From: Trueperaceae bacterium
GTDB taxonomy: Bacteria; Deinococcota; Deinococci; Deinococcales; Trueperaceae
Length of the DNA: 64,000 bases
Assembly (NCBI GenBank): GCA_965215565.1
Contig: CBDCDZ010000004.1
Span: forward strand, 2,048,001 to 2,112,000
Direction: 5' to 3'
Part shown: positions 1 through 64,000 of the stretch, in pieces
How the letters are laid out: every line of letters starts with the position of its first letter
Position numbering within the stretch: position 1 is the first letter of the stretch
The notes under the pieces: model-generated
The model's input: only the letters and a program-made list of their open reading frames with translations
What the model was told of the DNA's origin: nothing
The model's database searches: none
Position numbers and translations under genes: made by a program

Positions 1-6
1 GGGCGT

Positions 7-513
7 TTGGCCCTCGGCACAACCGTTGAAGTCGCGCTCTATGACGGCAACCCCGAGGAAGACGGAAACGTTTTAGAGACGCTGAACTTCACCTACGGCG
101 AGGATAGCGAGGCGGCGTTTGCCGAACAACTCGCTGAAGCGCGGCAAAACGCCCAATATGTCCAAGTCGAGGTGGGCGAGCAGACGCGCACGCTCAACCT
201 CTCGCAAGTCGAGGACTTCGTGGAAGGGCGCGGGCTTTTACCCCGTGAGTTAGCCTTTAGACGCGGCTTGGAGGACGGCGATACCGTCACCGCCACATTT
301 TTTGACGGCGACCCCGAAGCGGGCGGGAGCGAGCAGCAGGCGCTCACCTTTACCTACGGGCAAGACAGCGCGGCAGGTTTTGCGGATAGCTTTACCGACG
401 CCGCGCAAGACGCCTCGTTCGTCACTGTGACGACGAGCCCGCAGAGTTACACAGTAGACCCTTCGGCAAGGGCGGAAAGGGGTCCTCGAGACTTCGGTGG
501 ACGTAGCCGGTAA
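7..513 (+). CDS. Hypothetical acidic protein with an internal tandem domain duplication; probably 5'-truncated by the window edge
   Basis: Two similar segments: VEVALYDGNPEEDGNVLETLNFTYGEDSEAAFAEQ and VTATFFDGDPEAGGSEQQALTFTYGQDSAAGFADS; frame is open to the window start. Confidence 0.75.
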   Translation: MALGTTVEVALYDGNPEEDGNVLETLNFTYGEDSEAAFAEQLAEARQNAQYVQVEVGEQTRTLNLSQVEDFVEGRGLLPRELAFRRGLEDGDTVTATFFDGDPEAGGSEQQALTFTYGQDSAAGFADSFTDAAQDASFVTVTTSPQSYTVDPSARAERGPRDFGGRSR

Positions 514-555
514 ACTTGTCCTCGAGCGGTAAACTGTAAGCGTAAGCAGCGCGGT

Positions 556-583
556 GTAGGGGCGATTCGTGAATCGCCCCTAC
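556..583. repeat. GTAG-type REP-like palindrome
   Basis: GTAGGGGCGATTCGTGAATCGCCCCTAC, 13-bp perfect arms, intergenic. Confidence 0.7.
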
Positions 584-618
584 GAAACGGCGTTGCTGGC
601 AAATGGGAAGGTAAGTGA

Positions 619-1278
619 ATGAGGCTTCTTCTAGTCGAAGACGAACCCAATATCGCCAAGCCCGTGGTGCGCGCCTTAGAAGCGCAGGGTCACAGCGTGC
701 GCCACGCGGCGGACTTGGGGGAGGCTCGGGCGCTCTTTCTCGAGTTCGAGCCCGACCTCATGCTTTTAGACGTGCGTTTGCCCGAAAGTGAAGACGGCGG
801 CTTCATCTTCTCTAACGAGGTGAGGGAGGCGGGCTACAGCGGTCCCATCCTCTTCATGACTGCCCGCGACGCTTTAGAGGACCGCGTGACGGGCTTAGAC
901 GAAGGGGGTGACGACTACGTAGTCAAACCGTTTGATTTGCCCGAGCTGTTAGCGCGGGTGCGGGCGCTTTTGCGGCGCGTGAACGAAACGAAGATGAGTT
1001 TCATCAATAAGGGCGCGTTGACGCTCGATTTGGCGAGCCGCACAGTGCGCTGGGAGAGCGTTCTCGTCAGCCTCTCGAGTCGCGAGTATGCGCTTTTGGA
1101 GCGTTTAGCCCTCTCGCCGGGGCGCGTCTACAGCACGGAAGAGTTGGTGGATTTGGTGTGGGGCGACGAGGTTAGTGACGCGGGCGTGGTCAAGGTCTGC
1201 GTGCATCATCTCAGAAGCAAACTCGGTAAGGACGTCATTCGCACCGTGCCGGGTGGCTACCACTTGGGGCTGGAATGA
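619..1278 (+). CDS. OmpR/PhoB-family response regulator
   Basis: MRLLLVEDE, LLDVRLP phosphoacceptor region, GGDDYVVKPF, C-terminal winged helix ending IRTVPGGY. Confidence 0.95.
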   Translation: MRLLLVEDEPNIAKPVVRALEAQGHSVRHAADLGEARALFLEFEPDLMLLDVRLPESEDGGFIFSNEVREAGYSGPILFMTARDALEDRVTGLDEGGDDYVVKPFDLPELLARVRALLRRVNETKMSFINKGALTLDLASRTVRWESVLVSLSSREYALLERLALSPGRVYSTEELVDLVWGDEVSDAGVVKVCVHHLRSKLGKDVIRTVPGGYHLGLE

Positions 1279-1316
1279 ACGGAAACGTGATGCTTTCAGC
1301 CGAAAAGCTAACGTTG

Positions 1317-1406
1317 ACCACCATGAGTAGAAACGTGATGCTACCACCATGAGTAGAAACGTGATGCTACCACCATGAGTAGAAACGTGATGCTACCACC
1401 ATGAGT
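1317..1406 (+). repeat. 26-bp tandem repeat, 3 full copies plus a 12-bp partial copy
   Basis: ACCACCATGAGTAGAAACGTGATGCT at 1317, 1343 and 1369; partial copy at 1395 contains the kinase ATG. Confidence 0.95.
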
Positions 1407-2729
1407 TTGCGAACACGTCTCGCTCTCTTTATCGCGGTAGCGGTAGCCGTGGCCCTTCTTTTACAGGGCGTTTCAGGGTATCTCGTCTTTCGGCAACAGG
1501 CTTATGCCAGCCTAGATAACGACTTGAGGCTCTATCTCACTCAAGTACGTAGGGCGTTACCACGGAACCAAGGACCCCGGCGAGGCGACTTCGGTTTTCT
1601 GCCGAGAGACTACCTTGCTAAGGTGCGTTTTATCCGTGATGGAGAGGTTATCGCGGCGCAAGACGATTTTCCTGAAGGGATTCCGCTCGAGCTAGGCGAG
1701 CGGCCGCGGACGTACGGCATCTGGCGGGTGGGCAGCCAAACGGAGGACCTGCCAGGCAGAGTCGGCGTAGACCCACTTGACGTCCAAGTCGCGCTCTCCT
1801 CTCGTGACCTCTTGCGCAGCCTAGAGCGCTACCGACGCACCCTCGCCTTTACAGTATTGAGCGTATCAGCACTGGGCGCACTCCTCGCGTTTTGGCTCAG
1901 CCGTCCTGCTTTACGCCCTTTAGAGCACCTTTTGAGTGTGGCGCAGCGCGTCGCCACCTCGGGTAACCTCTCGCTCCGCGTGCCGACGGGGGGCGGCGGC
2001 GAACTCGGCACCCTGAGCGAGACCTTCAACCGAATGCTGTCGCGCCTCGCCGCCTTTAGAGCGCGCGAGAGCGACTTCACCAGAAGCGCATCCCATGAAC
2101 TGCGCACGCCACTCGCCTCGATGACCTTGCACCTGAGTTCGTACCGCGAAGGCTACGCGGACGCCGAGGAGACCGTCGCCGTGTTGGAGGAAGAGGTGGG
2201 GCGCATGACGCACCTCACGGAGGCGCTTTTGACGCTCGCTAGGGAGGGGCGCACGCAGCAGATCGGGGTGGACGCGGCGGGGTTGGCTCGAGAAACCGCC
2301 GAACGAGCAGGCGTCGTCTACCAGGGACCAGCTTCTCTAACCCTTTCAGGTGATCCTATCCTCTTACGTCAAGCCTTGTCGAATCTCATAGAGAACGCGC
2401 AGAAACACGCGCCGGGAACGAAGGTCATTGAGTTGAAAGCTTCTGTAGACGAGGCGCAGCCCTACGCCCTCTTGAGCGTTTCCGACGCCGGGCCGGGCAT
2501 GTCGAGTGAAGAGATGAGGCGAGCCAGTGAAGCGTTCTACCGCGCCCCTGGCACGCGAACGAAGGGGAGCGGTTTAGGGCTTACGGTCGTGGCGCAGGTC
2601 GCGCAGGTGCACGGGGGGAGGCTCGAGCTAAGCCCGAACCATCCTAGCGGCTTACGAGCAACGATGTGGCTGCGCCTCGCTGAGCAAGACGAACCACACC
2701 AAAGCCGCACCCCTCGATTATCAACCTGA
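1401..2729 (+). CDS. HAMP-domain sensor histidine kinase
   Basis: Two TM segments, HAMP, H-box ASHELRTPL, N-box NLIENAQKH, G-boxes DAGPG and GSGLGL. Confidence 0.95.
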   Translation: MSLRTRLALFIAVAVAVALLLQGVSGYLVFRQQAYASLDNDLRLYLTQVRRALPRNQGPRRGDFGFLPRDYLAKVRFIRDGEVIAAQDDFPEGIPLELGERPRTYGIWRVGSQTEDLPGRVGVDPLDVQVALSSRDLLRSLERYRRTLAFTVLSVSALGALLAFWLSRPALRPLEHLLSVAQRVATSGNLSLRVPTGGGGELGTLSETFNRMLSRLAAFRARESDFTRSASHELRTPLASMTLHLSSYREGYADAEETVAVLEEEVGRMTHLTEALLTLAREGRTQQIGVDAAGLARETAERAGVVYQGPASLTLSGDPILLRQALSNLIENAQKHAPGTKVIELKASVDEAQPYALLSVSDAGPGMSSEEMRRASEAFYRAPGTRTKGSGLGLTVVAQVAQVHGGRLELSPNHPSGLRATMWLRLAEQDEPHQSRTPRLST

Positions 2730-2740
2730 ATTCAACTGTG

Positions 2741-2849
2741 GTAGTGGCTCTAAGTCAAATCGTATACTCCTGCTGCTATCTCTACGTGATGAACAAGGGG
2801 TTTCAACCCCTTGTTTTGACACCTGTATCATTCCAGGTAAAGCCACTAC
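2741..2849 (-). repeat. Small dispersed repeat family A (MITE/REPIN-like), copy 1
   Basis: Terminal IR GTAGTGGCT...AGCCACTAC, internal palindrome CAAGGGGTTTCAACCCCTTG; homologous to 10678-10794 and 14148-14261. Confidence 0.85.
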
Positions 2850-2854
2850 TTCAA

Positions 2855-4423
<1,569 letters not shown>

Positions 4424-4650
4424 AAGACCTCCTGGGCTGTCTCGTTTGCAGCCAGGATACATCAAAATGCGGGTCAGGGAAGGGCGCGCAAGCTCTTGTA
4501 CCTGAGCCGGGCATTCTTCCGTAGACCTCTTTCACACGAACCTCTTGGGCCTCAAAGTTCACTCGTAGCACCGCTTCCGAATGCCGCTCGCAGACGTTAT
4601 CTCGAGCAAAGCGTTCTCAACCCGCCGAAACTGCCTTTAGGACAAAATCT

Positions 4651-5604
4651 CTAGGACAGGGTCTCGAAGCGCCCTAGTGCTCTGAATCTCTCATAACGCT
4701 GCTGCAAAAGTTGCTCTTCTGACATCTGAGAGAGCAGCTCTAACTCGCCTCTTACGCGCTCTTTGACGCACTCCAAAGCCGTCTTAGGATCGCGGTGCGC
4801 TCCGCCTACGGGCTCCTTGATCACGCTGTCGATGACGCTTAGCTCCAACAAATCCTTCGCGGTAAGCCGCAGCGCCTCCGCCGCTCTTTCCGCCTCGCCC
4901 GCGTCGCGCCACAAGATGGCGGCGCACGACTCCGGGCTGATCACCGAGTAGATGGCGTTTTCCAACATGAGCACGCGGTTCGCCACGCCGATGGCGAGCG
5001 CCCCGCCCGAGCCGCCCTCACCGATGACGACGGTCACGGCGGGCACTCTGAGCTGGCTCATCCGCTGAATGCTCTCCGCGATGACCCACGCTTGCCCCTG
5101 CTCCTCGGCGGCGATGCCCGGATACGCGCCTGGCGTGTCGATAAAGGTCACAACAGGTAGAGCGAACTTGTCCGCGAGGTCAAACATCCGCATCGCTTTT
5201 CTGTAGCCTGACGGATGCGCCATGCCGAAGTTGCGCTGGATATTCTCCTTGGTATCGCGCCCTTTTTGCTGGGCGAGCACGACGATGCTGCGCCCCTCGA
5301 GTTGTGCGAGTCCCGTCACTAAAGCCGCGTCGTCACCTAACGTCCTATCGCCATGCAACTCGGTGAAGTCCGTGAAGAGGTGTTGCACGTAGTCGAGCCC
5401 CGTCGGACGCCCCGCCGCCCGCGCCACCTGCACGCGCTGCCAACGGGTCAGCCCTGAGAAAATCTCCTCTTTAAGCCGCTCCAGGCGGTTTTCCAAAAGC
5501 CCGATCTCTTCGCTGAGGTCGATGTTTTGCTCCTCGGCGTAGGCGCGCATGTCGCCGATGCGCGCTGCTAAGTCGTCGATCGGTTTTTCAAACGCCAAGG
5601 GCAC
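4651..5604 (-). CDS. accA: Acetyl-CoA carboxylase carboxyltransferase alpha subunit
   Basis: [34 protein letters not shown]. Confidence 0.97.
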
Positions 5605-6484
5605 GCGGCGGCTCCTCTTGAGTGTGGTCTTGGACCGAAGGGGTGTTCCTCAGCAGACGGACGTAGCTTGCCAGCTTTGCTTTAAGTTCACCCCGCGGCA
5701 CCACGTCGTCTAGCATCCCTTTTTGCAGCAGAAACTCGGCGCGCTGAAAGCCGTCGGGCAACTCCTGCTTGATGGTCTGCTGGATGACGCGCGGTCCCGC
5801 GAAGCAGATGAGCGCTCCCGGCTCCGCCACGATGATGTCACCGAGCGTCGAGAAGCTCGCGGTGACGCCGCCCGTCGTCGGATCGGTCAAGACGCTGATG
5901 AAGGGGAGGCGCTTTCTGGCGAGGCTTTCTAGGGCGACGGTGGTCTTCGCCATCTGCATGAGCGAGAGCGCGCCCTCTTGCATCCGCGCGCCGCCTGAAG
6001 CGGTCACGGAGATAAAGCTGCGCCCCTCGTCAGCGGCGCGTTCGGCGGCTCTGGCGATCTCCTCGCCGACAACCGAGCCCATTGAGCCGCCCGCGAAGAA
6101 GAAATCCATCACGGCTAGAGCGACAGGTTCGCCCTCCAACCTAGCCGCGCCTGTAATAATCGCGTCAGGTCTGCCTTGCCGCGCCTTGAAGCGCGCCAAA
6201 CGCTCGGGGTAGGGCTCGGTGTCGGTAAAAGAGAGCGAGTCCTGCGCGCCTACCCGCCCGGACCAAGGCTCAAAGGTGTCTGCGTCGGCGAGCATCGCCA
6301 AGCGCGTGTCGGCGGGCATCCTGTAGTGGTGCCCGCACTCGGTGCAGAGCGAGAGGTTCTCCAAGAGGTCCTTGCGGTAAACCTGCGCGTTGCAGCTCTC
6401 ACACTTGAGCCAAAGCCCGGCGGGGCTGTTGTCGTCGTCGCTGCGCGTCGGGCGCTTGCGGCGAAACCAGCGTTCTAAAGTCAT
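5588..6484 (-). CDS. accD: Acetyl-CoA carboxylase carboxyltransferase beta subunit
   Basis: GLWLKCESC zinc finger, [35 protein letters not shown]. Confidence 0.97.
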
Positions 6485-6894
6485 CGTTTACTCCCTGAGC
6501 TGAGCGCGCTCAGCCCCTCTTACTCGCTAAAACAGTTAAGTGGCGGTCTGCGCCGCGTCAATGTGGAGCTATTGTAACAGCACCTTAGCGGCTTTTGTGA
6601 CAATGCACACACATACGCACGATACACACGGGAATCGTGTGTGAAAGATATGCAATTTGCAGGTTGACAGAAGATGTCGGAGAGCTGAAACAAATTCAGC
6701 TCGGCCGCAAGCAGCGGCTCATTGACAAAAGAAGTCTAAACAAAAGAACACGACAAAAAAGAACCTTGAGAGGACCTCCGCCGGGGGGGCAGCGGGGTGC
6801 GGAAGTGCAACCCTCAAAGCTCAGTGTATGTTTTAGCACATCTCGAGCCGTCTGTAAACCCTCGAGCGGTTCCTACTGAACATCTGTGCACAGC

Positions 6895-8052
6895 TCAAAC
6901 GACGTTTTGCTCCACGCGGTCTCTCGGCGGGCTCGAGCCCGCCTCACCTCCCGCAAAGCGCGATAACCGAAAGTCTTTCAGGTCGAACTCGTGCGTGCTC
7001 CCTAAAACTTCCGCCGCCAGGATGTGCCCCGTCGCCGGGCTATGCTGCACGCCGTGACCCGAAAAGCCGCAGACGTTGAAAAAACCGGGTGACGTGTGCG
7101 CCTCGCCTAGGATCGGCAGGTGGTCGGGCGTCACCGCGTAGAGCCCCGCCCAACACGCTTTCGCGTCCAAGCCCGCACGCTCCAAAAAGGGAAAGCGCGG
7201 TAGCGCGAGTTCTAAGAGGTGCTCCAGCCACGCCCAATCCACACCCTGACGCTTACTCGGCGGCTCGCCCTCGTTGGCGAGCCCCATGATGAAGCGCGTT
7301 CCTTCGCTGCGCAGCCACACGCCCGTCTCCACGTCGATCATCAGCGGGCTCGGGTGCGCAAAGTCCGGCAGTGACCCTGTGACGTAGACGTTGCGGCGGT
7401 AGGGCAGAACGGGGAGGTTCAAACCTGCGAGCTTCCCCACCTCTCCCGCGTAAGCGCCCGCCGCGTTCACCACGGCGTCCGCGTAGAACGTCTCCGTGTT
7501 CGTTTCGACGCGCCACTGCCCGCGCTGGAACGAGAGACCTCGCACCTCGGCCTGCAGGTGAAGGCTCGAGCCCTCTTCTTTTGCTCCCCGCAAATAGCCT
7601 ATCGTCACCGCGTGCGGGTCCACCACACCGTCATCCAAACCCAAACTCGCGCCCGCCAGCCCCTCCGTATTCACTGGGAACCGCGCCGCTAACGCCCCTA
7701 CATCCAAGAGGGCGACGCTTGCCCCCATCCTCCGCTGCATCCGCGTCTGAGCTTGCCACGCGCGCCACTGCTCCGGCGAGACGAGAAAGAGGTAGCCCAC
7801 CTTGCGGTAGCCCGCGTCCACGCCCAAGTCTTTTCCAAAGGTGGAGAAGACTTGGGCGCTGTAGCGCGACATCGCGACGTTGACATCGTGGCTGAACTGG
7901 TGCCGGATACCCGCCGCCGACTTACCCGTCGCCTCCGTCCCTGGCGCGGCGGCGCGCTCTAAAACGCGCACCTCCGCGCCCCCTTTCGCCAAGTGATAGG
8001 CGCAACTCGCACCGACGATGCCTGCCCCGATGACAACAACCGCTCTACTCAT
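6895..8052 (-). CDS. FAD-dependent oxidoreductase, DAO/sarcosine oxidase beta-like
   Basis: VVIGAGIVG, VVNAAGAYA, WAGLYAVTPDHLPILG, GFSGHG. Confidence 0.88.
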   Translation of the reverse strand: MSRAVVVIGAGIVGASCAYHLAKGGAEVRVLERAAAPGTEATGKSAAGIRHQFSHDVNVAMSRYSAQVFSTFGKDLGVDAGYRKVGYLFLVSPEQWRAWQAQTRMQRRMGASVALLDVGALAARFPVNTEGLAGASLGLDDGVVDPHAVTIGYLRGAKEEGSSLHLQAEVRGLSFQRGQWRVETNTETFYADAVVNAAGAYAGEVGKLAGLNLPVLPYRRNVYVTGSLPDFAHPSPLMIDVETGVWLRSEGTRFIMGLANEGEPPSKRQGVDWAWLEHLLELALPRFPFLERAGLDAKACWAGLYAVTPDHLPILGEAHTSPGFFNVCGFSGHGVQHSPATGHILAAEVLGSTHEFDLKDFRLSRFAGGEAGSSPPRDRVEQNVV

Positions 8053-8111
8053 TCCCTACTGTAAAACTTTTCACGGTATTTTGTTGAGGCGCGAGAGCGT
8101 ATAGTAAACGA

Positions 8112-9395
8112 ATGCGAGTTTTACGCGGCAAAGAAGAAGCGAAACGCGCGCTGAGGCGCGGGGCAGCAGACGAGGACGCGGCGGCGCGTGACTCGGTCTT
8201 GATGACGCTGCGGCGCGTGCGTGAAAAAGGCGACGCGGCGCTCTTTGAGCTTACAAAGCGGTTTGACGGGGTTGACTTGGACGATGTTCTCGTACCGAAA
8301 GAGGCGTTCGCAGAGGCTGAGCGGTCCGTGTCTCCCGAGCTTGGGCGCGCTATCGGAAAAGCGGCGGCAAGGGTTCGCACCTTTCACGAGAAGCAGCCCT
8401 CGAGCGGCTTTTTGGAGCAGATGGACGGCTCTTTGCTGGGTCAAATCGTGCGCCCCTTAGAGCGCGTGGCGTGTTACGTACCGGGGGGCAGCGCACCTCT
8501 TTTCAGCACGCTCCTCATGACGGCGGTGCCCGCGCAGGTCGCGGGCGTGAAAGAGGTCGTGGTGGCGACGCCGCCGCGTAGAGACGGGAGCGTCGCGCCG
8601 GAGATTTTAGTCGCGGCCTCGCTTTTAGGCCTTACAAAGGTCTACCGGATGGGCGGCGCGCAGGCGGTGGCGGCGCTCGCCTACGGCACCGAGACGGTTC
8701 CCAAAGTGGACAAAATCGTCGGACCAGGCAACCGCTATGTGGTGCTCGCCAAGGGACTCGTCTACGGCGACGTCGGCATCGAATCGCTCCCCGGACCCAC
8801 CGAAACGCTCGTCTTGGCGGACGCTTCCGCTGACGTTCATCACATCGCGGCGGACCTCTTGGCGCAAGCCGAGCACGTAGGGGCGCAACCCGTCCTAGTC
8901 ACGCCGAGTCAACCCCTTTTAGAAGAGGTCGAGAGGGAGATAGAGCGGCAACTTCAGACGCTCTCGACGAGGGAGAGCGCCCAGGAATCGGTGGAGATGC
9001 GCGGCTTCGCGGTGCTCGTTTCGGATATAGATGAAGGCTTAGAAGTCGCCAACGCCTACGCGCCCGAGCACCTCTGCTTGCTCATAGAGGACCCCTGGGT
9101 GAAAGTGCCGCAGGTGGAGCACGCGGGCGGTATCTTTTTGGGCGCGTACAGCATGGAGGCGCTGGGCGACTACGCCGCCGGACCGAGCCACGTGATGCCG
9201 ACAGGTGGGACGGCGCGGTTCTCGAGCGCCGTCAACGTCCGCGACTTTCAAAAGGTCATCCCGCTCGTTAATTTGGGTCAGAAAACGCTGCAAGAGATAG
9301 GACCCTACGCCGCGAAGATGGCGAGGGCCGAAGGGTTAGAAGCGCACGCGAGAGCCATCGAGTCACGCCTCTCTCCCGTAGAGAGCGAGGACTAA
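8112..9395 (+). CDS. hisD: Histidinol dehydrogenase
   Basis: [51 protein letters not shown]. Confidence 0.97.
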
Positions 9396-9401
9396 AGCCC
9401 T

Positions 9402-9974
9402 ATGTTTGCTGGACCCGTGCTCCGAGCGGTGGGTGCGCTGCCGCTCTTTTTGCTCGCGGTGACGCTGCAGAGTGCCTTCGGCATCTGGTGGTATCCGGTG
9501 TCGGCGCAACCCGCTTGCGCCGCCGACACGCTCCTCGTCATGGGCGCGGCGCAGTACGACGGGACGCCCTCGCCCGCCTTTGCTAGGAGACTCGACAAAG
9601 CTCTAGACCTGTACAAGCAGGGCTGCGCCGAGCGCGTCGTGGTGACGGGCGGCAAGAGGGAGGGGGACCGCTTCACCGAGGGCGACGCAGGCGCCGCGTA
9701 CCTCTTTGCGCGGGGCGTCCCGGAAGAGGACCTCTTGGCAGAGACGAAGAGCAGGAGCAGTTTTCAAAACCTCAGCCTGAGCCTTCCTCTCATTCGACAC
9801 GACAGCGTCCTCATCGTCACCGACGACATGCACGCCTACCGGACGCAGTGGCTCGCGAGCCACCTAGCACTGGACGCGAGCGTCGCGCCCGTCGAAACGG
9901 GACCGCCCCGCTTGGGCTACGCGCTGCGCGAACTTTCAGGGCTCGTCGCCTACACCTTCGGCGTCTTTCGCTGA
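9402..9974 (+). CDS. YdcF/DUF218 (ElyC/SanA-like) protein
   Basis: VMGAAQY, RLDKALDLY, VTGG, ETKSRSSFQN, IVTDDMH. Confidence 0.85.
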   Translation: MFAGPVLRAVGALPLFLLAVTLQSAFGIWWYPVSAQPACAADTLLVMGAAQYDGTPSPAFARRLDKALDLYKQGCAERVVVTGGKREGDRFTEGDAGAAYLFARGVPEEDLLAETKSRSSFQNLSLSLPLIRHDSVLIVTDDMHAYRTQWLASHLALDASVAPVETGPPRLGYALRELSGLVAYTFGVFR

Positions 9975-9991
9975 CGGCCGGCGTCACCCCT

Positions 9992-10669
9992 ATGATCCGC
10001 AGCGAAACGCTCCAACTTCCCATCTCCTACCGCTATGACCTCGTCATTCCCGAAGAGCCCGCGCCGCTGCTCGTCGCGCTGCACGGTTACGGGCAGAATA
10101 AAGAGGTGGCGCTCCGCTTCGCGCAGCAGGTCCAGAGGCGCACGCAGCGTGACTGGACGCTCGCTGCCCTGCAAGCGCCGCATCCGCACCACATCTATAA
10201 GGAGGACGGTTTGGGCGCAGGCTTTAGCTGGGTCAGCGCGTTCGAGCCCGCCGAGGACGTGCGCAACCACCACCGCTTCTTGTCGCACGTGATAGCGCGC
10301 GCCTATAACGAGGGCTGGACGGACCGTCCCAGCGCCTTTTTGTTCGGCTTCTCGCAGTCGGTGAGCCTGAATTACCGCTTCGCCGCCGCGCATCCCGAGC
10401 GGGTGCGGGGCGTCGTCGCGGTGGCGGGGGCGACGCCGTCGGATTGGGCGAAAGACGAAGCGGTCAGCCTCTCGCCCCCCGCCCTCCACGTCGCGCCGAC
10501 TGAGGATGAGGCGTACCCATTAGAACGGGCTCGAGCCTTTAGAGCGCAGCTAGACGCGAAAGGGGATGACGTGACCTGGTCCGAGTTGCCGGGCAAGCAC
10601 CGCGTTCCGAGCGCGGCGTATCCGCTCATCGCAAGGTGGTTGGAGGAGAGGTTGGCTCGGGGCAGTTGA
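9992..10669 (+). CDS. Alpha/beta hydrolase, phospholipase/carboxylesterase-like
   Basis: LLVALHGYGQ, GFSQS nucleophile elbow, C-terminal Asp and His candidates; start uncertain. Confidence 0.8.
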   Translation: MIRSETLQLPISYRYDLVIPEEPAPLLVALHGYGQNKEVALRFAQQVQRRTQRDWTLAALQAPHPHHIYKEDGLGAGFSWVSAFEPAEDVRNHHRFLSHVIARAYNEGWTDRPSAFLFGFSQSVSLNYRFAAAHPERVRGVVAVAGATPSDWAKDEAVSLSPPALHVAPTEDEAYPLERARAFRAQLDAKGDDVTWSELPGKHRVPSAAYPLIARWLEERLARGS

Positions 10670-10677
10670 ACCTTTGG

Positions 10678-10794
10678 GTAGTGGGTAGGGGCTCGTGGTA
10701 AATGACGCAGGTGTCAAAACAAGGGGTTGAAACCCCTTGTTCATCCCATCGAGATAACAAAAGGAGCACGAGGTAGCCGTCTTAAACCCACGAC
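10678..10794 (+). repeat. Small dispersed repeat family A, copy 2
   Basis: GTAGTGGG...CCCACGAC ends; CAGGTGTCAAAACAAGGGGTTGAAACCCCTTGTTCATC is shared with copy 1 (reverse complement). Confidence 0.8.
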
Positions 10795-10883
10795 TCTATG
10801 TGACAGATTTAGATTTGTGTAACAGACCTCTTCTCCGTGCGGCGTTGGACAAAAGAGAGGCGTTTCCGCTAAACTTAGGCATA

Positions 10884-10937
10884 GTGAATCGCTCGAGAAC
10901 ACCGCGCAGTTTCAAATGGCATCACCAACGCTGGTAG
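10884..10937 (+). CDS. Putative Trp leader peptide MNRSRTPRSFKWHHQRW
   Basis: 17-codon GTG ORF with two Trp codons, 8 nt after a TAAACT -10 box and 110 nt upstream of trpB. Confidence 0.55.
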   Translation: MNRSRTPRSFKWHHQRW

Positions 10938-11047
10938 TGCTAGAAGCCGTTAGCTCTTAGCGGTCAACTCCTAGCTAAAAGCTAAGAGCCGTTTGTAAGT
11001 TTCCACACTTCATATCAATAAAAACCAACCCTTTACCGGAGGTTTTC

Positions 11048-12265
11048 ATGTTCCCCCTGCCCAACGCGCGCGGGCGCTACGGCGAATTCGGCGGACGCTA
11101 CGTCCCTGAAACGCTCATCCCCGCTCTAGACGAACTCACCGAAGCGTACGACAACGCTGCTGCCGACGCTGACTTTCAAGCCGAATTTCGGCATTATTTA
11201 GAAACGTTTGTCGGACGTCCCAGCCTACTCTACTTGGCGGAAAATCTGACGAAGCACTGCGGCGGCGCGAAAATCTACCTCAAGCGCGAAGACTTGAACC
11301 ACACAGGCGCGCACAAGATCAACAACACCGTCGGGCAGGCGCTTTTAGCGAAAAAGCTCGGCAAGGCGCGCGTCATCGCGGAGACGGGCGCGGGACAGCA
11401 CGGCGTGGCGACGGCGACGGCAGCGGCGTTGTTCGGTTTGGAGTGCGTCGTCTACATGGGCGAAGAGGACGTGCGGCGGCAAGCGCTGAACGTCTTTCGG
11501 ATGAAGCTTTTGGGCGCGGAGGTGCGCGAGGTCACGAGCGGCACGCGCACGCTCAAAGACGCGACGAACGAGGCCATTCGCGATTGGGTCACAAACGTGA
11601 GGGACACCTTTTACATCATCGGCTCGGTGGTGGGACCGCACCCGTACCCGAAGATCGTGCGCGACTTTCAGAGCGTGATCGGGCTCGAGACGATGAGCCA
11701 ACTTCAAGCGAGAGAGGGGCGGCGCACCCCGGACGCCGTCGTCGCGTGCGTCGGCGGCGGCTCGAACGCCATCGGACTTTTTGCCCCTTACGCTTATATG
11801 GACGACGCCGAGCGCCCTAAACTCTACGGCGTCGAGGCGGCGGGGCACGGCGTCGGCACGCTCTCGCACGCGGCGAGCATCTCGGCAGGTAAAAAGGGCG
11901 TGCTACACGGCGCGCTCATGTACCTGATGAGCGACGGCGACGGGCAGATTTCGCCCGCGCACTCCGTCTCGGCGGGGCTCGACTACCCCGGCGTCGGACC
12001 GGAGCACTCGTACTACGCGGACGCGGGATTGGCGCAGTACGTCGGCGTGGACGACGCGCAAGCGCTAGAAGCGTTTCGGACGCTGAGCGAGATCGAGGGC
12101 ATCATCCCCGCCTTGGAAACGGCGCACGCCGTCTACTTCGCGACGCAACTCGCGCCCAAGATGTCCCCTGACGAAGTCATCGTCGTCAACCTCTCGGGGC
12201 GCGGCGACAAGGATGTAAACGAGGCGATGCGCGTGCTCAAGATGGGCGAAGAGGTAGCGTCGTGA
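11048..12265 (+). CDS. trpB: Tryptophan synthase beta chain
   Basis: [48 protein letters not shown]. Confidence 0.98.
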
Positions 12266-13062
12266 GCCGCATCGACGCCGCTTTTGAACGCGCGAAAAGC
12301 GAAGGGCGCGCCGCCTTTGTACCCTTCTTGACTGCTGGCTATCCCGATGAAACGACGTTTTTAGAGGCGGCAAGGGCTCTCTTAGAAGTCGCTGACGTTT
12401 TAGAGGTCGGGCTGCCGTACTCCGATCCGCTAGGTGATGGTCCCACCATTCAGCGCTCCTCGGAGCAGGTTTTAGGGCAGGGGATGACCACGCAAAAGAC
12501 CCTGGGCCTCATCAGCGAACTACGTAAGTCGAGCGACAAAGCCATTGTGATGATGACGTATTACAACCCCATCTACTGCTATGAGCGCGGCGAGACAGGT
12601 TTCATGGAGGACCTCAAGGCGTCGGGCGCAGACGGCGTCATCTTGCCCGACCTGCCGCCCGACGAGGGCGACACGCTCATCCAAGCGGCGCGGGACAACG
12701 ACTTGGACACGGTCTTCTTGGTTGCGCCCACCTCGACAGAAGCGCGGCTCGAGCTTGTCACTGGGGCGTGCCGCGGCTTTATCTATGCCGTCTCCGTGAC
12801 AGGGGTAACGGGCGCGAGAGAGGCGCTGCCCGCTGACGTGCCCAACCTGGTCTCGAGGGTCAGAGCCGTGAGCGATTTGCCCGTCGCCGTAGGCTTCGGC
12901 GTCGCGAACGCACAGACCGCCAAGCCCGTCGCCGCCGTCGCGGACGGCGTCGTCGTCGGCTCAGCGTTGATTGCGGGTCTAGCGCAAAACCGAGACATCC
13001 GCCCGCTCGCGCAAGAGATTGCGCAGGCGTGTCGGAAAGAGGTGGCGGTGGAGGTTTTGTAA
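12262..13062 (+). CDS. trpA: Tryptophan synthase alpha chain
   Basis: [34 protein letters not shown]. Confidence 0.97.
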
Positions 13063-13124
13063 GAATAGGGAGACGAGTTACGTTTTCAGAGAAGTCAGGG
13101 TTCAAAACCATTCGTTCGTGACTA

Positions 13125-13272
13125 GGCTCTGTTGACTTTTCAAACTGTCCTCTATAAGGCTTGCCTTTTTGCACGCAAGAAGTAGGAAGCAAGAAGACCA
13201 TAGAGCACATAGGTTTACCTTGTCTGTGGGGGCGATGAGCAACGTTCTCAAAGGGCAAATGTCAACACAACC
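13125..13272. mobile_element. 148-bp MITE with the same ends as the IS5-family element at 50477-51294
   Basis: TA-GGCTCTGTTGAC...ATGTCAACACAACC-TA, inserted in a CTAG context; no transposase ORF. Confidence 0.88.
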
Positions 13273-13356
13273 TAGAGGAAATCCTCTGAGGTTTCGCAAG
13301 ATTACACGATCAGCTCGACTGAATCCATCAGCGCTTTTATACTGGCTACCGCACCC

Positions 13357-13977
13357 TCAAAACGCCTCTCGCACCGACACCTCGTCCCCCAGACGGCGGT
13401 ACGCCTCTTCGGACAGGAGCAAGTCGGCGTTGGTCACGTCGCCGCTCACGACGCGCACCAAAAGGGGTTGGCTCCGCTCGGAGCGCAAGAGCAGGAGTTG
13501 CCCCGGCTCGTGAAAGCGCGAGGCGATCTGAAAACCGCTCAAGCTCGCCGAGGGCGCGGCGCTGAGGCGCTCGGGCGCAGCGCTAAGCAGTTCTAGTCGG
13601 ACCCTAGCCGTGCCGCTGCCAATCATATTGATGCGCTCCGCCGCCGCCCTCGAGAGGTCGATGACGCGCCGCCCCACGAAGGGTCCCCTGTCGTTGATGC
13701 GCACCACCACGCTGCGCCCATTTCCCAGATGCGTCACCCGCACGAGCGTGTCGAAAGGCAGCGTCTGGTGCGCCGCTGTAAGTTGCGAGGGATCGAAGAT
13801 TTCGCCGTTGGCGGTGGGACGCCCAACGAAGTTCGGTCCGTACCAAGACGCCGTGCCGTCCTGATAAAAGGTGGCAGCGCCCGCGGTTGTGCTTGCCGGA
13901 TTAGACGTAGCGGAGCGCGTCTGCGGGGCGCAGGCGATGAGGCTGAGCAAGAGGATAAGGGGCAAGATGCGGTTCAT
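13357..13977 (-). CDS. rlpA: RlpA-family septal ring lytic transglycosylase lipoprotein
   Basis: Lipobox LIAC, GTASWYG, TANGE, TAAHQTLPF, VRINDRGPF, IDLSRAAA. Confidence 0.92.
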   Translation of the reverse strand: MNRILPLILLLSLIACAPQTRSATSNPASTTAGAATFYQDGTASWYGPNFVGRPTANGEIFDPSQLTAAHQTLPFDTLVRVTHLGNGRSVVVRINDRGPFVGRRVIDLSRAAAERINMIGSGTARVRLELLSAAPERLSAAPSASLSGFQIASRFHEPGQLLLLRSERSQPLLVRVVSGDVTNADLLLSEEAYRRLGDEVSVREAF

Positions 13978-14111
13978 ACGCCACTATACCTAGTGGTCGA
14001 GCGGTTGAGATTAGGACTAGGTAGGGTTACGCTTTCGTGACCGTATTGCTTTCGTCCTCTCCCTAAAAGTCCGTGTCAGGCGAGAGGTTCGCTATTCGGC
14101 CGCCCGACAGC

Positions 14112-14142
14112 AAAAACGCAGCGGTCAGGAAACCGCTGCGTC
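14112..14142 (-). terminator. Intrinsic terminator
   Basis: Minus strand GACGCAGCGGT-TTCCTG-ACCGCTGCGT followed by a T run, downstream of the 14322-14513 gene. Confidence 0.7.
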
Positions 14143-14147
14143 AAGAG

Positions 14148-14261
14148 GTAGTGGCTTTATCTGGAGTGATACAGGTCCTAAAGCAAGGGGTTGAAACCCC
14201 TTGCCCATCACGCGGAGACAGCAGAAGAATCACACGGTAGCGTTCGACTTAGGACCACTAC
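14148..14261 (+). repeat. Small dispersed repeat family A, copy 3
   Basis: GTAGTGG...CCACTAC ends, core GCAAGGGGTTGAAACCCCTTGC. Confidence 0.85.
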
Positions 14262-14321
14262 CCGTCAAGAAAATATCCGCTCGAGTTAAGGGCAGTTTGT
14301 ACAAGACACCTCAACCTCTCA

Positions 14322-14513
14322 CTACATCCAGAGCCGACGCGCCAACTCCTGCTGGGCGAGCACGAACGCCTCGTAATCCTCGATGCGGGCGGTACCTTCG
14401 GAGATAGATTCCTCGCACGTCGCGATGACTTCGCGTAATTCCTGATTGGAGAGCTGCGGGATGCTCTCATGAACGTTGCTCGGACCGATGTTAAATTCAC
14501 TGTGTTGAACCAT
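14322..14513 (-). CDS. Small hypothetical protein, 63 aa
   Basis: Strong SD (AAGGGAGG) before the ATG, helical protein-like composition, own terminator downstream. Confidence 0.7.
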   Translation of the reverse strand: MVQHSEFNIGPSNVHESIPQLSNQELREVIATCEESISEGTARIEDYEAFVLAQQELARRLWM

Positions 14514-14645
14514 AGACCTTGCCTCCCTTGGTACCTAGAGAGTAGCAGAGTGATTCTTACACAATTCTCACAAAGAGATTTTAGGGCTTTAATGTTCCTT
14601 CATTGCGGGTTGGACGAGGGTAAGGGTCAACCAGGTTTGACTTTA

Positions 14646-14779
14646 TAGCAAGTATCATTTGGTTTGAGCCAATCTGAGAGGAGAGCGCACGCTTGCCAGG
14701 CAGCAAACTTGCGTAACTAGCACGCACTTAATTGTGATGATACTTGCGTGATTCAAGCTCAGTACTTACATTAGTTGCT
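14646..14779 (+). repeat. Small dispersed structured repeat family B, copy 1
   Basis: TAGCAAGTATCAT...CTAGCACGCAC...ATGATACTTGC...CTCAG; similar to five other copies. Confidence 0.7.
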
Positions 14780-14973
14780 TCATAGCGCTCTAGTTGGGGC
14801 GCAGGATAAGGGCAGAGGGTTGTCAAGGGTTGGTCACGCCCTCGAGCCTGCTCCACTATCCCTAGCCGCCTCTTTCTCTAATCGACAACCGACTAACCTG
14901 AGTTCGAACAACGTCTCGCATAATTCTTCGCAGGCAAAAGCTGGAGCTACACAAGGCCATGTATGCTAGCCCT

Positions 14974-15732
14974 ATGATCGATACCCACTGTCACCTCGAC
15001 TACTGTGAAGACCCCGAACGCGCTGCCGACGCAGGTTTAGACGCCATCGTCAGCGTCGGCACGACCTTAGAGCGCTGCAAGAGGACGCTGCAACTCGCTG
15101 AGAAGTTCGAGCATGTGTGGGCGGCGGTAGGCATCCATCCGAACGACGTAGAGGAGGCGGCTGAACCTCTTATCCGCGAGCAGATTGAAGCGCTCGCGCG
15201 TCACCCCAAAGTCGTCGCCATCGGCGAGACGGGCGTAGACACTTACTGGGACAAGCACCCCGTCGCGCTGCAGCGCGAGAGCTTCGCCTGGCAAGCCGAA
15301 CTCGCTAAGCGGTTGGACAAACCGCTCATCTTGCACGTGCGCGACAAAAAGGGATTGGAGGACGCCTCTTTAGAGGCGGCTCACCTCATCACCGAAGCCG
15401 CGCATCCCAAAGGTATTTTGCATTGCTTCAACGGTCACGAGGGACTGCTGGAGGCGGGGCTGGCGCTCGGCTGGTACGTCTCTTTCGCGGGCAACCTTAC
15501 CTACAAAAACGCCAAGCCGATTCAAGCCGCCGCCAAGCGTGTTCCGCACGAACGGCTCCTTGTCGAGACGGACAGCCCCTACCTCACGCCGCGGGCGAAG
15601 CGCGGCGAGCGTAACGTTCCAGGGAACGTGCGGCTCACCGCCCGGTTTCTAGCGGAGCTGCGCGGGGAGAGTTTGGCGAGCACCGAAGAGGTGACCGACG
15701 CCAACGCGAGGCGCGTGTACAGTCTGCCTTGA
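14974..15732 (+). CDS. tatD: TatD-family hydrolase/DNase
   Basis: IDTHCHLD, GIHP, AIGETGVD, ILHCF, LLVETDSPYL. Confidence 0.95.
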   Translation: MIDTHCHLDYCEDPERAADAGLDAIVSVGTTLERCKRTLQLAEKFEHVWAAVGIHPNDVEEAAEPLIREQIEALARHPKVVAIGETGVDTYWDKHPVALQRESFAWQAELAKRLDKPLILHVRDKKGLEDASLEAAHLITEAAHPKGILHCFNGHEGLLEAGLALGWYVSFAGNLTYKNAKPIQAAAKRVPHERLLVETDSPYLTPRAKRGERNVPGNVRLTARFLAELRGESLASTEEVTDANARRVYSLP

Positions 15733-15917
15733 CGTTCGAATTTGAGCAGAACGGCGAAGCTGCGCGCGTGTCGCACCGGGTTGAGTACGGTGTATTCTCT
15801 TGCAAGATGTTTCTAGGTATTTGCATACTCTTTACAGCCTGATAAACGATGCTTTAGGATAAACCTGCAACAGCTTAGAGAAATTAGGTGCAGGTCTCGA
15901 GCCCAAGGGAGAAGAGG

Positions 15918-17648
15918 ATGAACCTATCTGTTCAGGCGTTAATCGCGTTTACGCCCATCCTAGCCGCTGCGGTTATGCTCGTCGGGCTGCGCTGGCCCGC
16001 CCGCTTTGCCATGCCAATCGTTTACGTTGTAGCGGCGATTCTCGCGCTGGCGGTGTGGGGCGTGCCTTTCGCGCAGGTCGCCGCTTCGACAGTCGAAGGG
16101 CTCTTTATCACCTTCGACATCTTGTTCATCATCTTCGGGGCGATCTTACTTTTGAACGCGCTCGAGCAGTCCGGCGCGATCCAGACCATTCGGGCGAACT
16201 TCGTCAGTATCAGCACCGACCGGCGGGTCCAGATCGTCATCATCGCCTGGCTCTTCGGCTCCTTTTTGGAGGGCGCGGCGGGCTTCGGCACCGCCGCCGC
16301 CATCGCCGCGCCCCTCATGGTCGCGCTCGGCTTTCCGGCGATGGCGGCCGTGGTCGTCGGCATGATGATCCAGAGCACGCCCGTGACCTTCGGCGCGATC
16401 GGCACGCCTATCGTCATCGGCGTGACGGGCGGGCTAGAAAGCTCGCAAGCTACGGCTCAGTTGGAGGCGGCCGGGGTCTCCTTCGACAGCTATTTGCAAC
16501 TCGTCACGGCGGAGTCCGCCATCATTCACGGCATCGTCGGCACGCTCATTCCCCTTTTCATGGTGATGATGGTAACGCGCTTTTTCGGCAAAAACGATTC
16601 GTGGACCGAAGGGCTGTCCATCGCGCCCTTCGCAATTTTTGGCGGGCTCGCCTTTACGGTTCCCTACATGCTTACGGGCATCTTTTTAGGGCCGGAGTTC
16701 CCCTCGCTCATTGGCTCACTAGTCGGTCTCGCTATCGTCACTTTTGCGGCGCAACGCGGCTTTTTGTTGCCGGAGGATACCTGGGACTTTCCGCCCAGGG
16801 ACGAGTGGAGCGAGCGCTGGCTCGGCAGCATAGAAGATCAACTCGACACCACCACCGAAAAGGTCATGTCCACCTGGATGGCGTGGACGCCCTACGTACT
16901 CCTCGCCCTGCTCCTGGTCGCGAGCCGCATCATCACGCCCTTTAAGGACGCGCTGCAAGCCCCGACATTCAACCTGCCGAACCTCTTCGGTACGGAGATT
17001 ACACCCGCAACCTCGCCGCTCTACTTGCCCGGTTTTATCCTTATCATCGTCGTCGCGATTACCTTTTTCTTGCACCGCATGTCAGGTGAAGGGCTCAGCA
17101 AAGCCGTGCGCACCTCGGGGCAGACCCTCCTGGGCGCGGGCGTCGTCCTCGTCTTCACCGTGCCGATGGTGCGCATCTATATCAATTCGGACATGAACGC
17201 GGCTGACTTAGCGAGTATGCCCGTGGCGATGGGCGAGTGGGTCGCGCTGGTCGCGGGCGGCGTGTGGCCCTTTTTCGCGCCGACGATTGGTGCATTAGGC
17301 GCGTTCATCGCAGGCAGCAACACGATCAGCAACCTCATGTTTAGCTTGTTCCAGTTCAGTGTGGCGCAGCAGCTCGCGGTTTCTACAGCGGTCGTGGTGG
17401 CGCTGCAAGCGGTGGGCGCGGCGGCGGGCAACATGATTGCGATTCACAACGTGGTGGCGGCGTCCGCGACGGTGGGGCTTTTAGACCGAGAAGGTGACGT
17501 GCTGCGCCGGACGATTTTGCCGACGATTTACTACGTTGTCTTTGCAGGGATTTTGGGGATGGTTGCGATTTACCTCTTGGGCGTTTCTGCGCCCGAACTA
17601 GGCGGAGCGCAAGCGGCGGCGGAGGTATCGGCTCGGCCATCGCCGTAG
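15918..17648 (+). CDS. L-lactate permease (LctP family)
   Basis: Polytopic membrane protein; [42 protein letters not shown]; start placed at MNLSV after an SD. Confidence 0.92.
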
Positions 17649-17761
17649 CGATAAGCTGGTCAGTGGGAGCGATTCATGAACTATACACCGCGCAAACGAA
17701 ATGTTTGGAGCGAGCAGTGTAGAAAGTATAAGTACCGTGAGTTCAGAAAGAGAACAAGAGG

Positions 17762-18160
17762 TTAAAGTTTTTTGCCTGCCCATTCCTCAAGGCAGCAAAA
17801 GAACATTACCGACAAATTTCCGCTAGACCAATCCACAAAGCGTTCTGTTTCATTGTCATTTAGAACACGAGAGGTCGTCAAGTTGAGGTTGGCAGCCTCT
17901 TTCTCAATCATCCAAAAAGGCGTGCCTCCGTCATTAGTGAATAACTGAGGACGTATTACAACAACATCGCTCTCATGCCAGAACTTATCGCCTTCCCACG
18001 CCTCTCTAACTGCCCTACTGACCATAGCTAGCCGTCGCCCTCCGTATATATTGGGATGTCGAGAACAGGGCTCTCCTATGTAACGCATTGAGAAAAGTTT
18101 AGCACGAAGTTTCATCGCTGAACGGTGCAAAAGCTGTACAGAACGCTTGAATATGATCAT
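17762..18160 (-). CDS. Possible hypothetical protein in a low-GC insert
   Basis: Only long ORF in an AT-richer 500-bp segment; no recognisable motif and the start is uncertain. Confidence 0.35.
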   Translation of the reverse strand: MIIFKRSVQLLHRSAMKLRAKLFSMRYIGEPCSRHPNIYGGRRLAMVSRAVREAWEGDKFWHESDVVVIRPQLFTNDGGTPFWMIEKEAANLNLTTSRVLNDNETERFVDWSSGNLSVMFFCCLEEWAGKKL

Positions 18161-18193
18161 GTGAGTGAGATTCGTGAACCTCTCCTACTCCAC

Positions 18194-20116
18194 TTAATCC
18201 GCCGCCTGTGACCTCTCCTGATACTGCAACTCGTAGAGCTTGCGGTAGTACCCCTCTTCTTCTAACAGCTCGAAGTGGTTGCCCTGCTCGATCAACTTGC
18301 CCTTTTTCATGACCATGATGCGGTCGGCGTCTTGGATGGTCGATAAGCGGTGCGCGATGATGATGCTCGTGCGCCCTTGCATGAGCTTCTCCAAGGCGTC
18401 TTGGATAAGCTCCTCGGTTTCGGTGTCTACGTTGGCGGTGGCTTCGTCTAAAACCAAGAGGATGTCAGGATTTTGGACCAAAGCCCTGGCGAACGCAATA
18501 AGCTGCTTTTGCCCTGTGGAGAACCCCGCACCTCTTTCCAACACTGGGCTGTCATAGCCTTGCGGCAACTTTTCGATAAAGCCGTGCGCGTTGACGAACT
18601 TAGCAGCTTTGACGACGCGCTCTAAAGGAATCGAATCGTCATTGAGCGTGATGTTGCTCCTTACCGTGCCGCTGAACAAGAACGGGTCTTGCAAGACGAT
18701 ACCCACGTGCCGCCGCAGTTCGATTTGGTCGTAGTCGCGCACGTCCTTGCCATCGATTTTGATAGACCCGCGCTGCACGTCGTAAAAGCGGCTCACGAGG
18801 CTGATGATCGTTGTCTTACCTGCGCCTGTATGCCCAACGAAGGCGACGGACTCCCCTGGCTCAATCGTGAAGTTCAGGTCGCGCAGCACCCACTCGTCCT
18901 CTTGGTAGGCGAACGACACATCTTCGAACTTGATCTCGCCACGGAACTTGCTCTCGAAGTGGGCGGGGTCGGGGCGGTTCGTGACCGCTTCGGGCGTGTC
19001 CAAAAGTTGAAAGATACGTTCAGACGACGCCATCGCTGCCTGCAAGATGTTGTAGCGGTCGCTCAGGTTCTGGATCGGGCGGAAGAAGTCCCCGGAGTAC
19101 TGCAAAAACGCCGTCAGCACGCCAATCGTCACCGCGCCCCCTGCGTTAGGTCCTAAAATCTGCGTCGCGCCGTAAAAGAGAATCATCGCCGTAGCGAGTG
19201 CGCCGATGAGTTGCACCGTCGGGAAGAAAAGGCTGAACCATCTGACCTGCTCGATGTAGGCGTCTAAAAGGCGCAAGTTCATCTCGTCGAAGCGCTTTTG
19301 GTTGCGCTCCTCGCGGTTGAAAAGCTGAATCGTCTTCATCCCCGAGAGGTTTTCAGACAAGTACGAGTTCGAGCGCGACAAGCGAAGTCGCACGGCGCGG
19401 TAAGCATCGCGGATGCGCTTGCGCACGTAGTTGAGGATGAAGTAGAGCACGGGCATCACCGTCAGGGTGATGAGCGCGAGCTGCCAGTTGATGCTGAACA
19501 TGTAGACCGTCAAGCCGATCAAGAGACCGAAGTCCGCCACCATGCCCACCACGCCGTCCGTGACCATGCGCTCGATGGCTTCGATGTCGGAGGTGATGCG
19601 GGTGATGAGGCGTCCGACGGGGGTGCGGTCGAAAAAGCCCATGTGCATCCGCTGGACTTTGGAGAAAATCTCCTTGCGGATGTCGTAGATGACGTGCTGC
19701 CCCATCCACGAGACGAGGTAGGTGTAGCCGTAGCGCAGCCCGAAGTTGAGGAGGCGGAGGCCCATGTAGACCGACACAATAACGAGGATGCCCTCGTAGC
19801 GGGCGTCCACCGAGAGGTTGGTGAAAGGCTCGCTGACCGGGCGGATGTAGCGGTCGATGATGAGCGAGATGAGGTAGGGGAAGACGGGGACGATGGCGCT
19901 GTAGACCAAAAGTAAAGCCATCGCACCAAAGACCTGCTTGCGGTAGGGGCGCAAGTAGACGAGTAAGCGCTTGGTGATGTCCCAGTCGAAGGTCTTTTGA
20001 AACGCTTCGCCGTCCTCATCGAAGTCTCCCTCGCGGCGGAGCTGCTTGACGCGCTTTTTACGGTTGCGCTCGGCTTGGCGCTTCATCTCCTCAACGCTGT
20101 AGCTGATTTTAGACAT
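18194..20116 (-). CDS. ABC exporter ATP-binding/permease subunit (MdlB/TmrA-like)
   Basis: TMD plus NBD; GHTGAGKT, FSTGQKQ, VLDEAT, IAHRLST. Confidence 0.93.
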   Translation of the reverse strand: MSKISYSVEEMKRQAERNRKKRVKQLRREGDFDEDGEAFQKTFDWDITKRLLVYLRPYRKQVFGAMALLLVYSAIVPVFPYLISLIIDRYIRPVSEPFTNLSVDARYEGILVIVSVYMGLRLLNFGLRYGYTYLVSWMGQHVIYDIRKEIFSKVQRMHMGFFDRTPVGRLITRITSDIEAIERMVTDGVVGMVADFGLLIGLTVYMFSINWQLALITLTVMPVLYFILNYVRKRIRDAYRAVRLRLSRSNSYLSENLSGMKTIQLFNREERNQKRFDEMNLRLLDAYIEQVRWFSLFFPTVQLIGALATAMILFYGATQILGPNAGGAVTIGVLTAFLQYSGDFFRPIQNLSDRYNILQAAMASSERIFQLLDTPEAVTNRPDPAHFESKFRGEIKFEDVSFAYQEDEWVLRDLNFTIEPGESVAFVGHTGAGKTTIISLVSRFYDVQRGSIKIDGKDVRDYDQIELRRHVGIVLQDPFLFSGTVRSNITLNDDSIPLERVVKAAKFVNAHGFIEKLPQGYDSPVLERGAGFSTGQKQLIAFARALVQNPDILLVLDEATANVDTETEELIQDALEKLMQGRTSIIIAHRLSTIQDADRIMVMKKGKLIEQGNHFELLEEEGYYRKLYELQYQERSQAAD

Positions 20117-20167
20117 AACGTTCTCCTGTCGAACGTGATTGCATTAGGTTTCTTTTACTGAGAATTG

Positions 20168-20200
20168 GGGGTGCGAGCGCGTCCAGACGCGCTCGCACCT
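20168..20200. other. Strong GC-rich hairpin between the two ABC genes
   Basis: GGTGCGAGCGCGTC-CA-GACGCGCTCGCACC, with no adjacent U tract. Confidence 0.55.
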
Positions 20201-20207
20201 CAACCCC

Positions 20208-22061
20208 TCACGCCGCGTCTAACGACTCCTCCAACTGCTGTCGCCTGTCGATGTCGGCGTACCAGCCATCCAGGGCGATGAGTTCCTCGTGCGAGCCCTC
20301 CTCGAGGATGCGCCCTTCTTCCAAGACGATGATACGGTCCGTATTCTGAAAGCCCGAGACGCGGTGCCCGACGATAATGCTGGTGCGCCCCGGCATCACC
20401 TCAGCGAGCCCGTCTAGGATGAGCGCTTCGGTCTGGGTGTCCACAGCGGAGAGGGCGTCATCCAGAATGAGGATGTTCGGATTGCGGATAATCGCCCGCG
20501 CCATCGCCGTGCGCTGCCGCTGACCACCCGAAAGCGTCACGCCGCGCTCGCCTAAACTCGTATCGTAGCCTTGCGGAAACTCTTCTACGTCGCCTGCAAG
20601 CTGCACGAGCCGCGCGACCTCTTGCGCTTTTAGCTTGAGCGCTTCGTCCGTGTCGTCAGGGATGCCATAGGCGATGTTATCCGCAATCGTATCCGAGAAG
20701 AGAAAGGGTTCTTGCGGCACCAGTCCGATGTGGCTGCGCAGGACTTGAAGCGGATACTTTTTGACGTCCACTCCGTCAATCAGCACCGTACCCGAGGTCG
20801 GGTCGATGAGGCGCGTGATGAGGTTGACGATGACGGTCTTGCCCGAGCCCGTATGCCCGGTGACGCCGATGCTCTCCCCCGCCCGGATGCGAAAGGAGAC
20901 GTTCTCCAAGGCGCGGAACTCGCCGAAGTCCACCGTCACGTCGCGGAATTCGATCTCGCCGCGCACGGTATTGAGGCTGTAGTCCGTGTTCTCGTCGTCC
21001 TGGATGTCGGGCTCCGCGTCGAAAATCTCCTTGAGGCGTCCCCAAGAGGTGTAGCCGCGCTGGGCGACGTTGGCAATCCAGCCGAGCGCCAAGAGCGGCC
21101 ACTGAATCAGCGCGAAGAGCAAGACGAAGTCAACGAACGAGCCGACACTCAAATTACCACCAAGCCCGAGCGTAAAGCGCCCGCCGACGAGTAACAGCGC
21201 AGAGATGGCGACGCCGAAGAGGAGTTCCATGAGCGGGAAAAGAGGTCCGTCCACCTTGGTTAGGGAGAGGTTGCGGCGGATGAACTCGTCGTTTAAGCGT
21301 CCGAAGGCGTCCGTCTCGCGCGCTTCGATGCCGAAGCCCTTGACGACGCGGATGCCGCTGAAGTTCTCCTGCGCCATCGCCGAGACGTTGGAAAACTGCT
21401 CCTGCACACGCTCGTAGCGGTGATAGACCATCCGCAAGAGGATGAAGAAGCTGACCGTAATAACGGGAATGATGAGCAGCGTCATCAGGGTCAAGTTGAC
21501 GTTGAGGTTGAACATCCGGTAGAGCGTGAAGCCGATGAGCAAGAATGTGTTGATACCCTGAAAGACGCCCACACCGATGAGCTGGCGCACCGCGCTCAAA
21601 TCCGCCGTGAGCCGCGCCATGAGGTCGCCGACGCGCGTGTTGTCGTAGTAATTCGTACTGAGGTCGGTGAAGTGGCCCATGAGGTCGTGGCGGATGTCAA
21701 ACTGGATTTCCCAACTGGCGTTGAGGATGGTGCGGCGCACCAAGATCATGGCATAGGCAGCGATACCCGCGACGAGCGCCAGCCCGATGATGTAGAGCCA
21801 GATGCTCGGGTTTTCGGGGGTCGTCGTGAGGTTGCGGTAGAGGTCTTGAAAGGTTTCTACATTGCTGAATAAACCGGCAAAGTAAGCCCAGGGAGGGGTA
21901 AGCGTCATCACTTCACGGTTAAAGGCGTCGATGGCGTTACCGATAATTCTGGGCGTTTGCACCGTAAAGAAGCTGTAAACGACGAGCATGAAGATGCCCA
22001 CCGAGAACTGTCTCGGGTAGCGGCGGATATAGGCGTAGAGTTCTTTCGTCATTTTTAGCAT
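20208..22061 (-). CDS. ABC exporter ATP-binding/permease subunit (MdlA/TmrB-like), heterodimer partner
   Basis: GHTGSGKT, LSGGQRQR, degenerate Walker B ILDDALSAVD; start shortened from the track ORF to 22061 (22052 is an alternative). Confidence 0.92.
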   Translation of the reverse strand: MLKMTKELYAYIRRYPRQFSVGIFMLVVYSFFTVQTPRIIGNAIDAFNREVMTLTPPWAYFAGLFSNVETFQDLYRNLTTTPENPSIWLYIIGLALVAGIAAYAMILVRRTILNASWEIQFDIRHDLMGHFTDLSTNYYDNTRVGDLMARLTADLSAVRQLIGVGVFQGINTFLLIGFTLYRMFNLNVNLTLMTLLIIPVITVSFFILLRMVYHRYERVQEQFSNVSAMAQENFSGIRVVKGFGIEARETDAFGRLNDEFIRRNLSLTKVDGPLFPLMELLFGVAISALLLVGGRFTLGLGGNLSVGSFVDFVLLFALIQWPLLALGWIANVAQRGYTSWGRLKEIFDAEPDIQDDENTDYSLNTVRGEIEFRDVTVDFGEFRALENVSFRIRAGESIGVTGHTGSGKTVIVNLITRLIDPTSGTVLIDGVDVKKYPLQVLRSHIGLVPQEPFLFSDTIADNIAYGIPDDTDEALKLKAQEVARLVQLAGDVEEFPQGYDTSLGERGVTLSGGQRQRTAMARAIIRNPNILILDDALSAVDTQTEALILDGLAEVMPGRTSIIVGHRVSGFQNTDRIIVLEEGRILEEGSHEELIALDGWYADIDRRQQLEESLDAA

Positions 22062-22254
22062 GAATTCCCCTACCCAAGTCGATTTTGATGGTCGCGGTGG
22101 TCGTGATTGATATTGATTTGTGGAGGCTCGAGGCGTCAAAAGCGCTAAGCAGCCTGTGATAGTAGCACGTTTCCAAAAGGCGAAGTTGACGCCCGCTAAC
22201 ACAACATGTAGAAGGGACGTAGCTAATCCACCGGCAGCACGCCGCTCTATTGAT

Positions 22255-23895
22255 TCACGAATCACTCCTACGCCGCCTGAAGAAATCGCTGAGCAGTTCA
22301 CCCGCCTCACGTGCTAAGACGCCGGGGCGCACCTCGATTTCTCTCTTCCAGGGCGACCTCCGCATATCGCTCACACCGCCCAGTGCACCTTCGCGCAGAT
22401 TCGGTGCCCCGTAGACGAGGCGGGGCAGGTGGGCTTGCAAGGCTGCGCCGAAACACATGGGGCAAGGCTCGAGCGTCACATAGAGCGTACACCCCGTCAA
22501 GCGCCAATCGCCTAGCTGGTGCGCCGCGTTTCTGAGCGCACGCACCTCAGCGTGGGCGGTGGGGTCGTGTTCGGCTTCGGTGGCGTTGGCACCCGAGCCG
22601 ATGACGCGCCCCTCATGAACGACGACCGCACCGATGGGCAGCTCTCCCCTAGCGGCGGCGGCTCGAGCCTGCTCTAAAGCCAAACGCACCCAGCGGACAT
22701 CACTGTCCTCTTGAGTTCGGGCGACGCGCACGTCCGCCGCTACCCCTTCAACCCACAACACCTCTTCCTCCGACGCGAGTAGGCGCAGCGTCCCGCGCGC
22801 CTCACGCGGGACTTTACGCCCAATCAAGAGGTCGCTCAGCTTCTTGCTGCCACCCGCTAAGCGGATGCGGTCACCGGGGCGGCGCGTGCGGTAGGTGGTG
22901 TTCGGAAAGGCGGCAAGCTTGGCGGGGTCAACTTCGGGTGGCAAAGCTTGAAGCGGGGCAAACTCGGAAGGCAATTCTGATGTGTTGGGAACAACCTCGA
23001 GCCGCCCGTACGCCAACCGCGCCGTTTTGTCTTTAGGCAGCGAGAGCCGAAAGGGTGAAGCGGTCATGAGGTGTTCACGGAGTGTCTCGACGTGAAAGAG
23101 GTCGGGCGGAACCTCGGCGCGGCGCAGGAGTTCGGCGATAGCTTCGCGTTGCACGGCGGCGTCTTCTTTCTGCAAGGCGCTGATGGGCAAGCCCTCCTCG
23201 AACAACCTCGCCGCGAGCCTTTCAAAGTGCGCTGCTTGATCGCGTTGTAAGACGGCAAGCTGTGCGAGTTGCCCCGCGAGGTTGGGGTAGCGCGCCCTCA
23301 AAAGCGGCAACACCTCGTGGCGCAACCACGCTCTCGTCTTGGAGAGGTCGGCGTTGCTCGCGTCCGTTCGGTAAGTCTGTCCGATAGTCGTCAAGTAACG
23401 CTCGAGGTCCTCTCGTGACCTCTCGAGCAGCGGACGCACCACCCGTCTCTGCTTGGCGGGCATCCCGCGCAGATAGGCGGCACCTCTTAGAAGCTGCATC
23501 AGGACCGTTTCCGCTTGGTCGTCTCGCGTGTGTCCGGTCACGACGGCGTCCGCGCCGAGGCGCTTCGCGGTGCGCGTGAGAAAGGCGTAGCGCAGCCGCC
23601 GCGCGGCGTCCTCTAGGTTCCACCCTTTCGCGCGGGCGATGCGGGCAACCTCGGCGCGTTCGGTGTGAAGAGGTAGGGAGAGGTCCGCGCAGAGTGACCT
23701 TACGAATTCGGCGTCCTCACCCGAATCAGGGCGCAAGGCGTGGTCGAAGTGAGCAATCTCTAAACGGTAGTCCAGGCTCCCGAGCAGCCTGAGCAGCGCC
23801 ACCGAGTCGGAGCCGCCCGAGACCGCCACGAGGAGCGTTCGGGCGGTTGGCTCGAGCCTCTTTATGCGCGCTTCTACGTGCTGCTCTAAAGTCAC
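22255..23895 (-). CDS. tilS: tRNA(Ile)-lysidine synthetase fused to a C-terminal TadA-like tRNA adenosine deaminase
   Basis: AVSGGSDS, EDAARRLRY, GHTRDDQAET, then GELPIGAVVV, DPTAHAE, LYVTLEPCPMC in one frame. Confidence 0.93.
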   Translation of the reverse strand: MTLEQHVEARIKRLEPTARTLLVAVSGGSDSVALLRLLGSLDYRLEIAHFDHALRPDSGEDAEFVRSLCADLSLPLHTERAEVARIARAKGWNLEDAARRLRYAFLTRTAKRLGADAVVTGHTRDDQAETVLMQLLRGAAYLRGMPAKQRRVVRPLLERSREDLERYLTTIGQTYRTDASNADLSKTRAWLRHEVLPLLRARYPNLAGQLAQLAVLQRDQAAHFERLAARLFEEGLPISALQKEDAAVQREAIAELLRRAEVPPDLFHVETLREHLMTASPFRLSLPKDKTARLAYGRLEVVPNTSELPSEFAPLQALPPEVDPAKLAAFPNTTYRTRRPGDRIRLAGGSKKLSDLLIGRKVPREARGTLRLLASEEEVLWVEGVAADVRVARTQEDSDVRWVRLALEQARAAAARGELPIGAVVVHEGRVIGSGANATEAEHDPTAHAEVRALRNAAHQLGDWRLTGCTLYVTLEPCPMCFGAALQAHLPRLVYGAPNLREGALGGVSDMRRSPWKREIEVRPGVLAREAGELLSDFFRRRRSDS

Positions 23896-23933
23896 TACGC
23901 CATTATCGCCTATTCAGCCCGCTATACTGAGCC

Positions 23934-25094
23934 ATGACCGTTACCATCATCGTACTCGATTCCGTCGGCGTCGGCGCGCTGCCCGACGCCGAGTCCTTCG
24001 GCGACGCGGGCGCGCACACGCTTGACCATACATTGGAGAAAACAGGCGTAGAGCTGCCGAACTTTCAGAAGTTAGGGCTGGGGAATATCCAGAGCGTCTC
24101 CTCCATACCTCCTGCTGACACCCCTTCGGGCGCTTACGGACGCCTCAATGAAGTCTCTCCCGGCAAAGACACCACGACGGGACACTGGGAGTTTATGGGC
24201 GTGCACCTCGAAGAGCCTTTCAACACCTTTGAGTGCTTTCCGCAAGAGGTCATGGACGCTTTTGATGAGGTGACGGGTACCGGGCATCTCGGCAACCGCC
24301 CCGCTTCGGGCACGCAGATTATCGAAGACTTGGGAGCCGAACACCTCCAGACAGGGCGACCCATCGTCTACACGAGCGCCGACAGCGTCTTTCAGATTGC
24401 GACGCACGTCGACGTCACGCCGCTCCAGACGCTCTACGAGTGGTGCGAAGGCGCGAGGGAGATTTTGAGGGGGAAGTACGCAGTTGCCAGGGTCATCGCC
24501 CGTCCTTTCAGGGGTGAACCCGGCTCCTTTACACGCATCGGCGAGGCGCGCAAAGACTTCTCGCTGACGCCGCCGCACCCAACCGTGCTCAATGCGCTAC
24601 GAAACGCTGGAGAAGAGGTCATCGGCATCGGGAAAATCCCGGATATCTACAACCACAGCGGCTTCACCCAAGAGATTCATACAGATTCGAACTTGGACGG
24701 CGTCGAGAAGACCTTAAATGCGATGCGAGCGCGCCCGAACGGGCTCATCTTTTGCAACCTCGTCGAATTCGACTCGCTCTACGGGCACCGCCGTAACCCG
24801 CAGGGCTACGCCGAGGCGCTCGGAGAGGTGGACGAGCGGTTGCCGGACCTCTTAGACGCGGTGGGCGAGGGTGACATGCTCTTCTTCGTGAGCGACCACG
24901 GCAACGATCCGACATGGCACGGCACGGACCACACGCGGGAGTACGGGCTCTTGCTTGCTTACGGTGGGCGGACCGCCGAGTTGGGCACGCGCGGGAGCTT
25001 CGCCGACTTAGGCGCGAGCGTGGCGGCGCTTTTAGGGGTGACGTGGGATGGCGCAGGCGAGAGCTTTGCGGCGCAGCTACAGGGCCCATCTTAG
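23934..25094 (+). CDS. deoB: Phosphopentomutase
   Basis: [52 protein letters not shown]. Confidence 0.96.
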
Positions 25095-25640
25095 GACGGC
25101 CCTAGCCCCCACGAGCAGCAGCGCCAGGCTGGAAAACGCGAGGTGCTGCGCGAACGATACGAGGTTACTCTGCCGCCACGTCCGCGCGAGTTCGCTTAGA
25201 GAGGGCTCTACGACAAATAAGAGTTGCGCTTCAGCGTCCGTTATAGAGATGATGTCACTCGTTGTAGTAACGTAAAGAGGTTCCAACACCTCGTCCTCAG
25301 CAAGCGTGCCCACTTGCAAGCTCACGACGTATGTGTAGGCGTTTTCGGGAAACCCCAAATAGGTTTCGGGGTCCAGGTAGCGCGCGTCCAAGTCTAGCAG
25401 TAGGGCGGCGCGCCGCCCTTCGCACGAACCTTTCACCTCGTAGCGCACGTCGGCGCGGCTCAGCGTAGCCTCCAACTGCTCACGTAACTCGCGCTTAAAA
25501 GGCGCTGTCTGAGGCGCGCCCGGTCCTGAAACTTCGGTTTCGACCGAGCGCGGCTCTAAGCAGAGCGTGGTCCTTTCTAGCTGCGGCTCAATGCGCCCGT
25601 GATCTGCGGACGCAAAAGCGAGCAGGGTGCAAAGGGGCAA
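25077..25640 (-). CDS. Hypothetical protein with a C-terminal hydrophobic segment
   Basis: 187-aa ORF co-oriented with the upstream lipoprotein; start uncertain. Confidence 0.6.
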
Positions 25641-25657
25641 GAGGTGTAGAATGCGGC

Positions 25658-27004
25658 TCAGTTCTGCGGGACTCCTCTATACGTTTCCTCTTGGAAGCTA
25701 CCCTCGGCACTGTTTCCGACTGATCCACCTGTCACATAGATATTTCCGTTCATCGCGCCGCTCACCATAGACTGAAGAGGGGTGGGCAAATCGGTGAGCG
25801 AAGTCCACTCGTCCGCCGCTGGGTCATAAGCAAACACGTCGCGAACGGCGTCTAGGTGGTTCACCTCGCCGCCCACCACAATGATGCGCCCGTCCAGAGC
25901 GAAGCTCGAGTTAGAGATGTGGCTGAGCCCTTTGGGCAGGCTTTGCACCGCGCTCCAGGCGTCCGCCGCCGGGTCATAAGTGTGCACGTCAGCGTAGGTC
26001 GTGAGCGCGCCGTCATGGTCCGTCTGTCCGCCGATAGCGTAGATTTTGCCGTTCAAAACCGCCGAGCCCAAGTGATTGCGCGGCGCAGGCAGGGGCGCAG
26101 CTATCGTCCAGGAGGTCGCGCCGTTCGCTAGGTCGAGGACGAAGTGATAGGCGACGTCGCTCTGGCGGTTCGCACTCGTCCCGCCGAAGTAGTGGAGCTT
26201 GCCGTTTAAGACTTCCATCTGTCCCGCCGAATGACGGTTGTTGGGTCCGCTCTCATCGGTCTGCGGCAGGTCAGGTAGGCGGCTGTAGCCGTCCTCGGAA
26301 ACATCGTAGCGCCACACTTCGGGCGTGCCGAAAATCTGAAAGTCGCCGTCCTCGTCCGAGGTGTAGCCGCCTGCGAAAAAGATATCCTCGCCGTCCGTCG
26401 CCGTGCCCGCGTGCGTCACGCCGCCGTAGCCCGTACCGTTCATCGGCGGCATATCCGCAAGAGAGGTCCAGGTGTTTTGCTCGGGGTCGTAAACGTAGGC
26501 GCGCGCGGTCGGCGTAAAGTTGCCCTCGCGCACCTCCAAGATGTCGAAGCCGCCGAAGACGTACATCTTGCCGTCCACCACCTCGCCTTGCGCCTCCGCA
26601 ACCTTATATTCCTGCGGCGCGACGCGCTCCCAGGTGAGATCGGTGAACGCGGGCTCGGGTTCCGTCTCGCTTACTGTGACCGTCGTCGCTTGCGCATCAT
26701 CCTCTTCGCCGTCGCTGACCGTGAGCGTCACTCCATACTCTCCGGCGGCGTCGTAGGTATGCGCCACCTGGACGCCCTCGCCTGTCTCTCCGTCTCCAAA
26801 GGTCCAAGCGTAACTGAGCGCGTCGCCTTCGGGATCACTCGAGCCCGAAGCGTCGAAGATCACCTCCAAAGGCGCGTCGCCGCGCTCGGGCGTCGCACTA
26901 AAGGCGGCGCTGGGCGCTTCGTTGGGTGGGACAGGCTCTACCTCGGGTTCGCAGGCGATGAGAAAGAGCAGTAGAAAGAGAAAAGTTAAGTTGTGTATAC
27001 GCAT
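25658..27004 (-). CDS. PKD-domain/Kelch-repeat lipoprotein
   Basis: Lipobox LIAC, PKD (FDASGSSDPEGDALSYAWTFGDG), about six Kelch repeats (GG...YDP...W). Confidence 0.9.
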   Translation of the reverse strand: MRIHNLTFLFLLLFLIACEPEVEPVPPNEAPSAAFSATPERGDAPLEVIFDASGSSDPEGDALSYAWTFGDGETGEGVQVAHTYDAAGEYGVTLTVSDGEEDDAQATTVTVSETEPEPAFTDLTWERVAPQEYKVAEAQGEVVDGKMYVFGGFDILEVREGNFTPTARAYVYDPEQNTWTSLADMPPMNGTGYGGVTHAGTATDGEDIFFAGGYTSDEDGDFQIFGTPEVWRYDVSEDGYSRLPDLPQTDESGPNNRHSAGQMEVLNGKLHYFGGTSANRQSDVAYHFVLDLANGATSWTIAAPLPAPRNHLGSAVLNGKIYAIGGQTDHDGALTTYADVHTYDPAADAWSAVQSLPKGLSHISNSSFALDGRIIVVGGEVNHLDAVRDVFAYDPAADEWTSLTDLPTPLQSMVSGAMNGNIYVTGGSVGNSAEGSFQEETYRGVPQN

Positions 27005-27211
27005 GATGCCCCCCTGGGTAGCAGATAGTCGCGCCTTGGAACACGGGCGATTTAACTCGAGCGAATATAGACAAACGCTCTTGGTTTGACGATTTGCCGC
27101 AATGAAGCTGCGCGGTGTATAAGCGCAAACACTTCACCAGTAACGTAAGTTCTTATAATAACCCCGGACCTGAGTGCGCCTTTGGACCTATGAACACTTC
27201 GTTAAGAGTTT

Positions 27212-27337
27212 TATACGGATTCCGGTGAGCACGGAAGAAACTCCGAAGGAGTTTATGCAGTAATCAATCGGAATCCGTACTTTTTCATCTCGCATCCGCT
27301 CCGGGTAATTCCTACGGGAATTACCCGGAAACCGTAT
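27212..27337. repeat. Deinococcus-type short palindromic repeat (SRE/SNR-like MITE)
   Basis: ATACGGATTCCG...CGGAATCCGTA...CTCGCATCCGCTC...CGGAAACCGTAT with internal hairpins; family assignment is from memory. Confidence 0.6.
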
Positions 27338-27381
27338 TACCTCGAGCCGAGTCCATTTGACGCAAGCAGCGTCACGGCGCA

Positions 27382-27411
27382 ATAAAAAAGCTCGAGCTTG
27401 GGCTCGAGCCT
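27382..27411 (-). terminator. Intrinsic terminator of the alpha operon
   Basis: Minus strand GGCTCGAGC-CCAA-GCTCGAGC-TTTTTTAT just after rplQ. Confidence 0.8.
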
Positions 27412-27428
27412 CTTCAGACTGTGGGCGT

Positions 27429-27794
27429 TTATTCAGCGTCGTCAGTGACGAGTTCGATAAGCGCTTCTTGCGCCCCGTCGCCGCGGCGCTGCTCTAGGCG
27501 GTAGATGCGCGTGTAGCCACCCGGACGCGACGCGAAGCTCGGCGCGATATCGTCCATGAGTTTACGCACGACCTCTTGATCGTGAATCTCGCGCAGCACC
27601 AGGCGGCGAGCGTGCAAATCGCCCCCCTTAGCTGTCGTGATGAGCTTCTCAACGTAAGGGCGGAGGTTTTTCGCCTTCGCGAGCGTGGTTTTGATGCGTC
27701 CGTGACGTAAGAGCGCCGTCGTCTGAGCGCGGTTGAGCGCGATACGGTGGCTACTGCTGCGGTTAAGCTTGCGTCCGCTAATTTGATGTCTCAT
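27429..27794 (-). CDS. rplQ: 50S ribosomal protein L17
   Basis: MRH...[28 protein letters not shown]. Confidence 0.98.
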
Positions 27795-27875
27795 TCTCGA
27801 TCCTCCCTACAGAAGTAGCAGGAACGGACCACGAAAGAGGGGTGGCCCTTAACTGCTAACCGTACAAACTTGGGT

Positions 27876-28811
27876 CTATTCCTTGAGCGACAGCCCACGC
27901 GAATTGAGCTGCTCGATGATCTCTTCTAGTGACTTGTCACCGACGCCGCCCACTTTTTTGAGGTCGCGTTCGCTGAGCGCTAAAAGCGCGTCCACCGAGT
28001 CGATACCCTCTTCTTGGAGGGAGTGAAGGACGCGGCTAGATAAGTCTAAGCTCTCTAAGCTCATGCGCACGGGTTCGCTCTTGGTGATGGTGGACTCGTC
28101 CGCGACTTGCGTCGGTGCGCTGACGACGGGTACAGGCTCCTCGACTTCGCCCTCGCCACTAAAGACGCTGAGCTGGTTGCGCATCGTCTCAACCGCCATG
28201 TTGAGCGCCCGCTCCGGCTCGACGCTGCCGTCCGTCCAGACGCGCAAGACCAAGCGGTCAAGGTCAGTTTTTTGCCCGACGCGGGTGTCTTCGACGCGGT
28301 AGGCGACGCGGCGCACGGGCGTGTAAACCGCGTCCACCGGGATCGAGTTGATGCGGTCTTTCGTCGCGTGAATCTCGGCGGGGATGTAGCCCACACCGGG
28401 CTCGACGCGCACTTCCATGATGAGCTTGCCGCCCGTCAAGGTGGCGATGTGAAGCTCGGGGTTAATGACTTCCGCGCCCATCGGCACTTCGAAGTTCGCC
28501 GCTGTGACCTCGCCCGACTCTTCGGCGCGGAGCATGAGGGTGACGGGCTCGTTGTCGTGCAGCTTGACGACTAACTCTTTGAGGTTGAGGATAATCTGCA
28601 TGACATCCTCTTTAACGCCGTCAATCGTGGAAAACTCGTGTAAAACGTCCTCGATGTAAACGCTCGTGACCGCTGTACCGGGGATGGACGAGAGCAAGAT
28701 GCGGCGGAGCGGGTTGCCCAAGGTGACGCCGTAACCGCGTGGCAGCGGCTCAACGACGAACTCACCGTATCTGTCGGTGGCGTTGCTGGTAAATTCTGGG
28801 GTGATTTGCAT
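27876..28811 (-). CDS. rpoA: RNA polymerase alpha subunit
   Basis: EPLPRGYGVTLGNPLRRILLSSIPG, VLHEFSTIDGVKED, DAVYTPV. Confidence 0.98.
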   Translation of the reverse strand: MQITPEFTSNATDRYGEFVVEPLPRGYGVTLGNPLRRILLSSIPGTAVTSVYIEDVLHEFSTIDGVKEDVMQIILNLKELVVKLHDNEPVTLMLRAEESGEVTAANFEVPMGAEVINPELHIATLTGGKLIMEVRVEPGVGYIPAEIHATKDRINSIPVDAVYTPVRRVAYRVEDTRVGQKTDLDRLVLRVWTDGSVEPERALNMAVETMRNQLSVFSGEGEVEEPVPVVSAPTQVADESTITKSEPVRMSLESLDLSSRVLHSLQEEGIDSVDALLALSERDLKKVGGVGDKSLEEIIEQLNSRGLSLKE

Positions 28812-28913
28812 GAAACTCCTGAAGAGGTGAAAGGACTGAGTGCTGAGGACTGAGTAAAACCTCTTTTCTCCCTACGAGGTTTTCAACTACTCAGTCTTCA
28901 GTCCTCTTCTCTT

Positions 28914-29543
28914 TTACCTAGAATAATACTCGATAACCTGAAGCTCATTCACCGGCACCACGAGGTCTTCTCTCGCGGGTGGGCGCAGGAACTTGCCCTT
29001 CAAGTTTTCGGGGTCAAACTCGAGCCAGGGCGAGAGCTTGCGGCGGCGGGTCGCCTCGACGTTCTCGCGAATCAAACCGAACGAGCGCGCGCTCGGCAAG
29101 ACCGAGACCTCTTCGCCGGGGTTGACGGGGTAGCTGGCGACATCTAAGCGTCTGCCGTTCACACCGATATGCCCCTGGTTGATGAACTGACGCGCCTGAG
29201 CGCGGCTGCTGGCGATACCTAGACGGTAAACGATACTATCCAAACGGCTTTCCAGAAGGGATAGGAAAACTTCTCCCGTTGCGCCTTCTTGCCTAGTGGC
29301 TTCGTCGAAGAGGTTCTTAAACTGCTTCTCGCTCATGCCGTAAAAGCGGCGGAGCTTCTGCTTCTCGCGCAACCGGATACCGTAGTCGCTCATCTTGCGG
29401 CTGCGGCGCTGTCCGTGTTGTCCGGGCGGGTAGGGACGCTTCTCTATGGCGCACTTCGCGCTGTAGCAGCGGTCCCCCTTGAGGTAAAGCTTCGTCCCCT
29501 CGCGGCGACAGAGCTTACAGACGGGTCCTGTGTAACGTGCCAT
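28914..29543 (-). CDS. rpsD: 30S ribosomal protein S4
   Basis: MARYTGPVCKLCRREG, PPGQHG, LESRLD, EYYSR. Confidence 0.98.
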   Translation of the reverse strand: MARYTGPVCKLCRREGTKLYLKGDRCYSAKCAIEKRPYPPGQHGQRRSRKMSDYGIRLREKQKLRRFYGMSEKQFKNLFDEATRQEGATGEVFLSLLESRLDSIVYRLGIASSRAQARQFINQGHIGVNGRRLDVASYPVNPGEEVSVLPSARSFGLIRENVEATRRRKLSPWLEFDPENLKGKFLRPPAREDLVVPVNELQVIEYYSR

Positions 29544-29707
29544 GAATCTCCTTCAAAAAATAGGGTGAGGTGGTCTCTTAACGTTTCTACTGAGAAAGCT
29601 TGTCAGCACTTCAGCATAGGTGAAGGCTGAAAGCCTTCGAGCTTCGCTCTAACCTATGTCAGCATGTCAGGTTTCGGTTTTCCCTGACAAGCTGAAGTGC
29701 TGAGTTG

Positions 29708-30106
29708 CTACATCCGTTTACGCTTACGCAGCCTGCAGCCATTATGCGGAACCGGCGTCGAGTCGATGATCGAGCGCACGTTCACGCCCGTGCCTTGAAT
29801 CGAGCGGATGGCTTGCTCGCGCCCCGAGCCTGTGCCGCGAATGACGATGTCGAGTTGCGATAAGCCCATGTTCTGCGCCTTGCGCGTGGCGTCGGCGGCG
29901 GCGAGTTGAGCGGCGTAGGGCGTGCCTTTTTTCGAGCCCTTGTAGCCGATGCTGCCCGAGCTAGACCAGGCAACGGGGTTGCCGTCCATATCGGTGATGG
30001 TGACAATCGTGTTGTTGTAGCTCGCGTGGATGAACGCTTTGCCCTCGGTGAGGTTGCGTTTGACGCGCTTTTTGGCGCTTCTGCCTCTTGCGGGTGTCTT
30101 AGCCAT
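29708..30106 (-). CDS. rpsK: 30S ribosomal protein S11
   Basis: HASYNNTIVTITD, TPYAAQ, TPVPHNGCR. Confidence 0.98.
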   Translation of the reverse strand: MAKTPARGRSAKKRVKRNLTEGKAFIHASYNNTIVTITDMDGNPVAWSSSGSIGYKGSKKGTPYAAQLAAADATRKAQNMGLSQLDIVIRGTGSGREQAIRSIQGTGVNVRSIIDSTPVPHNGCRLRKRKRM

Positions 30107-30483
30107 TATTTCGTCGCTTTCTTCTTACCGGCAACCGTGCGGCGCGGACCTTTGCGGGTGCGGGCGTTCGTCTTACTGGACTGACCGCGCACAGGTAGAC
30201 CGCGGCGGTGACGCAGACCGCGATACGAACCGATGTCCATAAGACGCTTGATGTTCAGTTGAATCTCGCGGCGCAAGTCACCTTCAACTTTGTAAGTGTT
30301 CTCGATGATTTCGCGGAGCTTAGCGACTTCGGTTTCCGCTAAGTCTTTCACGCGGGTGTCGGGGTCAACTTCGGCTTGGGTGAGGACGGTCTGCGAGCGG
30401 CTCGGACCGATGCCATAGATATAAGGAAGCGCCGCCTCGACGCGCTTCTCGCGGGGTAAATCAACGCCTGCAATACGTGCCAT
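30106..30483 (-). CDS. rpsM: 30S ribosomal protein S13
   Basis: [25 protein letters not shown]. Confidence 0.98.
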
Positions 30484-30485
30484 GC

Positions 30486-30602
30486 TTAACCTTGCCTTTG
30501 CTTATGCTTGGGGTTCGACGAGCAGATGACGTACACCTTGCCGTGCCGACGGATGACTTTACACCTGTCGCAGATGGGTTTAACGGATGCGCGAACTTTC
30601 AT
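30486..30602 (-). CDS. rpmJ: 50S ribosomal protein L36 (zinc-binding type)
   Basis: Translated by hand: [38 protein letters not shown]; too short for the ORF track. Confidence 0.96.
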
Positions 30603-30639
30603 GTGTACACCTACTTTCCTATTTCTCTAATTCTCATTG

Positions 30640-30732
30640 CTGAGTTTGAATAACGCAGCTATCATCTTAGTATGTGAGTTCTAGTCGATTCTTTCTCGAG
30701 TGAGCCCATCTCTGACCAGATAATACCTGCTA
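30640..30732 (-). repeat. Repeat family B, copy 2; its TAG is the infA stop codon
   Basis: Minus strand TAGCAGGTATTATCTGGTCAGAG...AGATGATAGCTGCG...CTCAG. Confidence 0.75.
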
Positions 30733-31017
30733 TTTTCTGTAAACGATGCGCCCTTTTTCAGGGTCATACGTGCTGATTTCTAAAACGACGCGGTCTCCAG
30801 GAAGGATGCGGATGTAGTGGCGGCGCATCTTGCCGCCGACGTGGGCTAAGATTTCGGGACCAGCGTCGAGTTGGATTAAAAACGTCGTGTTGGGGCGCGC
30901 CTCTAGGACGACCCCTTCGGTACGTATCGTGTCTTGTGTGGTCTCTTCCGGGCTCTCCCGCTCTTTGCGGGGTCCACCGCGGCGGCGAGCGCCACTGCCG
31001 GATTTTCTACGCGCCAT
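30730..31017 (-). CDS. infA: Translation initiation factor IF-1 with a basic N-terminal extension
   Basis: [44 protein letters not shown] before MARRK. Confidence 0.95.
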
Positions 31018-31819
31018 AAGCGCCTCCTTCCGCCACAAGCGCGCGGGGCGCTTGGTTGTGAGCGGTGAGAATTCGCGGACCGTCAACGGTAATCGCGACG
31101 GTGTGTTCGAAGTGCGCGGAGAGGCTGCCATCTGCGGTGGGAGCCGTCCAGCCGTCCTGTAAGATACTGACCGTGGTTTCGCGTTGCGTCACCATCGGTT
31201 CAATCGCCAAGACGAGACCGGGGCGTAAACGTGGACCTGTTCCTGCGCGTCCATAGTTGGGTACGTCGGGACCTTCGTGAAAGCTACTGCCGATGCCGTG
31301 ACCGACAAACTCCCTGATTATCCAAAAGCCTGCCGCCTCAACAACGTCCTGGATTGCCACGGAAACGTCGCCGAGCCGGTTGCCTGCTTGCGCGGCTTCG
31401 ATGCCTGCGTAGAGCGAACGCTCCGTAACATCCAAAAGCCGCTGTGCTTCAGGCGAGACCCGACCTACGCGGTAGGTCTTCGCCATATCTGCAGCATACC
31501 CCTTATAGAAGGTGCCGATGTCAACGGAGAGAACATCACCTTCCTTGAGGGGCTTGTTATCTGGGATACCGTGAACGACGATATCGTTGACTGAGGTGCA
31601 GAGCACGCCGGGAAAGGGGACGACAGAGTCGGAGGAGCCCCGGTAGCCCTTGAAGGCGGGGCGTCCACCACGCGAGCGAATTGCCTTCTCCGCAATCCGG
31701 TTGAGCTGCGCCGTCGTCGCGCCAGGTTTGATGTGCGGTTCGATACTCTCTAAAGCCTCACGGTTCACCACAGCAGCCTCCGCCATCAGCTCGATCTCGG
31801 CTTGGCGCTTCAAGATCAA
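31007..31819 (-). CDS. map: Methionine aminopeptidase type I
   Basis: [36 protein letters not shown]. Confidence 0.97.
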
Positions 31820-32379
31820 GGCAGGACCTCGGAGATGCGGGCGAAGACCTCTTCGACGGAGCCCGTGCCCTCCACGCGGCGGAGTTTGTTTCTCGAGTCG
31901 TAGTAGTCCACGAGCGGCTTCGTCTTCTCTTCGTAAGTTTCCATGCGGTTATTGACGGTCTCTTTGTTGTCGTCCGCGCGTCCTTCTTCTTCGGCACGTT
32001 TAAGAAGGCGGTTACTGAGTTCTTCGCGGGGGACCTCAATTAGGATAACAGCGGTCATCGGCGCAGACATCTCTTCTAGAAGGGTCCCTAATGCCTCGGC
32101 TTGTCCCGTTGTACGCGGAAACCCGTCCAAGAGAACACGCACCTCGTCTTGATCGGCCATCTCTTGACGCACCATGCCGACGATGAGGTCATCGGAGACA
32201 AGCCCGCCTTCGTTCATGACACTTTCAGCCTGCTGTCCCAACTCCGTCCCACGCTTGACGTGATCGCGGAGCATGTCGCCCGTCGAGAGCTTGCGCAGGT
32301 TGCGAGCGCGGGCGAGCTTCTCTGCCTGCGTCCCTTTGCCCGCGCCGGGGGGGCCGACGAGGAGTAGCACTTCCGACAT
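31816..32379 (-). CDS. adk: Adenylate kinase (short-LID type)
   Basis: GPPGAGKGTQA, STGDMLR, LDGFPRT, RADD. Confidence 0.97.
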   Translation of the reverse strand: MSEVLLLVGPPGAGKGTQAEKLARARNLRKLSTGDMLRDHVKRGTELGQQAESVMNEGGLVSDDLIVGMVRQEMADQDEVRVLLDGFPRTTGQAEALGTLLEEMSAPMTAVILIEVPREELSNRLLKRAEEEGRADDNKETVNNRMETYEEKTKPLVDYYDSRNKLRRVEGTGSVEEVFARISEVLP

Positions 32380-33699
32380 CTAAAAGCGCCTTCCGCGTCC
32401 GCGAATGCGCCCTTTGCTGACGAACCCGTCGTAGTGACGCATCATCAGTTGCGACTCCATCTGGCGGAGCGTGTCAAGCGAGACGCCGACAACGATCAGC
32501 AGACCGATTCCCGAGAAGACGAGTGAGAGCTGACCGACGCCCGTCATCCAGCCCAAAATCTGCGGCAGCGCGTTGACCGCGCCCAAGAAGAGCGCACCCC
32601 ACAAGGTGATGCGGTTCGTGATGCGGGTGAGGTGGTCCGTCGTAGGCTGGCCGGGGCGGACGCCTGGGACGAAGCCGCCGTACTCGCGCAAGTTCTCGGA
32701 GATGCGGCGTGGGTCGAAGGAAATCTGCGTGTAGAAGTAGGTGAAGAGCACGATGAGAATGGTGCTGACGATCAGCCCTTGCCACTGCTGCGGCGCGAAC
32801 CACGCGCCTAGCGACTGCACCCAAGCGACATCTGGGAACGCTGCAATGATCGTGCTCGGGATGACGATGACCGACACCGCGAAGATGACCGGAATGACGC
32901 CCGCCGCGTTTAAGCGAAGCGGAATGTAGGTGCTCTGTCCACCCATGACGCGCCGCCCAACAACTTTACGGGCATACTGAACCGGAATGCGGCGCTCAGC
33001 TTGTTGCACCAAAACCATCCCGGCTATGGCGATGACTAACAGAGTAAAGAAGATGAGCAGCCCGAAGATATTCGACTCACCCGTACCGATAAGCGCGAAC
33101 TGCTGGCTGATGGCGTTCGGATAGGCAGCGACGATGCCCGCGTAGATGATGAGCGAAATCCCGTTGCCGATGCCGTACTCGGAAATCTTCTCGCCGAGCC
33201 ACATGACGACGGAAATCCCCGCAATCTGGGTGATCATGACGACGATCCACAAGAAGGGACCGTTGCTCCAACCCACCTTGAGCGCACCCGATTGACCGAT
33301 CAGCGCAATCGCGAGGAAGAGTCCCTGAACTGCACCGAGCGCGGTCGCGCCGTAGCGCGTGTACTGCGTGATCTTGCGACGTCCCTCTTCACCCTCTTTG
33401 GCGAGTTTTTCAAGAGGTGGGTAGACCGAGGTGAGAAGCTGGATGATAATGCTCGCCGTGATGTAAGGGATGACGCCAAGCGCAAAGATCGAGAACACTT
33501 CGATGTTGCCACCTGTGATGAACCCCAAGAGGTCAAAGACGCCGCCACGCTGAGCGAAGTTCGCCTGGAGCGCGTCAGCGTCCACACCGGGTGTAGGGAT
33601 GAAGACCCCTAGCCGGTAGATGGCTAGGAGCCCGATGACCACCAAGAGCTTCTGCCTCAGGTCAGGGATGACGAGCGCGTTGCGAAACGCGGCGACCAT
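32380..33699 (-). CDS. secY: Preprotein translocase SecY
   Basis: SIFALGVIPYITASIIIQLL, GIGNGISLII, GGFVPGVRPG. Confidence 0.98.
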   Translation of the reverse strand: MVAAFRNALVIPDLRQKLLVVIGLLAIYRLGVFIPTPGVDADALQANFAQRGGVFDLLGFITGGNIEVFSIFALGVIPYITASIIIQLLTSVYPPLEKLAKEGEEGRRKITQYTRYGATALGAVQGLFLAIALIGQSGALKVGWSNGPFLWIVVMITQIAGISVVMWLGEKISEYGIGNGISLIIYAGIVAAYPNAISQQFALIGTGESNIFGLLIFFTLLVIAIAGMVLVQQAERRIPVQYARKVVGRRVMGGQSTYIPLRLNAAGVIPVIFAVSVIVIPSTIIAAFPDVAWVQSLGAWFAPQQWQGLIVSTILIVLFTYFYTQISFDPRRISENLREYGGFVPGVRPGQPTTDHLTRITNRITLWGALFLGAVNALPQILGWMTGVGQLSLVFSGIGLLIVVGVSLDTLRQMESQLMMRHYDGFVSKGRIRGRGRRF

Positions 33700-34442
33700 T
33701 AGCTCTGCTCCTCGTCGTCCGCCGCGCTTTCAGATGAACCATTCTCTTCAGGGCTCGAGGGCGCTTCGGATACACCCTGGCTCATATTGTCACTCTCTGG
33801 ACCTGACTGCGTTTCTTCCGGCGAGTCGATGACGGTTTTTCCGTTGTCGTCCTCGTCGTCCCCGCTCTGCGATTCGTTTGACTGAGGTGCGCTTTGAGCT
33901 TGGACCTCTTCATCTGACTGAGCAACCTCTTGATCAGCTTTTTGAGTCGAGACCTCTTGGTTGGTAGCTTGACTCGAGCCCGCCTCTTCCTGCGCACTCT
34001 GCCCAAGACCCACGACACTTCCACCTGCATCCTGCACCGCTTGGGCTGCGCCGCGGCTGCAGGCGTCTAGCTCGAGCCGCAGATTTCGCACCGTCAACTC
34101 GCCGTCACCCAAGAGCTTCACAGGACGGTTCGCATGGCGAATCACACCCGCGTTGCGAAGCGCTTCAGCGTTCACCGTGCTGCCCTCGTCGAAATCATTG
34201 AGGTCACGCAGGTTGATGATCTGGTATTCAATCCCTTGATGCGTAAAGCCGCGTTTGGGGAGGCGCATGATGAGGCGGCTGCGTCCGCCTTCCCAACCGG
34301 AGCCCTGCGAGAAACCACTCCGGCTGGCCTGCCCTTTTTGACCGCGCCCGGCGGTTTTGCCGCGCCCGCTGCCCAAACCGCGTCCGACGCGGCGGCGCGA
34401 CTTCTTCGCGCCGGGGGCTGGTTTTAAGTCGTTGATCTTCAT
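33699..34442 (-). CDS. rplO: 50S ribosomal protein L15 with an acidic C-terminal tail of about 100 aa
   Basis: RVGRGLGSGRGKTAGRGQKGQ, RLPKRGF, VKLLGDG; GGAG SD before MKIND. Confidence 0.95.
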   Translation of the reverse strand: MKINDLKPAPGAKKSRRRVGRGLGSGRGKTAGRGQKGQASRSGFSQGSGWEGGRSRLIMRLPKRGFTHQGIEYQIINLRDLNDFDEGSTVNAEALRNAGVIRHANRPVKLLGDGELTVRNLRLELDACSRGAAQAVQDAGGSVVGLGQSAQEEAGSSQATNQEVSTQKADQEVAQSDEEVQAQSAPQSNESQSGDDEDDNGKTVIDSPEETQSGPESDNMSQGVSEAPSSPEENGSSESAADDEEQS

Positions 34443-34542
34443 ATTCAAGTCTCTCCGTAATGATTCTGCGGGCGTGGACCACGAATGAATCGTAGTCCTT
34501 AACCGCTAAACGCTGCTAAAATCTTGCAGATTTTAGCAGGAA

Positions 34543-34710
34543 TTACCCTTCAACTTTGAGGAGATATGAGACCTTGTTGACCATGCCACGCACATCGGGC
34601 GTGTCCTTGACCTCACGACTATCCCCTGACTTTTTGAGACCCAAGGCGTACACCGTCGCCTTTTGGTCCTTCTTCACACCGATTAAGCTGCGAACGAGCG
34701 TGACCTTCAT
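34543..34710 (-). CDS. rpmD: 50S ribosomal protein L30
   Basis: Translated by hand: [11 protein letters not shown]...ALGLKK...[15 protein letters not shown]. Confidence 0.95.
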
Positions 34711-35183
34711 TATTCCGCCCGTGCTCTCTCGCGCTGGGACTCTTCAAAAGTTTTAAGCTGCTTGAGCCCGTCCATCACAGCGTAAGCGACGTTCGTCTGG
34801 TTGCGTGAGCCGAGTTCTTTGGTCAAGAGGTTGCGGAAGCCCGCGAGTTCGATGATGGCTCGAGGCACACTTCCCGCGATAACTCCCGTACCTGCGCCTG
34901 CAGGCTTGAGCATCACTTTGGATGTGCCGTGCGCACCTAAGACCTCATGCGGAACCGTGCCCGGTTCTTCAATCGGCACTTCGATGACGTTGCGGCGGGC
35001 GACGTACTGACCCTTTTGGACTGCGCCAGGGACCTCTTTCGACTTGCCCAAACCGACGCCCACACGACCGTTGCGGTCACCCACAACGACCATCGCGCCG
35101 AAGCGGAAGCGGCGTCCGCCTTGATAGGTTTTCGCCGTGCGGCGGATGAAAATGACCTTATCTTCAAACTCTGTGTCTGGCAT
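34710..35183 (-). CDS. rpsE: 30S ribosomal protein S5
   Basis: [26 protein letters not shown]. Confidence 0.98.
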
Positions 35184-35283
35184 AAATTCTCTCCGTTATG
35201 AAAACGCGGAACCAGACCACGAATGAACCGTGGTCTTTAACCGCTAGACGCTGTTCGAATCTTGCAGATTCGAACAAGAGGCT

Positions 35284-35637
35284 TCAGAACTCGAGCCCTC
35301 CTTCACGGGCACCCTCAGCGAGCGCCTTCACGCGCCCGTGGTAGCGGTACGCGCCTCTATCGAATACGACTCGTTTGACGCCTGCTTGGATCGCTCTCTC
35401 TGCTAGCGCCTTGCCAACTGCTGTTGCTTGGTCGGTCTTGTTGCCGGAAAGTTCCAAGCTCTTGCTGTTCGCTTCGGCAACGGTGTGACCCTTGTTCGCG
35501 TCGATAATCTGCGCGTAGATGTGCTTCGCGCTGCGGAACACGCTGAGCCGCAAGCGCCCATTGTTCACCGGACGCTGGATACGGCGGCGGGTGCGGAAGG
35601 CGCGGCGCTGTTTTCTTACCTCTGTGTTCGTATTCAT
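35284..35637 (-). CDS. rplR: 50S ribosomal protein L18
   Basis: [34 protein letters not shown]. Confidence 0.98.
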
Positions 35638-35648
35638 ACTCTAACCTC

Positions 35649-36188
35649 TTACCTTGCTGCCGCTTTGCCGGCTTTGAGTCGGACTTGCTCGCCCTCGTAA
35701 CGCACGCCTTTACCGTGATACGAGTCGGGCGGGCGTACCTCACGGATGTTCGCCGCCACTTGACCGACGAGTTGTTTGTCGATACCTGAGACCGTGATGC
35801 GCGTCGCTTCGGGCGCAGCAATCGTAATGCCTTCGGGCGGCGTGATGACGACGGGGTGGGAGAAGCCTAACGCAAGCTCTAGGTTCTGCCCCTTCATCGC
35901 GCAGCGATAACCGACGCCCTGAATCTGCAAGTTGCGGGTGAAGCCTTCCGTCACGCCGACGATGGCGTTGTTGATGAGACTCCGCGCTAAGCCGTGCTGA
36001 GCACGGTCATTGCGGTTGTCGGTAGGACGCTCGACGTGGATTTCACCGTCTTCTTGCTTGACCGTGAGACGCGGGCTGACGGGAACTGTAAGCTGTCCTT
36101 TAGAGCCTTTGACGACGACTTCGGTCTTCTTGATGTCTACGTTCACGCCGCTCGGGACGGTGACGGGTGCTCTGCCGATTCGAGACAT
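35649..36188 (-). CDS. rplF: 50S ribosomal protein L6
   Basis: MSRIGRAPV, LGFSHPV, RPPDSYHGKGVRY. Confidence 0.98.
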   Translation of the reverse strand: MSRIGRAPVTVPSGVNVDIKKTEVVVKGSKGQLTVPVSPRLTVKQEDGEIHVERPTDNRNDRAQHGLARSLINNAIVGVTEGFTRNLQIQGVGYRCAMKGQNLELALGFSHPVVITPPEGITIAAPEATRITVSGIDKQLVGQVAANIREVRPPDSYHGKGVRYEGEQVRLKAGKAAAR

Positions 36189-36583
36189 TACCAGACCTCG
36201 CAAATCACTTCGCCGCCGACGTTCTTTCGGCGGGCATCGCGGTCTACCATCAGGCCTTGCGGGGTGGAGATCACAGCGATACCAAGTCCTCCGCGTACCA
36301 CCGGAACCGCTTTCGCTTTGCTGTAGGCGCGGCGTCCGGGTTTGGAGACGCGGGTGAGTTCGTTGATGATCGAGGTGCGCTTGGGTCCATACTTGAGCCC
36401 GATGCGGATGACGGGATGCCCGTCTTTGGTTGCGTCCTCAACCGACTTGAGGTAGCCCTCGCGCACGAGCACCTCGGCTAACGACTTCTTGAATTTACTC
36501 GCTGGCACGTCCACGGTGGCGGAGGCGATCGCCGCGCCGTTGCGGATGCGGGTCAGCATGTCAGCAATAGGGTCTGTATACAT
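36188..36583 (-). CDS. rpsH: 30S ribosomal protein S8
   Basis: DPIADMLTRIRN, RVSKPGRR, GLGIAVIST, GGEVICEVW. Confidence 0.98.
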   Translation of the reverse strand: MYTDPIADMLTRIRNGAAIASATVDVPASKFKKSLAEVLVREGYLKSVEDATKDGHPVIRIGLKYGPKRTSIINELTRVSKPGRRAYSKAKAVPVVRGGLGIAVISTPQGLMVDRDARRKNVGGEVICEVW

Positions 36584-36606
36584 TACCTATTGTCCTTTCT
36601 TTTGAC

Positions 36607-36697
36607 GGTGTACCACGTTTCGTATGCACGAAACGTGACACCTTTATCTTCTTTCTGGCGAGGTTGGTATCAGCGCAATCACGCTGACCATCACCTC
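36607..36697 (-). promoter_or_regulatory. Candidate S8-binding mRNA element: two tandem helix-21-like hairpins
   Basis: mRNA GGUCAGCG-loop-CGCUGAUACC and GUGUCACGUUUCG-loop-CGAAACGUGGUACAC, ending about 10 nt before the rpsH SD. Confidence 0.55.
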
Positions 36698-36719
36698 TGG
36701 AAAACGGTTTCTGTGTTTA

Positions 36720-36842
36720 TAGCAGGTATCATCTGGTCACAAACGCCCTTAGCGAGAAATACTCCTAGACAATTATGTTCGTGGATGATAGCTGCGCCCT
36801 TCTATTTCTCAAGGCTAATAGAGACTTGAAGTGGCAGTTCTA
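36720..36842 (+). repeat. Repeat family B, copy 3 (right end uncertain)
   Basis: TAGCAGGTATCATCTGGTCA...GGATGATAGCTGCG. Confidence 0.7.
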
Positions 36843-36916
36843 CGGACCGGTTTAAGCGGAAGAGGTTTTGCATCTCGGTTCTACTTGTAATGTCCGAGAT
36901 GAGATGCTACCTCTCT

Positions 36917-37102
36917 TTACCAGCTCGCCTTACGCACGCCGGGCAAATACCCGCTATGCGCCATCTCGCGCATACAAATTCGGCAGAGACCGAAGTCACG
37001 CATATAGCTCTTGGCGCGTCCGCAGCGCTGGCAGCGGTTCACCCCTCTGGTCGAAAACTTAGGCGTCCGTTTGGACTTTGCGATATGTGCTTTTGTTGCC
37101 AT
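36917..37102 (-). CDS. rpsN: 30S ribosomal protein S14, zinc-binding type
   Basis: 61 aa with RCQRCGR...[16 protein letters not shown]. Confidence 0.97.
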
Positions 37103-37187
37103 GTAATCCTTTCTAGCTAGTCAACCAGTCAGCATTTCAGGTTTTAAGCTTTTCCTGACAAGCTGAAGTGCTGAGATGCTGACATGC

Positions 37188-37739
37188 TTATTTCCTAAAG
37201 GGCATTCCTAATAGCTCGAGCAAGTTCCGCGCTTCCTCGTCCGTCTCTGCCGTCGTGATGATGGCGATGTCCATGCCGCGCGTCGCGTCGATCTGGTCAT
37301 ACGAGAGTTCGGGGAAGACGATTTGCTCGCGCAAGCCGAGGTTGTAGTTGCCACGTCCGTCGAAGGCGTTGGGGTTGATGCCGCGAAAGTCGCGTACACG
37401 GGGGAGGGCGACGCTGATGAGTTTTTCCAAGAAAACCCACATGCGGTCGCCGCGTAAGGTCACTTTAAGACCAATCGGCATCCCGGCGCGGACCTTGAAG
37501 TTTGAGACCGACTTCTTGGTGCGGGTAACGACGGGGCGCTGGAGGGCGATTTGGGCGAGTTCTCGAGAGGCGCGTTCCAACACTTTCGAGTCGTCGCGTG
37601 CTTCGCCTAAACCCATGTTGATGACGATCTTTTCCAACTTGGGAATCGCCATGATGTTGGCGTAGTTGTGGCGCTCCTGCATCGCAGAGACGACATTGTC
37701 TTTGTAGTTCTGCCGGAGCCCGACGGTATTCGTACTCAT
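37188..37739 (-). CDS. rplE: 50S ribosomal protein L5
   Basis: [27 protein letters not shown]. Confidence 0.98.
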
Positions 37740-38086
37740 GCGTCCACCTGCTCATCTAAGCGTGCACCGCTCTTCGTGCTCACGCGGACCTTCTCGCCAT
37801 CTTCCATCTTGTAGCTGATGCGCGTTGGCTCGCCCGTCTCGGGGTCGAGGATGCGCACATTGGAGGCGTGAATCGGCATCTCGCGTTCGCTGAAGCCGCC
37901 ACGCGGATTTTCCTGCGTGGGGCGTTGGGTCTTCGTCGCGACGTTCACGTCTTTGACAACAACGCGGTTCTTCTCGGGCATGACGGCGACGATTTCGCCT
38001 TCAGAACCCTTGTCTTTGCCCGCCATTACGCGCACTAGGTCGCCGCGCTTGAGCTTAATGCGGGTTGCGTTTTGTTTTTGTGCCAT
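37736..38086 (-). CDS. rplX: 50S ribosomal protein L24
   Basis: [22 protein letters not shown]. Confidence 0.97.
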
Positions 38087-38455
38087 TTAGAGGACCTCCG
38101 GTGCGAGCGAGACGATGCGCATAAAACGGCGTTCGCGCAGTTCGCGGGCCACGGGTCCGAAGACGCGCGTGCCGCGCGGCTCGTTCTGGTTGTTGATTAA
38201 GACGGCGGCGTTGCGGTCGAAGCGGATGCTCGAGCCGTCCGTCCGGTTAATTTCCTTAGCCGTGCGCACGATGACGGCTTTGACCACGTCACCCTTTTTC
38301 ACGCCCGCCCTCGGAATCGCGTCTTTAACGGCTGCCACGATAATATCGCCCACGCCGCCGAACGTCTGCGCCCCCGTGCCTAAAACACGGATACACTGAA
38401 TGCGGCGTGCACCGGAATTATCGGCAACATCTAGGTAGGACTCTTGTTGAATCAT
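38087..38455 (-). CDS. rplN: 50S ribosomal protein L14
   Basis: MIQQES...[27 protein letters not shown]. Confidence 0.98.
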
Positions 38456-38545
38456 AGTGGTAAGCAACTCAGCGTCTCAGCATTTCAGCATGTCAGGCTT
38501 TTAGTTTCTCCTGACTACTGACTACTGACTACTGATTAGCTCTAC

Positions 38546-38791
38546 TCACCCCCTCGCTTTCTCTAACAGTTTCGTCACCGCGAAGCGCTTGCGCTTGCTG
38601 ATGGGGCGGCGCGTGATGATCTCCACCGTGTCGCCGACGCCATATTCATTCGTCTCGTCGTGGGCTAAGTACTTCTTAGATACCGTTACAACCTTGCCGT
38701 AGAGCGGGTGCTTGAAGCGGCGCTCGACCAGAACGGTTACGGTTTTATCCGCCTTGTCACTCACCACACGACCTTGTAGCGTCTTCTTCAT
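38546..38791 (-). CDS. rpsQ: 30S ribosomal protein S17
   Basis: [29 protein letters not shown]. Confidence 0.97.
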
Positions 38792-38979
38792 CGGCTCGCC
38801 TCTTCCTGCGCGACCGTTAGCAGCCGCGCGATTTCACGCTTCGCGGCGCGGATGCGTCTTGGGTTGTTCGCCTGACCCACCGAGGCTTGGATGCGCAAGT
38901 CGAGGAGTTCCTCGCGGCGCTTGTTGACCTCGTCCTGAATCTCATCACGGGTCAGGTTACGAATCTCATTGGACTTCAT
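38788..38979 (-). CDS. rpmC: 50S ribosomal protein L29
   Basis: [17 protein letters not shown]; syntenic position. Confidence 0.95.
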
Positions 38980-39390
38980 CGTAGACCTCGCGTTTGACCA
39001 TCTTGGTCTTGATGGGCAGTTTGTGACCTGCCAAGCGGAAAGCCTCTTTCGCCTGCGCCTCGGTCACGTTGGCGACCTCGAAGAGGATGCGCCCCGGCTT
39101 CACGACGGATACCCAGTATTCCACTGCGCCCTTACCCTTACCCATGCGGACTTCGGCGGGCTTTTTGGTGACGGGCTTGTCCGGGAAGATGCGGATGTAG
39201 ATTTTACCCCCGCGCCGGAAGTAGCGGCTCATGGTGATGCGGCACGCCTCAATCTGGTTCGACTTGATCCAAGCGGGCTCCATCGCGACCATGCCGAAGT
39301 CACCGAAGGCGACGTAATCGCCCCCTTTGGTGTCGCCGGTCATGCGCCCGCGCATCTGCTTGCGGTACTTGACTCGTTTCGGTAACAGCA

Positions 39391-39391
<1 letters not shown>
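38966..39391 (-). CDS. rplP: 50S ribosomal protein L16
   Basis: [34 protein letters not shown]. Confidence 0.98.
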
Positions 39392-40202
<811 letters not shown>

Positions 40203-40203
<1 letters not shown>

Positions 40204-40541
40204 TACGCTTCCTTTTCCTCGAGAAAGATCGTCACGTGACTCGTGCGCTTGCGCAAGAGGTCAGCGCGTCCCCGCGCACGCGGCAAGTACCGCTTGATCG
40301 TCGGACCTTCGTTGACCATAATTTTGGAGACGAAGAGATCGTCTTCGAACATATCGTGATTGTTGACCGCGTTCGCTTTGGCGCTTTTGAGGAGCTTGAG
40401 GAGCGGCTGCGCCGAGCCTTTCGGCGTGAAGCGCAAGATGCTTTCAGCTTCGGTTACATTTTTGCCCCGGATAAGGTCCGCGACGAGCCGCGTCTTCTGC
40501 GGCGTCACGCGGAGCATAGTGAGGTGTGCTTTCGCTTCCAC
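40203..40541 (-). CDS. rplV: 50S ribosomal protein L22
   Basis: KTRLVADLIRG, PRARGRA, KRTSHVT. Confidence 0.98.
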
Positions 40542-40543
40542 CG

Positions 40544-40810
40544 TTATCTCCGGTTCCCACTGTGCGTGCGGAAGGTGCGCGTCGGCGAGAACTCGCCGAG
40601 CTTGTGCCCGACCATGTTTTCTTGCACGAACACAGGCACATGCTGGCGACCGTTGTACACGCCGATGGTGTGCCCGATCATCTCCGGCACGACTGTCGAG
40701 CGGCGGCTCCAGGTGCGGATGACTTTGCGGTCCCCGGATTCGTTGGCGGCGTCCACCTTATCTAACAAGTGATCGTCCACGAAGGGACCTTTTTTAGCGC
40801 TGCGTGCCAT
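40544..40810 (-). CDS. rpsS: 30S ribosomal protein S19
   Basis: [27 protein letters not shown]. Confidence 0.98.
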
Positions 40811-41646
40811 TATTTCTTCCCTTTCCGGCGGCGGACGATGAAGCGGCTGCTCACCTTGCGCTTGGTGCGCGTCTTATAGCCCTTCGCCTTCTGACCCCAG
40901 GGGCTTACGGGCGGACGTCCGCTCGTCGAGCGACCTTCACCGCCGCCGTGGGGGTGATCAACCGGGTTCATCGCGCGTCCGCGCACGTGCGGCTTGCGCC
41001 CCATCCAACGGGTGCGTCCGGCTTTACCGATGGTGATGTTCTTGTGCTCCGAGTTGCTGACGACACCAACGGTGGCGTAGCACTCACCGTGAACGCGGCG
41101 AAGTTCGCCACTCGGCAAGCGGAGCGTGACGTAGTTGCCGTCGCGCCCTTGAAGCTGGATGCTCGTACCGGCGCTGCGGGCGAGCTGTGCGCCCTTGCCG
41201 GGGACGAGTTCGACATTATGAACGACCGTACCGACGGGGATGAAGCGGAGCGGCAGCGCGTTGCCGCGAACAGGCTCAGCTTCGGGTCCAGCGACAACTT
41301 GTGAGCCGACTTGGACGCCTTCAGGCGCGAGGATGTAGCGCTTTTCGCCATCTACGTAGTGCAGTAGCGCGATGCGGGCGCTACGGTTCGGATCGTATTC
41401 GATGGTGGCTACTTTCGCCGGGACGCTCTCTTTGTCGCGGCGGCGGAAGTCGATGATGCGGTAGCGGCGCTTGTGCCCGCCGCCCCTAAAACGCGTGGTG
41501 ATGCGCCCCCTATTGTTGCGGCCCCCGGTGCGCTTGCGGGTGTCCAACAGGGACTTTTCCGGTGTGTCAGTGGTGACCCCGGCAAAGTCCGAGGTGGTCA
41601 TGAAGCGCCTCGAGGGGGTGTATGGACGGTAACTCTTAGTCGGCAT
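40810..41646 (-). CDS. rplB: 50S ribosomal protein L2
   Basis: [34 protein letters not shown]. Confidence 0.98.
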
Positions 41647-41655
41647 AAACCCTCC

Positions 41656-41943
41656 TTAGGTGAGACCCTCGAGCTGCTGGATACGCTGTCCAGGTCTCAG
41701 GGTGACGATGGCTTTCTTGCGCTTAGGACGGAGCCCACGGTAGCGCCCGAGCGTCTTCTCCTTGCCGCGCACGTTGGCGAGGTTGATCTTCATCACGTCC
41801 ACACTAAAAACAGTCTCAATGGCGTCTTTAATCTGCGTGCGGTTCGCGCTCGGATGGACGTAGAAGGCGTACTTGCTGTTTTCAACCGTAGCGAGCGCCT
41901 TTTCGGATAGGACGGGTCTCAAGATGACGTCGTGAACGTTCAT
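41656..41943 (-). CDS. rplW: 50S ribosomal protein L23
   Basis: RPVLSEKA, KKAIVTL. Confidence 0.97.
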   Translation of the reverse strand: MNVHDVILRPVLSEKALATVENSKYAFYVHPSANRTQIKDAIETVFSVDVMKINLANVRGKEKTLGRYRGLRPKRKKAIVTLRPGQRIQQLEGLT

Positions 41944-42551
41944 GCGGCGTCCTCCATTTCGGAACCCTCGAGGTCAAACAAACCCGCGTCGGCGACCAGG
42001 CGGTCATGGCGCAAGATGTCGTAGACGTTCAAGGCGTTGCCAGGCAACACGCTGACCCACGGCAAGTTCCGCGCAGCGCGGCGCACCATCTCGTCGTCGG
42101 TGACGAGGAGGATGCGCTCTTTACCGTCAAAACCATTGTCCTTCGCCCAAGCGACGAACTCTTTGGTCTTGCCACCGATGTCGAAGCTGTCCACTAAGGT
42201 CAGCTTGTCGTCGTTGGCACGCGCTGAAAGCGCCATGTGAAGCCCTAAACGGCGCACGCGCTTAGGCAACGTGTACGAGTAGTCGCGCGGATGCGGACCG
42301 AAAGCGATGCCGCCGCCCACAAAGATAGGCGCTTTGTACGAGCCGTGACGCGCCCGTCCTGTGCCCTTTTGCGGGTACATCTTCGCGGTCGTGCCCGACA
42401 TCGTGCCGCGCGTCTTCGTCGCGGCTGTGCCTCTGCGACGCTTCGAAAGCTGCCACTGCACGACCTCGTGCAGCACAGCTTCTTTCGGCTCCGGCAAATC
42501 GAGCGTAACGGTGCGTCCGCTCCCTAAAATCTCTATGGTCACAGCCATCAT
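41940..42551 (-). CDS. rplD: 50S ribosomal protein L4
   Basis: [28 protein letters not shown]. Confidence 0.97.
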
Positions 42552-43183
42552 GACCCCCTCGTGTTTCTGCTGTCCCGCTTGGAATCTTTAATTGTTAAGA
42601 CGCCGCCGTTAGGTCCGGGAACTGCACCCTTGACGAGCAAGAGGTTCTCTTCGGGGCGGACCTCGAGTAGCTCCAAACCCACCGTCGTCACGCGCTCGCT
42701 GCCGTAGTGCCCAGGCATTTTTTTGCCTTTATAAACGCGACCCGGCGATTTGCGCTGCCCAATCGAGCCGGGCGAACGGTGCTTCTTCTTCACACCGTGC
42801 GTCGCAGGCAAGCCGCTGAAGTTCCAACGCTTGATGACGCCCGCCGTACCGCGACCTTTCGAAGTCCCCGTCACATCGAGCTTCTGCCCCGCCTCGAAGA
42901 TGTCAACGGTGACGGCGTCCTCTTCGGGCGCGTAGTCGCGAAACTCTAAGAGGTGACGTTGGGCGGCTACGCCCGCTTTTTTGACGTGTCCAAGCTCCGG
43001 CTTTTTCACGAGCTTGTTGCGCTTCTCCATCCAACCGAGTTGGACGGCGCTGTAGCCGTCCGTCTCAGGTGTTTTGCGTTGCACGACCGGGCAAGGACCC
43101 GCCAGAATGACCGTCACCGGCACGAGCCGATTGTCCTGCCATATCTGGGTCATCCCCACCTTCGTGCCTAACATCCCTTTCAC
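42548..43183 (-). CDS. rplC: 50S ribosomal protein L3
   Basis: [31 protein letters not shown]. Confidence 0.98.
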
Positions 43184-43506
43184 TAGCGACCTCCAACCGT
43201 CTTAATTTCGATGTCCACCCCGGTTGGGAGGTCCAAGTGCATGAGACTGTCGATGGTGCTCTTCGTCGGCGCTTTGATGTCGATGAGACGGTTGTGCGTC
43301 CGAATCTCAAAGTGCTCGCGGCTGTCCTTGTTGACAAAGGGGCTGCGGAGCACACAGAAGCGCCGAATGCGGGTGGGCAGCGGAACCGGTCCGGCTACCT
43401 TCGCTCCGGTGCGCTTAACCGTATCGACGATTTTCGTCGCTGAGGAGTCGAGGCTCCGGTGGTCAAACGCGCGGAGTTTAATGCGAATACGAGGTGCAGT
43501 TGCCAT
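43183..43506 (-). CDS. rpsJ: 30S ribosomal protein S10
   Basis: [27 protein letters not shown]. Confidence 0.98.
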
Positions 43507-43509
43507 GAT

Positions 43510-44727
43510 TTACTTTGTCACCTCAGTCACGACGCCTGCACCCACGGTTCTGCCCCCTTCACGAATGGCGAAGCGCAAGCCCTCCTCCATCGCAATCGGC
43601 TTGATGAGGTCCACATCAAGTTCCACGTTGTCCCCAGGCATCACCATCTCTACTCCGTCAGGCAAGGTGCACACGCCTGTAACATCGGTGGTGCGGAAGT
43701 AGAACTGCGGACGGTAGCCCGTGAAGAACGCAGAGTGGCGTCCCCCTTCTTCTTTCTTGAGGATGTACACCGAACCCTTGAAGCCCGTATGCGGGGTGAT
43801 GGTGTTCGGTTTCGCTAAAACTTGCCCGCGTTCGATGTCGTCACGCTGCACGCCGCGCAAGAGGACACCCACGTTATCGCCCGCGATACCCGAGTCCAAC
43901 GTCTTACGGTGCATCTCCACGCCGGTGACAACGCTCTTGCGGGTGTCGGTAAGACCCACGATGGCAATCTCTTCGCCCGTTTTGACTTGTCCGCGCTCGA
44001 CTCTACCCGTGGCAACCGTGCCACGTCCCGTGATGGTAAAGACGTCTTCGACGGGCATCAAGAAAGGCTTATCCACGTCGCGTTCGGGCGTGGGGATGTA
44101 GGAGTCCACGGCGTCCAAGAGGTCCCATATCTTATCCACCCACTCGTTCTCGCCTCTTTGGGTATTGGGGTTTTCGCCTAGGGCTTCTAAAGCTTTAAGT
44201 GCCGAGCCTGCCACGATGGGGGTGTCGTCGCCGGGGAATTCGTAGGAATCCAAGAGTTCACGCACTTCCATCTCGACGAGTTCTAACAACTCTTCGTCGT
44301 CCACCATGTCGGTCTTGTTCATGAACACGACGATGTAGGGGACGCCAACCTGACGCGCCAAGAGGATATGTTCTCTCGTTTGCGGCATGGGACCATCCGC
44401 TGCCGAAACCACCAAGATTGCGCCGTCCATCTGCGCTGCGCCTGTGATCATGTTCTTGACGTAGTCGGCGTGTCCGGGGCAGTCCACGTGCGAGTAGTGG
44501 CGTTCTTTCGTTTGGTACTCCACGTGCGAGGTGTTGATGGTGATGCCCCTAGCCTTCTCTTCCGGAGCTTTGTCGATCATGTCGTAGCTGAGGGTCTCGA
44601 CGGTGGGGTCTGCAGCAGCCGCTGTAAAGGTGATCGCGGCTGTTAGAGTCGTCTTGCCGTGGTCCACGTGCCCCACGGTCCCTATGTTTACGTGTGGCTT
44701 CGTTCTGTTGAAGGTCGCTTTGGCCAT
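43510..44727 (-). CDS. tuf: Elongation factor Tu
   Basis: [35 protein letters not shown]. Confidence 0.99.
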
Positions 44728-44853
44728 GAGATTATCTCCTTAAATCTCTAAAGTTGCGTGAAGGGTTCTTCGTCTTCGGAATGATGTCCCTTTAACGGAA
44801 GAAGGTGGAAGAGGTATCACTCACGAAAAATCGCAGAGGATACCTCCGAAAAC

Positions 44854-46941
44854 CTACTTCTTAACGAGGTCGTCCTGAATGTTCTTAGGTACTTGTGCGT
44901 AGTGGTCTAAGAACATCGTGAAGGTAGCGCGTCCTTGCGAAATGCTGCGGAGGTCCGTCGCGTAACCGAACATCTCCGAAAGGGGGACGTGCGCGTTGAT
45001 AATCTGCGCGTTACCGCGTGGCTGCATCCCTTGAATCTGTCCACGGCGCGAGTTGAGGCTGCCAATCACGTCGCCCATGTACTGCTCGGGGCTGACGACT
45101 TCGACGCGCATGACGGGCTCTAAGACCGACGCCGCACCCTTGCTCATGACCTCTTTAATCGCCATCGACGCGGCGATCTTAAACGCCATCTCGGACGAGT
45201 CCACCTCGTGGTACGAGCCGTCGTAGAGCTTGACCTTCATATCCACGATGGGAAAGCCGAGGAGCGGTCCGTTCTGCATCGCTTCTTCGATACCTTTTTG
45301 CACGGCGGGGATGTATTCCTTGGGAATCGTCCCACCGACAACAGCGTTCTCGAACTCGAAGCCGCTGCCGCGCTCTAGTGGCTCGGCTTGAATCTTTACG
45401 TCACCGTACTGACCGCGTCCACCCGACTGACGGACGAACTTGCCCTGTACGTCGACGGGCTTAGTGATGGTCTCGCGGTAGGCGACCTGCGGCGCACCGA
45501 CGTTCGCATTGACGTTGAACTCGCGGCGGAGGCGGTCCACGATGATCTCCAAGTGAAGCTCACCCATGCCCGAAATCTTGGTCTGTCCGGTTTCACTGTC
45601 CGTTTCGACGCGGAAGGTGGGGTCCTCTTCAGCGAGTTTAACCATGCCGCTGCTGAGCTTGTCTTGGTCCGCTTTCGAGGCGGGCTCGATGGCGACGGTG
45701 ATGACGGGCTCGGGGATTTCGATGGACTCCAATTCGATGGGGTGGTCCTGATTCGCGAGCGTATCCCCCGTCGAGGTGTCTTTAAGACCGATCACTGCAC
45801 CCAAGTCGCCTGCGCCGATCTGCTCAATCTCTTCGCGCGAGTTCGCGTGCATCTTGAGAAGACGCCCGATGCGCTCCTTTTTGCCCTTTGAAACGTTATA
45901 GACGTAGGAGCCGGACTCCAACACACCTGAGTACACACGCACAAAAGTCAAACGTCCAACGTAGGGGTCGGTCATGACCTTGAAGGCTAGCGCGGCGGTC
46001 GGTGCGGTCTCGTCGGCGGGGCGGGTGTCCTCTTCGCCGGTCTCGAGGATAACACCGCGAATTGCCGGTACATCCAGCGGGCTCGGCAAGTAGAGCGCGA
46101 CGCAGTCCAGAAGGCGCTGCACGCCCTTGTTCTTTAAGGCGGAGCCGCAGAGAACAGGGAACAGCTCTAAGCTGATCGTCCCTTTGCGGATTGCCGCGTT
46201 GATCATATCGGCGGGAACCTCTTCACCTTCCAAGAAGAGCATCGCCACGTCGTCGTCGGCGTCCGCAAGCTTCTCGATCATGAGGTTGCGCTTCTCTTCA
46301 GCGAGTTCCGCAAATTCAGCGGGCACATCCGTCACTTCGATGTCTTGACCCAAATCGTCCTTGAAGGTGTACGCCTTCATGTCGATGAGGTCGATCAAGC
46401 CCTTGAATGAATCCTCTTGACCCATCGGCCACTGAATCGGCACGGCGTTCGCTGCTAAGCGCTCCTCCATCGAGTCCAAGACAAGCTGGAAGTCCGCGCC
46501 CGTCTTGTCCATCTTGTTCGCAAATGCTAAACGCGGCACGCGGTAGCGGTCCGCTTGACGCCAGACGGTCTCGCTCTGCGGCTCGACGCCTTGCGAGGCG
46601 TCGAAGACAGCGACGGCAGCGTCTAAAACGCGCATGGAGCGCTCCACTTCCATCGTGAAGTCCACGTGTCCGGGCGTGTCGATGATGTTGATGCGGGTGT
46701 CGTTCCAGAACGCCTGCGTGACCGCCGACGTGATGGTGATACCGCGCTCTTTCTCCTGCGCCATCCAGTCCATCTGGCTTGCGCCTTCATGGGTCTCACC
46801 GATCTTGTGAATGCGCCCCGCGTAGAAGAGGATGCGCTCGGTCAACGTGGTCTTACCCGCGTCGATGTGCGCAGCAATCCCAATGTTGCGGGTTTTGCTT
46901 AGGTCGACACCTGTTTTGGTTCCTGTTGTGTTGGTTGCCAT
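44854..46941 (-). CDS. fusA: Elongation factor G
   Basis: [42 protein letters not shown]. Confidence 0.99.
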
Positions 46942-47043
46942 AAAAAATCAAGAAGAAGGGGAAAGAGGAAAGGGGAAAGATAAAAGAATAAACCTTTCAT
47001 CTTTTCTCTTTCGTCTTTTCTCTCCTATCCTTTTCCTCCTCTC

Positions 47044-47514
47044 TTACCAGCGGTAGTGCGCGTACGCGCGGTTGGCTTCTGCCATGCGTTCGACGTCGTC
47101 TTTTTTCTTGACTGCGCCGCCGCGTCCAGCAGCGGCGTCTAAGAGTTCACCGGCGACGCGCTCGCTCGCGGTGCGTTCAGGACGGGCGTCCGAGGCGGCG
47201 GAGAGCCAGCGGAGTGAGAGCGATTGGGCGCGTCGCGGGCTCACTTCGACGGGGACCTGATAGGTTGCCCCACCAACGCGGCGGCTCTTAACCTCAATCT
47301 TAGGGCGGACGTTGTCGATGCCCTGACGGAAAACCTTTAGGGGCTCTTGTCCGCTGCGCTCTTGAATTAGGCGGCACGCGCCGTAAAAAATGCGGCTCGA
47401 GAGGTTCTTTTTCCCGTCGCGCATGAGCTTGTTGATAAACGCCGTGACCGTCGTGTCGCTGTAGACGAGGTCGGGCTCGAGCCTTCTGACTTCTGCTCTT
47501 CTTCTACGTCCCAT
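47044..47514 (-). CDS. rpsG: 30S ribosomal protein S7
   Basis: SRRVGGATYQVP, MAEANRAYAHYRW. Confidence 0.98.
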   Translation of the reverse strand: MGRRRRAEVRRLEPDLVYSDTTVTAFINKLMRDGKKNLSSRIFYGACRLIQERSGQEPLKVFRQGIDNVRPKIEVKSRRVGGATYQVPVEVSPRRAQSLSLRWLSAASDARPERTASERVAGELLDAAAGRGGAVKKKDDVERMAEANRAYAHYRW

Positions 47515-47516
47515 AC

Positions 47517-47906
47517 TTACCCTTTCGGTTTCTTAGTGCCGTACTTGCTGCGGCCCTGATTGCGCTGCACGTAACGACCAACGCCCACGCCCTGCGTATC
47601 CAACGCGCCGCGCACGATGTGGTAGCGCACGCCCGGCAAGTCTTTAACACGCCCGCCGCGAATCAGGACAACGGAGTGCTCCTGCAAGTTGTGCTTCTCG
47701 CCAGGAATGTACGCGGTGACTTCGTAGCCGGATGAGAGGCGCACACGCGCAATTTTGCGCAGTGCCGAGTTCGGCTTCTTAGGGGTTTGCGTCTTGACAA
47801 CCGTGCATACGCCACGGCGCTGCGGGCTGCCCTTGAGGGCGGGAACTTTATTCTTTTTCGGTAGGGCTTTACGGCCCTTACGCAGTAACTGATTGACGGT
47901 CGGCAG
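47517..47906 (-). CDS. rpsL: 30S ribosomal protein S12, probable CTG start
   Basis: [39 protein letters not shown] lies 8 nt before CTG-CCG. Confidence 0.96.
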
Positions 47907-48079
47907 CGTGACCACTCCCTCTTTCTTTGACTTGAGCCTTAGATACCCGCAGCAGCGCTACGGACGCAGAGCTTCCGGTTAAATAACGACACTTGTTGGA
48001 CCTAAAAGGTGGGGTAACAAGCACACGACGACGGTGCCCCCTGACTTATCGCTGCAAGCCGGGAAGGGCAAACTCAAGT

Positions 48080-48109
48080 AGTATATAGGGGTGTATAGGG
48101 AGAAATCAA
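48080..48109 (-). promoter_or_regulatory. Sigma-A promoter of the str operon
   Basis: Minus strand TTGATT-18 nt-TATACT, about 170 nt upstream of rpsL. Confidence 0.65.
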
Positions 48110-48429
48110 GGTCTAGCCTTACGTTCTGGTACGTAAAGCGCTGAAACCTTTGAACCTCATGAGAGGTTGGGCGCGGTGAAGCGCTGGAAGTTGAGGTTAT
48201 GGTACGAGAATTTTGGGAGAAATTGCGTGTAGGGTTTCACGTAAGCGTGGTTCGACTATTATTTTTGCTCGCGAAAGAGAGAAATTCAGTGTCCTAGTCG
48301 GCGTATGGGCAAGGCTTTCCCGTTACCGCTTCGAAATGATGCACTCTGCATAAGTGCGCAACTCTTATCGAACCTCGGTCACAGTTCTCTCGTTTGCAAG
48401 GTTTGCCTAAGTCTTCATCACCAAGCAAT

Positions 48430-50167
48430 TCATACGAATTCTCGCTCGGTAGGTGTACTGCGGCTCTGGATTGGTGGTGGCGGTAGCGAAATGGGTTCTT
48501 CTTGGAAAGGTCCTATTTCCTCCTTGGACTCGAGCACCTGCCAGGGGCGCGAGCCAACATCGCTTATTCTGTCGTAACGCTCACCGCCGAGGGCGACAAA
48601 CAACTCAGTTGGTACGTCAAAAATGTAGTTTACATAGTCTCTATCGGCTTCGGTATCTTGCCGATGACGCAACTTCACGAATATCTCTTCAAATAAAGAA
48701 GGTGGATCACCTCCGACTTCAATAGAATTCTCCTCGTGCAGTACAGACCACAATTCAAGACCATCTTGCCACGCACTTCTAAGTACACGACAAAAGCCTA
48801 AAAGCGTTGTGTAGGAGCTTAGGGTCAAGGGAGAGGTTGGTGATAGCGCGGCGGATAAAGTCAAGCCCAAGCCGGAAGATAGACACTTCACGTCTACCGT
48901 GCGGTTTGATACGATAGGTCTAAGGCGGTGTTGCCAGTGGCCGACTTTGAGCGCCCAGAGGAAGGCGAGACTCACAACAGCGATCAGGGCGCTGAGGCGC
49001 TCGGTGTCCTTGAGGTGGGTATCTTCAAGGTTGAAACCGCTGGATTTGAGGGCTTTGAAAAGAGACTCGCTTCACGCCACCTACGGGCGTAAGCGCTCAA
49101 AGCTTCTTTAGGGCTACGATTGGTCACAATGATGACGAGTTGCTGGTCACAGCTCCTAGTTGCAGCAACGGCAAGCTCACAGCCACAAATCTTGTAGCGG
49201 TGGTGGAGGCTTCGCGTTTGTAAGGGTTCAAGCTGCTGAAAAAAGGCGGCGAGCCGAAACCAGTTGTCAGCTAAGCTGTTTTCCCGGATGCGAATAGCAA
49301 AAGGAATGTTGTGATCTACCAGGAACCCAAACCAGTCTTGACCGATGAACTCCCTATCTGCAAGTAAGACCTCTATACGCTCAGGTTTGATGACCTTCAA
49401 AACCTGCTCAAGCAACTCCGTGCGCTCTAGCGTGTTCGAGTTACCCCGCTTGCTTAGAAGAACAAACGCAAGGGGGATGGCGATACCTTCATCAGCGATA
49501 GCGATCATCAAGATATTGATGTTGAAGCTGCCAAACTTCCAGTTCGTTCTATCGACGCACAAGGTGTAACGCTGCTTGTCGAGCAGTTTGACCATAAAGT
49601 GCGTGAAAAGCGTTTCGTCAAGCTCTAGCTCAGCAAAGAACCGCTGCGCTCGCCTATACACAGAAGCCTCACGCGCCCAGCTCTGCACGGTACCCACCAC
49701 GCTCTTGAGATTGACTGTCCTGGCTTCAACGATGCCTAGCATCAACATGCTCAGAAACGTGAGCCTCGACCTATGCATGTTGACTCCTGCCTCTTTCAAC
49801 GCTTCGACTAATCCAGTATGCTTCATTTGAGTTCTCCTTTGTTTAGCTACGCACTAAACATTCTTCAAGGAGAACTCCTTTTTGTAAAATTGTCGTGTAC
49901 TAAGCGCGCACTTACAAAATTCACCCCAATAGTCTCATTTACGTAATTGACCAGTACCAAAGCCTTACGGGATAAATTAGCAAGAATTGCTTCATCTAGA
50001 ACTCCATCATTGACGTTGATTAAATAGCTTTCATTGGTGGCTACCATACCTGAGATTGGGGAGTCTGGCACTTCCTGGAATTCACCTGTTGCTCTAAGCA
50101 ACAGTTCACTATGGATTCTTTCAGGTGATTTACCGGATGTTTGAATGTAAAGAATTCTGAACCCCAT
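48430..50167 (-). pseudogene. Hypothetical gene interrupted by an IS4-type element
   Basis: Removing 48779-49904 plus one target copy joins ...GVNFVSA to WQDGLELWSVLHEE... in frame. Confidence 0.8.
48779..49904 (-). mobile_element. IS4-family-like insertion sequence, 1126 bp, with a frameshifted transposase
   Basis: TIRs CTAAGTACACGACAA / TTGTCGTGTACTAAG; 9-bp target duplication CACGCACTT / CGCGCACTT; DDE motifs VDRTNWKFG, LLADREFIG, YARRW..E. Confidence 0.9.
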
Positions 50168-50476
50168 GCTTATTCAACCTTTGAGACACTTTTGTCTGCA
50201 TCTACAGTGATAGCGAATTTCGCTCACTACAGCCTAACAGCTTCTGCTTCAACACGTCGAACGCGCCACCTAAGCTCGAGCAAAGACTTACTTCACGTAA
50301 AACGATTCAGCATCCTGCTCTACTACTCACCAAACTCTCGCCCCATGAGGGGTTGCATAACGATGAGGTCAAACTTTGCCTCGAGCCTACCAAGAAAGCG
50401 CATCAACCGCCGGGCAGCGTAGAATTATCTTTCTACACTCCCACATCGCTACTGCTTTGATTTAACAAACAGATTA

Positions 50477-51294
50477 GGCTCTGTTGACATTCCCGAGGAA
50501 TGGTTGTTAGAAAAGGGCATGAGCGACGTTAAACTAACAGCTAAACAGTGGCGTAAAATCAGAGCGTTCCTAAATGAGAAGCCGCAAGTGTATGTAGGAC
50601 AGGAGAAACAGTGCCGCAAGTTTATTGAAGGGGTGCTGTGGATATTGCGTTCAGGTGCACAGTGGCGACTTCTACCTCCTAAGTACGGAAACTGGAACAG
50701 TGTATACAAGCGTTTTGACAGGTGGAGCGAAAGGGGCATTTGGGAAGCGATGTTCGAGCGCTTTGCCGATGACCCAGACCTGGAGAGCGTGATGATGGAC
50801 GGCTCAGTGGTGCGGGCTCATGCGTGTTCGGCAGGTGCGCCACATAAAAAAGGGGTCAACAGATGCAAGACCTCGGCTATAGTCGGGGCGGGTTCAGCAG
50901 CAAGATACACGTCTTAGTCGACGGTTTGGGCAATCCGCTGCGGTTGTTACTCAGCGCTGGACAAAAACACGAAGCACCCTACGCCCAAGCCTTACTCGCA
51001 GACTATGAGGTCGCGTTCGTATTCGGTGATAAAGCCTACGACGCTGACCCTATCCTTACAACTATTACTGAGATGGACGCGCAAGCAGTCATTCCACCTA
51101 AAAGCAACCGCAAAGAGCAACGCGACTACGACAAAGAACTATACAAAGAGCGTCACCTCGTGGAGTGCTTTTTCAACAAGCTCAAGCAGTATAGGCGTTG
51201 CTTCTCAAGGTTCGACAAATTCGCAAGAAACTACCTCAGCTTTCTCCACTTCGCCTCTGCTCTCATCTGGTTACGGTGAAATGTCAACACAACC
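50477..51294 (+). mobile_element. IS5-family (IS427-like) insertion sequence with a two-ORF transposase
   Basis: TIRs GGCTCTGTTGACATT / AATGTCAACACAACC, TA duplication; ORFs with RSGAQWRLLP, DGSVVRAH, GDKAYD, YKERHLVECFFNKLK; A6G at 50846-50852. Confidence 0.93.
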
Positions 51295-51690
51295 TAATAA
51301 ATTCTCGCGCTCTCACGATGGGAATACCCTCTACTTTTTGCAACTCGAGCATGTCGCGTTTATCGCCAGAGACGATGTACTGCACCTGTCCGGCTATTCC
51401 CGTAGCAAGAATTGGGTTGTCTTTAGGATCGGGTGAATAACCAACCTCCGGTAACTTGTCCAAAACCAGAGCGTTTTGCCACAATTGGTTAATGAGCCTG
51501 CCTGCTGTCGCGGGTTTGATTTATCTTTGAGATGAGGGTAGCGGGTCACTTCTCGTAATTCACCAATTTGCCATGTAGAAGTGACAAGGTCAAAAACTCT
51601 GGCTTGCCAGAGCTGATAGAGGGTATCAGGGATACCCCCGGTAGTAATCAGTGCAGAAATTAGGATGTTGGTGTCAACGACGACGCGCAT
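51284..51690 (-). pseudogene. PIN-domain toxin, frameshifted and with an IS in its 3' end
   Basis: MRVVVDTNILISAL in one frame and DPKDNPILATG...IVSGDKRDML in another; shift near 51520. Confidence 0.85.
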
Positions 51691-51910
51691 CTAGTACAGC
51701 TTCGTCGATAAGCCTCATGAGTTGGTCTTGGTCTTCGCCTTTGTTGCGCTCTTTGATGGCACTCACCGTTTCAGTAAAATCTTTAGTCAGGCTACTACTC
51801 TTTTGCTGTTCTAAAACGTCCATCTGTGCCGCTAATTGCTCGAGCATAGTTTCGTCGTAGCCTGCCATACGCTGCTGCAACTTTTGCTGCAATTTCTCAC
51901 GCACTGTCAT
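51674..51910 (-). CDS. Putative antitoxin
   Basis: 78-aa ORF overlapping the PIN start; TATTAT box just upstream of its ATG. Confidence 0.65.
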   Translation of the reverse strand: MTVREKLQQKLQQRMAGYDETMLEQLAAQMDVLEQQKSSSLTKDFTETVSAIKERNKGEDQDQLMRLIDEAVLDARRR

Positions 51911-52146
51911 AACTCAATAATACGCGCTTTTACGACCTACTGCAATGCGTTTGCCCCGCTGAAACCTCACATCAAGGAGTTATCAACGGGGCAGAATAGA
52001 GCGTTAAGGTGTCGCTACATTTAGTTCGACGACAGCACTTCCCCACCCCAAGCCTCAAACTCCAACTCATACGTCCCTATCTCGCCCGCGTAGTAGCTCG
52101 TCACGATGACTTCATACGTGCCAGCGGAGAGGTCAACTCGAGCGCA

Positions 52147-52548
52147 TCACCTTTCCAACCTCTCCACAATGAATGCGTCCACCTCGATCTCCACGAGCAT
52201 CTTAGGGTCAATCAGCGCACTCACCGCAACCAGTGTGGCAGCGGGGCGAATATCGGCAAAGACCTCACCGTGCGCCCGTGTGACCTCTTGCCAGTGGGCG
52301 ATGTCGGTGACGAAGATGCGGGTGCGCACGACGTCCTCTAAGGTTGCCCCAGCTTTCTCCAGCGCTGAGCGGATGTTTTTAAGAACTTGCTGCGCTTGCT
52401 CATAGGGGTCATCTACGCCGACGATGTGACCGTCACTATTCGTTGCGGTTGTTCCGGCGACGAACACGTGGGGACCGATGCGGACGGCCCTCGAGTACCC
52501 CACCGCCGCTTCCCAGGGCGTCCCGGACGAGATGTTCTGTCTCTTCAT
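52147..52548 (-). CDS. RidA/YjgF/UK114-family protein
   Basis: [37 protein letters not shown]. Confidence 0.93.
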
Positions 52549-52549
52549 A

Positions 52550-52660
52550 TAGCAGGTATCATCTGGTCAGAGACACTCGCACTTTGTAAAACGATGTCTA
52601 GCACGTACTTTAAGAGATGATATCTGCGCTCAACTGTCTCAGTATGTCGTGGAACTGCTA
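52550..52660 (+). repeat. Repeat family B, copy 4 (compact and complete)
   Basis: TAGCAG...CTGCTA termini; internal GCAGGTATCATCT / AGATGATATCTGC stem. Confidence 0.85.
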
Positions 52661-52856
52661 ATAAGTTCTCCATGGCCTCGAGTATAGAGGTTGTGACGTT
52701 CGCACCTCTTCATTCACCTTGAACTTGTCCGTCATGATGGGTTGCCTAAAGGTCGATAGGTGGCTACATAAACCCGGCTTGAAACAAGGTTTTGTTCTCC
52801 GTGCGCCGCTACAGTACCTTGAGTCACCATCAAGGTGCAGATGGAAAGAGGTACAC

Positions 52857-53771
52857 ATGAAAATAGGCATTGTAGGTGCAGGACTCGTTGGGTCAACAGC
52901 GGGCTACACCTTAGTCACTGAAAACCTGGTCAGCGAACTCGTCTTCGTGGATAAGAACGAAGCGAGAGCCGAGGGCGAAGCGATGGACGTGTCGCACGCC
53001 ACGCCCTTTTCGCACCCGGCGCGGGTTGTGGCGGGAAGCTACGAAGACTTAAAAGATGCCGCGATGGTTATCGTGACAGCAGGTGCGAACCAGAAAGAGG
53101 GGGAGACGCGGCTCGACTTGGCGGCTAAAAACGCCACAATTTTCCGCGACATCATCCCGCAAATCACTGAGAATGTACCCGACACCGTACTGCTCATCGC
53201 TACGAACCCCGTTGACGTGCTGACGCACGTCGCGTGGCAGGAGAGCGGTCTGCCCAAGGAGCGTGTGATCGGTTCAGGGACGATTTTGGATACGGCGCGA
53301 CTGCGCTCGCTCGTGAGCGAGAAGGCTAAGGTCGCGCCGCAGAACGTTCACGGTTACGTCTTGGGCGAGCACGGCGACTCGGAGATCGTCGCGTGGAGTC
53401 ATATGGACATCGCCGGAACGCCGCTCAAGCAGTACTTCCCCAAGCGCGGTCTATCTTGGGATGACGAAGACCAGCGTGAGGTGCAGCGTGACGTTCAGAG
53501 GGCCGCTTACAACATCATTCAGCGCAAAGGCGCGACGTATTACGGTGTGGCGACGGGCATTGCCCGCATCGCCCAAGCGGTCTTAGGCAATCAGCAGAGC
53601 GTCCTCACGGTCTCTATGAGCGACGGCGAGGTGGCGTACAGCTTGCCCCGCGTGCTCGGGCGTGACGGGGTAGTGGCGACGCTCGAGGTCGAACTCAGCG
53701 AAGACGAGCGAAGCGATTTGGATAAGAGTATCGGCGTGATTCGTGAGGCGATCGAAAGCGCCTCTAGTTAG
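52857..53771 (+). CDS. ldh: L-lactate dehydrogenase
   Basis: MKIGIVGAGLVG, AGANQKEGETRLDL (Gln specificity residue), TNPVD, LDTAR, LGEHGDS. Confidence 0.93.
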   Translation: MKIGIVGAGLVGSTAGYTLVTENLVSELVFVDKNEARAEGEAMDVSHATPFSHPARVVAGSYEDLKDAAMVIVTAGANQKEGETRLDLAAKNATIFRDIIPQITENVPDTVLLIATNPVDVLTHVAWQESGLPKERVIGSGTILDTARLRSLVSEKAKVAPQNVHGYVLGEHGDSEIVAWSHMDIAGTPLKQYFPKRGLSWDDEDQREVQRDVQRAAYNIIQRKGATYYGVATGIARIAQAVLGNQQSVLTVSMSDGEVAYSLPRVLGRDGVVATLEVELSEDERSDLDKSIGVIREAIESASS

Positions 53772-53811
53772 TGCGAGTTCATGATTGTGAAGAGGTTAGA
53801 ATGCACGCCTG

Positions 53812-54784
53812 ATGCGAGCGAAGCAGAGAGATGAAACTCGAGACGAGATAGAGAGTGCCGCTGACCTCTTGCGTGCGGGTGGGCTCGTCGCCTTTCCGAC
53901 TGAAACGGTGTACGGTTTGGGCGCGGACGCCAGCAACAGCAGCGCCGTCAAACGTATTTTTGAGGCCAAAGGACGCCCCGCTGACCATCCGGTCATTGTC
54001 CATCTTCCCTCGGTTGACTCGCTTGCGGATTGGGCGAGAGAGGTGCCCGAAGAGGTCTATAAACTCGCTGAAACCTTCTGGGCTGGACCGCTCACCCTCA
54101 TTTTGAAGCGCTCAGAACGTGTACCGGACGTGGTGACAGGTGGACAAGACACTGTTGGATTGCGCGTGCCCGGACATCCGTTGGCATTGAGGTTGCTCGA
54201 GTCCTTCGGCGGCGGCGTCGCCGCCCCCTCCGCTAACCGCTTCGGACGCATCAGCCCAACCACAGCGGCGCACGTCCGCGCTGAACTAAGCGACTCCGTA
54301 GATATAGTTTTAGACGGCGGCGCGTGCGAGGTGGGCTTGGAATCCACGATTCTCGATATGAGTAGAGGTAGACCCCACCTCTTACGTCCCGGTAAGATTT
54401 CACCCCTTCAACTCGCCGAAATCTTAGGAGAGGAACCTCTTATGAAAAGCGACAATGCACCCAGAGCACCGGGAACTTTAGAGAGTCACTACGCCCCGAC
54501 GACGCCCGTTGTGATTGCCGAGAGTTTGACGGATTATCTGGGAGAGAATACAGAGAAAAAACTCGCTGTCTTGGCGAGAAGTCAAAAGCCTGCCTGGTTA
54601 GAGAGTGCGCGGTGGCTCGTTTTGCCAGGTGAGCCGGAAGGGTACGCCCAGCAGCTTTACGCCGGATTACGCGAACTCGACGGTGCAAAGTGCGATGAAA
54701 TTGTAGTGGAAACCGTACCCGATATTCCCGAGTGGCTCGCCGTGCGCGACAGGCTCACACGCGCGGCGACGAAGGAGGTGCCTA

Positions 54785-54801
<17 letters not shown>
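53812..54801 (+). CDS. sua5: Threonylcarbamoyl-AMP synthase, Sua5 type
   Basis: [34 protein letters not shown]...HYAP linker and SUA5 domain. Confidence 0.95.
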
Positions 54802-55302
<501 letters not shown>

Positions 55303-55306
<4 letters not shown>

Positions 55307-56436
55307 AGCCTACCCTTCCCGGCGCAACGATTGGCATTTTAGGTAGCGGTCAACTCGGGCGGATGTTGGCACTTGAAGCCAGGTACATGGGCTACCGCGT
55401 CCACACCTTTTCACCTGGCAAAGACACGCCGACGGGTCAAGTCGCTAACAAAGAGGTGAGCGCCGCTTACGACGACGTTGACGCAGTCAGAGCCTTTGCG
55501 CAAGCCGTTGACGTGGTGACGCTCGAGTTTGAGAACATTCCCGCTCGGACGCTCGAGGCTGCTTCCGAACACGCGGACGTTCGTCCCGGCATCAAAGCGC
55601 TCTACACCGCGCAAAACCGCCTGCGAGAGAAGACCTTTTTGTCGAATAACAGCTTTCCCATCGCGCCTTTTCGTGCGGTTCGAAGTGAAGGCGAGATTGA
55701 CGCTGCGCTGCAAGAGGTCGGCACGCCCGCTGTGCTCAAAACGGCAGGTTTTGGCTACGATGGGAAGGGACAGGCGAAGATTCAGAGCCCCGAAAAGGGG
55801 AGACGCGCTTTTGCGGAGTTGAAACAAGAGGCGGTTTTAGAAGCGTTCGTCACCTTTGAGCGGGAGGTGTCGGTGGTGGCGGCGAGAGGTGTAGACGGCT
55901 CTTTTGCACACTACGGGGTTATTGAAAATCGACACGAAAATCATATTTTAGACCTCTCGGTTGCTCCTACTGACCTCTCGAAAGAGGTTGTCAGCGAAGC
56001 AGTAGAGATTGCGAGAGGTATTTTAGAAGGGTTAGAAGTAGTCGGCGTGATGTGCGTCGAATTCTTCCTCACGCATGACCATGAACTCATCGTCAACGAA
56101 ATCGCGCCGCGTCCACACAACTCAGGACATCTGACCATCGAAGGGTGCGTGACGAGCCAGTTTGGACAGCAACTCCGCGCGGTCTGCGCTCTGCCACTTG
56201 GTTCAACCGAATTTGTGCGCCCCGCAGCGATGGCGAACCTCTTAGGGGATGTGTGGGGAAGAGGTGAGCCGAATTGGGTGGACGCGCTCGCTACGCCTAA
56301 CGTCTACTTGCACCTCTACGGCAAAACCGAGGCGAGATCGGGGCGGAAGATGGGACACATCACGGCGTTGGCAGAAGACACGAAAGAGGTTGTGGAGCGG
56401 GTCAAGGAGGCTCGAGCGTCGCTCACGAACCGCTAG
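55303..56436 (+). CDS. purK: N5-CAIR synthase
   Basis: [37 protein letters not shown]...GRKMGH. Confidence 0.97.
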
Positions 56437-56488
56437 AGACGCCTTCTCTAAAACAGCAAGGTCTCAGGTTTCTTAGGTCTCGTGGACG

Positions 56489-56881
56489 CTATACACCTGC
56501 TGAGTCCACAAACGTCACCTCGTCGTCCAGCGGATTTGTGCCGATAGTGAGCACCGCAGCGGGCGCATCCGAGAGGTTGAGCAGCATGTGAGCTTTCGGC
56601 TCTTCAGCGTTGAAGCCGACGAAGTCACCCGGCCCGAGTTGCGTCACCTCCCCCTCAATCCAAACAGACGGCGTCCCTGAAAGGACCAAGAAAATCTCCT
56701 CTTTCGTTGAATGATAGTGCGTGGCAGCGGTGCGGCGTCCCGGCAAGATGACCTCTTGATGCACGAGCAAGGTGCCTATCCCCGCGAAGTCACTCAGCGA
56801 GCGAGCAAAACTCAGCCTTTCGCCTGTTTTCCGCGTGATAAGTTCTCGAGCCTCTAAATTATCAACCTTGCCTACCGTCAT
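56489..56881 (-). CDS. Cupin-domain protein
   Basis: HYHSTKEEIFLVLSG...PGDFVGF...AH; start placed at MTVGK after a TAAGCT box. Confidence 0.85.
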   Translation of the reverse strand: MTVGKVDNLEARELITRKTGERLSFARSLSDFAGIGTLLVHQEVILPGRRTAATHYHSTKEEIFLVLSGTPSVWIEGEVTQLGPGDFVGFNAEEPKAHMLLNLSDAPAAVLTIGTNPLDDEVTFVDSAGV

Positions 56882-57026
56882 GCTTGCCAGCTTAACAAGA
56901 GAAATGAAGAATAGAGAATACAGAAGGAGTATCCTCGCACCGTATTCTCTCTTCCCTTCGCACAGCACTTTACTCAACCTGTTCGGTGTATCTCACAAGA
57001 GGTCGCGCAAATGGTTTAGGGGCGTC

Positions 57027-57287
57027 TGGTAGTTCCAAAACGTACTGAGACAGAATGTCGCAGGTCTTATTGCGCAGCAATAGCGGGATTTCGTCTCTAT
57101 GGTGTACGTGCTAGTTATTGTTCATCCGTCCCTTCGGCTAGCGGGAGCGGTCCACGCGACTAAACTTCGTCCTTAATGGGCTTTCAGAAACGAAAGGGGA
57201 CGCAAGTTTGCTGCCTAGCAACGATATTTTATCTAGTGAGAGCGTTCCTGACCAGATGAAAGTGCCCCGGACGGGGTATATCTGCTA
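57027..57287 (-). repeat. Repeat family B, copy 5 (expanded with nested hairpin modules)
   Basis: Minus strand TAGCAG...TCATCTGGTCAG...GGCAGCAAACTTGCGT...CTAGCACGTAC...GACCTGCG...CTGTCTCAGTA...GGAACT. Confidence 0.75.
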
Positions 57288-57288
57288 G

Positions 57289-57813
57289 TTATCGCTCCCA
57301 GAATGCAGGCGGCTCAACGCCTAACATCCGCAGATACACGTACCCTTGAGCGCGGTGGTGAATCTCGTTGTCGACGGCGTAGAGAACGAAGTATGGGTTC
57401 GGCATCGGCGGCAGACCGAAAGCGGACTCGGTAGCGCGAAAGCGTTCTGATGGGATGCGCGGCCACGCCTCTTGCAAGGTGGCACTGCTCTCGTCCCAAC
57501 GTCTTAGCAACTCGGCGCGGGTAGTTGTTTCTCTTTGAGCAGCCTCCGTTTTCTTCGCCCACTGCTCCATACTGAAGTCCGCACCTTCGCCTAAGAGGTG
57601 TTGAAGCGTAGGCTCGAGCATGATCGCCACCTCTAAGACCATCGCGCCAAAAGGTCGCATCGAATCCGCTGAGAAGGTGAAAAGCTGGTCCTCAGGAAAG
57701 GCTTGGGCCGTGCGGCGTGTCAAGCGTCTGTGCCCTTGCCAGTGCTCCAAAAGGGCTTCGGGGCTTAGAAAGACCTCTTTAGTCTCTACTTCAACTCCAT
57801 TGTTTGCGCTCAT
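57289..57813 (-). CDS. DinB/YfiT-family protein
   Basis: HWQGHRRLTRR, MRPFG, DNEIHHRAQGYVYLRMLGVEPPAFWER. Confidence 0.92.
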   Translation of the reverse strand: MSANNGVEVETKEVFLSPEALLEHWQGHRRLTRRTAQAFPEDQLFTFSADSMRPFGAMVLEVAIMLEPTLQHLLGEGADFSMEQWAKKTEAAQRETTTRAELLRRWDESSATLQEAWPRIPSERFRATESAFGLPPMPNPYFVLYAVDNEIHHRAQGYVYLRMLGVEPPAFWER

Positions 57814-57873
57814 GAGCCAACATCCTTTCGGGATCGCCTGAAGTCTTGCAACCTCAACTAAAGTCTAAAACCT

Positions 57874-57898
57874 ATTCCCGTCGGGACCTGTCGGGAAT
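57874..57898. promoter_or_regulatory. Candidate operator of the WYL regulator
   Basis: Imperfect IR ATTCCCGTC-N7-GTCGGGAAT between the divergent dinB and WYL genes. Confidence 0.5.
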
Positions 57899-57917
57899 TC
57901 GTGGCATGATGAAACGT

Positions 57918-58883
57918 ATGTACGACCCTTCGATGCGCGTGCTGACGGTTTTAGAGCTTTTGCAGATTAGAGAGCGCATGTCGGGCGCGGAGTTAGCGGA
58001 GCGCTTAGAGGTGAGCCCCCGCACCGTGCAGCGCTACGTGGCGCGGCTTCAAGACTTAGGCGTGCCCGTGACGTCCACGAGAGGTCCAGGCGGGTCCTAC
58101 CGCCTCAGACCGGGTTTTCGGCTGCCGCCGATGATGTTCGGAATGGAGGAGGCGTTGGCGCTCGTGCTCGGGCTGGACGCGCTGACCTATCTGGGCTTGG
58201 GCGACATCGCGCCAGCAGCGACGGGCGCGAGGGTCAAGCTCGAGCGCGTGCTGCCAGACTCTGTTCGCGAGCAGGTGGACGCGCTCCGCGCCGCGCTGGA
58301 ACTAGAGAGGCCCCGTTGGACCGTAGACACGGATACCGCCGTTCTCACTCAACTCGCCGCCGCGATCCACGCACGTCAGCGCGCCACCCTAACCTACGTG
58401 GCGAGAGAGGGCAGCGTCACCTCGAGGGAGGTGGACCCGCTCGGGCTACTGCAACAGAGGGGGCGCTGGTTCTTAGCGGCGCACTGCCATCTAAGGCGAG
58501 ACCAGCGGCTCTTCCGCGTGGACCGCATCCAAAATGTGTCTCGCCTAGAGCGGACCTTCGAGCGCCCCTCTGAATTTGACCTCCGCGGCTTCGTAAGCAA
58601 GGGGCTCGCCTTCGCTACCGAACCCTGGCAGGCGACGGTCTGGCTCGAGCTGACCCAAGAAGCGTTGCAGTGCGCGCTGCCCTATCTTCCTCTAGAGAGG
58701 TCAGCAGAGCGTGAGGGAGACGGCTTTCTGCTCCGCTGTGAGGTTGCGGACCTAGAGGGCTTCGCCCTCTCCTTGCTCAATCTGCGCTGCGGGTTGGTGG
58801 TGCGTCATCCGCCGGAACTTAAAGAGGTGTTCGGGAGGGTGGCGAAGCGGGCGCTCGAGGTGGTAGGTAAGGCGTGCGCTTAG
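57918..58883 (+). CDS. YafY-family HTH-WYL transcriptional regulator
   Basis: ELAERLEVSPRTVQR, GGSYRL...LPPMMF, WFLAAHC, RLFRVDRI. Confidence 0.93.
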   Translation: MYDPSMRVLTVLELLQIRERMSGAELAERLEVSPRTVQRYVARLQDLGVPVTSTRGPGGSYRLRPGFRLPPMMFGMEEALALVLGLDALTYLGLGDIAPAATGARVKLERVLPDSVREQVDALRAALELERPRWTVDTDTAVLTQLAAAIHARQRATLTYVAREGSVTSREVDPLGLLQQRGRWFLAAHCHLRRDQRLFRVDRIQNVSRLERTFERPSEFDLRGFVSKGLAFATEPWQATVWLELTQEALQCALPYLPLERSAEREGDGFLLRCEVADLEGFALSLLNLRCGLVVRHPPELKEVFGRVAKRALEVVGKACA

Positions 58884-59030
58884 TGCCGGGGGAATACGGT
58901 ACTTTAACTTATAGGCGCCTCAGCATTTCAGCGAGTCAGGAAAACTTGAAACGCTGACCGCTGAGACGCTTCTACTCAAATTGAGGCTGCACTACGGCGC
59001 ACCTTCCGCGTGAAAGGTAGCCTGCACCCC

Positions 59031-59663
59031 ATGAAACAAGCTCTCATCATCGGTGCCACGGGGGGCATCGGCTCGGCGCTCGCGAAGCGTTTAGCGGGGG
59101 ACTACGCACTCATACTCGTCGGGCGTGACCAGACGAAGCTGCGCGAACTCAAAGGCTCGGCGGACGCGAAAGTCGTGCCGACGGACGTCTCGAGCGAACT
59201 CGAAGTTCAGGCCTTGTTCGATGAAATAAGCGAACTCGACCTCATCGTCTACACGGCGGGCGACATCCAACCCGAACTCCTCAAAACCGCGAGCGCCGAA
59301 AACTGGCGGCGCGTGATGGACGCGAACCTCACGGGCGTCTTCTTCACCCTCAAATACGCCGAAGCGAAACTGAACAAGGGCTCGCGTATCTTCGTCATCG
59401 GCGCTCGCCCCGAGTTGGTCAAGTATCGCGGCTTCGGCGCGTACGCCGCCGCCAAAGCGGGCGTCGCCTCGCTCGTGGAAATCGCCGCTGAGGAGATGAA
59501 GCGCAAGGCGTCCCTGACGCTCGTGCTGCCCAAGGCGGTGGATTCAGACTTTTGGGACAACGTAGGCAAACCGCCCAAAGGTGCGCTCAAACCCGACGAA
59601 GTCGCCCAGGCGATTCAGGAAAGTTTGCAGGGTGAGGCGGAGGAAAAACTCCGAGTCGGTTAA
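59031..59663 (+). CDS. Short-chain dehydrogenase/reductase
   Basis: IIGATGGIG, NLTG, YAAAK. Confidence 0.9.
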   Translation: MKQALIIGATGGIGSALAKRLAGDYALILVGRDQTKLRELKGSADAKVVPTDVSSELEVQALFDEISELDLIVYTAGDIQPELLKTASAENWRRVMDANLTGVFFTLKYAEAKLNKGSRIFVIGARPELVKYRGFGAYAAAKAGVASLVEIAAEEMKRKASLTLVLPKAVDSDFWDNVGKPPKGALKPDEVAQAIQESLQGEAEEKLRVG

Positions 59664-59687
59664 GGCTGTATCCGTACGCAATACAGT

Positions 59688-59870
59688 TAGCAGGTATCAT
59701 CTGGTCAGAGTGTACGAAGTTTTGCGAAGCAACACTCTCACTTTGTGAAACGATGTCGAGCACGCACTTTAAGGGATGAAATCCCGCAACGGCAGGGCGG
59801 CCTGCCCGTAACGCTAGTCCTACGGACAGAGACCTGCGTTCAACTGTCTCAGTGTGTCGTGGAACTGCTT
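59688..59870 (+). repeat. Repeat family B, copy 6
   Basis: TAGCAGGTATCATCTGGTCAGAG...CAACTGTCTCAGTGTGTCGTGGAACTGCT, close to copy 4 but with two extra inserts. Confidence 0.85.
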
Positions 59871-59874
59871 AGTA

Positions 59875-59901
59875 TAGAGGCAGGTTTGAAACCCGCCTCT
59901 A
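59875..59901. repeat. REP-like palindrome
   Basis: TAGAGGCAGGTTTGAAACCCGCCTCTA. Confidence 0.55.
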
Positions 59902-60006
59902 CAAAGCGCAGCGTTCAGATGTATACGGGGCAGTGCTCACAACATAGATTTCTAGCTACATGTGCGAAAACGTGAAAAATCTTGCACAAACCCTTAAACT
60001 GACTTC

Positions 60007-61209
60007 ATGCGCACATGGTGGCAACCTCCAACCCTGAGCAGAACGGATAGCGAACGGCGGGCGGGCTGGCTCGAGCTGTTCTACGATCTCGTTTACATCG
60101 CAGCCGTCATCGAGTTGGGCTCCTACTTTCACGGCGAGCTGACCCCTTTAGGCACGCTACGCTATATTTTTCTCTTTCTCATCGTCTGGTGGTCATGGTC
60201 GGGCACGACCTACTATGAAAACCGCTTTATCGCCGACGACGCGCTCCACCGCATCCTCATCTTTTTGCAGATTTTCTTCGTCGGCAGCCTCGCCGGGAAC
60301 ATCCCGCGGGCGTTCGGCGAGGGCGCGGCTATCTTTGCGTTCTCCTACGCGGCGATCCGCATCATCCTGATCCTTATGTACGCGCGAGCTTACCGCGCTG
60401 TGCCGAACAGCCGCCCGCTCATCCGCAACTACACCGCCGGCTTTTCGCTCGGGATCTTATGCTTTATCGCCTCGATGTTTGTACCCGCACCCTGGAACTA
60501 CGCGCTTTGGGGGCTAGGTATCGGCGCAGAAGTTATCGTGCACATGCTTTTCGGAACGCAGGGACTCGAGCGCCACTTCCCCTTCAACCTCAACCACTTG
60601 AGCGAACGCTACGCGCTCTTCATCATCATCGTTTTAGGCGACTCGTTTATCAAAGCCATTGGGCGCACCGCCGAGGAAGGCATCGGTCCGAACACGTATA
60701 TCTTTGGCGCGATGGGCGTGCTGATGACGGTGAGCTTGTGGTGGACGTATTTTGACGACGTGGCAGAAGCCGCCCTCCGTCAAGGCTACGACTCGCTGAC
60801 CTCTTGGGTCTACGCGCACTTCCCGCTCTCAGTCGCTATTGTTGGCTTTGGCGTGGCAGTGGAGGACGTGACGCAGCTAAGGGTCAGCGTACCGATGGAA
60901 ATGCCCCTCTTCTGGCTCCTCTATCTGTCAGTGGGCGGCTACCTCTTAGCGACCTCTTGGGTGGACGTCCTCACCGAGACGAGTGCGCCGCAGCTCGGCT
61001 TAGAGCGCGCTTACATGCGCGTGGGCTCAGGTCTCGCCCTCGTCGCCTTCGCCGTGCTCTACACCTATTTAGGATGGGAGATGTCCGCGCTCTGGACGGT
61101 TGGGCTCGTGTCAGGTGTCTGCGCCGCACAGATTATCTACGACCTCTCGCATAGCCGTGAAAAGAGCGAGGTGCACGCCGAGGTGAAGGAGGTTCCAACC
61201 GGAGACTAA
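60007..61209 (+). CDS. Low temperature requirement protein A (LtrA) family membrane protein
   Basis: WLELFYDLVY, WWSW...NRF, HLSERYALFIIIVLG, LWWTYFD. Confidence 0.92.
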   Translation: MRTWWQPPTLSRTDSERRAGWLELFYDLVYIAAVIELGSYFHGELTPLGTLRYIFLFLIVWWSWSGTTYYENRFIADDALHRILIFLQIFFVGSLAGNIPRAFGEGAAIFAFSYAAIRIILILMYARAYRAVPNSRPLIRNYTAGFSLGILCFIASMFVPAPWNYALWGLGIGAEVIVHMLFGTQGLERHFPFNLNHLSERYALFIIIVLGDSFIKAIGRTAEEGIGPNTYIFGAMGVLMTVSLWWTYFDDVAEAALRQGYDSLTSWVYAHFPLSVAIVGFGVAVEDVTQLRVSVPMEMPLFWLLYLSVGGYLLATSWVDVLTETSAPQLGLERAYMRVGSGLALVAFAVLYTYLGWEMSALWTVGLVSGVCAAQIIYDLSHSREKSEVHAEVKEVPTGD

Positions 61210-61270
61210 TGTTGGACAAGAGAAAAGGCGCAGCTTATACTGCGCCTCTTCTCGTAAAGAGGTCAGCGTT

Positions 61271-61762
61271 TTACGCTCGAGCCTCTTGATTAATCGAAGT
61301 CTCCGCAAGTTGCGAGAGTTTTTTGTCCGTCGACTCCTCTTGCTGTAGGGTCTCCTCTAAAATGCTCTGCACCTCGTCTAAGTTGAGCTGACGCGCGTAC
61401 GTCACCGAGGAACCGTAGCCCGCCATGCCGTAGTGCTGCATCCGCTGGACGGCGGCGACGATGGTGGCGTCTAAAGCTGCACCTTGCTCGTGCTCGCTCA
61501 CGTGCTCCTTGCCCTCTTTGATGAGCCCTTCCATACCGTGGCAGAACTCACCCTCCAAGGAAAAGTCCATGATCTGCGCCACACGCTCCAACTTCTCTAG
61601 CTGCTGCTTCGTCTCCTCCACGTGCTGGTTTAGGGCGTCTTGGAGCTGCGGCGACTGGGTCGCGTTGGCGATTTCCGGGAGCGCGTTCATTGCTTGATTA
61701 CCCGCGCTATAAAGGTCTTTGAGTTGGTGTTTGAGTACGTCTTCTAAGGTCTGTAATGCCAT
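61271..61762 (-). CDS. YciE/YciF (DUF892) ferritin-like protein
   Basis: LKDLYSA, HVEET, CHGMEGLIKEG, HYGMAGYG, EESTDKKL. Confidence 0.92.
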   Translation of the reverse strand: MALQTLEDVLKHQLKDLYSAGNQAMNALPEIANATQSPQLQDALNQHVEETKQQLEKLERVAQIMDFSLEGEFCHGMEGLIKEGKEHVSEHEQGAALDATIVAAVQRMQHYGMAGYGSSVTYARQLNLDEVQSILEETLQQEESTDKKLSQLAETSINQEARA

Positions 61763-61939
61763 ATTTTGCCCCTTTCATAAGTAGGGTAAAGCAGACGCAA
61801 AAATAAGACCGTAGATTGTGGCGAAATGTTGGGGAGAAAAGCAGCAACGAGCAATCCAGTCGAGCTGGTTCGCGCTAGCACTTGCGAAGCAAACGAACGG
61901 TGAGTTGAAAGTGAAAGTCAAAGGCTTTTCACTCATTGC

Positions 61940-62833
61940 TCATTGCTGTTTTATCCAGTGTAGGACGTTATTTTCTAGCTCCAACGTCACTCGCCCTGAC
62001 TCACGCAAATACGTCAGGTACGCCATCACCGTGCAGAGGTTGAGGTAGTAGCGCGGCACATCTGTCATCTCGATGTGAAGTTTTTTACAGGTGTTTTGGA
62101 GAACGGCGGCGGTATCTACGCCTGCACAGACCTCTTCAATCACATCCGCCGCTCGTTGAAAGGTTTCTACATTCTTCCGAACGAGTTCGCCGACCTCTTC
62201 GGTGGGTTCGCCGTGACCGGGGAGGATGACCCGAGCCTCCAGCGTCACCATCTTTTCGGCGCTTGCTATCTGCCCTCCAATGTCCTGACCAAAAGGAAGC
62301 GGGTACTTCTCCAACGCGCTTTCACCAAACACCGCGTCCGCCGCAAAGAGCACATCACCGACTTTGACGGCGTAGTGCGTATGCGCATGACCGGAGGACT
62401 CGGTAATCTCTAAAGTGAGCCCAGCAAACTCGAGCGTTCCCGGCTCCAAGAGGTGATGCACGGGCGAAGGTTTCGCCAACAGCCACTTCGAGAGGAGTTC
62501 TTTGGGAGGTTTCGCGCCACCGAAGAGGTAGACGGGTTCTAAATACGGGCTCTGCATGATGCTCGCCTCGAAAGGTGGGGCGTAAACGGGTAAATTCAGA
62601 TTCCTGACCAAGTAGTCGTTGCCGCCGTAGTGGTCTGCGTGCGCGTGCGTGTTGACAATGGCGATAGGTGTTACGTTCAGCGAATCACACGCCTTACGGA
62701 TACGTCGCCCCGCATCTTTGTCGCCGCCTGTATCTACAAGAACGGCTTGTTTGTCATCTCCAACGAGAATAACCGAGTTGACGCCGCCGGGGAGGTAGAA
62801 GACGCTTTCGCTGAGTTGGATGGGGTTAGACAT
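61940..62833 (-). CDS. MBL-fold metallo-hydrolase
   Basis: LVDTG, THAHADHYGG, GH, ADAVF, LPGHG; start placed at MSNP after a TATGCT box. Confidence 0.92.
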   Translation of the reverse strand: MSNPIQLSESVFYLPGGVNSVILVGDDKQAVLVDTGGDKDAGRRIRKACDSLNVTPIAIVNTHAHADHYGGNDYLVRNLNLPVYAPPFEASIMQSPYLEPVYLFGGAKPPKELLSKWLLAKPSPVHHLLEPGTLEFAGLTLEITESSGHAHTHYAVKVGDVLFAADAVFGESALEKYPLPFGQDIGGQIASAEKMVTLEARVILPGHGEPTEEVGELVRKNVETFQRAADVIEEVCAGVDTAAVLQNTCKKLHIEMTDVPRYYLNLCTVMAYLTYLRESGRVTLELENNVLHWIKQQ

Positions 62834-62959
62834 AGCTCGAGCATACCTAACTGCGTGTTTCGAGTAGCAATGAGAAACGAGCAATAAGTGAAAACCTCTA
62901 GACTCATTGCTGCTAGACCTCTTTACCTGAGCAACCGGACAGGGTGTAGCTCTGTTCCC

Positions 62960-64000
62960 TCACGCTGCTAACCCCGCCCGCACGCATTTCAACACGCCGT
63001 AGTCGTAGCGCTCCCCTAACTTTTCAAAAAGAGGTCTAAGATACGGCTTCTCTTCTTCGGGCAAATCGAAAAACGTCTGTTCGATGAAGGTAATCTCCTC
63101 TTTCGGCAGCTTCGTCGCCTCTTGGGCGGTGAGTTGACCTCTCGAGACCAGCTCCGCTAAATGATTCTCCACCGTGCGCATCTTGAGGTTACGCTCGCTC
63201 GCCACCTCCTGGAGCGTGTGTCCTGCTAAGACGAGCTGTAAGGTTTGCTCATACGTGTCGAGGTCGTCTTCAGCAGGTTCCAAAGGTAAAGAGGTCACAG
63301 GTGAAGTGGCTTGGGGCGCAACATCCGCGTACTGTTGCAACACCTCTAGGAACGCTTCGCCGTAGCGCTCCAACTTCGTCTTCCCTACCCCGGTGATGGC
63401 GTTCATCGCACCTAAGCTCTGCGGCACAACCTCCGCCATCTGCTTTAAGGTGGCGTCGTGAAAGATAACGTAAGGGGGGACGCTCTGTTCTTTGGCGAGT
63501 TCGGTGCGTAGGGTGCGTAGGGCGTTGAAAAGTTCTAAGGTCTCCCCCGTCAATTCAACCGCTTTGTTGCTAGTCGCACTCTTCTTCACAGGTTTGGGGT
63601 CCCGCCGGAAAGAAACAGTCTCTTGACTTTTGAGGACGGCGGCGCTCTGCGGCGTGAGGAGTAAAGAGCCGTAGCCGCCCCCGTCACTCGTCAAGTAGCC
63701 CCACGAAACGAGCTGCCGCAGCACCGAGCGCCACTGTTTTTCGTCCAACTCCGTACCGACACCGAAGGTGCTCAGCTCGTCGTGTTTCAAATTCTTCATG
63801 CGCGGCGTGTTCTTGCCTAAGAGCACGTCAATCACATGACCTGCGCCGAAACGCTGCCCCGTGCGGTAGACCGCCGAGAGCGCCTTTTGCGCCGCTACCG
63901 TGCCGTCCCAAGTTTCGACGGGGTTTAAGCACGTGTCGCAGTTGCCGCAAGGCTGCTCCAAAGTCTCGTCAAAATACGAGAGGAGCAGTTGACGCCGACA
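62960..64000 (-). CDS. recQ: RecQ helicase, C-terminal part (runs off the window)
   Basis: PCGNCDTC zinc site, RQC (RTGQRFGAGH), HRDC (VPPYVIFHDATL), C-terminal HTH-like domain. Confidence 0.93.
   Translation of the reverse strand, partial: CRRQLLLSYFDETLEQPCGNCDTCLNPVETWDGTVAAQKALSAVYRTGQRFGAGHVIDVLLGKNTPRMKNLKHDELSTFGVGTELDEKQWRSVLRQLVSWGYLTSDGGGYGSLLLTPQSAAVLKSQETVSFRRDPKPVKKSATSNKAVELTGETLELFNALRTLRTELAKEQSVPPYVIFHDATLKQMAEVVPQSLGAMNAITGVGKTKLERYGEAFLEVLQQYADVAPQATSPVTSLPLEPAEDDLDTYEQTLQLVLAGHTLQEVASERNLKMRTVENHLAELVSRGQLTAQEATKLPKEEITFIEQTFFDLPEEEKPYLRPLFEKLGERYDYGVLKCVRAGLAA

Follow-up and report, generated by a model that had tools for sequence, protein, structure and literature searches.

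A candidate uS8 operator in the rpsN-rpsH spacer of Deinococcota and a dispersed repeat that resembles it

Introduction

The site bound by the ribosomal protein uS8 in helix 21 (h21) of 16S rRNA relies on a (G597-C643).U641 triple, an invariant A642 and a 595.(596-644) triple (PMC4176348, available text). In E. coli and Gammaproteobacteria, a mimic of this core serves as the S8 operator of the spc mRNA, where it sits at the start of rplE, the one S8 operator described in these sources (PMC3616713; PMC10931766, section 2.6; available parts). A further precedent is found in the E. coli str operon, in which the uS7 operator blocks coupled translation (PMC10931766; PMC3616713; available parts). 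Regulation of spc outside E. coli and Vibrio is stated to be unknown in the available text of a 2024 review (PMC10931766, section 2.6), and the available part of PMC7247131 (Table S1) gives an S8 r-leader for Gammaproteobacteria only and adds no S8 leader.

Here, we analyse a 64,000-nt stretch of DNA (the window) from a Trueperaceae bacterium, for which an earlier note had proposed that two hairpins upstream of rpsH, the uS8 gene, form a double S8 site and a candidate new leader. Judged from its sequence and that of its homologs, the first hairpin is most likely an autogenous translational operator of uS8.

The locus and its spacer

The window carries the S10-spc ribosomal-protein cluster on the minus strand, as read from the list of open reading frames (ORFs), and the spacer between rpsN and rpsH measures 333 nt (36916-36584). 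The features of this region are:

36917-37102, minus strand: rpsN (uS14), the gene 5' of the spacer (ORF; tblastn query against related loci)
36857-36915, minus strand: imperfect hairpin immediately 3' of the rpsN stop, a low-copy repeat outside the leader (fold)
36716-36796, no strand assigned: high-copy dispersed inverted repeat (REP/MITE-like), a spacer insertion outside the leader (arm copy count)
36660-36697, minus strand: hairpin 1, candidate uS8 operator (fold, core identity, covariation)
36605-36643, minus strand: hairpin 2, an internally deleted repeat copy of 39 bp (repeat copies, relatives, fold)
36593-36600, minus strand: Shine-Dalgarno (SD) sequence AGAAAGGA, 9 nt 5' of the AUG (complementary to the 3' end of the genome's 16S rRNA)
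36188-36583, minus strand: rpsH (uS8) (ORF)
35649-36188, minus strand: rplF (uL6), the first gene 3' of rpsH (ORF)

Both hairpins are found on the mRNA strand of the spacer exactly as described earlier, in letters and coordinates (hairpin 1, 36697-36660; hairpin 2, 36642-36607). The proximity of hairpin 2 to the SD is likewise correct, with the distance to AAAGGA revised from about 10 nt to 8 nt (6 nt to AGAAAGGA). Hairpins 1 and 2 are more stable than shuffled sequences (z -4.0 and -4.9, respectively; 0/200 shuffles equally stable), and no intrinsic terminator is found on the mRNA strand at either of them. Further downstream, the rpsH stop overlaps the rplF start (TAATG), and because of this overlap rplF is predicted to be translationally coupled to rpsH. 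In the encoded uS8, the A642-contacting tripeptide retains its S-T and the conserved Tyr is kept as well, both features being present in 8/8 aligned proteins; the third residue of the tripeptide is P, shared with a solved Thermus-type S8.

Two other elements of the spacer are repeats. An 18-mer from the arm of the hairpin that follows rpsN (36857-36915) has 8 matches in the genome versus 1 for the reversed control, and this hairpin was not seen in the spacer of the relative G001. For the repeat at 36716-36796, the arm 20-mer yields 289 matches with at most 2 mismatches versus 0 for the reversed control; the genome thus holds its arm some 290 times, and this repeat is sometimes nested within the element of about 87 bp described below for hairpin 2. 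The stretch (36796-36716) contains GAUAC, and we dismissed it as a third S8 site because it is a high-copy repeat. A sigma-70-like match (36812-36785; 10/12) overlaps the same repeat, its -35 differs in the relative G002, and with 1 match found versus 0.6 expected it is not significant as an internal promoter. An A-rich ACA(C/A)AGAA-like stretch (36720-36705 in the window) recurs just 5' of the leader in several spacers of the families termed f1 and f2 below. Elsewhere in the window, the C-terminus of the uL15 ORF (33699-34448) is extended by about 100 aa of acidic, low-complexity sequence, and an IF-1-like ORF (30730-31131) of uncertain start codon may bear a basic N-terminal extension before the usual domain.

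Hairpin 1 contains a conserved h21 core

Hairpin 1 is built from a 5-bp lower stem, a 3x1 lower loop above it and a 7-bp capped upper stem. In 16S numbering, G596 corresponds to position 36689, G597-U598-C599 to 36688-36686 and G639-A640-U641-A642-C643-C644 to 36671-36666. The h21 of the genome's own 16S rRNA reads A596-G597-U598-C599 / G639-A640-U641-A642-C643-U644, and G597-U598-C599 / G639-A640-U641-A642-C643 are identical in both RNAs. Outside this core, h21 has an A596-U644 pair, one bulged A595 and a long helix leading to the junction, whereas hairpin 1 combines a G596-C644 pair with two additional unpaired bases on the 5' side and the capped upper stem. Within 28001-52000, a strict direct core (GUC strand first) on the minus strand is confined to hairpins 1 and 2, compared with 0 on the plus strand as a control; the scan of this interval found no core at rplE and one weak permuted match (32250) inside adk. 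A looser pattern applied to the whole genome was uninformative, with thousands of matches and just as many in the control.

We located rpsH in 39/41 genomes and examined all 39 loci; loci L203, L206, L271 and L273, from four unpublished genomes, are left out of all counts in this study. In a scripted test, a core is present at most 130 nt from the rpsH start in 37/39 Deinococcota loci, compared with 1 on the antisense strand, 0 inside rpsH and 2.7% in shuffles. By family, the core is found in 22/23 cases in f1 and 12/12 in f3-f5. Family names are inferred from named records with the same spacer type (f1 Trueperaceae-like, f4 Thermaceae-like), and f2 is presumably Deinococcus-like.

In an alignment of 37 cores, which were chosen by motif search and for which covariation was counted irrespective of relatedness, 91.8% of cells are paired and 12/14 pairs have double-sided changes. 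The paired fraction and the covariation score are each matched by 0/500 shuffles, and slid controls pair to 37-50%. Hairpin 1, conserved, covarying and identical in its core to the genome's own 16S rRNA, holds up as a mimic of the S8 site directly 5' of rpsH. Moreover, hairpin 1 differs between this genome (G000) and G002, both of which carry the hairpin 2 insertion, by a compensatory change.

Residues G596, G597, A642, C643 and C644 are invariant in 37/37 aligned cores and include residues called critical for S8 binding in the available text of PMC4176348. The S8-type arrangement of G597-C643, a bulged 641 and A642 is present in every one of the 37. Position 641 itself is U, A or G (19, 9 and 9 of 37), and by a mapping made in this analysis the E. 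coli operator, in which two A's are bulged, also implies A641. Residues 596 and 644 pair in 37/37 cores; over the leaders as a whole, the 596-644 pair is seen as G-C, C-G, U-A or A-U, and the same kind of swap occurs between 16S rRNAs. Position 595 pairs with 645 in 23/37 (595/645 combinations: U-A 10, C-G 10, A-U 2, U-G 1, A-G 10 and A-A 4), and 595 is an A opposite A or G in 96/119 matches to the broader pattern described below. With a 3x1 lower loop, and with 595 and 645 frequently paired, the leader may not form the A595.(596-644) triple, and the Deinococcota form is not a perfect copy of h21.

The likeness to h21 might be incidental, with hairpin 1 being a structural spacer, a DNA operator or the site of some other protein: the core spans a short stretch of about 10 nt, and GGTC...ACC comes close to a palindrome. 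However, the bases that do not vary are precisely those critical for S8, the core is kept through circular permutation, and it lies before the S8 gene itself. Furthermore, the mRNA strand of the leader shows G-U pairs far more often than A-C, as expected if it is the RNA that counts. We regard an incidental likeness as very improbable, and binding of uS8 to hairpin 1 is highly likely.

Model R1, built from the hairpin 1 homologs and representing the direct form, has its best match in this genome at hairpin 1 (E 4e-9; next 0.55). It matches 67/141 genomes of the phylum (f1 8/8, f3 8/8, f4 40/46, f2 10/78); the low yield in f2 is explained by the restriction of R1 to that form. The best 30 phylum matches all fall within the rpsN-rpsH spacer, as do 12/15 further fetched ones; weak matches (E 0.01-0.05) are unreliable, with 3/15 fetched lacking a nearby rpsH. 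Hairpin 1 is accordingly a covarying conserved structure found consistently 5' of an r-protein gene, as is expected of an r-leader.

Rfam 15 gave 0 gathering-score matches in the window and a single irrelevant microRNA match (E 0.89) in 18 homologous loci. Hairpin 1 is absent from the compiled r-leader tables in the available part of PMC7247131 (Table S1), and literature searches, whose coverage excludes most subscription journals, returned no paper on an rpsH leader. The available text of PMC11109978, a study with 30 ribosomal-leader candidates, does not mention rpsH; one supplement file of PMC8632094 contains no match, and the available part of a 2026 preprint has no mention of rpsH.

A proposed feedback mechanism and its precedents

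How might hairpin 1 act? We propose that uS8 in excess over 16S rRNA would bind hairpin 1 and stabilize it beside the ribosome-binding site, so that rpsH and the genes coupled to it downstream would see less initiation or re-initiation. What is blocked would be either 30S loading beside the SD or re-initiation by ribosomes that have translated rpsN. This scheme draws on the E. coli spc and str precedents, and translational feedback via hairpin 1 is likely.

The spc S8 operator and hairpin 1 are both h21-core mimics in the spc mRNA and share their predicted ligand and feedback logic. However, the spc operator spans the rplE start, whereas hairpin 1 is non-coding, is located in the rpsN-rpsH spacer and would control rpsH onward. 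Moreover, hairpin 1 has an rRNA-like topology (GUC strand first), G596-C644 and a 3x1 lower loop, unlike the spc operator. Hence, since its position and (here) its topology differ, hairpin 1 is not a member of that family, even though it is predicted to work like it. The uS7 operator, which lies in the rpsL-rpsG spacer of E. coli str, resembles hairpin 1 as an intercistronic rRNA mimic before the ligand's own gene (PMC10931766; PMC3616713; available parts), but ligand, structure and operon all differ.

An SELEX-derived uS8 aptamer with a symmetric 5x5 loop (PMC4176348, available text) has G-C at 596-644 and three 5' bases versus one 3' base, like hairpin 1, which we take as no more than a resemblance. 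Its 597-643 pair is A-U and it contains a U-(A-U)-U quartet, whereas the leader has G597-C643 and 595-645 covariation. The candidate RNA HMP2_4246 (61 nt; Bifidobacteriaceae; PMC8040213, 2021) is described as directly upstream of RpsH, and bifidobacterial records bear the motif studied here. In the available table rows and passages, HMP2_4246 is unnamed and no ligand or mimicry is proposed for it; it may be the same RNA as the hairpin 1 leader.

The position of hairpin 1 relative to the start codon varies. The lower stem stops only a few nt short of the SD in most loci of f1 and of actinomycetes. In f1 genomes other than G000 and G002, 14-33 nt separate the end of the core from the AUG, and g26 has a hairpin that begins at the rpsN stop. 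In G000 and G002, insertions put hairpin 1 82 nt from the AUG and about 220 nt from rpsN. Hairpin 2 is most likely a later insertion of a shortened repeat, which moved hairpin 1 from about 30 to 82 nt before the AUG. Since hairpin 1 is far from both the AUG and the rpsN stop, control may be weaker in this genome. A conserved alternative fold that hides the SD was not found in f1.

Alternatively, uS8 might bind hairpin 1 with mRNA processing, decay or transcription control as the outcome in place of blocked initiation. This would agree with a site-to-AUG distance that differs between families, with values between 14 and about 200 nt, with the mRNA destabilization that forms part of E. coli spc control (PMC10931766, available part), and with several f2 spacers in which, by eye, a terminator-like hairpin after rpsN and TG-N-TACACT before the site can be seen. 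However, no U-tailed terminator follows hairpin 1, and the placement of the lower stem next to the SD in most f1 and actinomycete loci argues for an effect on initiation. We consider this alternative quite unlikely and favor translational feedback.

Hairpin 2 is a copy of a dispersed repeat

In contrast to hairpin 1, the second half of the double site found no support in the analysis. Hairpin 2 is the shortest copy of a genus-specific imperfect inverted-repeat element of about 87 bp. Its right arm has 18 matches in the genome versus 1 for the reversed control and its left arm 15 versus 0. Left and right arms form 20 pairs within 300 bp in G000, of which 13 span 84-88 bp and hairpin 2, with 39 bp, is the shortest. 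Copies of the right arm number 18, 15 and 26 in the genus, which is represented by three genomes, and 0-2, similar to the control, in 28 other genomes. We scanned 12 ORFs beside the 19 other copies and found Pfam families in 11 (a binding protein, two histidine kinases, ProRS, RecA and others), with no ribosomal protein among the 12.

Comparison with relatives agrees with this assignment. The orthologous site in G001 is empty and lacks 51 nt, and one contig of a public run (one sample) skips the hairpin 2 stretch, with two contig sets otherwise confirming the DNA. In G002, the orthologous hairpin 2 has broken 596-644 and 600-638 pairs, which flank the core, and folds with two single bulges. 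R1 does not match hairpin 2 at E up to 10. Unmatched by the model, absent in G001 and broken in G002, hairpin 2 falls outside the leader family, and we reject it as a conserved second S8 site.

Hairpin 2 presumably belongs to the class named MITE or REP-type dispersed inverted repeats. Like these, it is short, intergenic and multi-copy, its terminal inverted repeats are imperfect, one relative has the site empty and the flanks are weakly similar. In comparison with a MITE, no mobilizing enzyme was identified: arm pairs up to 3 kb apart, as expected of a partner transposase with the same ends, gave none that was convincing. The target duplication is only suggestive (flank identity 0.52 versus 0.33, the best of 100 settings with several similar).

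Could both hairpins nevertheless be uS8 sites, with hairpin 2 exapted from the repeat as part of a double operator? Hairpin 2 does have G597-C643, U641, A642 and U596-A644. Its U598.G640 is found in one natural leader (L014) and its U596-A644 in three (L277-L279), it is the only one of the 20 copies with a change that closes the 600-638 pair, and it is situated 6 nt from the SD, the place of hairpin 1 in relatives. Moreover, true tandem cores occur in some Thermaceae-like genomes, namely in 6/7 g29 and 2/2 g34 spacers examined, which were chosen via model matches and in the case of g34 have a second core seen by pattern only. However, the GUC/GGUAC letters are general to the arms of the repeat family, whose 12 scanned neighbors include no ribosomal protein; the S8-like look of hairpin 2 in G000 rests on one substitution in 1/20 copies, and the empty site in G001, the broken pairs in G002 and the silence of R1 speak against it. 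A double operator is therefore unlikely in our view. The S8-like core of hairpin 2 is probably incidental, and hairpin 2 is probably not a selected second site. The case thus illustrates how a dispersed repeat can be mistaken for a second site of protein binding.

The right arm of hairpin 2 might also provide an extended -10 element that bypasses hairpin 1, given that 6/20 copies of the element end 12-25 nt before an ORF on the same strand. However, the right arm of hairpin 2 lacks the last T, and the odds of this idea are low. The element of about 87 bp, with 19 copies in G000:C4 besides hairpin 2 (e.g. 2160227-2160313), has conserved terminal repeats with two extra bases in one arm, a variable center and a fixed length.

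Variants and spread of the element

Of 30 f2 genomes, 28 have a circularly permuted core, in which the GAUAC strand comes first, compared with 0 on the antisense strand and 0.6% in shuffles. The two exceptions, inspected by eye, have a loop 1 base over the limit and a direct-like variant, respectively. An alignment of 25 of the 28 permuted cores has 94.6% paired cells and double changes in 9/14 pairs. The direct-form test gave 12/30 in f2 (antisense 4, inside rpsH 4), which is too noisy to count. The f2 form shares the permuted topology of the E. coli spc operator, as mapped here from published numbering, and a lower loop of three 5' bases opposite one 3' base is common to the direct and permuted topologies. 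Because the core persists under circular permutation with covariation, it is the RNA shape that is kept and not the order of the DNA.

Several side observations concern these spacers. In f2 loci L280-L305, the permuted core lies 93-202 nt 5' of rpsH and is often followed by further hairpins that look conserved and by a stem overlapping the SD. In six f2 loci (L287-L290, L295 and L303), a direct GGCC/GGAACC core is present in addition, some 32 nt from the start. By eye, a terminator-like hairpin can be seen behind rpsN in several f2 spacers, along with a -10-like TG-N-TACACT upstream of the site. Tandem direct cores, the second of which has U599-A639 or U599-G variants, are seen in L028, L315-L317, L320, L321, L326 and L327, which represent two f4 genera. 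At L011 (G009), rplE runs straight into the leader and rpsH; the S8-like hairpin is retained and no rpsN is found in the 3.4-kb locus.

Beyond Deinococcota, a pattern combining the core with an rpsH start found 119 loci in 7/64 parts of GTDB, corresponding to an estimated 1200 or so. By title and counted by eye, these are 90 Actinomycetota, 14 Gemmatimonadota, 9 Deinococcota and 6 others; separately, in 90 of the 119 the core is directly continued by two or more stacked pairs. In a sample not selected for the motif, drawn from the class of a Streptomyces genome (Actinomycetes), the core is present in 20/27 loci (antisense 5, inside rpsH 2, shuffles 4.4%), and several of the 7 misses show the motif by eye. 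An even draw across the phylum Actinomycetota gave 0/27 with loops limited to 30 nt and many short spacers, and a draw from the phylum of a Gemmatimonas genome (Gemmatimonadota) gave 4/24 with shuffles near 6%. The element is patchy, since many lineages in the unselected samples are without the core. A metagenome scan for close relatives returned 0 matches.

On balance, the chances are slightly in favor of the rpsN-rpsH spacer harboring a widespread, undescribed class of uS8 operators in Deinococcota, Actinomycetes and part of Gemmatimonadota, in which the ten-base core would be a movable module that is rRNA-like in most lineages, permuted in Deinococcus-like genomes and truly tandem in some Thermaceae-like ones. 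If true, this class would be the main answer to how spc feedback control is achieved outside Gammaproteobacteria. An element of 40 nt for which both the ligand and the critical bases are predicted makes the spc question testable in tractable hosts of Thermus, Deinococcus and Streptomyces, and the direct, permuted and tandem forms in one phylum offer a natural series for the evolution of rRNA mimics. In addition, two actinomycetotal loci from outside the main class (L201 and L212) have possible G599-C639 variant cores before rpsH, as seen by eye.
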